32,000 bases of DNA from Candidatus Iainarchaeum sp. (GTDB lineage: Archaea; Iainarchaeota; Iainarchaeia; Iainarchaeales; GCA-2688035). Below the pieces are notes generated by a model. That model did no database searches and was not told where the DNA came from. It saw nothing but the letters and a program-made list of their open reading frames with translations. Position 1 is the first letter of the stretch, and each line of letters opens with the position of its first letter. The position numbers and the translations under genes were made by a program. The DNA is taken from the NCBI GenBank assembly GCA_028713935.1, contig JAQTNI010000006.1, positions 5,890 through 37,889 of the forward strand, given 5' to 3'. Positions 1 to 32,000 of the stretch are shown piece after piece.

Positions 1-1868
1 ACCTCTGGGATTTGCTGCAGTACCACGTAACAACATATTTTGACAACAATACTGCGGGAGTTCCGCCTGCAAAACACAGGAGTGGCCGCGCTTTAAGGAC
101 TCTTGTGCAGAGGCTGAAGGGAAAAAAAGGAAGATTCAGGCACAACCTGACAGGAAAAAGAGTGAATTTTGCAGCAAGAAGCACTATTACTCCAGACCCT
201 TATATTCTTATCAGCGAAGTCGGAATCCCAACGGAAATCGCCAATGAACTGACTGTCCCTGAAATGGTGACGGAATGGAACAAAAAAGAAATCCAGGCGC
301 TTGTGAAAAATACTGACAAATCTGTTTATCTTGTCAGGCCGAATGAAACGAGAAAAAAAATTGATGAGGCAAACAAGCAGGAAGTAATTGAAGAAATTGA
401 CATTGGATTCAGGGTTGAAAGAAAGCTGATGGATGGCGACGTGGTTTTGTTCAACAGGCAGCCGTCATTGCACAGGCTCAGCATGCTGGCGCACACTGCA
501 AGGGTAATGCCGGGAAGGACATTCAGGATGAACCCTATTGTCTGCAAGCCTTACGGCGCGGATTTTGATGGCGATGAAATGAACCTGCATGTGCCCCAGA
601 CAGAAGAGGGAAAAACAGAGGCATTGGAATTAATGTTTGCAAGAAATCAGGTTATTTCGCCAAGATATGGTGCGCCAATAATTGTCCTTGCCGAAGACGG
701 AATTACTGGCTTGTTTGCATTGACAACTCATTCAATGGAATTCACAAGAGAAGATGCAATGGCATATTTTTACGAAATCGGCCTGAAGGAAATTCCAAAG
801 CCTGACAGGGGGAAAAAGTATTCGGGAAAATTGATTTTCAGCCAGTTGCTGCCAAAAGACCTGAATCTGGAATACAAGACATTTACCTGCAATGTCCTGA
901 GAAAAACTGGAATCTGCAATGACTGTGTAAAGGAAAAATGCAGCCATGATGCGTACCTTAAAATTGCAGACGGAAAACTTGTTATGGGCGTAATTGACAA
1001 GGAATCCCTTGGGGAAGGCAGCGGAAAACTTGTGGACGCGCTTGCAAGGCATTATCCAAGCGAAGTCATTGAAAAGTTTTATGCGGGAGCTTCAAGAATA
1101 GTGAGTGATTTGCTTACAAAAAAAGGCATGACAGTCGGCCTTGATGAATATGAAGTGAGCGAGCATATTGAAAAGGAAAAAGAAAAGATTTTCAAGGAAA
1201 CAATTGCAAAAGCAGATGTTTTTGTGCAAAAATACAAAAAAGGAAATCTTGAGCATATTCCCGGAAAAACTATTGAAGAAAGCTTTGAAACATATATTAT
1301 GCGGGCAGCAGGGGAAGCCAAAAGCACTCTTGAAAAAGAAATCATGAAGGAAAAACTTAAGCCTGTGCTGGAAGGGTCATCAAAACTGAATACTATTGCG
1401 ATGATATTGAGTGGCGGAAGAGGCGGAAGCATAAACCTCATGAACATTTCGGGATTCTGGGGCCAGGTTGCAGTCAGGTCTGGAAGGCCAAAAAGGGGCT
1501 TTACTTCAAGGCTTCTTTCATTGAATTACAAGGATGATGTTGGATTGTTCGCAGGCGGATTTTTAAGGGGCAATTTTATCAAGGGAATGGGCGCAGTTGA
1601 ATATTTTTATCACAGCATGGGTGGAAGGCAGGGAGAAGTTGACACTGGTGTTTCAACAAAAGTGTCGGGATACCTTTACAGGAGGCTTGCAAACAGCCTC
1701 AAGGACCTCATGGTGAACAATGACGGCACAGTGAGGACTGCCTCAAAGAACATTGTGCAGTACAATTACGGTGAAGACTCTGTTTTCCCGCAAAAAACAG
1801 TGAAGGGAAAAACCATTGATGTTGACATGGAATTTGTAAGAATGAACACTGAAAAAAAGGAAGACTGA
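1..1868 (+). CDS. rpoA1: DNA-directed RNA polymerase subunit A' (C-terminal ~620 aa; 5' end lies outside the window)
   Basis: Reading frame is open from the window edge. Contains LKGKKGRFRHNLTGKRVNFAARSTITPDP, FNRQPSLHRLSM and the catalytic ADFDGDEMNLHVPQ motif. Followed by rpoA'' as in all archaea. Confidence 0.97.
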   Translation, partial: LWDLLQYHVTTYFDNNTAGVPPAKHRSGRALRTLVQRLKGKKGRFRHNLTGKRVNFAARSTITPDPYILISEVGIPTEIANELTVPEMVTEWNKKEIQALVKNTDKSVYLVRPNETRKKIDEANKQEVIEEIDIGFRVERKLMDGDVVLFNRQPSLHRLSMLAHTARVMPGRTFRMNPIVCKPYGADFDGDEMNLHVPQTEEGKTEALELMFARNQVISPRYGAPIIVLAEDGITGLFALTTHSMEFTREDAMAYFYEIGLKEIPKPDRGKKYSGKLIFSQLLPKDLNLEYKTFTCNVLRKTGICNDCVKEKCSHDAYLKIADGKLVMGVIDKESLGEGSGKLVDALARHYPSEVIEKFYAGASRIVSDLLTKKGMTVGLDEYEVSEHIEKEKEKIFKETIAKADVFVQKYKKGNLEHIPGKTIEESFETYIMRAAGEAKSTLEKEIMKEKLKPVLEGSSKLNTIAMILSGGRGGSINLMNISGFWGQVAVRSGRPKRGFTSRLLSLNYKDDVGLFAGGFLRGNFIKGMGAVEYFYHSMGGRQGEVDTGVSTKVSGYLYRRLANSLKDLMVNNDGTVRTASKNIVQYNYGEDSVFPQKTVKGKTIDVDMEFVRMNTEKKED

Positions 1869-1892
1869 ACCAGGATTTATAAAGTGATTTTT

Positions 1893-3233
1893 ATGGCAAA
1901 AAACAAAAAAGAAGACGTTGAAATTCTTGAAGAAGAAGAGCTTGACGATCTTGAAGATGCGGAAATGGAAGGGAGAAAAGGCAGGGAAGACCTGAGCGGG
2001 GAAGGCGAAGAAGAACCTGAAGAAAGTGCGGAAAAAGAAGGCCCAAAAGTAAAGGAAAAAAAAGGCAGGGACAGGGAAATTCCCGATGCCAAAAAAGAGG
2101 ACTGGGAAGAACAGCCTTTGCCATACTGGGTAATGGCGCAAATTGCTTTTATTGCTGAAAGGGAAAAACTGAGCAAGCAAAAAGTCGAATCGTTAATTGA
2201 AAGGATAAAGGAAAAATTTTCCGACCTGACAGTGGAAGCAGGAGAAGCAGTTGGAATTGTTGCGGCACAAAGCATTGGAGAGCCAGGCACACAGCTTACT
2301 TTGAGGACAAAACACTATGCGGGAGCAGCTGAAGTCAGTGTTGGCTCGGGAATACAGAGAGTTGAGGAAATTGTTGATGGCAGAAGCAAGTCAAAATATC
2401 CCACAATGACAATTTTTTTGAATTCTCCATTGAACAAGGACAGGGAAAAAACAGTTAAATTTGCAAACAAGCTTGTTGAAGTCAGGCTGCAGGATGTTGC
2501 AAAGCTGCATGAGGATTTTGCAAACAGCGTAATCAGCATAGAACTGGATGAAAAAGCCCTGAAAGAGCATTATCTTGACGAAAAAGACATTATTGCAAAA
2601 ATAAAATCAGGGATAAAGCTTGAAGCGCACCAGAAAAAAAATGTTGTGGAATTGAATTTTAAAAAAGAGCAGCTCATAAGGATAAGGAAGGCTATTCTGA
2701 AGCTTATGAATTCAAGGGTACAGGGCATAAAAGGAATTGGAAAAGTTTTGATTGCAGAAGAAGGCAAGGAATTTGTAATAAAAACTTCGGGTTCAAACCT
2801 GAAAGGGGTTTTGAAACTTGAAGAAATTGATTCCACAAGATTGACAACAAACGACATAATGGAAACAAGCCTTGTGCTTGGAATTGAAGCGGGAAGGGCG
2901 CTTGTCGTAAATGAACTGCAAAAAACATTCAAGGACAACAAGATTGCAATTGACATCAGGCATCTCATGCTTTTGGCAGACCTCATGACTTACAGCGGGG
3001 AAGTAAAGGGAATAGTGAGGACAGGCATAAGCAGGGAAAAAGCAAGCCCTTTTGCAAGAGCTGCTTTTGAAGAAACAGTAAAGCACCTTGTTGATGCGAG
3101 TTTCAGGGGCGAAAGCGAAGACCTGCAGGGAGTTGTTGAAAATATTATTGTTGGCCAGCCAGTAAAAGTCGGCACTGGAATTGTTGAATTGGTAATGGAC
3201 AGCTCAAAAACAGGGAAAAGCAAAAAAGAATAG
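1893..3233 (+). CDS. rpoA2: DNA-directed RNA polymerase subunit A'' with an acidic ~75-aa N-terminal extension
   Basis: [28 protein letters not shown] and downstream A'' core. ATG at 1893 (an in-frame GTG at 1884 is an alternative start). Lies 25 nt after the rpoA' stop. Confidence 0.95.
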
Positions 3234-3316
3234 CGAAGCATAAGCAATTAAAAAAATTTGGTTTGGGAGATTTGTAATAAGCAAAAAAAAAAAATTTATT
3301 TTGAATGGTTTTTTAT

Positions 3317-3643
3317 ATGGTTGAAATCGACGCTAACAAGGAAATCAGAAGGGCTGTGGATACAGGTTCTGTGAAATTTGGCTTCAAGCAGTCCGAGAAA
3401 AACGTTTTAAAAGGCAATGCTGAGCTAATTATTTTAAGTTCTAACGTTCAAAAGCGCATAAAGGAAAAAATTCAGCATTATTGTGCTTCTGCAAAAATCC
3501 CGATTTTCAATTTTTCAGGAAATTCAGTGGAATTGGGCAGTGTTTGCGGAAAGCCGTTTGTAATTTCTTGCCTTTGCATTGAGAAATCCGGAAAAAGCAA
3601 GGCCTTGGGCCTGGCAAAGATTCAGAGCAGTGAAAACAAATGA
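3317..3643 (+). CDS. rpl30e: 50S ribosomal protein L30e
   Basis: EIRRAVDTGSVKFGFKQSEKNVLKGNAELIILSSN and GSVCGKPF match the L30e/L7Ae fold family. Canonical position after rpoA''. An alternative ATG lies at 3305. Confidence 0.9.
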   Translation: MVEIDANKEIRRAVDTGSVKFGFKQSEKNVLKGNAELIILSSNVQKRIKEKIQHYCASAKIPIFNFSGNSVELGSVCGKPFVISCLCIEKSGKSKALGLAKIQSSENK

Positions 3644-4053
3644 AACTTGGTGCAGATGAGATTTTTTACCTGAACGCTTTGAATTCGATTTCCGGGGCAA
3701 ATGCGAGGGACTGTGTTGTGCAGGGCAACACTGTGAGCTTCATTGTCAGGCCAGGGGAATTGGGCAGGGCAATTGGAAAAAACGCCCTGAACATAGAGCA
3801 GCTGAAAAAAAGGCTGAAAAAAAACATTGAAATTTTTGAATACTCCGAAAACGCAGGGGAATTTTTAAAAAAAGCGTTTTATAACATTGAATTCAAAAAA
3901 ATTGATTCCGTTGAAGAACAGGGAAAAAAAGCCCTTGTGGTCGCGGTTGACGCGGAAAACAGGAGCAAAATGCTCAACAATTCAGGAAAAATAAAAAGAA
4001 TAAAAGAAATCGCAAAAAGGAATTATGGAATAGAGGAAATAAAAATCAGGTAA
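3640..4053 (+). CDS. nusA: Archaeal NusA-like transcription factor (two KH domains)
   Basis: ~137 aa with GELGRAIGKNALNIEQLKKRL (KH GxxG). ATGA start/stop overlap with L30e. Conserved L30e-NusA-S12 synteny. Confidence 0.85.
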   Translation: MKLGADEIFYLNALNSISGANARDCVVQGNTVSFIVRPGELGRAIGKNALNIEQLKKRLKKNIEIFEYSENAGEFLKKAFYNIEFKKIDSVEEQGKKALVVAVDAENRSKMLNNSGKIKRIKEIAKRNYGIEEIKIR

Positions 4054-4081
4054 ATTTTGGAATTAAAAATTTGGTGAAGTT

Positions 4082-4510
4082 ATGGCAAGAGGAGAATTCG
4101 CAGCAAGAAGCCTTGAAAATGACAGGAAAAAATGGCGCTGGAAAGACCCGTATTACAAAAAAAAGAAAGACAGCTCCAAAAAGAAATACGATTTGCTAGA
4201 GGGAGCTCCACAGGCAAGGGGGATTGTGCTTGAAAAAAGAGGCGTAACTGCAAAACAGCCAAACTCCGGAATCAGAAAATGCGTAAGAGTGCAACTTACA
4301 AAAAGCGGAAGGCAGCTTACAGCGCTTGCGCCTTATGACGGCGCAATAAAGCACATTGACGAGCATGACGAAGTAATAGTTGAAGGAATCGGCGGCGCAA
4401 AAGGCGGCCCAAAAGGAGACCTTTGGGGAGTAAAATTCAGGGTTACTCATGTGAATAACCAATGCCTTGAAATGCTGCGCACAGGCAAAAAAGAAAAAGT
4501 GAAAAGGTAA
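4082..4510 (+). CDS. rps12: 30S ribosomal protein S12 (uS12)
   Basis: [32 protein letters not shown] and [18 protein letters not shown] Shine-Dalgarno at 4072-4076. Confidence 0.97.
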
Positions 4511-4527
4511 AATTTTGTTTATCAAAA

Positions 4528-4583
4528 GTGTAAGTTCTTTTCTTTGGGAAACTTACACTTTCTTTTCTTCCAAGAAAAGAAAG
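4528..4583 (+). repeat. Two adjacent intercistronic hairpins (S12-S7 spacer). The second carries the cttttctt/aagaaaag core of the repeat family.
   Basis: gtgtaagtt (4528-4536) pairs with aacttacac (4550-4558). tttcttttctt (4559-4569) pairs with aagaaaagaaa (4572-4582), followed by gggag. Confidence 0.7.
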
Positions 4584-4593
4584 GGGAGATTTT

Positions 4594-5199
4594 ATGGACA
4601 GCTTGATTTTTGGAAAATGGGACACAAAAGATTTGCAGATAAAAGACCTTGGGCTTGCAAGATACGTGAACCTGAAGGCAAAAACAATTCCGCATACATT
4701 CGGCAGGGTTGCAAAAAAAAGATTTGAAAAAGCAAACATAAGCATTGTTGAAAGGCTGATAAACAAGGTAATGCGCTCTGGCCAGGGAAAAAGAAAAATG
4801 AGCGGAAAATACATAAGAGGAAGAAACAGCTGCGGAAAAAAGCTCCAGGCAATGAAAATCATTGAAAAGGCATTTGAAAGGGTTGAAAGGGAAACAAAGC
4901 AAAACCCCGTACAGGTTTTGATAAAGGCAATTGAAAATTCCGCCCCAAGGGAAGATGTCACAAGAATAAAAAGAGGCGGAGTAATGTACACACAGGCAGT
5001 CGACCTTTCCCCCCTGAAAAGAGTTGACGAGGCATTGAAAAATATTGCATTAGCCGCTTTTTCAGGAAGCTTCAACAACAAGAAAAAAGCCGAAGATGCC
5101 CTTGCGGAAGAAATAATTTCAGCTTCAAAAGAAGACAACAAAAGCTTTTCAGTAAAAAGGCGCGACGAAGTTGAAAGAATAGCAAAAGCGTCAAGATAA
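4594..5199 (+). CDS. rps7: 30S ribosomal protein S7 (uS7)
   Basis: LINKVMRSGQ..GKK, ENSAPREDVTRIKRGG and the C-terminal ERIAKASR are typical of archaeal S7. Follows S12. Confidence 0.97.
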   Translation: MDSLIFGKWDTKDLQIKDLGLARYVNLKAKTIPHTFGRVAKKRFEKANISIVERLINKVMRSGQGKRKMSGKYIRGRNSCGKKLQAMKIIEKAFERVERETKQNPVQVLIKAIENSAPREDVTRIKRGGVMYTQAVDLSPLKRVDEALKNIALAAFSGSFNNKKKAEDALAEEIISASKEDNKSFSVKRRDEVERIAKASR

Positions 5200-5273
5200 A
5201 TTTCTTTTTTGCTTACAAATTTTTTTTGAAAAATCAGAGCCAAATTTTTAAAACAAAAAAAAACGTGATTGCA

Positions 5274-7466
5274 ATGACAAAAAGAGAAGACATGGTTGAA
5301 CTGGCAGAAAAAATGATGGCTGACAGGAAAAACATAAGAAACATTGGGACAGTGGCGCACATTGACCATGGAAAAACAACTTTGTCAGATGCGCTGATTG
5401 CAGCGGCAGGACTCATAAGCCAGGAAGTTGCAGGAACAGCGCAGATAATGGATTACGAGGACCAGGAACAGCAAAGAGGCATAACAATCAATGCCGCAAA
5501 CATTTCACTTGTTTTTGATTATGAAAACGAAAAAACACTCGTCAACCTAATTGACACGCCGGGGCATGTTGATTTTACAGGCGAAGTAATAAGGGCAATG
5601 AGGGCAGTTGACGGAGTAATTGTTGTTGTTGATGCAGTTGAAGGAATAATGCCACAAACTGAAACAGTGATAAGGCAGGCATTAAAGGAATATGTAAAGC
5701 CAGTGCTTTTCATAAACAAAGTTGACAGGCTGATTAACGAACTGAAAGTTTCAGAAGAAGAAATGCAAAAAAGATTTTTAAAAGTCATTGCGGCAATCAA
5801 CAGCCTTATCAGCAAAAATGCAGCAGGCGAATTCAAGGAAAAATGGCTAGTAAACCCAGCAAACGGAAGCGTTGCATTCGGCTCTGCAAAAAGAAAATGG
5901 GCCGTCTCAGTTCCGTATATGCAAAAATCAAAAATCAATTTCAAGCAGATTTATTCCTACCTTAAAAACGATGACCAAAAAAAGCTCGCCGAAATAAGCC
6001 CTGTTTATGAGGTTGTTTTGAAAATGGCGCGAGACCACCTGCCCAACCCCTTGGAAGCACAAAAATACAGGACCAAAAACATCTGGACAGGCGACCTTGA
6101 ATCAGAAATCGGAAAATCAATGCAGGCTTGCGATGAAAAAGGCGAAATAGCAATGATGATTACAGATGTAAGCGTAAATCCCCATGTTGGCGACATTGCC
6201 ACTGGCAGGATTTACTCTGGCACACTGAAAAACGGGGTTATTGTAAAACTCTTGGGAATGCAGAAAGAAATCAGGATACAAAAAGCAGGAGTTTTTATGG
6301 GGCCGGAATTTATTGATGTCACAAAGGCGGAAGCCGGCAATGTTGCGGCAATAGTCGGCTTGAAAGAAGTTTTTGCAGGCGAAACAATTTCCACAATTGA
6401 CATGAAGCAATTTGAAAGCTTCAAATCTTCTGTTGAACCAGTAATGACTGTCAGCGTAGAGGCAAAACAAACAAAAGACTTGCCAAAACTAATCCAGGTT
6501 TTAAGGCAGCTTTCAAAAGAAGACCCAAACCTCAGGACATCAATAAACCAGGAAACAGGAGAACACCTGCTTTCGGGAATGGGCGAGCTTCATCTTGATG
6601 TCAACAGGTACAGGATAGAAGAAACGCACAAAATTCCAATTGCAATGGGAGCGCCGATTGTTGTTTACAAAGAAGCAATTACAAAGCCATCGCAAACACT
6701 TGAAGGAATTTCCCCGAACAGGCACAACAAATTCAAAATGAGAGTGGAACCAGTTCCTGAAGAAATTTTGCTGAAGCTTGTTGAAGCAAAAATAGAGGCA
6801 AAAATAAGGCTAAAAGACAAGGAAATAATGTCAAGGCTGGAAGAATGCGGATTTGAAAAAGAAATGTCAAAAAAAACATGGTGCGTGCACAACAACAATT
6901 TGCTTGTAGATTCAACAAGGGGAATTGTGGCGCTGCATGAAATAAAAGAGCTTGTAATACAGGGCTTTGAAGACGCAATGGACGAAGGCCCTATTGCAAA
7001 AGAAAAATGCTTCGGGGTAATGGTAATACTTGAAGACGCAACTTTGCATGAGGACAGCATTCACCGCGGCCCTGCACAAGTACTGCCTGCAATTACAAGA
7101 ACAATTTTTGCAGGAATGCTTTCAACAGACCACATACTGCTTGAACCAAAACAATTATTGTCAATCACAGTGCCAAGCGATTACATGGGCGCAGTAACAA
7201 AAGAACTTGGGTCAAAAAGGACACAAATTTCAGAAATTCGGACAGAAGGCGACACAACAGTAATTGTTGCAAAAGCCCCTGTAAAAGAACTGATCGGCTT
7301 CAGCGCAGACATGCGCGGAGCAACCCAGGGAAGAGCAGTCTGGACAGCGGAATACGCAGGCTATGAAGTCCTGCCAAGAGAACTGCAAAAAGGCATAATC
7401 ACAGAAGTAAGAAAAAGAAAAGGCCTGGAACCAGAGCCAAAAGCATGGCAATTCTTCCTGGAGTAA
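5274..7466 (+). CDS. fusA: Elongation factor 2 (aEF-2)
   Basis: G-domain AHIDHGKTTLSD, DTPGHVDF, NKVDR, and the diphthamide-site context HEDSIHRGPAQ. ATG at 5274 is preferred over the TTG at 5226. Confidence 0.97.
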   Translation: MTKREDMVELAEKMMADRKNIRNIGTVAHIDHGKTTLSDALIAAAGLISQEVAGTAQIMDYEDQEQQRGITINAANISLVFDYENEKTLVNLIDTPGHVDFTGEVIRAMRAVDGVIVVVDAVEGIMPQTETVIRQALKEYVKPVLFINKVDRLINELKVSEEEMQKRFLKVIAAINSLISKNAAGEFKEKWLVNPANGSVAFGSAKRKWAVSVPYMQKSKINFKQIYSYLKNDDQKKLAEISPVYEVVLKMARDHLPNPLEAQKYRTKNIWTGDLESEIGKSMQACDEKGEIAMMITDVSVNPHVGDIATGRIYSGTLKNGVIVKLLGMQKEIRIQKAGVFMGPEFIDVTKAEAGNVAAIVGLKEVFAGETISTIDMKQFESFKSSVEPVMTVSVEAKQTKDLPKLIQVLRQLSKEDPNLRTSINQETGEHLLSGMGELHLDVNRYRIEETHKIPIAMGAPIVVYKEAITKPSQTLEGISPNRHNKFKMRVEPVPEEILLKLVEAKIEAKIRLKDKEIMSRLEECGFEKEMSKKTWCVHNNNLLVDSTRGIVALHEIKELVIQGFEDAMDEGPIAKEKCFGVMVILEDATLHEDSIHRGPAQVLPAITRTIFAGMLSTDHILLEPKQLLSITVPSDYMGAVTKELGSKRTQISEIRTEGDTTVIVAKAPVKELIGFSADMRGATQGRAVWTAEYAGYEVLPRELQKGIITEVRKRKGLEPEPKAWQFFLE

Positions 7467-7550
7467 AGCTTTTCTTTGCAGAGCAAAGAAAACCTTGGAA
7501 AAGAAACAATTTGCCTCTGGCAAATTGTGGTTCGCTTCGCTCACAAAAAA
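7467..7550 (+). repeat. Repeat-family copy immediately after the aEF-2 stop
   Basis: ttttctttgc (7470-7479) pairs with gcaaagaaaa (7483-7492), then ccttggaaaag. acaatttgcc (7506-7515) pairs with ggcaaattgt (7519-7528). Then ttcgcttcgc..aaaaaaa, which resembles the last hairpin of copies A and B. Confidence 0.65.
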
Positions 7551-7654
7551 ATTAAGCGGCACAAAAAATTTTGGAATATTTTGCAGCCGAAATGCTTTAT
7601 TTTTGGCTTTAAGGCATCGGTTTTTAAAGATTTTGAAAGCCAAACTATTAATCA

Positions 7655-7664
7655 AAAATATAAA
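7655..7664 (+). promoter_or_regulatory. Candidate internal TATA box for tuf
   Basis: aaaatataaa lies ~60 nt upstream of ATG 7724. The leader would contain GGAGGT at 7712-7717. Confidence 0.35.
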
Positions 7665-7723
7665 CGTGTTTCCAATTTTTCCTCTAAAAAATTGGTGGCG
7701 AATTTTTTATTGGAGGTAATTTC

Positions 7724-8995
7724 ATGGCAGAAAAGCCACATCTGAACCTGGTATTTATAGGACACGTAGACCATGGCAAATCAACAACTGTCGGAAGGCT
7801 TTTGTATGATTCCGGAGCCTTGAGCGAACAGGAATACAGAAAAATCAAGGCAGACGCCGACGCCCTTGGAAAAGGCACATTTGCATTCGCATTCGTAATG
7901 GACAGGCTGAAAGAAGAAAGGGAAAGAGGCGTAACAATTGATGTTGCTTACAAAAAATTTGAAGGAAAAAACAATTATTTTACAGTAATTGACGCTCCTG
8001 GCCACAGGGATTTCGTAAAAAACATGATAACTGGCACAAGCCAGGCAGACGCATGCGTCCTTGTTGTTGCAGCAAAAGAAGGAGTGCAGCCACAGACAAA
8101 AGAACACGCATTCCTGGCACAGGTAATGGGCCTAAAGCAGATTATAATTGCAATAAACAAAATGGACGAAGTAAACTACGACGAAGCAAAATTCAAAGCA
8201 GTAAAAGACGAAATGTCAAAACTATTGACAAGCGTGGGCTATAAAATAGACACAGTAAAATTCGTTCCAATTTCAGGCTGGGTTGGAGACAATGTAGCCA
8301 AAAAATCAGACAAAATGAAATGGTACACTGGAAAAACACTGCTTGAATCACTTGATGAATTTAAGGCACCATCATTGCCAACAGACAAGCCATTGAGGCT
8401 TCCATTGCAGGATGTTTACAATATCAAAGGTGTGGGAACAGTCCCAGTTGGCAGGGTTGAAACAGGCATCCTAAGGCCTGGAGACAAAATAATTGTCAAC
8501 CCCCCAGGAGTTGTTGGAGAAGTAAAAACAATTGAAATGCACCACGAACAATTAAAAGAAGCAAGGCCGGGAGACAACATTGGATTCAATGTAAGAGGCC
8601 TGACAAAAGACCAGATAGCAAGAGGAGATGTTGCAGGGCATGAAAAAGACCCTCCGACAGTTGCAAAAGACTTTACAGCACAAATTGTGGTGCTAAACCA
8701 CCCGACAGCAATTCCAATCGGATACACTCCAGTATTCCACTTGCACACTGCGCAGTTGTCATGCACAATCACTGAAATCCAGAAAAAACTTGATGTAAAA
8801 ACAGGGCAAACAAAAGAGGAAAACCCGAAGTTTTTGAAAACAGGAGATGCGGCAATAGTAAAAATTGTCCCTACAAAGCCGGTCGTGGTTGAAGAATACA
8901 AAAAATTCCCACAGCTCGGAAGGTTTGCAATAAGGGATATGGGGCAAACAGTTGCTGCAGGAATTGTTTTAAGCGTAACGCCAAGAACAAAATAA
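7724..8995 (+). CDS. tuf: Elongation factor 1-alpha (aEF-1alpha)
   Basis: [27 protein letters not shown] Shine-Dalgarno at 7712-7717. Confidence 0.98.
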
Positions 8996-9018
8996 AAAGT
9001 TGCGCAAACAAACAATGC

Positions 9019-9049
9019 GGAAGTAAAGTTTTTTTTACTTCCTTTTCCC
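9019..9049 (+). terminator. Hairpin plus T-tract after tuf
   Basis: ggaagtaaa (9019-9027) pairs with tttacttcc (9034-9042), followed by ttttccc. The loop itself is oligo-T. Confidence 0.5.
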
Positions 9050-9092
9050 TTAATTTTTAAAAAATTTTTTCAGAAAAAAAAGGTGTATGGGA

Positions 9093-9401
9093 ATGCAAAA
9101 AGCCAGGATAAAGCTCACTAGCCCTGATTTTAAACAGCTTACGGAAATCTGCGGGCAACTGCTTGACGTGGCAGAAAAAACAGGCGTAAAGCATTCCGGC
9201 GCAATCCCATTGCCAACAAAAAAACTCGTTATCCCCACAAGAAAAGCGCCTTGCGGAGGCGGAACAGAAACATACGAAAAATGGCAGCTCCGCATACACA
9301 AGCGCATAATAGACATAGAAGCGGATGAAAGAACACTCCGCAGAATAATGCGGGTGGAAGTCCCGGAAGCAGTGCATTTGGAAATAGAACTCAAAGAATA
9401 G
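9093..9401 (+). CDS. rps10: 30S ribosomal protein S10 (uS10)
   Basis: MQKARIKLTSPD... N-terminus typical of archaeal S10. GGTG at 9082-9085 fits the 9093 ATG better than the 9087 ATG. tuf-S10 synteny. Confidence 0.95.
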   Translation: MQKARIKLTSPDFKQLTEICGQLLDVAEKTGVKHSGAIPLPTKKLVIPTRKAPCGGGTETYEKWQLRIHKRIIDIEADERTLRRIMRVEVPEAVHLEIELKE

Positions 9402-9468
9402 TGCTATTTTTTACACAAGTCAAACAGGGCTAGGAAGATTTTTATTTCTCTGCTGCCTATTATTTCTG

Positions 9469-11133
9469 ATGTTTTCCAAAAATAAATGCAAGGCAGGCAT
9501 AATGCTGCTGGCATTCCTTTTTTTTGCTGCAAGCGTTATGGCGGCCTGCGGCAATGGAAGCTGTGAAACAGGCGAGGATTATTCAAATTGCCCAAGTGAT
9601 TGCCAAAACCCGAATTATGATCTTGTAATCGATTCTCCCGCTGCGTCTTCTTCTTTTCTGCGCGGCGATACTATTGTAATAACCGCACATATTTTTGACA
9701 GGCAAAAAAATGTTTTGCTGACTGATTATTTCACTGCAAGGGGTTTCTTCGGGAGCCTGCAATTGTACGATGACGGGGACCACAATGACGGCAGGTGGAA
9801 AGACGGAATTTTTGGAAATTACTCCAGGATACACACAGACCAAAACAGGGGAATTGCCCTGATTTCAATTGCAGCGGGAATAGGAAAAACCTATTTGCTG
9901 AAAAAAATAAGCATTGAAATCAAGCCGGAACTCACAACAAGCCTTAAGACAGACAAGGAAATTTATTATTTGGGCGACGAGGTTATTTTTACAGGAACAG
10001 TTGCACGGCACAATGTTCCCCTGGAAAAAGAATTTGATTTGGCTGTTTCGGATCCAAAAAACAAGGAATACAAAATTCCAGTGAAAACAAATGCCGAAGG
10101 AATTTTTATTGCAAAACTGCACACTTCCATGATTGATTCTGCGGGAACATGGAATGCAAAATTTTATTTTCTTGACGATTTGAACAACACTGCAAAAAGC
10201 GAGTCAGGCTTCCAGGTAAAAAATCCCGAGGCAAAATCACTGCTCAGCATCCAAATGGTTGAACCGCCGTCATTGTTTTACAGGAGAGGCAATGACCTGC
10301 TTTTGCTGATAAAAATTTCCGATGACCTTGGGAATGAAATCAGCGATGCGAATATAGAGCTTATTTCCCCGCTTGGAACGAAAACGCCTTTTGAAAAAAG
10401 CGATTCCAACCAGTTCTTTGTGGCAATAAAGGTGCCAGTGTCAATGCCAATGGGCAAGCAGAGCTTTTTAATAAATGCAAAAGCGATTTCGGAAAATGTC
10501 TGGAAAAGCGGCGACCTGAATATCCAGCTTAACATAAAGGATATTGGAATAAAAACAGAGCTTTTGTCGCCAATGTCAAATCAGATTCAGGTTGGCGAAA
10601 CAGCAAATTTCAGCGTAAGAATGTATTACGAAAACGGCGAGCCCCTTTACACAAAAGTAGTGCCTGCAAAAATAAATGGAAAAGACATTGTGCTTGAGTA
10701 TAAAGAAACCGGTGTTTATTCCGGCAAATATTACATAGAACCAGGTGATTCAAAAGTTGACTTTGCAATAGATTTTACTGACGAATTTGGGAACAAAGGC
10801 GCTTTTTCAGCGGAATTAAGCGTTGAAGGCACATCAATACAGTATTATTTAAAGGAATATTTTTACATTATCCTTGCAATCATTGCAATTGGAGCAATAT
10901 TGCTCTGGTTCCTGAGAATGCGCATAAAGTACAATCTTGAAGTTTCAAGGCTTAGGAAAAAAATTGCCTTATACGAAGAATTAATGGAAAAAGCTGACAG
11001 GGATTTTGTGGAAGGCATTATTACCAGGGATGAATTCAACAGAATCACTACAAAGTACACTGCGGAACTGGCTGTCGCAAAAAGCAAAATTGTGGAATTG
11101 GAGGCGCGCGGGCATGGAAAAAAACAGCAGTAG
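9469..11133 (+). CDS. Secreted, membrane-anchored surface protein: signal peptide, Cys-rich CGNGSCE..CPSDC module, Ig/MG-like beta-rich ectodomain, one C-terminal TM, helical cytoplasmic tail
   Basis: N-terminal MFSKNKCKAGIMLLAFLFFAASVMAA, TM helix YFYIILAIIAIGAILLWFL, charged tail. TATA-like tttttattt at 9439-9447, about 25 nt before the ATG. Confidence 0.8.
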   Translation: MFSKNKCKAGIMLLAFLFFAASVMAACGNGSCETGEDYSNCPSDCQNPNYDLVIDSPAASSSFLRGDTIVITAHIFDRQKNVLLTDYFTARGFFGSLQLYDDGDHNDGRWKDGIFGNYSRIHTDQNRGIALISIAAGIGKTYLLKKISIEIKPELTTSLKTDKEIYYLGDEVIFTGTVARHNVPLEKEFDLAVSDPKNKEYKIPVKTNAEGIFIAKLHTSMIDSAGTWNAKFYFLDDLNNTAKSESGFQVKNPEAKSLLSIQMVEPPSLFYRRGNDLLLLIKISDDLGNEISDANIELISPLGTKTPFEKSDSNQFFVAIKVPVSMPMGKQSFLINAKAISENVWKSGDLNIQLNIKDIGIKTELLSPMSNQIQVGETANFSVRMYYENGEPLYTKVVPAKINGKDIVLEYKETGVYSGKYYIEPGDSKVDFAIDFTDEFGNKGAFSAELSVEGTSIQYYLKEYFYIILAIIAIGAILLWFLRMRIKYNLEVSRLRKKIALYEELMEKADRDFVEGIITRDEFNRITTKYTAELAVAKSKIVELEARGHGKKQQ

Positions 11134-12313
11134 CTTTCTCGCCCTGGCTTTTCTTGCATGGCTTGCAATTATGCTGCCATATGCCTCTGCAATAAACATT
11201 GAGGCACAGCAAAATATTGAAAAAGGCAAAACCCTGAAAATAATTGGCAATGCAAATTTTGGAAAAGTTACAATAAAAATCCTTTTTTCAGGCAGCACTG
11301 TAAAGGAAACAGAACTGGAAACTGAAAGCGATGGCAATTTTTCATTTGATTACAATGTCGCCTTTAATGACCCAAGCGGAACCTGGAGAATAATTGCAAT
11401 ACAAGGCGAAGACAGGAACACTGCTTTTTCCAGAATAAAAAATTCCAACGAATCAGCTTTTTTGTTCATCAAGTTTTTCAGCCCTTCAAAGCAAAACTTT
11501 ACTGCAACTGAAAACATTTTTTTCAGCGTAAGAATCACGGATTCCGGAAAGCTTGTTGAAAGAGCAGTGACTTATGCCTGGTTTCCGCAACTTGGCAAAA
11601 CCCCCCTCCAGGAAAGCGAAAAAGGAGTGTATTCGGGAGAACTGCAAATTCCCGCAATTTTGCAGGGCGGGGACTATAATGTAATTGTAACATCGGAAAA
11701 AGTATCATCAAAAGAAGAAAAAGCAGGCGGGGAAAATGTTTTGCAAATAAGCATTGCAAAACCGGAATTAATCATAACACTGCTGAAACCCACCCTTTAC
11801 GAGGCAAAAATTGCAAAGCCAATTGAAATCGTTGCAGTGCCTTCCTACAGCACAGGCATTGTTCCAGAAGAAGCGCAAATCACTGCAGAAATAAATGGCA
11901 AAAAAATAAATCTTGAAAAAACCGCAGAGGGCTTTTCAGCAACATATGTGCCGAGTGAACAGGACGGCAGCCTTCTAAACATCAAAATCATCGGATATGA
12001 TTCCTTTGGCAATTCCGGAAAAAAAGAATTTTCAATGAAAATAACAGGCTTTGAAGAAAATTTTTTGGAAAAAAACTGGTTGTTTTTCATAATCTGCATT
12101 GCACTTGCAATAGCGGCAATTGCAGCAGGAGCCTGGTTTTTCAGGAACAGGAATGCAACAAGGCAGACTGAGCAGAAAAAAAAGGAAATTGAAACAAAAA
12201 TGAAAAAAGTTGAGGAAAGCTTTTACAAGCGGCCAACAGTGGACAGAAAAACTTTTGACGAGGTCCTGTCAAAATACAGGGAAGACCTCAATGACCTTAA
12301 AGGTAAAGAATAA
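11114..12313 (+). CDS. Paralogous surface protein with the same architecture: signal peptide, beta-rich ectodomain, TM, helical tail
   Basis: MEKNSSSFLALAFLAWLAIMLPYASA signal. GGAGG at 11100-11104 lies 9 nt before ATG 11114. Overlaps the upstream gene by 20 nt. Membrane-proximal domain and tail align with the upstream protein. The part of the ORF upstream of 11114 lies inside the previous gene. Confidence 0.8.
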   Translation: MEKNSSSFLALAFLAWLAIMLPYASAINIEAQQNIEKGKTLKIIGNANFGKVTIKILFSGSTVKETELETESDGNFSFDYNVAFNDPSGTWRIIAIQGEDRNTAFSRIKNSNESAFLFIKFFSPSKQNFTATENIFFSVRITDSGKLVERAVTYAWFPQLGKTPLQESEKGVYSGELQIPAILQGGDYNVIVTSEKVSSKEEKAGGENVLQISIAKPELIITLLKPTLYEAKIAKPIEIVAVPSYSTGIVPEEAQITAEINGKKINLEKTAEGFSATYVPSEQDGSLLNIKIIGYDSFGNSGKKEFSMKITGFEENFLEKNWLFFIICIALAIAAIAAGAWFFRNRNATRQTEQKKKEIETKMKKVEESFYKRPTVDRKTFDEVLSKYREDLNDLKGKE

Positions 12314-12380
12314 AAACATTGAAATCCAACATAATACTAATTGTTTTTGCCAATGCTGAAAATCAAAAAAAAGTGTTTTT

Positions 12381-13130
12381 ATGCAAAAAACAGAGAAAAG
12401 AGAAGTAGTTCCCCTCATGGTTTCTGATTTTGACAAGCTTATTGAAAGAGGCGGGGTAAAACGCGGCGACAACATACTGATTTCCGGCGGGACAGGGACA
12501 GGAAAAACCACTTTCTGCATGCAGTCAATACTCAGCGGCGCAATAAAGGGAGAAAAATGTGTTTACCTTACTTTTGAAGAAAGCGTTGAAAAAATAAGGG
12601 AAAATCTCAGCGAAAATTTTGGCTGGAACATTGCGGAACTTGAAAAAAAATGCTGCCTTACAATAACCAAGCTCGACGGCCTGAAAATAGCAAGGCTAGT
12701 GGAAGTTGCACTGAAAAAAAAATCAGATTCAATGAACATTGACGACAACAGCTTCAGCTTTCCATTCAAGCCAGACAGGATTGTAATAGATTCCCTCAGC
12801 GCATTAAGCATTGCGTTTTCAAACGATGAAGAAGCATACAGGAGATACCTGCAGTATCTTTTTGACAAGCTCGCCGGCTTCAATTCAGTAAACCTCATTG
12901 TCACTGAAACAACACAGAACCCGGAAATTTACAGCAGAGAAGGAATAGAAGAATTTCTCGCTGACGGCGTAATAGTGTTATACAACATAAAAGCGCCCGG
13001 AGGCCAGAGATACAATGCGCTTGAAATACTAAAGCTGAGATGCTCTGCACACATCAAAAAACTCGTTCCCTACCAGATACAAACAGGCAAGGGAATAATA
13101 GTGCTGCCAAAACAAAACCTGTTTTCTTAA
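12381..13130 (+). CDS. Single-domain KaiC/RecA-superfamily ATPase
   Basis: Walker A ISGGTGTGKTTF, Walker B-like DRIVIDSLSAL, ~250 aa as in archaeal KaiC-like/RadB/ArlH-type proteins. The subfamily cannot be assigned by eye. Confidence 0.85.
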   Translation: MQKTEKREVVPLMVSDFDKLIERGGVKRGDNILISGGTGTGKTTFCMQSILSGAIKGEKCVYLTFEESVEKIRENLSENFGWNIAELEKKCCLTITKLDGLKIARLVEVALKKKSDSMNIDDNSFSFPFKPDRIVIDSLSALSIAFSNDEEAYRRYLQYLFDKLAGFNSVNLIVTETTQNPEIYSREGIEEFLADGVIVLYNIKAPGGQRYNALEILKLRCSAHIKKLVPYQIQTGKGIIVLPKQNLFS

Positions 13131-13168
13131 AGCATGCAAAATTAAATTACTTGCACTGTTTCTTTATT

Positions 13169-13588
13169 ATGCAAAAATTCGTTTTTTTGGAGCACACTGC
13201 TGACGCAAAATTCCGGGCATTCGGAAAAACAATCGAGGAATGCTTTGCAAATTCAGCACTGGCAATGAACTCAGTGGAATGCAACACAAAAAAAGTTTCA
13301 GCAAAACAAAAGCTCTCAATGGAAATTTCAGCGCCAAACCCGGAAGAATTGCTGCACAAGTTTCTGGAAGAAACCCTTTTCCAGATGGAAACAAAAGAAA
13401 TGCTTTTTTCAAAATTCAAAATAAAAATTTCCAAGGAACAAACTTCCCTCAAAGCAGAATTGTTTGGCGAGCCAATTGACAAAAAAAAGCATGAATTAAA
13501 GACACTGATAAAAGCAGTGACCTGGAACAATTTCTATTTAAAAAAAGAAAAAGGTGCTTGGATTGCGCAGGCTGTCTGCGACACCTGA
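13169..13588 (+). CDS. Archease (RtcB activator)
   Basis: N-terminal FLEHTADAKFRAFG motif, ~139 aa, directly upstream of rtcB. The ORF portion upstream of 13169 overlaps the KaiC-like gene. Confidence 0.9.
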   Translation: MQKFVFLEHTADAKFRAFGKTIEECFANSALAMNSVECNTKKVSAKQKLSMEISAPNPEELLHKFLEETLFQMETKEMLFSKFKIKISKEQTSLKAELFGEPIDKKKHELKTLIKAVTWNNFYLKKEKGAWIAQAVCDT

Positions 13589-13646
13589 TTGGTTTGAACA
13601 ATCCACAATAAAATAATTGCGGGGCAATATTTTTATGGTGGGAAAA

Positions 13647-15071
13647 ATGCAGAAAATCCGTGAAGGAGTTTATGAAATCCCAAAAGAAGGGGAAATGAGA
13701 GTCCCTGCCAGAATTTATGCTTCGGAAAAAATTCTTGGCAAAATTGAGCAAGAGGCTTTTCAGCAATTAAAAAATTCTGCTGTCCTGCCGGGAATACAAA
13801 AATATGCAATTGGAATGCCGGACATGCACACGGGCTATGGGCCTCCAATTGGAGGAGTGGGAGCATTTGAAAAAGAAACAGGCGTAATAAGCCCTGGATT
13901 TGTCGGATTTGACATTTCCTGTTCAGTGCGCTTAATCCGCACAAATCTTGAAGCAAAAGAAATAAAGCCAAAATTAAAAGAATTGATTGAGGTTTTGTTC
14001 GAACTGATTCCTGCAGGGGTTGGGGAAAAAGGAAAAATAAGGCTGGGAAAAGACGAACTTGGAGAATTGTTTGCAAGCGGAGCTGCTTATTCTGTAAAAA
14101 AAGGCTATGGCTGGAAAACGGATTTGGAAAGGACAGAAGAAAACGGAAAAATGAAAAATGCCAATCCTGCAAAAGTTTCTGAAAAGGCTTTTCAAAGAGG
14201 CCTGAACCAGTCAGGCACATTGGGAAGCGGCAACCATTTCCTGGAAATACAGGAAGTAAAAGAAATTTTTGATTCAGAAACAGCAAAAAAATTCGGCTTG
14301 TTCAAAGGCCAGGCAGTAATAATGCTGCACTCTGGCAGCAGGGGAGCAGGGCACCAGATTGCAACAGATTATATCGACAAAATGCTCCAGGCAATGGAAA
14401 AATACAAAATAAAAGTTCCCGACAGGCAGCTGGCGTGCACCCCAATAAATTCAGAGGAAGGCCAGGATTATCTGCAGGCAATGAACTGCGGAGTGAATTA
14501 TGCCCTGGCAAACCACCAAGCAATGACTCATTGGACAAGAGAAGGATTTGAAAAAGTATTCAAGCAAAAAGCAGAAGACTTAGGAATGAATGTTGTTTAC
14601 ACTGTGTGCCACAACATAGCAAAACTGGAAAAGCACGAAATAAACGGAAAACAAAAAGAATTGTTGGTGCACAGGAAAGGCGCAACAAGAGCAATGCCTG
14701 CAGGAAGAACAGAAAACCCAAAAGTATACATAACCACGGGGCATCCTGTAATTATTCCCGGTTCAATGGGCACTTCAAGCTATGTTCTTGTCGGAACAGA
14801 AACTGCCTTGAAGGAAACTTTTGCTTCTGTCTGCCATGGTGCTGGAAGGGCAATGTCAAGGCATGCCGCAATGCAGCGGAAAAGAGGCGAAGAAGTAAAA
14901 AAAGAGCTTGAGCTTAAAGGCCAGGTTGTAAAAGGCGCTTCATGGGAGGGGCTGGCTGAAGAGGCGCCTGAAGCATACAAGGACATTGATGAGGTAATAG
15001 CTGCAGTTGAATTAAGCGGCTTGTGCAAAAAAATTTCAAGGCATTTTCCAATGGCAGTAATGAAAGGATAG
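13647..15071 (+). CDS. rtcB: RNA-splicing ligase RtcB
   Basis: GFDISCSVRL, LGSGNHFLEIQ, PGSMGTSSY and SVCHGAGRAMSR (active-site His). GGTGG at 13637-13641 precedes ATG 13647 (alternative ATG at 13635). Length is normal, so there is no intein. Confidence 0.95.
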   Translation: MQKIREGVYEIPKEGEMRVPARIYASEKILGKIEQEAFQQLKNSAVLPGIQKYAIGMPDMHTGYGPPIGGVGAFEKETGVISPGFVGFDISCSVRLIRTNLEAKEIKPKLKELIEVLFELIPAGVGEKGKIRLGKDELGELFASGAAYSVKKGYGWKTDLERTEENGKMKNANPAKVSEKAFQRGLNQSGTLGSGNHFLEIQEVKEIFDSETAKKFGLFKGQAVIMLHSGSRGAGHQIATDYIDKMLQAMEKYKIKVPDRQLACTPINSEEGQDYLQAMNCGVNYALANHQAMTHWTREGFEKVFKQKAEDLGMNVVYTVCHNIAKLEKHEINGKQKELLVHRKGATRAMPAGRTENPKVYITTGHPVIIPGSMGTSSYVLVGTETALKETFASVCHGAGRAMSRHAAMQRKRGEEVKKELELKGQVVKGASWEGLAEEAPEAYKDIDEVIAAVELSGLCKKISRHFPMAVMKG

Positions 15072-15072
15072 C

Positions 15073-15080
15073 TTTAAATA
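15073..15080 (+). promoter_or_regulatory. TATA-box-like element for the 1024-aa gene; suggests a leaderless or near-leaderless mRNA
   Basis: TTTAAATA is centred ~28 nt upstream of ATG 15105, with no Shine-Dalgarno in between. Confidence 0.45.
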
Positions 15081-15104
15081 TTTCGAGAAAGTAATAGTTA
15101 GCGT

Positions 15105-18100
15105 ATGTTCAGAAGGAATAGCAAAACTTTTCTCTTTTTTTTAATAGCCGCGTTGCTTGCCTTGCTTTTTCTTGGCGGCTGTGTAAGCGTTGAAACTGCA
15201 AAGTTCAATGAAAAGGTCTGCAACAAATTTGACGAGCTTGCAAAAGTAAATTCCGGAGTTGTCTGCGCAAAATGGCTCGTGGAAAATTTTTCTTCGGAAA
15301 TTGATGAACTTGGCCAGGCAAACCCTGAAATGAAGCAAAACCTCTCGTCATATGCTGAAAGCGATGCAAGAATAAGGTATTTTTGCCAACCAGGCAGGTA
15401 TCAGGACGGAGTACAATTAACTCTTGAGGAAAACTGCGGAGAACTCGGGCTTGCCTGCGATGCATTGACAGCGGATTCACCTGGCTTGGCGCATTGCAAA
15501 CAGCCGGAATGCGGAAACAGCAAATGCGAAACCAGCGAAAACAATGAAAATTGCCCAGCGGATTGTCCAAAAATTGAAGTTTGCAACAATGATGGGGCCT
15601 GTACTGAAGGAGAAACCCTTGAAAACTGCCCAGCAGACTGCGAAACTGCAACAGAACAACCACCTGTTTCACAGGGAACAAACACCTGTGTTTCAATCAC
15701 AGGGGATAAAGGCTCTACTGGAAAAGATGCCTTGCCAAAAGTGCGTTTTTACTGGGGCTGGGGAGACAATGAAAACGAATTGCCTTTGAATGCCTGTGAA
15801 AATATTTATTGTGATCCTGCCCAGTTTTCAATTGTTTTAATGAAAAAAATAAAGCAAATAAATGATGCGGGAGAAAGCTATTTCACTAATCCGCAGCAAT
15901 ATGAAAACATAACAAAATTCAATGTAAATTTGATTGGGGATAATTATAATGAAAACTTTTTGAAGGACTTCGCAAATGACCAGGGGCTCTTGGAAGCGCC
16001 TGGCTGGTTTAGTTCTGCAACAACGCCATTCAACAAATATTTGCTGAATGCCGGGGCAATGAATTTTAACCAGGCAAAAATAGAAAGCGGCAAATACTCA
16101 GTGGAAATAATTGCAAACCTTGGCTTGTATGCGCGGCAGCGAGGGCTCAAGCAATTGTTTTATAATTCAGAGCCAAATGCAACAATAAGAATAAATCTTA
16201 CAAAAATTTCTTCTGCAGAAAACAATCCGTTTTATTTCCTGCCAATTAACGGCGGGATTGGCTTGTCGGGAGGCAGAAATGGCTATGGAACCAAATTTGT
16301 CCCGAGTTCCAGTGAAAAAATCTTGATCACTACAAATGTTTTTGCTGAAAGCCCTTCGGGCGCAAAAACAGTGCAAACAAATTTCAGCAATAATGATTTT
16401 GAAAAAATGAACACTGCAAATACAAGAAGCGTTGTTTTTGCATTAAGCAACAAAGCGGAAACAATGGATTTTTATTCAAGCTCGCCAGTGCAGGTTCTGG
16501 GAATTTTTGACCCTGCAAATGCAGCAAACGGCTTGTCATACCAATTGCTCAGCAGCAGCGGGGAATTAGAGCCAACTACTGGCAGTGCGACAACCTGGAA
16601 AGCATTTGCCTCGGAAAGCGATTGCAAAGATTCTCAGGGAGGTCCTTTGCCGCACTATGATTCCGATGAAAAACAGCCGAACTGTGATTTGGGAACGGGA
16701 AAATCATTTTTGGTGAAAAAAGGCACTGGAACTTACAAGACATTTTACAGCACAATATTTTATGTTCCACAAAACATGGAATTGTCCCTGAAAACCTGTT
16801 CAAACGGAAGCATTTTTGCAACAAAAAATGCAGCTGCGAATGAAACACAAACAATTGCACTGGAAAAAAACCCTCAGGACACGCTTGTTTCCATCCAAAG
16901 CATTTTCAGCCTGGTTGAAGAAAAAAAAATCTGTGTTGTGACAAAAAACGGCGCAACAAAGTTTTTCTGGAATGAAAGAAAATTGCCCGAAGAAATACAG
17001 GCAAAAGCAACAGAATTCACAACCGCAACATTGGCAAGCTGCACAGGCAGTGAAGCGCCGGAACCTGGACAGCCAGAATGCGATGTCAAAAACATTAATG
17101 ATTTCACTGCAACTAAAGCAACAGCCTTGTCTGAGGAATTAAGCCAAAAAGTCTTGGAATTTTTGCTTGAAGGCAGCAGGAACAGGAGCCTGGCAATAAC
17201 TCTTTTAACAGGGCAATACACTGCAGGGATTCCTGAAGAAACACAGCAGGAAACAATAAACTACCTGCTTTCTGCAAGCAGCCAGCATTATAACCCGGGA
17301 TTGGCAAGAAACCTTGCAATAGAATTCAATCCAGGCAAAGATTATGGGGCTTGTGATACAAGAAAAGAAAATCCAAAGCCAAGTTCTGAATGCGGGGAAA
17401 CAGTAAGAAACATTTTTGAGCCAAGCGCAGAGCCGATTGTGTTAAGCCAAGGCTTGTTTGATGAAATATTCAATTATTTAACTGAAGGTGCAAGAAACAA
17501 GGGCACTGCAAAAGAATTTGCAGTTGGGCAACTGCAATACAAAGAGCTAAGCACTGATTTCCAAACAAGCCTTGTGGATTATATTAAGAGCCGCGACAAC
17601 TGGCTTGCTTTAAAAGTTGCAAAAGAATTAATGTGCGGAGCAGCTACTACCCCAGAAGACACTGGAAGAACAGAACCAACAGACACTGAAGAAACCACGC
17701 CAACTGAAACCCAGATTTGCACTCCTGCAGCCAAAGAATGCCAGGAAAGTACACTTAGACAATGCAAGGAAGATGGTTCTGGATGGGCTGAAACACAATG
17801 CCCAAACGGATGCCAAAATGAACAATGCCTGGAATGCATTCCAAATACAATTGTTTGCACTGATACACTGAACAACAAATTCAATCAATGCAATGCAGAA
17901 GGGACTGCGTGGAGTGAAGAGCAAAAATGCGGTGATATTCTCGCAAACAGTTCCTGTGCAATAAATGCAGATGGCATTCAGGGCTGTTATTTGACAGAAT
18001 GCAAGGAAGATGAAAAAGTTTCCGGCGGAGAAACAGGCATTGAAGCATGCTCCAAAAAAGGATACGATTTATGCAAAGAAGCAAAAGCCTGGGAATGGTT

Positions 18101-18179
18101 TACAACAAACAAAAAAACCTGTGATTTTAGAATGGCATTCTGGGGCGGAAGCGCTACCTGCTGCAAAATAACAGAATAA
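15105..18179 (+). CDS. 1024-aa secreted Cys-rich putative lipoprotein/adhesin
   Basis: MFRRNSKTFLFFLIAALLALLFLGGC (lipobox-like LGGC). Two tandem C..C..E..NCPADC modules, an internal duplication, a T/P/E linker and a Cys-rich C-terminus. TTTAAATA at 15073-15080. Confidence 0.85.
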   Translation: MFRRNSKTFLFFLIAALLALLFLGGCVSVETAKFNEKVCNKFDELAKVNSGVVCAKWLVENFSSEIDELGQANPEMKQNLSSYAESDARIRYFCQPGRYQDGVQLTLEENCGELGLACDALTADSPGLAHCKQPECGNSKCETSENNENCPADCPKIEVCNNDGACTEGETLENCPADCETATEQPPVSQGTNTCVSITGDKGSTGKDALPKVRFYWGWGDNENELPLNACENIYCDPAQFSIVLMKKIKQINDAGESYFTNPQQYENITKFNVNLIGDNYNENFLKDFANDQGLLEAPGWFSSATTPFNKYLLNAGAMNFNQAKIESGKYSVEIIANLGLYARQRGLKQLFYNSEPNATIRINLTKISSAENNPFYFLPINGGIGLSGGRNGYGTKFVPSSSEKILITTNVFAESPSGAKTVQTNFSNNDFEKMNTANTRSVVFALSNKAETMDFYSSSPVQVLGIFDPANAANGLSYQLLSSSGELEPTTGSATTWKAFASESDCKDSQGGPLPHYDSDEKQPNCDLGTGKSFLVKKGTGTYKTFYSTIFYVPQNMELSLKTCSNGSIFATKNAAANETQTIALEKNPQDTLVSIQSIFSLVEEKKICVVTKNGATKFFWNERKLPEEIQAKATEFTTATLASCTGSEAPEPGQPECDVKNINDFTATKATALSEELSQKVLEFLLEGSRNRSLAITLLTGQYTAGIPEETQQETINYLLSASSQHYNPGLARNLAIEFNPGKDYGACDTRKENPKPSSECGETVRNIFEPSAEPIVLSQGLFDEIFNYLTEGARNKGTAKEFAVGQLQYKELSTDFQTSLVDYIKSRDNWLALKVAKELMCGAATTPEDTGRTEPTDTEETTPTETQICTPAAKECQESTLRQCKEDGSGWAETQCPNGCQNEQCLECIPNTIVCTDTLNNKFNQCNAEGTAWSEEQKCGDILANSSCAINADGIQGCYLTECKEDEKVSGGETGIEACSKKGYDLCKEAKAWEWFTTNKKTCDFRMAFWGGSATCCKITE

Positions 18180-18234
18180 GCCTAATTATTTTATTAATTC
18201 CAATTGCCTAATTATAATTAGTTTTGGTGTTAAA

Positions 18235-18984
18235 ATGCCAGGAAAACGTTTTGAAAGGCGGAAAGAAAAATTGCGGCGCAAGCAGGCTGCACGCGAGGCA
18301 GGAATAAGGCCTGACCTTTCTGGATTAGTGGCAGACCCTCCTGCAGAGGTTGTGCATGACATTTTTCTTGAATTGTTTGCAAGGAACAAGGCACCGCAAG
18401 AGGCAATTAATGAAAAAGCAGGCCTTGTGAAAAGGATCCAGGCAAGGCTGGCAAAATTTTCCAAGATGGGGGCTCCCGCAGTCATGCTTGAAAGAGACGG
18501 GGCTTTATTGGCAAATGCCCAGGAATCATTGCGGATTTTCCGGCAATTAAATACAAGGTTCGCAGGCATGGATGATTTTCTGCATTTTGTTTCAAGGCAT
18601 TTGCCAAGGCTTATAGAAACGCAAATGAACAATGAGAAAAACATTGAAAGGGAAAGCAAGTTTCTGCGCAAAGACTTAAAATTCAGAATCGGGTTTTTGT
18701 TCAGCGTGCATGGAATAGGGCTTGGCATAGAAGTGCTTGCAGTTGAAATTGATGCAGCAAAAGAGTGCCTGGAAACTGCAATTGCAATGCGGGATTTTGC
18801 AAAGGAATACCATACAAGGCTTTCCGGAAAACAAAGGGCTTTTTTAGAAGGGGAAATTGCAACTTACACAAACCTGCTGATTGCCCTGCCAAAAGTCAGG
18901 GCAATGGGCACTGCGGAAAGGCAAAGGCTTTTGGATTACGCAAAAAAGAGTCCATGGGCATTGCGCAAACAGCCCCCTTTATAA
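18235..18984 (+). CDS. Hypothetical protein, 249 aa, no signal peptide or TM, basic N-terminus, apparently helical
   Basis: GGTG at 18226-18229 lies 5 nt before the ATG. Same strand as its neighbours and ordinary amino-acid composition. I recognise no family motif. Confidence 0.65.
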   Translation: MPGKRFERRKEKLRRKQAAREAGIRPDLSGLVADPPAEVVHDIFLELFARNKAPQEAINEKAGLVKRIQARLAKFSKMGAPAVMLERDGALLANAQESLRIFRQLNTRFAGMDDFLHFVSRHLPRLIETQMNNEKNIERESKFLRKDLKFRIGFLFSVHGIGLGIEVLAVEIDAAKECLETAIAMRDFAKEYHTRLSGKQRAFLEGEIATYTNLLIALPKVRAMGTAERQRLLDYAKKSPWALRKQPPL

Positions 18985-19046
18985 ATATTAACCTGTTACA
19001 GTTAAGCAGGGAAATGCTTATATACTTTGGGCGCTGCTATCTCTAT

Positions 19047-20279
19047 ATGACGAACCCTAAGTTTATCTTAGTGGGCCTGTTTTTGATTTTGTTTTCTTTT
19101 TTCGGCCAACAGGTCTTTGCAGCAAACCCTGAATGCAGCGGGATTTCAATAGACACTTATACAATCAGGGTACTGGTTGGAAACTCCTCAATTGAAAGCT
19201 TTTCAATCAGGAATTCAAATTCTGAAAGGTTTTTTGTTGATTCCGCAGTTGCCTATGATTCAAGCCCGAATTTTGATGTCCAGACAAACAGTTATGACAG
19301 GGAAATACTGTCAGAAAGCACTGGCACAATTAATGTCAAGGTTACTGGCAAAATCTTTAACGAAGAACAGCAGGAAAGGGGTTTTTTGGAGCTTAGAGGG
19401 CATTTTTTAAGCGGAAAAACCTGTTCTTTGCAGGATATTGGCAAAAAGAGCTTCTCAGTAATCATTGAAAAAAAGCCTGTTGAAACAGCCCCTGAAAGCA
19501 TTATAATTCTTCCGGGCTGGAGAGGCAATCTCAGCAATTATTGCGGCAATATTGACTTTTTTGCCCCAAGCAAAATTGAAATTCAGGGCAACTCAGGGCA
19601 ATTTGAACTTACAATTGACAATAAGTCCGAGTACAGGACAACAATAAGGATTTCAGCAAAAAACAGCTCTGCAAACCCTTCATTGATTTCAGTGCCAAAA
19701 AAAAGCAGAATAACTGAAACAATAGAAATTCAAACCAATTCAGGCCAAACAGAAATTGAATATTTGATTGAAAATTCTGTTTGCAGCTTTACAAGAAAAA
19801 CAACAGTTTCCACTGTACAAACACAAACTCTTGCTGAAAGCATTGCAATAAGCACAATAGTGCCTGACACAAATGGCACAGGATACAAATTGGCTGTTTC
19901 ACTGCAAAACAAAACAGGCAAACCAATTTCAGGCAGCCTTGCGCTTAATTTGCCAGGCGATTGGCAGGCAGAAGGAACAAAAGAAATTGAATTGAATGCC
20001 TTTGAAACAAAAACAGCAATTTTCAATATAAGCCCAAAAGAAGAGCTGAAAAACAATTTTACTGGGAACGTTTCATTCAACAGCAATAGTGAAACAATTT
20101 TCACTCAATTTGAATTGAAGCCAAAGCAAAAAACAGGCATTCCCGCAATTGCAGGGACAATGCTTGCATTGCTTGGCAGCAATATATGGGCAGGATTGCT
20201 TGTGGTCTTCATAATCCTTGTTGCAATACTTTTCCTGCTGGCAAATTACAGCAGAAAACAAAGCAAAGTACTCTCATAA
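19047..20279 (+). CDS. Surface protein with signal peptide, repeated beta-sandwich (CARDB/NEW3-like) segments and a C-terminal hydrophobic anchor
   Basis: MTNPKFILVGLFLILFSFFGQQVFA signal. KLAVSLQNKTGKPISGSLALNLPGDWQAEG..ELNAFETKTAIFNISP resembles archaeal cell-surface domains. Hydrophobic C-terminus. ttatata at 19018-19024. The upstream ORF extension overlaps the previous gene. Confidence 0.8.
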   Translation: MTNPKFILVGLFLILFSFFGQQVFAANPECSGISIDTYTIRVLVGNSSIESFSIRNSNSERFFVDSAVAYDSSPNFDVQTNSYDREILSESTGTINVKVTGKIFNEEQQERGFLELRGHFLSGKTCSLQDIGKKSFSVIIEKKPVETAPESIIILPGWRGNLSNYCGNIDFFAPSKIEIQGNSGQFELTIDNKSEYRTTIRISAKNSSANPSLISVPKKSRITETIEIQTNSGQTEIEYLIENSVCSFTRKTTVSTVQTQTLAESIAISTIVPDTNGTGYKLAVSLQNKTGKPISGSLALNLPGDWQAEGTKEIELNAFETKTAIFNISPKEELKNNFTGNVSFNSNSETIFTQFELKPKQKTGIPAIAGTMLALLGSNIWAGLLVVFIILVAILFLLANYSRKQSKVLS

Positions 20280-20301
20280 CAAAGCAAAGCGAGGTGAAAA
20301 C

Positions 20302-20445
20302 ATGAAAAAAACAAGAACTGCAAAAGCAAGAAAAGCAGCTGTAAAAGCAAGAAGCACAAAAGCAAAAACACAGCCTGCTTTCTACAAAGCACCATTGAAC
20401 TTTGTTTCAAGCGGGTTCAACAGCTTTGTAAGCTATTTCAAGTAA
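20302..20445 (+). CDS. 47-aa highly basic small protein (MKKTRTAKARKAAVKARSTKAKTQ... then an aromatic/hydrophobic C-terminus)
   Basis: Strong GAGGTGA Shine-Dalgarno at 20291-20297, 4 nt before the ATG and 22 nt after the upstream stop. No homology recognisable by eye. Confidence 0.5.
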   Translation: MKKTRTAKARKAAVKARSTKAKTQPAFYKAPLNFVSSGFNSFVSYFK

Positions 20446-20448
20446 AAA

Positions 20449-20556
20449 GCCTTTTCTCTAAAGAGAAAAGCCTTGTTGCAAACCAAAAGGTTTGCGACGC
20501 GTCGCAAAGCAAAGCTTTGCAACGTGGGAAAAGAGGTTTTTCGCTTCGCGAAAAAA
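20449..20556 (+). repeat. Repeat-family copy A (five consecutive hairpins) directly after the 47-aa ORF
   Basis: cttttctct/agagaaaag, gcaaacc-aaaa-ggtttgc, the palindrome gcgacgcgtcgc, gcaaagc-aaa-gctttgc, tgggaaaag, and tttttcgc-ttc-gcgaaaaa. Confidence 0.8.
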
Positions 20557-20596
20557 GGTTTCAAATAATTAACCAAAATTTTACTTTTTAATTAAA

Positions 20597-20611
20597 GGGG
20601 GCTTTGCCCCC
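20597..20611. terminator. GC-rich hairpin between convergent genes (candidate bidirectional terminator)
   Basis: gggggc-ttt-gccccc, flanked by T-runs on both strands (tttgatttttt on +, tttaatt on -). Lies between the 47-aa ORF (+) and the SET gene (-). Confidence 0.5.
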
Positions 20612-20659
20612 AAATTTGATTTTTTGTTCAAACAAGGCAAAGACTGCCAGAAATTCTAC

Positions 20660-21184
20660 CTATAACTTCTTGTTGTTTTGCTTTCGAATTTTTTCTTTAA
20701 GGTATGGTGAAAAATACTCAAAATACCTGTCTTGCAGTTGTTTTAATTTCCAATCATCCATTGTAATTTTTCCACGGCAATTTTTACTCCCGCAGGCGCA
20801 TTTGAAATTAAATCTTGCAGAATTCAGGAAGGCATAATCCAAAGTAAGTTCTTCTCCCTTTTCAATATCCCTAATTGCGATTGTTGTTAGGGCATCCATA
20901 AAACCGCAATTGGGCTCGCATGAGTGATTGAGTGCCCCCAATTTTTTTGACTCCTCTGCTGTCGGAGGGCAAATGAAAAAGCCTTCATTTACTTGAATGC
21001 CAAGATGGCTGACAGTTTTGTCATATTCTTTAATCTCATTTTTTGGAATAATAAGCCCACCAAATACACAAATTATTTTTCCCTTGTGTATTCTCTCCGA
21101 TGCGCTCAAACCATATCCTGCTATCGTTGATTTGAAGGGTTTTGCTTTTGGCGTAATCCATCGGGCATTCCACTTTTTTTGCAT
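20660..21184 (-). CDS. SET-domain protein-lysine methyltransferase (~174 aa)
   Basis: NHSCEPNC, GEELTLDYAF and post-SET CACGSKNCRGK. ATG at 21184 has a TATA-like tttaaaatatt about 26 nt upstream on the minus strand. The ORF could extend to a TTG at 21271. Confidence 0.85.
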   Translation of the reverse strand: MQKKWNARWITPKAKPFKSTIAGYGLSASERIHKGKIICVFGGLIIPKNEIKEYDKTVSHLGIQVNEGFFICPPTAEESKKLGALNHSCEPNCGFMDALTTIAIRDIEKGEELTLDYAFLNSARFNFKCACGSKNCRGKITMDDWKLKQLQDRYFEYFSPYLKEKIRKQNNKKL

Positions 21185-21201
21185 ATATGCTCTTTTGCAC
21201 A

Positions 21202-21217
21202 AAAATATTTTAAATAG
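21202..21217 (-). promoter_or_regulatory. TATA-box-like element for the SET gene
   Basis: The minus strand reads ctatttaaaatatttt, centred ~26 nt upstream of ATG 21184. Confidence 0.4.
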
Positions 21218-21432
21218 GGCTCTGACAAGAATTGCGTGCAAAGTCAAGTTTGTGTTCAACTTTATGGGCAAAGCTTACACCAGGCAAGCCTTTAAAAACC
21301 TTTTTTTAAAGAATATTATAATTATAAATTGGTTTTGTCAATTAACTGAATAATTCAAAGTTTGGCAAACTGCATCGCAAGCGAGCCGCCTGTGATGTAA
21401 CTGCTGAAATCAAATTCCTGATTTTAGCGTTA

Positions 21433-21541
21433 GGCCTTTTCTTAAACATTGTAAAACCGAAAGGTTTTACGATGCCTCGCAAAGCAGTGCTTTGCAAGGA
21501 AGAAAAGCCCTGGGAAAAGAAGTTTTTTGCTTCGCAAAAAA
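21433..21541 (+). repeat. Repeat-family copy B in the SET/L3 divergent spacer, in the same orientation as copy A
   Basis: ggccttttctt ... gtaaaacc-gaaa-ggttttac ... gcaaagc-agt-gctttgc ... aagaaaagccc tgggaaaag ... ttttttgc-ttc-gcaaaaaa. Aligns with copy A, with paired (compensatory) changes in two stems. Confidence 0.8.
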
Positions 21542-21608
21542 CATTCTGCCTCAAAAAGTTCGCCTTACTGATAAATTTGGAAATTAGAATTTTGAAAGGT
21601 TTTTTTGA

Positions 21609-22772
21609 ATGGTTAGAAAATCAAGGCCTCATGCGGGAAGCAAGGGTTTTTACCCTCGCAAGCGCGCTGCAAAAGAAACCCCTGGTTTCAGCACTTTTAA
21701 ACCAGAGCAGGCAGAGGCAAAGGAATGCAGGCCATTGAATTTTTTGGTTTATAAGGCTGGCATGACCCATGTAATGGGAAGGGATGCGCACGCCAAGGGA
21801 ACAACTTTTGGGCAGGAAATTGCTTTGCCAGTGACTGTCTTAGAGGCGCCTTCACTAAAAGTTTTTGGCGCAAGGGCTTATAAAAAAATAAATTATGGAA
21901 CACAGCCGTTAATGGAAATTTCAATTGAAAAGCCCGACAAGGAATTTGAGAGAAGGCAGCATTCTTTCAAAAAGCATGGCAAGAAAAAAAGGGAAGGAAA
22001 AAAAGCCCCTGTAAAACAAAAAACAATTGAGGACTTTGAAGCCGCAAAAGCGGAAATTGTTGATTTGAAATTATTGGCTTATTCAAGGCCGAAAGAAACA
22101 GGCCTTGCAAAAAAAAAGCCGGATGTCCTTGAAATTGCGCTTTCAGGAAGCATTGATGCAAAAATTGCTTTTGCAAGGGAAAAAATCGGAAAAGAAATTT
22201 CTTTGCAGGATGTTTTCAGGGAAAACGATTTTGTTGATGCAAAGGCAGTTACAACAGGCAAGGGCACACAGGGGCCTGTTAAAAGGTTTGGAATAAAAAT
22301 CCAGGGAAGAAAAGCAAAAAGGACTAGGGCAGTGGGAAGCATCGGGCCTTGGCACCCTAACACTTTGATGTGGCAGGTTGCAAGGTCTGGCCAGACAGGT
22401 TATCAGAACAGGACTGAATTGAACAAAAAAATTGTAAAAATTTCCGCAAAGCCGGAAGAAATTTCCGAGATTAATCCTGCAAGCGGATTCAAGAATTATG
22501 GCTTGGTACAAACAAATTTTTTGCTTATTGGCGGAAGCGTTCCAGGCCCTGTTAAAAGGGCAATTGGCTTAAGGCATTCAATAAGGGCGCCTTCTTACAA
22601 GGCAAACAGGCACAAGCTGGAGGGAATTGATTTTATTGCAACTTCACGCAAGGCATCAAAAATCCATATGGATGTTTCCGCGCAAAAAATCAAGTTGGAA
22701 GAGGAAAAAAAAGTTGAGAAAAAAAGCGTTGCAGATGAAATAGCATCTGCGGTGAAAGGCGAAAAAAAGTAA
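21609..22772 (+). CDS. rpl3: 50S ribosomal protein L3 (uL3) with a Lys/Glu-rich C-terminal tail
   Basis: RPHAGSKGFYPRKRA, FLVYKAGMTHV, TKGKGTQGPVKRFGIK, GSIGPWHP. Confidence 0.97.
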   Translation: MVRKSRPHAGSKGFYPRKRAAKETPGFSTFKPEQAEAKECRPLNFLVYKAGMTHVMGRDAHAKGTTFGQEIALPVTVLEAPSLKVFGARAYKKINYGTQPLMEISIEKPDKEFERRQHSFKKHGKKKREGKKAPVKQKTIEDFEAAKAEIVDLKLLAYSRPKETGLAKKKPDVLEIALSGSIDAKIAFAREKIGKEISLQDVFRENDFVDAKAVTTGKGTQGPVKRFGIKIQGRKAKRTRAVGSIGPWHPNTLMWQVARSGQTGYQNRTELNKKIVKISAKPEEISEINPASGFKNYGLVQTNFLLIGGSVPGPVKRAIGLRHSIRAPSYKANRHKLEGIDFIATSRKASKIHMDVSAQKIKLEEEKKVEKKSVADEIASAVKGEKK

Positions 22773-22805
22773 GGCCTTTTCTTGAAAAGAAAAGCCCTGG
22801 GAAAA
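22773..22805 (+). repeat. Minimal repeat-family copy C filling the L3-L4 spacer
   Basis: ggccttttctt-gaa-aagaaaagccc-tgggaaaa. Both arms are identical to the outer arms of copy B. Confidence 0.75.
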
Positions 22806-22807
22806 AA

Positions 22808-23629
22808 ATGTTTATTGTGATGATTATGAAAGCGAGTGTTTTTGCATTGGATGGAAAAAAACTGCATGACATTGAATTGCCAAGGGTTTTTGAAACAGCA
22901 TTCCACCCTGAACTCATAAAAAGGGCTGTTTTAAGTTGCCAGTCTGCAAGGCTGCAGCCAAAAGGCGCTTTTGTAATGGCTGGAAGAATGAACAGTGCAG
23001 AATACAGGGGAGCAAGAAGGCTTCCAACGCACGAAAGGTCAATCAATGTTGGCCATGCAAGGCTGCCAAGGCTCAAGAACAGGAGCGGGCTGCTTTATGG
23101 AAGAGTTGCAAGGGTTCCGCAGGCAGTGGGGGGAACAAGCCCTCATGCGCCGAAAGTTGAAAAAAAATTGTGGGAAAGAATAAACAAAAAGGAAAAAAGA
23201 AAAGCGCTTGAATCCGCAATTGCGGCTTGTGCAAAAAAAGAGCTTGTGTTTAAAAGGCATTCTTTGGATGAAAAGGTTTCATTGCCTGTTATTGTTGAAG
23301 ACAAATTTGAGGACCTGAAAAAAACAAAAGAAGTGATTGCTGTTTTGGCTGCCTTGAATCTTGGAAAAGACTTGGAAAATGCAAGGGCAAAGCGCAGGAG
23401 AAAATCCGGAAAAGGCAAAAAGCGCGGCCGAAAAGTAAAACAGAAAAAAAGCGTTTTGATTGTTACAAAAAACAATTCGCCTGTTTATAAGGCGGCAAGG
23501 AATATTCTTGGAATTGATGTTTGTGAATTAAGAAACCTTAATGCGGAGCTTTTGGCTCCGGGCTGCCTTGCTGGAAGGCTGGCTGTCTGGACTGAATCAG
23601 CAATAAAAGGCCTGGAAGCAAAAGTGTAA
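22808..23629 (+). CDS. rpl4: 50S ribosomal protein L4 (uL4)
   Basis: VFALDGKK..IELP N-terminus, GKGKKRGRK loop, and position after L3. The true start may be the ATG at 22820 or 22826. Confidence 0.95.
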   Translation: MFIVMIMKASVFALDGKKLHDIELPRVFETAFHPELIKRAVLSCQSARLQPKGAFVMAGRMNSAEYRGARRLPTHERSINVGHARLPRLKNRSGLLYGRVARVPQAVGGTSPHAPKVEKKLWERINKKEKRKALESAIAACAKKELVFKRHSLDEKVSLPVIVEDKFEDLKKTKEVIAVLAALNLGKDLENARAKRRRKSGKGKKRGRKVKQKKSVLIVTKNNSPVYKAARNILGIDVCELRNLNAELLAPGCLAGRLAVWTESAIKGLEAKV

Positions 23630-23642
23630 ATGGCGATAAAAA

Positions 23643-23987
23643 ATGGAAAAAAAATTTTCTGGAAAAAAAATTGCTGCAAAGGCTCTGCCCGTTAAAAAGG
23701 CAGTTGCAGAAACTGTGAATGCAAAATTGCTTCCTGTTGATGTGCTTTTGTTCCCGTTGATCACTGAAAAAGCTGTCAACATGATTGAATCTGAAAACAA
23801 GATTTGTTTTGTGGTTAATAAAAAAGCCGAAAAAAAAGATGTTAAAAATGCTGTGGAAGCACTTTATAATGTAAAAGTTGATTCTGTAAAAACCCTGAAT
23901 GACATGAAGGGAAGAAAAAAGGCAATTGTAAAAATCAATAAAAAATTCAAGGCAGATGAATTGGCAACAAAACTGGGTGTGTTGTAA
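23643..23987 (+). CDS. rpl23: 50S ribosomal protein L23 (uL23) with a ~30-aa Lys/Ala-rich N-terminal extension
   Basis: FPLITEKAVNMIESENKICFVVNKKAEKKDVKNAVEALYNVKV core. Confidence 0.93.
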   Translation: MEKKFSGKKIAAKALPVKKAVAETVNAKLLPVDVLLFPLITEKAVNMIESENKICFVVNKKAEKKDVKNAVEALYNVKVDSVKTLNDMKGRKKAIVKINKKFKADELATKLGVL

Positions 23988-24704
23988 ATGGGTAGGCGGC
24001 TTATACAACAGAGGCGGGGAAAAGCAAGCCATACTTTTTTGGCAAGAAAAGACGGAGTAACCGCAAGATACGCTCCAATGCCAAAGGACAAACAGGGTTT
24101 AAGGGGCCAGGTTCTTTCCTTGTTCAAGGATTCAGGCAGGATGAATATTTTGGCTGATGTTTTGCTTGAAAATAATTTGCACAGTTATATGGTTGCGGCT
24201 GAAGGAATAAGCGTTGGGCAAAAAATTGAATTGGGAAAAAAAGCAAGTTTGGGAATAGGGAATGTATTGGTTTTGAATGAAATCCCGGAAGGATGCCCGA
24301 TTTTTAATATTGAGCATGTTTCTGGCGATGGCGGTGTTCTTGTAAAAGGAACAGGGCTTTATGCCTTGATTGTTTCAAAAGACAATAATTATGCTTTTGT
24401 AAAAATGCCAAGCGGCAAAATAAAGCAGGTTTCCCTGGATTGCAGGGCAACAATTGGTTGTGCAGCTGGCGGTGGAAGGACAGACAAGCCAATGATTAAG
24501 GCTGGAACTGCATTTCATAAGGCAAAGGCAAGAAAAAAATGGTTCCCTACTGTAAGGGGAGTAAAAATGAATGTTTTGGACCATCCATTTGGAGGGTCTG
24601 CGCATCATGCGGGAAAGTCAAAGTCCACATCAAGAAATGCGCCTCCTGGAAGAAAAGTCGGTGCAATTGCATCAAAAAGAACTGGGAGAATAAAGAAAAA
24701 TTAA
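23988..24704 (+). CDS. rpl2: 50S ribosomal protein L2 (uL2)
   Basis: GRTDKPMIKAG, MNVLDHPFGGSAHHAGKSK. TAAATG junction with L23. Confidence 0.98.
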   Translation: MGRRLIQQRRGKASHTFLARKDGVTARYAPMPKDKQGLRGQVLSLFKDSGRMNILADVLLENNLHSYMVAAEGISVGQKIELGKKASLGIGNVLVLNEIPEGCPIFNIEHVSGDGGVLVKGTGLYALIVSKDNNYAFVKMPSGKIKQVSLDCRATIGCAAGGGRTDKPMIKAGTAFHKAKARKKWFPTVRGVKMNVLDHPFGGSAHHAGKSKSTSRNAPPGRKVGAIASKRTGRIKKN

Positions 24705-24717
24705 ATGAAGTGAAAAA

Positions 24718-25119
24718 ATGGCTAAGGTTTTTATTTTTCAGGGAAAAACAATTGAAGAATTGAAAGGGCTGAGCATTGCCGAGTTTGCAAAAATTGCAAA
24801 TTCAAGGGCAAGAAGAAGCCTCTTGAGGGGCTTTGACAAGAAGCTTGAGAAAAAGCTTGACAAGGCGCTTGCTGAAAAGGGAAAAGGAAAAGAGCCGAAG
24901 CCGATAAGGACTCATTTGAGGGATGCAATTGTGATTCCAAAAATGGTCGGGTTGAAGGTTGCTGTTTACAAGGGAAGCTCTTTTGAAACAGTGGAAGTAA
25001 AGCCTGAAATGCTTGGCCATTATCTTGGGGAATATGCGCTTACAAGAAAAAGATTGATACACGGAAAAGCTGGAATTGGGGCAACAAAGTCCTCAACTGC
25101 GATTACTGCAAGGGGCTAA
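24718..25119 (+). CDS. rps19: 30S ribosomal protein S19 (uS19)
   Basis: IRTHLRDAIVIPKMVGLKVAVYKG..F..VEVKPEMLGHYLGEYALTRK. Confidence 0.96.
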   Translation: MAKVFIFQGKTIEELKGLSIAEFAKIANSRARRSLLRGFDKKLEKKLDKALAEKGKGKEPKPIRTHLRDAIVIPKMVGLKVAVYKGSSFETVEVKPEMLGHYLGEYALTRKRLIHGKAGIGATKSSTAITARG

Positions 25120-25141
25120 GGAGAAAAAAAAGGTGCTTTGA

Positions 25142-25609
25142 ATGGGTAAAAAGGATTATCAGGCCGACTTGCAGGGAAAAAACATTGCAAAGGCGTTTGC
25201 TTCAAACCAGCATGTTTCATTGAAATATGCAAGCGAAATTTGCCGTGAAATAAAGGGAAAAAAAATCGGCAGGGCTGAAGCATTTTTGCAGAATGTAATT
25301 GAAAAAAAAGAATTTTTGCCTTTGGTAAAATATAATAAAAAAATTCCCCACAGGAAAGGGGAAAGCAAAAGCGGGGTAAAATCAGGCAGGTACCCTCAAA
25401 AAGCCTGCAAGGCTGTCTTGAGCCTGCTGAACAGCGTGAAAGCAAATGCGGATTTCAAGGGATTGGACGCGGAAAATCTTTTGATTGTGCATGCTTTTGC
25501 TTCACAGGGATTCAGGAGATTTGCACACCAGCCCAAGGGAAAAATTTCCGGAAAAGGATGGAAAAGAAAATCAGCGCATATTGAAATTGTTGCAAGGGAA
25601 ACAGCATGA
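25142..25609 (+). CDS. rpl22: 50S ribosomal protein L22 (uL22)
   Basis: HVSLKYASEICREIKGKKI..AEAFLQNVI, and position between S19 and S3. Confidence 0.95.
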   Translation: MGKKDYQADLQGKNIAKAFASNQHVSLKYASEICREIKGKKIGRAEAFLQNVIEKKEFLPLVKYNKKIPHRKGESKSGVKSGRYPQKACKAVLSLLNSVKANADFKGLDAENLLIVHAFASQGFRRFAHQPKGKISGKGWKRKSAHIEIVARETA

Positions 25610-26490
25610 TTGAAAGGTTTTTTATAGAGCAGAACATGAAAAAAATAGAGCTGGAAAATTATGTGAAAAGCCAGCTTGGGCCAGCTGGCTTTACAAACCT
25701 TGAAATTGTAAAAACCCCGCTTGTCACAAGAATTGTCCTTCATGTTGTAAGGCCAGGGCTTGCAATAGGCAAGGGCGGGACAACAATAAACCAGCTTACA
25801 CAGGAAATCGGAAAAAAGTTTGGAATTGAAAATCCGCAGATTGAAATCCAGGAAATAAAAAACCCAGAGCTTGATGCAAAGGCAAATGTTGACAAGATTG
25901 TTTCCCTGCTTGAAAGGGGCTATAGCTGGAGAAGCATTACTTTCAAGGCAATGCAGGAAATAATGAATGCAAAAGCGCAGGGAGCGGAATTGATTTTATC
26001 GGGAAAGCTTGCGGGAAAAGGCGGCAGAAAAAGAAGAGTCAGGATTGCACAGGGTTACATTAAAAAAGTCGGGAACCAGGTTAACCTTGTGGATTTCGCC
26101 AAGGCAACTGCGTATCCAAAGCCCGGCGCAATCGGGATAAAATTGCGGATAATCCATCCGGGAGTGGAATTCCCCGACAAAACAGACATAAGAAAATTTA
26201 TTGAAAAAGAAAAGGAAGCAGTTGCGCCTGAAACAGTGCAGGCCGCTGAAAAAGAAGTCAGCGCTATAGAAGTTGAAACCGCAAAAAAAGAGATTTCCGA
26301 GGCAAAGGAAAAAACCGAAGCGGTTGTGGAAACAGCAAAGCCTGTTTCCAAAACAGCAAAGAAAAGGACTGCAAAAAAGGCAAAGGAAAAAAAGGCTGTT
26401 GAAAAAGCGGAAAGCAAGCCTGAAGAAAAAAAAGAGCCTGAGAAAAAGACGCATCCTGAAAATAAAAAAAAGGCGAAAGCTGCCGAGTGA
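25606..26490 (+). CDS. rps3: 30S ribosomal protein S3 (uS3) with a ~90-aa Lys/Glu/Ala-rich C-terminal tail
   Basis: KH-domain RPGLAIGKGGTTINQL, LSGKLAGKGGRKR. ATGA overlap with L22. Confidence 0.96.
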   Translation: MIERFFIEQNMKKIELENYVKSQLGPAGFTNLEIVKTPLVTRIVLHVVRPGLAIGKGGTTINQLTQEIGKKFGIENPQIEIQEIKNPELDAKANVDKIVSLLERGYSWRSITFKAMQEIMNAKAQGAELILSGKLAGKGGRKRRVRIAQGYIKKVGNQVNLVDFAKATAYPKPGAIGIKLRIIHPGVEFPDKTDIRKFIEKEKEAVAPETVQAAEKEVSAIEVETAKKEISEAKEKTEAVVETAKPVSKTAKKRTAKKAKEKKAVEKAESKPEEKKEPEKKTHPENKKKAKAAE

Positions 26491-26494
26491 TTTT

Positions 26495-26848
26495 ATGAAA
26501 GCATCTGAAGTACGCGGAATGTCCTTGAATGAATCAGGGGAAAAGCTCTCTGCATTGAAGGCTGAGCTTGCAAAGGAAAGGGCGGTGCTTGCCTCTGGAA
26601 CAAAGCCTGAAAATCCGGGAAAAACAAGGGCTTTGCGCAGGGACATTGCAAGGATTCTTACAATAATGGCTGAAAAGCAGAAAGCAGGGGAAAAAATAAT
26701 TGAGAAAAAAGAGGAGAAAAAAATTGTGCCTGTAAAAATCCCTGAAAAAAAAGCAGAGGCAAAAAAAGATTTGCCTGCCAAAAAAAAAGAAATTGAAAAG
26801 AAAATTAAAAAGAATGAAAAAGCTTTGAAAGGAAACAAAAAAAAATAA
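26495..26848 (+). CDS. rpl29: 50S ribosomal protein L29 (uL29) with a ~50-aa Lys/Glu-rich C-terminal tail
   Basis: MKASEVRGMS..E..KLSALKAELAKERAVLASG..ENPGKTRALRRDIARILT. The ORF portion upstream of 26495 is an out-of-frame read of the S3 tail. Confidence 0.88.
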   Translation: MKASEVRGMSLNESGEKLSALKAELAKERAVLASGTKPENPGKTRALRRDIARILTIMAEKQKAGEKIIEKKEEKKIVPVKIPEKKAEAKKDLPAKKKEIEKKIKKNEKALKGNKKK

Positions 26849-26874
26849 AAAAATTTTGAGGTGAATAAACCAAA

Positions 26875-27183
26875 ATGGAGGATATTTGCAATAAATGCGG
26901 CTTGCCAAAAAATCTTTGTGTTTGCCAGGATATTGCCAAGGAAAGCCAGAAAATAAAAATCCGGATTGACCCGAGGCGGTTTGGCAAGGTTGTAACGACT
27001 ATCCGCGGACTTGGCGATGATGTTGACATTGAAGCGCTTACAAAGGAGCTGAAAACCCATCTTGCTTGCGGCGGCACAGTCAAGGGCAATGAAATAATCC
27101 TGCAGGGCAAGCATGTGAAAAAAGCAAAGGAAATTTTGCTGAAACAGGGCTTCAAAGAGGAATTGATTGATGCTGGAGCGTAA
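26875..27183 (+). CDS. sui1: Translation initiation factor SUI1 (aIF1)
   Basis: N-terminal CNKCGLPKNLCVC knuckle, RRFGKVVTTIRGL, LACGGTVKGNEIILQG. Canonical slot between L29 and Rpp29. Confidence 0.9.
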   Translation: MEDICNKCGLPKNLCVCQDIAKESQKIKIRIDPRRFGKVVTTIRGLGDDVDIEALTKELKTHLACGGTVKGNEIILQGKHVKKAKEILLKQGFKEELIDAGA

Positions 27184-27478
27184 AAATTATTGCATTTCAG
27201 GGGAAAATATTTTTGCCCATGAATTTTTGGGCCTGAATGCAAGGGTTTTGCAGAGCAGCGACAAAAACAAGATTGGATTGGAGGGAAAAATTGTTGATGA
27301 AACAAAAAATCTCCTTGTTTTTGAAACAAAAAATGGCATCAGGCAGTTGCCAAAAAAAGAATGTGTTTTTGAATTTGAACTTGGAAAAGAAAAAGCAGTT
27401 GTCCAGGGCCTGCACATAATTGACAGGCCAGAGGACAGGGTAAAGAATTTTTGGAGGAAAAAAAATGCAGTGCAATGA
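27170..27478 (+). CDS. rnp1: RNase P protein component 1 (Rpp29/Pop4)
   Basis: [37 protein letters not shown]. Conserved position before S17. ATG at 27170 (TTG at 27167). Overlaps both neighbours by 14 nt. Confidence 0.85.
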
Positions 27479-27920
27479 TCCGAAATGCCCTTTTCACGGG
27501 CATTTGAAAGTGAGGGGAAATGTGTTGACAGGCACTGTAAAGAGCGCAAAGGCGCCGAAAACAGTCAGTGTTGAAAGAGTGCTCGTAAAATATGTTCCAA
27601 AGTATGAAAGGTATAAAAAAACAAAGTCAAGGGTTTATGCGCACAATCCCGATTGCATTGCCGCAAAAGAAGGCGATTTGGTTACAATAGGCGAAACGAG
27701 AAAATTAAGCAAGACAAAAAGTTTTGTTGTTTTAAAAATTGAAAAAAAAGCTGGCGCCGAGACAAGCGTTGCGGGGGCATTGCCTGCCGTGAAGATTGAA
27801 AAAGAAAAAGTTGAAGAAAAGCCAGTGAAAAAAGAGCATGCTGCGATTGAAAAAAAAGAGGCTGCCCATGAAAAAGTTCATGCGGAAAAGGGAAAGACGC
27901 AGAAAAGGGAAAAAAAATAA
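27465..27920 (+). CDS. rps17: 30S ribosomal protein S17 (uS17) with a ~55-aa Lys/Glu-rich C-terminal tail
   Basis: [53 protein letters not shown] at 27453-27457. Confidence 0.95.
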
Positions 27921-27938
27921 TTTTTGGTGTGGATTTTT

Positions 27939-28337
27939 ATGAAAGGAATTGGTTCAAATGTTTCAAAAGGATTAAGCCAGATGAGCATGTGTGTTTGCGC
28001 TGACAATTCAGGCGCAAAAGAAGTCAGGATAATTTCAGTTATGCACCATAAAACCAGGAAAAGAATGAAGCCGAAAGCCGGAATTGCTGACCTGGTTAAT
28101 GTTGTTGTAAAAAAAGGAAAGCCGGAAATAAGGAAGAAGGTTGAAATGGCAGTTATTGTAAGGGTAAAAATGCCTTTCCGCAGGCCGAATGGGCTGAGGG
28201 TTTGTTTTGAGGACAATGCAGTTGTTTTGGTTGATGAAAAAGGTGTTCCAAAGGCTTCTGAGATAAAAGGTGTTGTTGCAAAAGAAGTCGGGGAACGCTG
28301 GCCAAAAGTCGCGGGATTGGCGAGTGCAGTAATTTGA
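27939..28337 (+). CDS. rpl14: 50S ribosomal protein L14 (uL14)
   Basis: MKGIGSNVSKGL..VCADNSGAKEVRII. GGTG at 27926-27929. ATG at 27939 is preferred over the TTG at 27924. Confidence 0.97.
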   Translation: MKGIGSNVSKGLSQMSMCVCADNSGAKEVRIISVMHHKTRKRMKPKAGIADLVNVVVKKGKPEIRKKVEMAVIVRVKMPFRRPNGLRVCFEDNAVVLVDEKGVPKASEIKGVVAKEVGERWPKVAGLASAVI

Positions 28338-28354
28338 TTTTTTGAAGGATTTTT

Positions 28355-28747
28355 ATGAATGTTAAATCAAGCAAGGCAAGGAAGCAGAGAAAAAATTTTT
28401 TTGAATGCCCTTTGCATGAAAAAAGAAATTCTCTTGCAGGGCATTTGAGCAAGGATTTGAGAAAAAAAATGGGAAAGCGGGGCATTAGCCTGAGAAAGGG
28501 GGATACTGTAAAGGTAATGCGCGGAAAACATTCAGGCAAGGAAGGAAAAATTACTGGTGTTGATTACAAAAAAAGATTGGTTTTTATTGAGAAGATTACC
28601 CGTAAAAAATCAGATGGCACTGAAATCCAGGTTGGAATTCATGCTTCAAAAATTCTGGTTTTGGACCTTGAAGGGGATGAGAAGCGTTTTGCAAAAAAAA
28701 CAGCTTCTGGAAAAAGCCAGGCAAAGCAGGAAAAAGGAGGCATATAA
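28355..28747 (+). CDS. rpl24: 50S ribosomal protein L24 (uL24)
   Basis: KOW segment LRKGDTVKVMRGKHSGKEGKITGVD. Confidence 0.93.
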   Translation: MNVKSSKARKQRKNFFECPLHEKRNSLAGHLSKDLRKKMGKRGISLRKGDTVKVMRGKHSGKEGKITGVDYKKRLVFIEKITRKKSDGTEIQVGIHASKILVLDLEGDEKRFAKKTASGKSQAKQEKGGI

Positions 28748-29470
28748 ATGGCAAGGCATGGAAACAGCAAGTCACAGAAAAGAATCAGTCTGGGCAAGGC
28801 CATTCATATCCACAGGAAGGAACATGTCTGGGCTTTAAAAGCCAATCCGGGGCCTCATTCCAGGGAAAACAGTGTTGCGCTTGGAATTGTTCTCAGGGAT
28901 ATTTTGAAAGTTGCGAGGAATTTGAGGGAAGTAAAAATTATACTGAACAACAGGGTTGTTTCTGTTGACGGGGTAATCAGGACTGAAACAAAATTGCCTG
29001 TTGGATTGTTTGATGTTATTGCCTTGGCTAATTTGAAAAAGCAGTTCAGGGTTTTGCTGGATAAAAAGGGAAGGTTTGTGTTGAAAGAGATTCCTGCAAA
29101 AAGTTCTGCTTTCAAGCTTGTCAAGGTTACTGGAAAAAGGGCTTTTGGAGAAAAAAAGATTCAGCTCACTACAAATGACGGAAGGGTTTTTACTGCTGAT
29201 GCAAAGCAAAAAGCTTCAATTGGGGATACTTTGAAAATCGGGGTTCCTGACCAAAAAATTTTGGAAGTGTTTGCTTTTGAAAAGGGCAATACTGGGTTTG
29301 TTTTCAGGGGCGAAAGAATAGGCGCAATTGCGGAGATTGAAGGCGTTCTTGCGGGAACAATGAAAAGGGGAAAGCTTGCAATGCTGAAGCCTGTTGAAGG
29401 CGAAAAATTCCAGACTGTTGCAGAGAATGTTTTCATGGTTGGCAAAAAAAGCATTGAAGTTGAATTGTAA
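28748..29470 (+). CDS. rps4e: 30S ribosomal protein S4e (eS4)
   Basis: MARHGNSKSQKR, PGPHS, VDGVIRTETKLPVGLFDVI. TAAATG junction with L24. Confidence 0.96.
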   Translation: MARHGNSKSQKRISLGKAIHIHRKEHVWALKANPGPHSRENSVALGIVLRDILKVARNLREVKIILNNRVVSVDGVIRTETKLPVGLFDVIALANLKKQFRVLLDKKGRFVLKEIPAKSSAFKLVKVTGKRAFGEKKIQLTTNDGRVFTADAKQKASIGDTLKIGVPDQKILEVFAFEKGNTGFVFRGERIGAIAEIEGVLAGTMKRGKLAMLKPVEGEKFQTVAENVFMVGKKSIEVEL

Positions 29471-29480
29471 TGGTGTAATA

Positions 29481-29996
29481 ATGGCTGAAGAAAATTTTAT
29501 GCGGAGAATTTCTGTTGAAAAGGTCACTGTAAACATGGGCGTTGGAAATGCGCCTGAAGAATACAAGAAGGCGCAGCAGATAATCGAAAAAATCACTGGC
29601 TGCAAGGCAAAGCAGACTCTCTGCAAAATAAAGCAGCCAAAGTGGGACATAAGGCCTGGCCTGCCAATTGGTTTAAAGGTTACAATGCGCGGCATAAAGG
29701 CAATTGATTTTTTGAAAAGGGCTCTGGCTGCAAAGGAAAACCAGCTGAAAAAAAGCTCTTTTGACAACAGGGGCTGCTTTGGATTCGGCATAAGGGAGTA
29801 CATTGATTTGCCTGGTGCAAAATACGAGCCAGCGCTTGGCATAAGGGGCTTTGATGTCCTTGTGACCTTGAAACGGCCTGGTTTCAGGATTAAGAACAGG
29901 AAAATTTTGAATTCAAAAATAGGGAAAAAGCATTTGATTCTGAGGGAAGACGCTGTTAATTTTGTAAAAGCATTGTTTGGAATTGAAATTGTTTGA
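29481..29996 (+). CDS. rpl5: 50S ribosomal protein L5 (uL5)
   Basis: ISVEKVTVNMGVG, GFGIREYIDLPG, GFDVLVTLKRPG. The upstream ORF extension overlaps S4e. Confidence 0.96.
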   Translation: MAEENFMRRISVEKVTVNMGVGNAPEEYKKAQQIIEKITGCKAKQTLCKIKQPKWDIRPGLPIGLKVTMRGIKAIDFLKRALAAKENQLKKSSFDNRGCFGFGIREYIDLPGAKYEPALGIRGFDVLVTLKRPGFRIKNRKILNSKIGKKHLILREDAVNFVKALFGIEIV

Positions 29997-30018
29997 ATTT
30001 TTTGGAGCAGTGGATTGT

Positions 30019-30177
30019 ATGAAAAAAGAATTGCCAAAATTGATGCAGGCAAAGAAAAAACGCAGGTGCAGGGTTTGCAGGGGAAATGCGGGCCTTATCA
30101 GGAAATACAATTTGTATGTTTGCAGGAGATGCTTCAAGGACATTGCGGAAAAAATGGGTTTCAGGAAATTTGATTAA
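30019..30177 (+). CDS. rps14: 30S ribosomal protein S14 (uS14, zinc type)
   Basis: 52 aa with CRVCRG...CRRCF zinc ribbon. Confidence 0.93.
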   Translation: MKKELPKLMQAKKKRRCRVCRGNAGLIRKYNLYVCRRCFKDIAEKMGFRKFD

Positions 30178-30212
30178 TTTTTTAGGAGAAAAAAAATTGG
30201 AAAGGTGTTTTT

Positions 30213-30605
30213 ATGGTTTTGGTTGACCCTATTGCGAATGCTTTTGCCCATATGCAGAATTCTGACAGGGCTTCAAAAAGAGAGTGTTTTTTCAGGCCTG
30301 CCTCGAAATTGCTCGGGGAAATTCTTAAGGTGCTGCAGAAGCACGGTTATATCAGCACTTTTGAATTCATTGATGACGGCAGAAGCGGGCTGTTCCGCAT
30401 TGAACTAATTGGAAAAATAAACAATTGCAGGGCAATAAAGCCGCGTTATGCAGTGAAAAAAAACGAGTTTGAAAAATATGAAAAAAGATATTTGCCAGCA
30501 AGGGATGTCGGAATCCTGATTGTCAGCACTGTGAACGGTGTTGTTACCCATAAGGATGCAAAAAAAACAGGGCTTGGAGGCAGGTTGCTGGCATTCATTT
30601 ATTGA
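30213..30605 (+). CDS. rps8: 30S ribosomal protein S8 (uS8)
   Basis: [42 protein letters not shown]. Confidence 0.96.
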
Positions 30606-30623
30606 TTTTTTCAAGGTATTTTT

Positions 30624-31157
30624 ATGGTTTCCAAAAAATTTTCTGAAAAATTTGAATTGCCACAGGGCATGCAGGCTTCCATTGAAGGCGGCTTTATAAA
30701 AATAACCGGTCCTAAGGGAGAATTGAAAAGAAAAATTCCTTCAAGGGAACTCGCAGTAAAAATTGAGGGCAATGCAATTTTTTTTGAAATGCTTTCCGCA
30801 AAAAGGGTTTCTTATGCCTGCCTGAGAAGCTTTGAAAAGCACATTGGCAATATGGCAAAAGGCCTTGGAAAAGAATTTGAATATCATTTAAGGGTTGTTT
30901 ACAGCCACTTTCCAATTAACATTGCAGTAAAAGGAAACAATGTGGAAATTAACAATTTTTTAGGGGAAAAACTTCCGAGAATTGCAAGAATACTTCCCGG
31001 CGCAAAAGTTGAAGCTAAAGGCAAGGAAGTTTTTGTACGCGGCCCTGACAAGGACGCTGTCGGGCAAACAGCCGCAAACATTGAGGCGCAGTCAGTTGTT
31101 TCCAACAAGGACAGGCGTGTTTTTCAGGATGGAATTTTTTTGGTTGAAAAAAATTAG
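30624..31157 (+). CDS. rpl6: 50S ribosomal protein L6 (uL6)
   Basis: ITGPKGELKR, VYSHFPINIAV, NFLGEK, KDAVGQTAANIE. Confidence 0.96.
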   Translation: MVSKKFSEKFELPQGMQASIEGGFIKITGPKGELKRKIPSRELAVKIEGNAIFFEMLSAKRVSYACLRSFEKHIGNMAKGLGKEFEYHLRVVYSHFPINIAVKGNNVEINNFLGEKLPRIARILPGAKVEAKGKEVFVRGPDKDAVGQTAANIEAQSVVSNKDRRVFQDGIFLVEKN

Positions 31158-31168
31158 GTGCTAAAAAT

Positions 31169-31762
31169 ATGGCTGAAAAAGAAAAAAATGTCAAGCAGGC
31201 TGCAAAAGAGCAAAAAAGCGTTAAAAAAGAAGAGCGCAAGCCGGTTGCAGAGAAAAAACCTCAGAAAGCAGAGCCTGGAAAAAAAAGTGAAAATCTGAAA
31301 AAACAGGAAGAAAAAAAAGAGCAGAAGCCCAAAGTGCAGAAGAAAAAAAGAGTTTTTGAAAAATGGGTTAAGCCGCAAAAACCTGCAGAGGCAAAGGTTT
31401 TCAGGGAGCTTGCAAAGAAGCGGGCTAGAAGGCTTTTCAGGGGAAGATTTGGGCAAAGAAACATGACAAGGAATATTCGCGATGAAAAATGGCAGAAATG
31501 GAGAATTGCACGCGGCATTGATATTTCTTACAAAAAAGACGATGGATTGGTTGTAAAAACCGGTTACAGGAGCCCATTGAAAATAAGAGGCAGGCACCCG
31601 AGCGGTTTCAGGGAAGTGCTTGTGCATAACCTTGCTGAACTGGAGCTTGCCGCAAAAGACAGGCAGGCAGCAGTGAAAATTGCTGGCACAATTGGCATGA
31701 AAAAAAGAAATGAATTTTTGAAGAGGGCGAATCAATTGAAAATCTGGGTTCTTAACCCTTGA
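31169..31762 (+). CDS. rpl32e: 50S ribosomal protein L32e (eL32) with a ~80-aa Lys/Glu-rich N-terminal extension
   Basis: Core WQKWRIARGIDIS..., RGRHPSGFREVLVHN, GMKKRNEFLKRANQLKIWVLNP. Confidence 0.9.
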   Translation: MAEKEKNVKQAAKEQKSVKKEERKPVAEKKPQKAEPGKKSENLKKQEEKKEQKPKVQKKKRVFEKWVKPQKPAEAKVFRELAKKRARRLFRGRFGQRNMTRNIRDEKWQKWRIARGIDISYKKDDGLVVKTGYRSPLKIRGRHPSGFREVLVHNLAELELAAKDRQAAVKIAGTIGMKKRNEFLKRANQLKIWVLNP

Positions 31763-31800
31763 TGAAAACAAATTAGGATTTTTTTAAAATTGGTGGTTTT

Positions 31801-32000
31801 TTGAAGTCTGAAAAAATTAAAATGATTGCTGCAAAAATTCTGAATTGCGGAACAAACAAGGTTTGGTTCAGTCAGGAAGGGCAAGACAAGGTAAAATCAG
31901 CAATTACAAAAGACGATATAAAGGCGCTTATAAAAGACGGCATAATAAAGAAAAAGCATGCGAACTGGCACAGCATGGGCAGGGCGCGGCTTTTGCAGGC
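31801..32000 (+). CDS. rpl19e: 50S ribosomal protein L19e (eL19), N-terminal ~66 codons; 3' end lies outside the window
   Basis: Translation KSEKIKMIAAKILNCGTNKVWFSQEGQDKV..IKALIKDGIIKKK matches the L19e N-terminus. TTG at 31801 is preceded by GGTGG at 31792-31796. Not in the ORF track because there is no stop codon inside the window. Confidence 0.85.
   Translation, partial: MKSEKIKMIAAKILNCGTNKVWFSQEGQDKVKSAITKDDIKALIKDGIIKKKHANWHSMGRARLLQ

Follow-up and report, generated by a model that had tools for sequence, protein, structure and literature searches.

The asparagine that opens the NADFDGD motif of multisubunit RNA polymerases has been described as universally conserved (PMC7862312), and the motif itself as invariant in archaea (PMC2605557). 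In yeast Rpb1 this residue, N479, binds the 3'-OH directly and the 2'-OH via an ordered water shared with Gln1078 (PMC7619134). Laboratory mutants in which its side chain is shortened, beta' N458S and N458A and Rpb1 N479S, are viable, with a modest loss of selectivity and a slower enzyme. With N458S, selectivity falls 4-fold at binding and rises 1.5-fold at incorporation, in an overall selectivity of 500-5000-fold, and R425K costs 17- and 25-fold, Arg425 being the major selectivity determinant (PMC7862312); E. coli N458A has an altered attenuation and drug-response profile (10.1101/2020.06.16.155770), and yeast N479S shows a slow-elongation phenotype and is strongly slowed in vitro (PMC3325174). 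Natural loss of the Asn is already known from plant Pol IV and Pol V and from Neurospora QDE-1. The largest subunits of Pol IV and Pol V, with DFDGD and ADFDGD cores, are substituted at this position and incorporate more dNTP (PMC2605557, 10.1101/117184), but these are non-essential paralogues with about 140 conserved positions changed. QDE-1 is an active two-barrel RNA polymerase in which Gly1005, two residues before D1007, is the equivalent residue and the same arginine, Arg962, binds the 2'-OH (PMC9508822); it is, however, a single-chain RNA-silencing enzyme with 15% identity, and the equivalence rests on the spacing to the first catalytic Asp. The GADFDGD variant in sole housekeeping archaeal enzymes, which we report here, is new in that the literature found does not describe it: no paper on GADFDGD and none relevant on N458G, N479G or any measured Gly mutant appeared in a search whose coverage was incomplete, especially for subscription papers. 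Rpb1 of the cultured Cafeteria roenbergensis virus (CroV, ADO67402.1), a viral protein 35% identical and of independent origin, carries the identical GADFDGD, and this is absent from discussion in the same literature.

The stretch of DNA analysed, 32,000 nucleotides of a Candidatus Iainarchaeum genome and hereafter the window, begins inside the rpoA' gene and includes the following features.

3 to 1868, + strand: rpoA' (Rpo1N), 3' part, the ORF open-ended in the window (NCBIfam PRK08566, TIGR02390).
453 to 473, + strand: NRQPSLH motif with Arg408 (equivalent to beta' R425, the main 2'-OH selector; PMC7862312) and the next Pro, intact.
552 to 584, + strand: Metal A loop YGADFDGDEMN, three aspartates intact.
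555 to 557, + strand: codon GGC for Gly441 of RpoA', the counterpart of Asn458 in E. coli beta' and of Asn479 in yeast Rpb1.
1635 to 1673, + strand: bridge helix EVDTGVSTKVSGY, identical in all sampled Asn-bearing relatives.
1884 to 3233, + strand: rpoA'' (Rpo1C), followed by the L30e, NusA, S12, S7 and EF-2 genes of a standard operon.
2277 to 2315, + strand: trigger loop (13 residues), Gln929 and His936 equivalents intact, Phe935 changed to Lys.

The initial annotation had read Gly for Asn in this loop and equated the residue with the Asn of beta' and Rpb1 (N458 / N479), and both points hold: TAC GGC GCG GAT TTT GAT GGC GAT GAA ATG AAC lies in frame and gives YGADFDGDEMN. The complete rpoA' encodes 877 aa in a single copy (G000:C6, about 5124-7757), and its product matches the curated archaeal A' families over its full length, with 1092 bits for PRK08566 (cut-off 819) and 1074 for TIGR02390 (cut-off 1043). 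In six frames of the 1.23-Mb genome, which is 93.7% complete, D[FY]DGD occurs once, in rpoA'. The order rpoB''-rpoB'-rpoA'-rpoA''-L30e-nusA-S12-S7-EF-2 is the usual archaeal string, and the protein is what one expects of an archaeal Rpo1N, with a double-psi beta-barrel that carries the DxDGD metal A triad, the NRxP arginine and a lone housekeeping copy inside the standard operon. It shares subunit, operon, aspartate triad and NRQP arginine with the archaeal Rpo1N/A' of Pyrococcus, Thermococcus and Sulfolobus (PDB 8cro, 4qiw, 2pmz), and its predicted model matches the fold of 2pmz with Z 21.5 and an rmsd of 2.5 A over 178 residues. Unlike the solved archaeal enzymes aligned, all of which read NADFDGD, it carries Gly441 as the first residue of the motif, which makes the site a variant of the consensus, together with trigger-loop, bridge-helix and Metal B changes found throughout the order. 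Most of the named relatives, at 64-69% identity, belong to Candidatus Diapherotrites, from which we take the organism to be an Iainarchaeota (DPANN) archaeon; the sequencing runs that contain it are landfill metagenomes, with no RNA run among those listed.

Close relatives keep the Asn. It is present in both congeners (RpoA' 91% and 84% identical) and in all 21 family members, so that Gly is found in 0 of 2 for the genus and 0 of 21 for the family, and the three other members of the 90% protein cluster of RpoA' all have Asn. In the phylum as a whole the motif is present in 192 of 214 genomes and has Gly in two of them, this one and G148, which belongs to another family of the order. A tree computed with the site masked nests the Gly protein among its Asn congeners with support of 100/97/100, and Gly was therefore gained on the branch of this species. 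The suggestion in the initial annotation that the change is lineage-specific is thus right for the species and wrong for a clade; the Asn of congeners and family rules out Gly as a defining signature of an Iainarchaeota lineage. The nesting also rules out transfer of the whole gene from another Gly lineage, while a transferred tract of only a few codons could conceivably have been the source.

Beyond the phylum, the same substitution recurs. A collection-wide scan with the archaeal context PY-x-ADFDGDEM, which recovered 14 of the 16 exact cases known and which a bacterial FGADFDGDQ would escape, placed PYGADFDGDEM in at least 64 species representatives and more than 120 metagenome stretches, in an A'/Rpb1-type context where translated; because it is present in at least 64 other species representatives, GADFDGD is neither chance nor a unique error. 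The genome-by-genome survey, which covered Micrarchaeota, Nanobdellota, the Thermococci-type phylum and Thermoplasmatota besides the phylum of this organism and in which each phylum sample is named after the record of its centre genome, itself counted, gave 17 Gly among 401 genomes for Micrarchaeota, 12 Gly and 6 Ala (plus one YAGDFDGD) among 401 for Nanobdellota, and 5 Gly among 131 for the Thermococci-type phylum, all from one five-genome clade. Thermoplasmatota had no Gly except in one stand-alone second copy, and among the matches listed all Thermococcales-type and Thermoplasmatota housekeeping copies have Asn; among the best 150 representatives at 50% identity there were 147 Asn and 1 Gly. 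Viral contigs yielded 28 Gly, 4 Ala and at least 120 Asn. FastTree trees, from which changes are counted without direction, give at least 23 changes among 179 archaeal proteins, with 18 independent Asn versus Gly/Ala pairs on well-supported branches, and 8 such pairs among the viruses. Fixed clades of 18, 7, 5 and 4 species exist, and the depth of such Gly clades indicates that this state is stable over long times. The initial annotation had allowed that Gly might be a common neutral variant in archaea. Its recurrence in about 1-4% of genomes, over three DPANN phyla and with fixation in several deep clades, goes some way towards this, but about 96-99% of DPANN keep Asn, and the cost of losing it is therefore not zero. 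Gly at this site is recurrent rather than unique, and probably of small effect.

The spectrum of replacements is narrow. From Asn, Gly and Ala are two bases away each, and Ser, Thr, Asp, His, Tyr, Lys and Ile one base, yet a pattern that took in all codons having C, G or T as the second base returned only Gly and Ala from 802 DPANN genomes, with no Ser, Thr, Ile or Cys; for Asp, His, Tyr and Lys, whose codons have A as the second base, coverage came from the listed rows of any-codon surveys, where a few extra short matches resemble other proteins. In the viral collection there was no Ser, Thr or Cys codon at the site, and one His, in a broken ORF. In intact enzymes, then, only Gly and Ala were found and Ser and Thr never, which means that removal of the side chain persists and its partial replacement does not, and therefore that selection filters the variants, although single-step variants may occur in rare cases. 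Serine, the usual laboratory substitution and the one used in most such work, occurs in 0 enzymes of these surveys and may not report simple side-chain loss. GGT accounts for 66% of the codons at the site and for 32% of the remaining Gly codons of those genes, and by hand count 12 of 17 Nanobdellota carriers have an assembly size of at most 0.8 Mb, compared with 98 of 400 overall, both figures being uncorrected for relatedness or completeness; the present genome, at 1.23 Mb, is not a small one within its phylum.

We consider it probable, on balance, that this is a normal working RNA polymerase with a tolerated substitution of mild effect, and not new chemistry. In an AlphaFold model (mean pLDDT 83.6) that was read for secondary structure only, Gly follows immediately upon short helices whose last residue is the Tyr, and it stands directly ahead of the aspartate loop; a first model had low confidence at the loop. 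This would be a helix-cap position, where exchange between Gly and Asn is common. The conformation that these two residues have in common is not one that Ala favours, and the occurrence of Ala counts against our explanation. The side chain of Asn would help to hold the NTP ribose in a role secondary to Arg425 and Gln929, both retained, and its removal, to Gly and less often to Ala, would keep the geometry of the loop, a water probably replacing the amide. The price would probably be a small loss of NTP affinity or rate and a few-fold loss, at most, in rNTP/dNTP selectivity. The one-base neighbours Ser, Thr and Asp are apparently worse and do not persist, so that Gly would arise either by a tandem mutation or by way of Ser or Asp as a short-lived intermediate, with fixation mostly in lineages under weak selection, such as DPANN and giant viruses, if the population-genetic cause is as we suppose. 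The GGT excess and the small Nanobdellota assemblies are two hints that fit this route. The natural Gly and Ala variants of sole housekeeping polymerases show that the Asn is dispensable and not truly universal. The expected physiological effect is small, and pairs of close relatives that differ at the site, such as this genome and its 91% identical congener, are ready-made controls.

Against this reading, positive selection too would be expected to produce two-base changes over and over. Among host-dependent archaea and giant viruses Gly or Ala might have been selected convergently, for instance by tuning the elongation rate or pausing, or by avoiding a nucleotide analogue or active-site inhibitor from hosts or competitors. 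At least 18 + 8 independent two-base changes without surviving intermediates, their concentration in DPANN and viruses, and the altered attenuation and drug-response profile of E. coli N458A (10.1101/2020.06.16.155770) speak for such adaptation; the patchy spread, in which lone species stand amid Asn relatives of similar settings, does not, and there is no common co-change and no agent identified. Loss of the 3'-OH contact would, moreover, be more likely to admit 3'-deoxy analogues than to exclude them, judging from the structural description of that contact (PMC7619134). We regard adaptation as a rather doubtful explanation. The same degree of doubt attaches to its more general form, in which Gly or Ala at N458 would be a second stable active-site state lying across a fitness valley from Asn, which giant viruses and host-dependent archaea would have entered at least 25 times because it is favoured there, with changed ribose handling, rate or sensitivity to nucleotide analogues.

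The initial annotation had added that the change could affect substrate selection. This is plausible, but the effect is probably small in view of the only 4-fold effect of N458S and of Arg425, the major determinant, which is kept. In its strong form, with markedly relaxed sugar selection and dNTP incorporation as in Pol IV and Pol V, we find the idea improbable. Those enzymes are indeed substituted at the Asn position and take up more dNTP (10.1101/117184), and in this order, which has Lys at Phe935 and has lost the Metal B glutamate, effects could add up; against this, Arg425 and Gln929 are intact, the changes of 4-fold in binding and 1.5-fold in incorporation measured for N458S are to be compared with 500-5000-fold overall (PMC7862312), and both Pol IV and V are non-essential and differ at about 140 positions, whereas here the only polymerase of the cell carries one local change. 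Nor does this enzyme resemble a degenerate paralogue of the Pol IV/V type, being present in one copy without excess departures at invariant columns. All of 71 archaeal Gly/Ala enzymes retain the equivalents of Arg425, Pro427 and Tyr457, and 30 of 30 retain that of Gln929; such natural variants lend independent support, from evolution, to the view that the real ribose selector is Arg425.

As to the surroundings of the site, which the initial annotation had called orthodox, the local flanks and the aspartates are intact, but changes found order-wide lie elsewhere in the active centre. The trigger loop reads TQLTLRTKH, with Phe935 to Lys, in Asn and Gly members alike, and throughout the order the bridge helix is changed and the Metal B glutamate lost, independently of Asn or Gly. 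These changes may form a permissive background for Gly, although Gly also occurs in enzymes with the Metal B glutamate kept.

Strong purifying selection on the gene is evident, dN/dS being 0.06 against the nearest congener at 86% DNA identity, with a short end branch. RpoB'', B', A' and A'' together have 4 departures at otherwise invariant columns, versus 8 and 8 in the Asn congeners, and with the single copy and the dN/dS value this rules out a pseudogene or spare copy. That a deleterious change was rescued by compensation at a second site, whether in another subunit or in the trigger loop, also seems improbable to us. In 4.3 versus 0.4 of 14 pairs Gly is accompanied by loss of Arg/Asn at position 933 of the trigger loop (yeast N1082), a weak hint that is not significant, and this genome keeps its Arg there; the Gly clade of the Thermococci-type phylum has TLSTFH where its sisters have TLNTFH, and the yeast double mutant N479S/N1082S is viable (PMC3325174). 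In an independent-pairs test of 811 RpoA' columns and the trigger loop, however, nothing covaried with Gly/Ala beyond the noise in the opposite tail (0 of 811 RpoA' columns), and in G148 Asn-to-Gly is the sole departure at invariant columns.

An assembly artefact is unlikely, and altogether an artefact or a minority or polymorphic allele of this single genome seems the least credible reading of all, for which a depth of only about 8 in one sample, the tendency of contigs to drop rare variants and the Asn of all close relatives may be cited: a Logan contig of run X1 covers window positions 1-1012 with 0 differences, and the same variant recurs, including in a sister lineage in several separate assemblies (L122, L166, L169, L175, L194, L242). 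Run X1 is possibly the source sample, which makes the Logan contig a separate assembly of the same sample, one sample and two assemblers; two other samples contain the organism, and among their listed pieces none spans 555-557. The initial annotation had judged a single sequencing error unlikely, rightly so since two bases separate Asn from Gly and the second assembly is identical, and the AAY that an assembly error would have hidden does not appear at 555-557, where the re-assembly has GGC. We also considered mutagenesis of AAY by a diversity-generating retroelement (DGR), with its A-specific mutagenesis, and rejected it: in the 93.7% complete genome there was no second copy of the region or template repeat and no in-frame RT motif.

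Several further observations concern the polymerase genes of this order. Upstream of the window, the rpoB' Metal B motif (L001:3921-3941) is GFNTMDA and lacks the conserved Glu, which is E813 in E. coli beta and E836 in yeast Rpb2. Where the motif was read, another residue takes the place of this Glu throughout the Iainarchaeales (M/L/Q/Y), in almost all Micrarchaeota and in part of the Nanobdellota, and Thermococci keep it. Its loss is possibly more consequential than the Asn change. The TFS cleavage factor (PF01096) was found in 0 of 11 genomes of the order, some of them 93-99% complete (G000, G001, G002, G004, G012, G022, G036, G059, G146, G148 and G149), and is present in four control archaea; together with the Metal B change this may reflect a loss of proofreading cleavage. 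A link of Gly to TFS loss was rejected, PF01096 being not found in Gly and Asn genomes alike. In rpoB'' (L001:225-3236) the product has 1003 aa, compared with about 490 aa in all sampled relatives, owing to an intein-like insert of ~500 aa, and inteins lie directly before CKPYNADFDGD in RpoA' of some relatives (L059, which is G058:C16, P0080, P0109 and P0125), no more than a few residues away from the Asn/Gly site. RpoA'' begins with a long acidic extension (window 1884-2120) that is not specific to this genome, the lengths in congeners being similar (448-452 aa stop to stop).

Other departures from the motif were seen along the way. The stand-alone rpoA' of Thermoplasmata SIG7 (L474:5039-8023) lies outside the operon and combines GADFDGD with NRAP and a decayed bridge helix, and a normal Asn copy is present elsewhere in that genome. 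The broken viral ORF with His is Rpb1-like (L479:7564-8892, on a 1.84-Mb contig) and reads HADFDGD with a stop five codons later. TKH in the trigger loop also occurs in several giant-virus Rpb1. Two records labelled Marsarchaeota and Nitrososphaerales (L072, L102) group by RpoA' with Micrarchaeota and Pacearchaeota and are likely mislabelled or mis-binned. Further positions of the motif vary in DPANN: the Micrarchaeota sample has NADYDGD in several genomes and NGDFDGD in G251, and genus g42, of the same order as the present genome, has NADHDGD, with Phe changed to His between the first two aspartates, together with NRYP in 3 of 3 genomes (L480, L482, L483).

Follow-up and report, generated by a model that had tools for sequence, protein, structure and literature searches.

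The window analysed here, a 32-kb stretch of DNA from an Iainarchaeum-type DPANN archaeon, carries upstream of the gene for ribosomal protein L3 a 47-aa ORF on the forward strand (20302..20445; Shine-Dalgarno GAGGTGA), which has no Pfam match, and a 174-aa SET-domain gene on the reverse strand (20660..21184), with a GC hairpin terminator of its own (20597-20611). On either side of the SET gene lies a structured repeat, copy A and copy B, both on the forward strand. These two look-alike repeats, reported in an earlier note on this DNA, are real: as direct repeats they share one orientation, lie 985 nt from each other and are ~79% identical with two indels (mean column identity of a MAFFT alignment of 20440-20570 with 21425-21555). 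Copy A folds at -49.6 kcal/mol (z -5.5) and copy B at -50.3 kcal/mol (z -7.3), with none of 200 dinucleotide shuffles being equally stable in either case. We agree with the note that no protein gene explains them; the SET gene itself stands outside the repeat family.

Copy A (20446..20562; 73.2 bits with our covariance model R1) starts 3 nt past the TAA (20443-20445) of the 47-aa ORF and is a composite, here termed A-type, of four hairpins and a purine box in the order hp1, hp2, hp3, box and hp4. The first hairpin, hp1 (20449..20472, GCCTTTTCTC-TAAA-GAGAAAAGCC), has a pyrimidine-rich 5' arm constituting a U-tract, a purine-rich 3' arm and one C.C mismatch. It is followed by hp2 (20475..20498, GTTGCAAACC-AAAA-GGTTTGCGAC), with a conserved U.G wobble, and hp3 (20499..20525, (GCG)TCGCAAAGC-AAA-GCTTTGCAA(CGT)), which is approximately the reverse complement of hp2 and has a conserved C.A mismatch. 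The purine box (20525..20535, TGGGAAAAGAG) is predicted to be single-stranded and leads to hp4 (20537..20555, TTTTTCGC-TTC-GCGAAAAA).

Copy B (21431..21545; 73.1 bits with the same model) ends upstream of the L3 start codon, which lies 67 nt further downstream. It is built differently, as a B-type composite in which hp2 and hp3 are nested in hp1 to form a three-way junction: the 5' arm of hp1 (21433..21443, GGCCTTTTCTT) and its 3' arm (21500..21510, AAGAAAAGCC(C)) enclose in the hp1 loop a 55-nt double-hairpin module (21447..21499) of hp2 (21447-21474) and hp3 (21475-21499), and are followed by the box (21510..21521, CTGGGAAAAGAA) and hp4 (21522..21542, GTTTTTTGC-TTC-GCAAAAAAC). The copies are thus not collinear, as hp1 closes on itself before hp2-hp3 in A. 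The compensatory stem changes previously noted in hairpin 2 and the last hairpin are both exact: the hp2 stem GCAAACC/GGTTTGC of copy A (20478-20495) is replaced by GTAAAACC/GGTTTTAC in copy B (21451-21470), and in hp4 the pair C20542-G20550 of copy A corresponds to T21528-A21536 of copy B.

Between the SET gene and copy B lie an AT-rich box and a conserved leader-like or small-RNA-like block (21317..21432, forward strand) with the motif GGCAAACTGCAT...GATGTAA.TGCT.AAATC...CTGATTTTAGC. This block, whose conserved part spans 21345-21432, is kept upstream of L3 in relatives that have no SET gene. The SET gene is thus not bracketed directly: one repeat lies on each side, but its right-hand junction carries no repeat. 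The closest SET homologues (78%, 63% and 61% identity) were found in other, repeat-free neighbourhoods in the three contexts inspected, and at one related locus, L065 (77% L3 identity), the order is element, leader block, element and L3, with SET absent. That SET lies between A and B is, on our reading, incidental; copy A belongs to the small ORF upstream as its 3' element, and copy B follows the leader-like RNA block preceding L3.

Further units in the window

Besides copies A and B, the window contains further relatives. In the L3-L4 spacer, directly 3' of the L3 stop codon, is a minimal unit (22773..22807, forward strand) of hp1 (GGCCTTTTCTT-GAA-AAGAAAAGCC) and the box (CTGGGAAAAAA), without hp2-hp3 and without hp4. 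Another unit, E1 (7467..7544, forward strand), lies directly 3' of the stop codon of a 746-aa gene ending at 7466, and comprises hp1 (7470-7492), the box CTTGGAAAAGAA (7494-7505), hp4 (7506-7528) and the tail GGTTCGCTTCGCTCAC (7529-7544). An additional spacer contains an hp1-like hairpin (CTTTCTTTTCT-TCCA-AGAAAAGAAAG) with an TTCTTTTCTTTGGGAAACTTACAC module in front of it (4535..4583, forward strand), and this module recurs at L036, one of the loci from other genomes considered below. In all, the window holds at least four full units along with related modules, and all five window units (5/5) are on the gene strand. Plain T-tracts just 3' of the stop codon are also seen at other gene ends of the window.

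Distribution, covariation and subfamilies

A scan of GTDB genomes with an hp3 pattern recovered 51 loci, a sample ascertained by that fixed pattern, and approximately 21 of these are DPANN archaea with the same hp2-hp3 module and flanks. The genomes were compared as 8-kb fragments, within which family copies and orientations were counted, and the window's own genome is outside the GTDB representatives matched by the scan. Iainarchaeum DeMMO3_25 alone has seven exact-pattern hp3 copies on six contigs. Covariance model R1 gives these DPANN hp2-hp3 loci scores of 57-76 bits, with one exception at 47 bits. The modules are common to several Iainarchaeum metagenome-assembled genomes (MAGs), and the hp3 hairpin is also present in other DPANN archaea.

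The covariation is borne out in this larger sample. Across 22 hp2-hp3 cores from ~12 genomes, 93.6% of cells are paired as against 83% in shuffles; nine pairs are altered on both sides, and the observed score was reached by none of 500 shuffles. Among 17 copies of hp4 there are 15 distinct 5' arms and 99% pairing versus 67% when the 3' arms are shuffled, about half of these copies having been chosen by requiring a perfect stem. The sense strand shows ~9 extra G.U pairs against zero extra A.C mismatches.

Within the 55-nt hp2-hp3 module, which is bounded by terminal inverted repeats CCTTGCAAA...TTTGCAAGG just as the hp1 arms bound the B-type unit, the hp3 sequence (GCAAAGC-N3-GCTTTGC) is conserved and its loop free. 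The module has near-perfect two-fold symmetry, which an origin or mechanism at the DNA level would explain just as well. A fold of the module into one long hairpin (a cruciform) was considered and rejected: in some lineages hp2 and hp3 are unrelated in sequence and still two hairpins are kept, so that their retention in L006, L012, L021, L024, L041 and L043 favours the two-hairpin fold. If hp3 were purely a stabilising RNA hairpin, its conserved C.A mismatch would be hard to account for.

Judged by their sequences, A and B belong to two different subfamilies. Copy B is nearest to L005 (107/120 identical positions) and L007 (106/121), both from another species, and copy A to L036a and L029, with A and B ranking only 6th and 8th for each other; as each is nearer to copies from other genomes, they do not stem from a local duplication. 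B-type copies 82-92% identical to copy B occur at unrelated loci of another genome. Examples of unrelated loci with such copies are the spacer that separates a GltD-like gene from HMG-CoA reductase, the one in front of a gene recognised by eye as pyruvate:ferredoxin oxidoreductase alpha-like, and the S28e-L24e spacer. B-type copies are no less alike between species (82-92%) than within one genome (85-97%), a sign of constraint, although L3 protein identity is only 87%. Within a single genome, L038 and L048 are 96.6% identical over 118 nt and have unrelated flanks. Between copies, similarity starts sharply at the start of hp1 and stops either after the box or after hp4, indicating that the right end is modular. 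Indeed, hp1, the box, hp2-hp3, hp4 and a tail, GTGGTTCGCTTCGCTCAC, occur in varied combinations, also in tandem, with the orientation of hp2-hp3 relative to the backbone constant in all copies.

Position relative to genes

The units often begin close to a stop codon: hp1 starts 0-6 nt past the stop of a substantial ORF in the minimal unit, E1 and copy A of the window and in L007, L008, L034 and L054. In co-directional spacers the element is in the sense orientation in 11 of 11 cases (one-sided p ~5e-4), namely L007, L008, L013, L021, L024, L036a, L038 (S28e-L24e), L041, L054 (L23-L2) and E1 and the minimal unit of the window. Copy B, L049, L036b and L048 lie in divergent spacers without an upstream protein gene. 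Units also occur back to back.

Occupancy of orthologous sites differs between relatives, the L3 identities of which are 87% for L064, 77% for L065, 70% for L054 and 64% for L066; a metagenome scan with L3 yielded only three relatives. In the L3-L4 spacer the window has its minimal unit and L064 a degenerate one, with none in L065 or L054; a unit in the L23-L2 spacer is confined to L054. Upstream of L3 there is a B-type unit in the window, hp1 and the box without hp2-hp3 in L065, and none in L054 and L066; at the same site in L064, which belongs to Iainarchaeum DeMMO3_25, positions 1-45 conserve the hp1 3' arm, box and hp4 of copy B.

In the window's L3-L4 spacer and in the S28e-L24e spacer of L038, the Shine-Dalgarno sequence of the next cistron lies directly 3' of the unit, which leaves no space for a promoter. 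The units can hardly be efficient terminators at these sites, where read-through is probably at least partial. The purine box was itself considered as a Shine-Dalgarno sequence and rejected, as a distinct GGTGAT/GGAGGT Shine-Dalgarno sequence is found downstream. A bacterial-type scan, which is not an archaeal model, detected the classical terminator geometry of a hairpin with a T-tail in hp1 and hp4, but solely when these are read in antisense. On the sense strand, tracts of four or more U residues lie shortly 3' of the stop codon, in the 5' arms of hp1 (CUUUUCU) and hp4 (U5-U6).

Comparison with known elements

No Rfam 15 family matched the window at the gathering threshold, and a search of 20200-21700 by E-value returned only chance matches below threshold; the element is hence not an already described Rfam family. 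We found no description of a modular hairpin repeat family of this kind in the literature, and a tRNA/tmRNA scan found none. From reading the sequences, we rejected C/D-box and H/ACA sRNAs (C/D boxes are absent and ACA is inconsistent), K-turns (none were seen), integron attC sites (the R'/R'' core is absent and units lie inside ribosomal-protein operons), CRISPR repeats, and origin (ORB) or dif sites.

The closest parallels are the bacterial REP, BIME and REPIN elements. Bacterial REPs lie downstream of ORFs, contain G.T pairs, form dimers, which may be inserted within palindromes, as in the CGTC-1 dimers of H. neapolitanus where a doublet is inserted inside another palindrome, and have proposed roles in termination and mRNA stabilisation (PMC3733652). 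Like them, the present units are short, imperfect, dispersed intergenic palindromes, mostly just 3' of ORFs of co-directional or convergent genes, with G.T pairs suggesting an RNA function and an inverted doublet in the form of hp2 and hp3. They are extragenic and multi-copy, as seen in the DeMMO3_25 copies and the window units, have 19-28 nt hairpins with covariation (hp2, hp3 and hp4), and form mosaics with other short motifs in the pattern of BIMEs. The likeness extends to the CGTC REPs: their tag has the variants CCTC, CGTC and TGTC, and these tetranucleotides stand in front of hp3, as CATC also does. However, the REP tag (GTAG/CGTC) is unpaired, while here the T of the tag is paired and its C lies in the C.A mismatch; the tetranucleotide GTAG flanks no hairpin of the family. 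Furthermore, CGTC REPs have stems of 8-9 bp, loops of 4-5 nt and a CCA tail, in contrast to hp3 with its exact stem of 7 bp (11-13 bp when extended across the C.A mismatch) and 3-nt loop. The present family also differs in its archaeal (DPANN) host, in being strictly sense with a conserved single-stranded purine box and a U-tract arm, and in a copy number which, from genome fragments, appears to be in the tens rather than hundreds per genome. The RepRanger survey reported generic "REP-like" palindromes in Euryarchaeota and Crenarchaeota, and extragenic palindromes hence exist as a class in archaea; but it gives a generic hairpin count in which DPANN go unmentioned, without a modular family, adjacency to stop codons or a nested double hairpin (PMC12306157).

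In archaea the termination and aCPSF1-binding signal consists of U4-tracts, and a hairpin is not required (PMC8716108). The 5' arms of hp1 and hp4, being U4-U6 tracts near stop codons, resemble such aCPSF1/FttA-assisted terminators. The latter have no conserved sequence beyond the U-tract and need no hairpin, whereas the present units hide their U-tract within a conserved hairpin, after which comes a conserved purine box; moreover, certain units stand in front of presumably co-transcribed cistrons, which calls for read-through. The family also shares features with MITEs such as Correia/NEMIS, ERIC and RUP, which are small and non-coding, fold if transcribed and insert near genes: like them it carries terminal inverted repeats, and related genomes may have or lack it at orthologous sites (L3-L4, L23-L2 and upstream of L3). 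It differs from MITEs in its far smaller insert (55 nt) and its constant orientation; nor was a target-site duplication seen at the junctions read. A ribosomal-protein operon leader would be expected solely at the 5' end of a single operon and would be conserved there among relatives, and this is not the distribution seen here.

Proposed role and alternative explanations

The family exists, is structured and covarying, lies in sense to the flanking genes and has been gained or lost between related genomes. With a probability of roughly 0.6, copies A and B are members of a dispersed, modular family of structured 3'-UTR or intercistronic repeats, REP/BIME-like in nature, of Iainarchaeum-type DPANN archaea. 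We infer that its role is probably in shaping transcript 3' ends and stability. Speaking against this reading are the units set immediately before Shine-Dalgarno sequences, the antisense-only terminator geometry, the copies in divergent spacers, and the C.A mismatch and two-fold symmetry of the hp2-hp3 module. DPANN genomes are very small and tightly packed, and the family occupies 35-120 nt after many genes, ribosomal-protein operon spacers included; conserved, covarying, sense-oriented repeats in such genomes are likely to be functional.

The backbone of a unit has three parts, namely hp1 with its U-tract 5' arm (GCCUUUUCUU), often 0-6 nt past the stop codon, the single-stranded purine box YUGGGAAAAGA (YTGGGAAAAGA in DNA), and hp4 as a second hairpin of variable, covarying sequence. 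Added to this in some units is the optional 55-nt, REP-dimer-like hp2-hp3 insert, placed after hp1 (A-type) or within the hp1 loop (B-type). Units would be transcribed as 3'-UTR or intercistronic RNA and may act as gene punctuation in the manner of bacterial REP/BIME elements. The U-tracts might cause partial aCPSF1-type termination or pausing, while the hairpins could shield the upstream message from exonucleases, and perhaps the downstream one after a cut at the purine box. The outcome would be a tuning of relative expression within and between operons. Such a family gives a sequence-defined way into two topics that have hardly been studied in uncultivated archaea, namely the setting of mRNA 3' ends and operon stoichiometry, and the spread of REP-like elements in Archaea.

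A more specific version, which we put forward only tentatively, is that hp1, box and hp4, with the optional three-way-junction insert, form a dedicated RNA punctuation signal of genome-reduced DPANN. Here aCPSF1/FttA or another RNase or RNA-binding protein might read the box between the two hairpins, and so define mRNA 3' ends or cleave polycistronic transcripts; the signal itself would be multiplied within the genome by a mechanism like that of REPINs, for which there is as yet no description from Archaea.

The same architecture could instead belong to purely selfish mobile DNA, a tiny MITE- or REPIN-like element without RNA-level function, which we consider unlikely. In this reading hp2-hp3, or perhaps the whole composite, would be moved in trans by a transposase, for example a Y1 enzyme of the IS200/IS605 type or a RAYT-like one that works on hairpins of single-stranded DNA. 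The terminal inverted repeats of hp2-hp3, with hp3 approximating the reverse complement of hp2, amount to a REP-doublet architecture. Signs of mobility come from the two positions of hp2-hp3 relative to hp1, its presence (window) or absence (L065) in the hp1 loop at an orthologous site, the differing spacer occupancy of related genomes, the near-identical L038 and L048 with their unrelated flanks, and assemblies that break within elements. However, selfish DNA does not account for the sense orientation in all co-directional spacers, the fixed spacing to stop codons or the constant orientation of hp2-hp3 to the backbone, and identity between species equals that within a genome, which points to purifying selection and not recent bursts. 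No consistent target-site duplication was seen at the A- and B-type junctions read, which are 1-3 nt and A/T-rich; no transposase or RAYT gene was found in the window or the loci inspected; and scans of IMG/VR viral contigs with the hp3 pattern and with a pattern of the hp1 3' arm plus box returned only chance matches, unrelated or coding, and hence no related copy.

The earlier note had also suggested a small ncRNA family. That its members are stand-alone, multi-copy sRNA genes with their own promoters is improbable, even though the stable multi-hairpin folds of ~70-120 nt, the single-stranded box as a possible seed or protein-binding site, and the copies in divergent spacers would suit such genes. 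The start of hp1 so close to many stop codons leaves no space for a BRE/TATA promoter of its own, units stand back to back or immediately in front of the following cistron's Shine-Dalgarno sequence, and no Rfam family matches.

We attach very little weight to two further readings. In the first, copy B would, as raised earlier, serve the L3 (S10-like) ribosomal-protein operon as its own regulatory 5' leader, and copy A would be a chance relative. The short distance of copy B to L3 and the conservation of its hp1 3' arm, box and hp4 at the corresponding site of L064 agree with this, but the idea is largely refuted by the near-identical B-type copies at unrelated loci; moreover, L054 and L066 lack any such element upstream of L3, L065 has only hp1 and the box there, and the block that is conserved at the locus (21345-21432) is a different sequence. 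In the second, the palindromes do not act as folded nucleic acid but are bound as double-stranded DNA by a dimeric protein, for instance as operators or as sites of chromatin or topology control. Bacterial REPs are bound by gyrase and IHF, and the conserved hp3 sequence with its free loop and the two-fold symmetric module would be compatible with such sites. However, hp2, hp4 and partly hp1 vary freely in sequence while complementarity is kept, as predicted by selection for hairpins and not by half-site recognition, and both the G.U excess on one strand and the biased orientation relative to genes speak against duplex sites.

Finally, the suggestion of a REP- or MITE-like element that captured SET was right about the general class, but a local duplication or recombination that inserted or captured a SET cassette, as direct repeats flanking the only minus-strand gene might imply, is barely credible, being already contradicted by the different architectures and subfamilies of A and B, the L3-leader block at the right-hand junction, the SET-less arrangement of L065 and the repeat-free contexts of the SET homologues. 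These repeats also break MAG assemblies, with contig ends falling inside elements, and yield spurious ORF calls.

Structure and modular anatomy of the repeat unit

The two repeat units lying on either side of the SET gene, copy A (20446-20562) and copy B (21431-21545), align with 79% column identity and two indels, and are the only long mutual matches within the window, which has a G+C content of 41%. On either strand both are far more stable than dinucleotide shuffles (z -5.5 to -7.3), with 0 of 200 shuffles equalling them. The sequence of region 20200-21800 matches the description in the earlier note, which had called them structured repeats, and both compensatory stem differences that it listed are exact: GCAAACC/GGTTTGC in copy A becomes GTAAAACC/GGTTTTAC in copy B, and C20542-G20550 in the last hairpin of copy A corresponds to T21528-A21536. 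Its statement that genes do not explain the copies also stands; no protein family accounts for the short ORFs overlapping them. Copies A and B are a real feature.

In copy A, hp1 (GCCTTTTCTC-TAAA-GAGAAAAGCC, 20449-20472) closes on itself and is followed 3' by hp2 (20475-20498) and hp3 (20499-20525). In copy B, the hp1 arms (21433-21443 and 21500-21510) enclose hp2-hp3 (21447-21499), and are predicted to form a three-way junction with them. This difference in placement makes the two alignment indels meaningful rather than noise. After these hairpins come, in both copies, a purine box predicted to be single-stranded (TGGGAAAAGAG and CTGGGAAAAGAA) and the last hairpin, hp4. When the window was searched by BLAST with copy B, an 'empty' mini unit was recovered from the L3-L4 spacer (GGCCTTTTCTT-GAA-AAGAAAAGCC-CTGGGAAAAAA, 22773-22807); it abuts the L3 stop codon. 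Another member, E1 (7467-7544), comprises hp1, CTTGGAAAAGAA, a hairpin and GGTTCGCTTCGCTCAC, and lies 3' of the stop of a gene ending at 7466; there is also an hp1-like hairpin at 4535-4583. As copies A and B, mini and E1 differ in the parts they carry or in the placement of these, the unit is modular: hp1, box and hp4, with a tail in some members and hp2-hp3 as an optional 55-nt insert, found at either of two sites 10 nt apart. hp3 approximates the reverse complement of hp2, which explains both the conserved U.G wobble in hp2, mirrored in hp3 by a conserved C.A mismatch, and the terminal inverted repeats of the insert (CCTTGCAAA/TTTGCAAGG). A further conserved module, GTGGTTCGCT(T/G)CGCTCAC, occurs 3' of hp4 in several units from different genomes (window 7529-7544, L027, L034 and L048), and a spacer module, TTCTTTT(CTT)GGGAAACTTRCAC, lies beside hp1-like hairpins at window 4537-4558 and about position 3340 of locus L036.

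A dispersed family with covarying stems

The window belongs to a Candidatus Iainarchaeum MAG, a protein 100% identical to its L3 bearing that name. A single scan of GTDB representative genomes with the 18-base pattern TCGCAAAGCNNNGCTTTGCAA returned 51 loci, about 21 of which are from DPANN archaea and have the hp2-hp3 module with recognisable flanks. Seven of the pattern loci, over six contigs, are in Iainarchaeum DeMMO3_25; other archaeal loci are in CAZXIC, JAQTPU, JAPLVT, JACQJF and two Aenigmatarchaeota. The remaining matches are bacterial, either by chance or REP-like. The bacterial loci from Thiotrichaceae BB3 (L015, L016, L032) and Planctomycetes (L030, L040), along with L035, show TCGCAAAGC-NNN-GCTTTGCAA within arrays of similar xxAAGC-NNN-GCTTxx hairpins, such as CCCAAGC-AGA-GCTTGGGAAC. 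These arrays form REP-like families whose hairpin matches the archaeal hp3 exactly, a match for which convergence and a shared superfamily are both possible.

A covariance model built on the hp2-hp3 core scored the archaeal copies at 57-76 bits, with one exception at 47, and found a few additional copies. Covariation extends beyond the A/B pair to 22 cores, in which 93.6% of cells are paired, versus 83% in shuffles, and nine pairs are changed on both sides; neither shuffles nor slid registers approach the observed score. Invariance of the hp3 stem is no evidence here, because the search pattern fixed it; in L036b, found by the model alone, hp3 is kept through compensatory changes (GTGAAGC/GCTTCAC), as is the C.A mismatch. 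hp4, which always starts immediately 3' of the box, has 15 distinct 5' arms among 17 copies and pairs at 99%, versus 67% with arms shuffled, in a sample of which about half was chosen for a perfect stem.

Over their full length, the nearest relatives of copy B are B-type units from another species (L005, 107/120; L007, 106/121), and those of copy A are A-type units from other MAGs (L036a, L029); in each other's ranking A and B come only 6th and 8th. Copies become similar abruptly from hp1's first base onwards and remain so through the box or through hp4; their flanks are unrelated. By these comparisons, A and B are members of a family rather than a local duplication. B-type copies resemble each other as closely across species (82-92% identical) as inside a single genome (85-97%), although the L3 proteins are only 87% identical, a sign of constraint on the sequence and not of a recent burst.

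Polymorphic sites and polarity

Contigs carrying relatives of the window's L3 gene (L064 from DeMMO3_25, 87% identical; L065, 77%; L054, 70%; L066, 64%) allow orthologous sites to be compared. Upstream of L3, the window has a B-type unit and L064 a B-like element (hp1 3' arm, box and hp4; 40/44 identical to B), while L065 has an element X, 25 nt, the leader block, and hp1 plus box without hp2-hp3; L054 and L066 have the leader block alone. hp2-hp3 is thus an indel within the hp1 loop at an orthologous site. The L3-L4 spacer holds a minimal unit in the window, a degenerate remnant in L064 and no unit in L065 (4-nt spacer), L054 (9-nt spacer) or L066. The L23-L2 spacer has a full unit in L054 and none in the window, L064 or L066, and none was seen in L065. 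Units are gained and lost within the time in which species diverge. The public contigs of L064 (1-45) and L065 (1-60) begin within a unit, in the hp1 3' arm and hp3 respectively, which suggests that the repeats break short-read MAG assemblies.

Three units in the window (E1, A and mini) and four elsewhere (L007, L008, L034 and L054) have an hp1 that starts 0-6 nt past the stop of a substantial ORF; other units stand in tandem behind another unit. All window units lie on the gene strand, and units between co-directional genes are in sense orientation in 11/11 cases (one-sided p about 5e-4): L007 (GltD-like to HMG-CoA reductase), L008 (downstream gene pyruvate:ferredoxin oxidoreductase alpha-like, identified by eye), L038 (S28e to L24e), L054 (L23 to L2), L013, L021, L024, L036a, L041, E1 and mini. 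Five flanking pairs were checked by Pfam, with one or both genes confirmed in each. Beyond the symmetric U.G/C.A pair, stems read on the sense strand contain about nine G.U pairs and no A.C mismatch; together with the orientation, this argues that the folded species is the sense transcript, or a sense single strand. The longest L4 ORF starts at 22808 (MFIVMIMKAS...); translation probably begins at the ATG at 22826 (MKASVFALDGKK), which has a GTGAT Shine-Dalgarno sequence in front of it, so that mini is likely to be wholly intergenic.

We place at about 0.9 the probability that this is a family of modular, covarying, sense-oriented and stop-codon-adjacent repeats with polymorphic sites.

Relationship to known elements and possible function

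The units match no family in Rfam, and no account of elements like these in Iainarchaeota or other DPANN archaea came up in searches of the literature; a count of generic REP-like palindromes in Euryarchaeota and Crenarchaeota does not mention DPANN (PMC12306157). The closest known kind is the bacterial REP/BIME/REPIN group, with which the units have in common location, G.T pairs, mosaics and dimers, including dimers that lie inside palindromes (PMC3733652). In contrast to REPs, they do not have the GTAG tag, the CGTC-like tetranucleotide before hp3 (CCTC, CGTC or TGTC) is base-paired, and stem and loop sizes differ. Judged on these features, apart from any RAYT, the units are REP/BIME-like and not members of those families; as a general class, the REP/MITE-like structured elements proposed earlier hold good. 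They belong to a known kind, structured extragenic repeats, and are moderately interesting for their strict polarity, stop-codon adjacency, nested architecture and conservation in genome-reduced archaea.

The hp1 5' arm CUUUUCUU and the U5-U6 of the hp4 5' arm are U-tracts, which signal archaeal termination and bind aCPSF1, a hairpin not being needed (PMC8716108), and other window genes have plain T-tracts at the same place. From these termination-like tracts and the adjacency to Shine-Dalgarno sequences, we infer that the units form part of transcripts, as 3'-UTR or intercistronic RNA. In some cases (L3-L4, S28e-L24e) the following cistron's Shine-Dalgarno sequence comes immediately 3' of the unit, where only partial termination would be possible. 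The hairpin, conserved single-stranded box and hairpin would be compatible with a site of endonucleolytic processing that leaves products ending in protective stems, or with REP-like stabilisation of the upstream message. Transcribed units acting in partial termination, processing or message stabilisation are a tentative reading, to which we give somewhat less than even odds. Its main rival, selfish REPIN/MITE-like DNA, accounts for the mobility of the units but leaves their orientation, spacing and conservation between species unexplained.

The leader-like block upstream of L3 and the SET gene

Copy B had also been considered as a structured leader of the L3 operon, a reading that finds no support in L054 and L066, where the leader block stands upstream of L3 by itself. 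In the window (21317-21432), this conserved non-coding block comes after an AT-rich TATA-like box (TTATAATTATAAATTGG). It has the pattern GGCAAACTGCAT-[variable hairpin]-GRGATGTAA.TGCT.AAATC..CTGATTTT and lies 5' of L3 in four Iainarchaeota whose L3 identity is 64-100% (window; L054, 3790-3915; L065, about 75-135; L066, about 5870-5930). Its hairpin arms show compensatory changes (GGAG/CTCC versus AGCG/CGCC), and Rfam has no match to it; a 5' leader of the L3 operon and a small RNA are both possible identities.

Capture of a SET cassette between the copies, another earlier suggestion, finds no support either: L065 keeps the order element, leader, element, L3 without SET; homologues of SET at 78%, 63% and 61% identity lie in unrelated neighbourhoods, in which the covariance model found no repeats; and the leader block, conserved with L054, L065 and L066, separates SET from copy B, leaving the right-hand junction of the SET segment without a repeat. 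The SET-domain gene (20660-21184, minus strand) has its own GC hairpin at 20597-20611, and about 150 nt 5' of it (21185-21330; promoter-like box ATTTAAAATATTTT) are shared with the locus of the 78% homologue (L059, 545-735), where neighbour genes differ; SET seems to travel together with its own upstream region. Its bracketing is incidental: copy A is the 3' element of a 47-aa ORF (20302-20445) and copy B a unit behind the leader-like block. This plus-strand ORF, 3 nt past whose stop copy A starts, is Lys/Ala-rich (MKKTRTAKARKAAVKARSTKAK...), has no match in Pfam, and has a strong GAGGTGA Shine-Dalgarno sequence 6 nt upstream. Just 5' of it, an exact direct repeat, AACAAAGCAAAG, occurs at 20257 and 20278.
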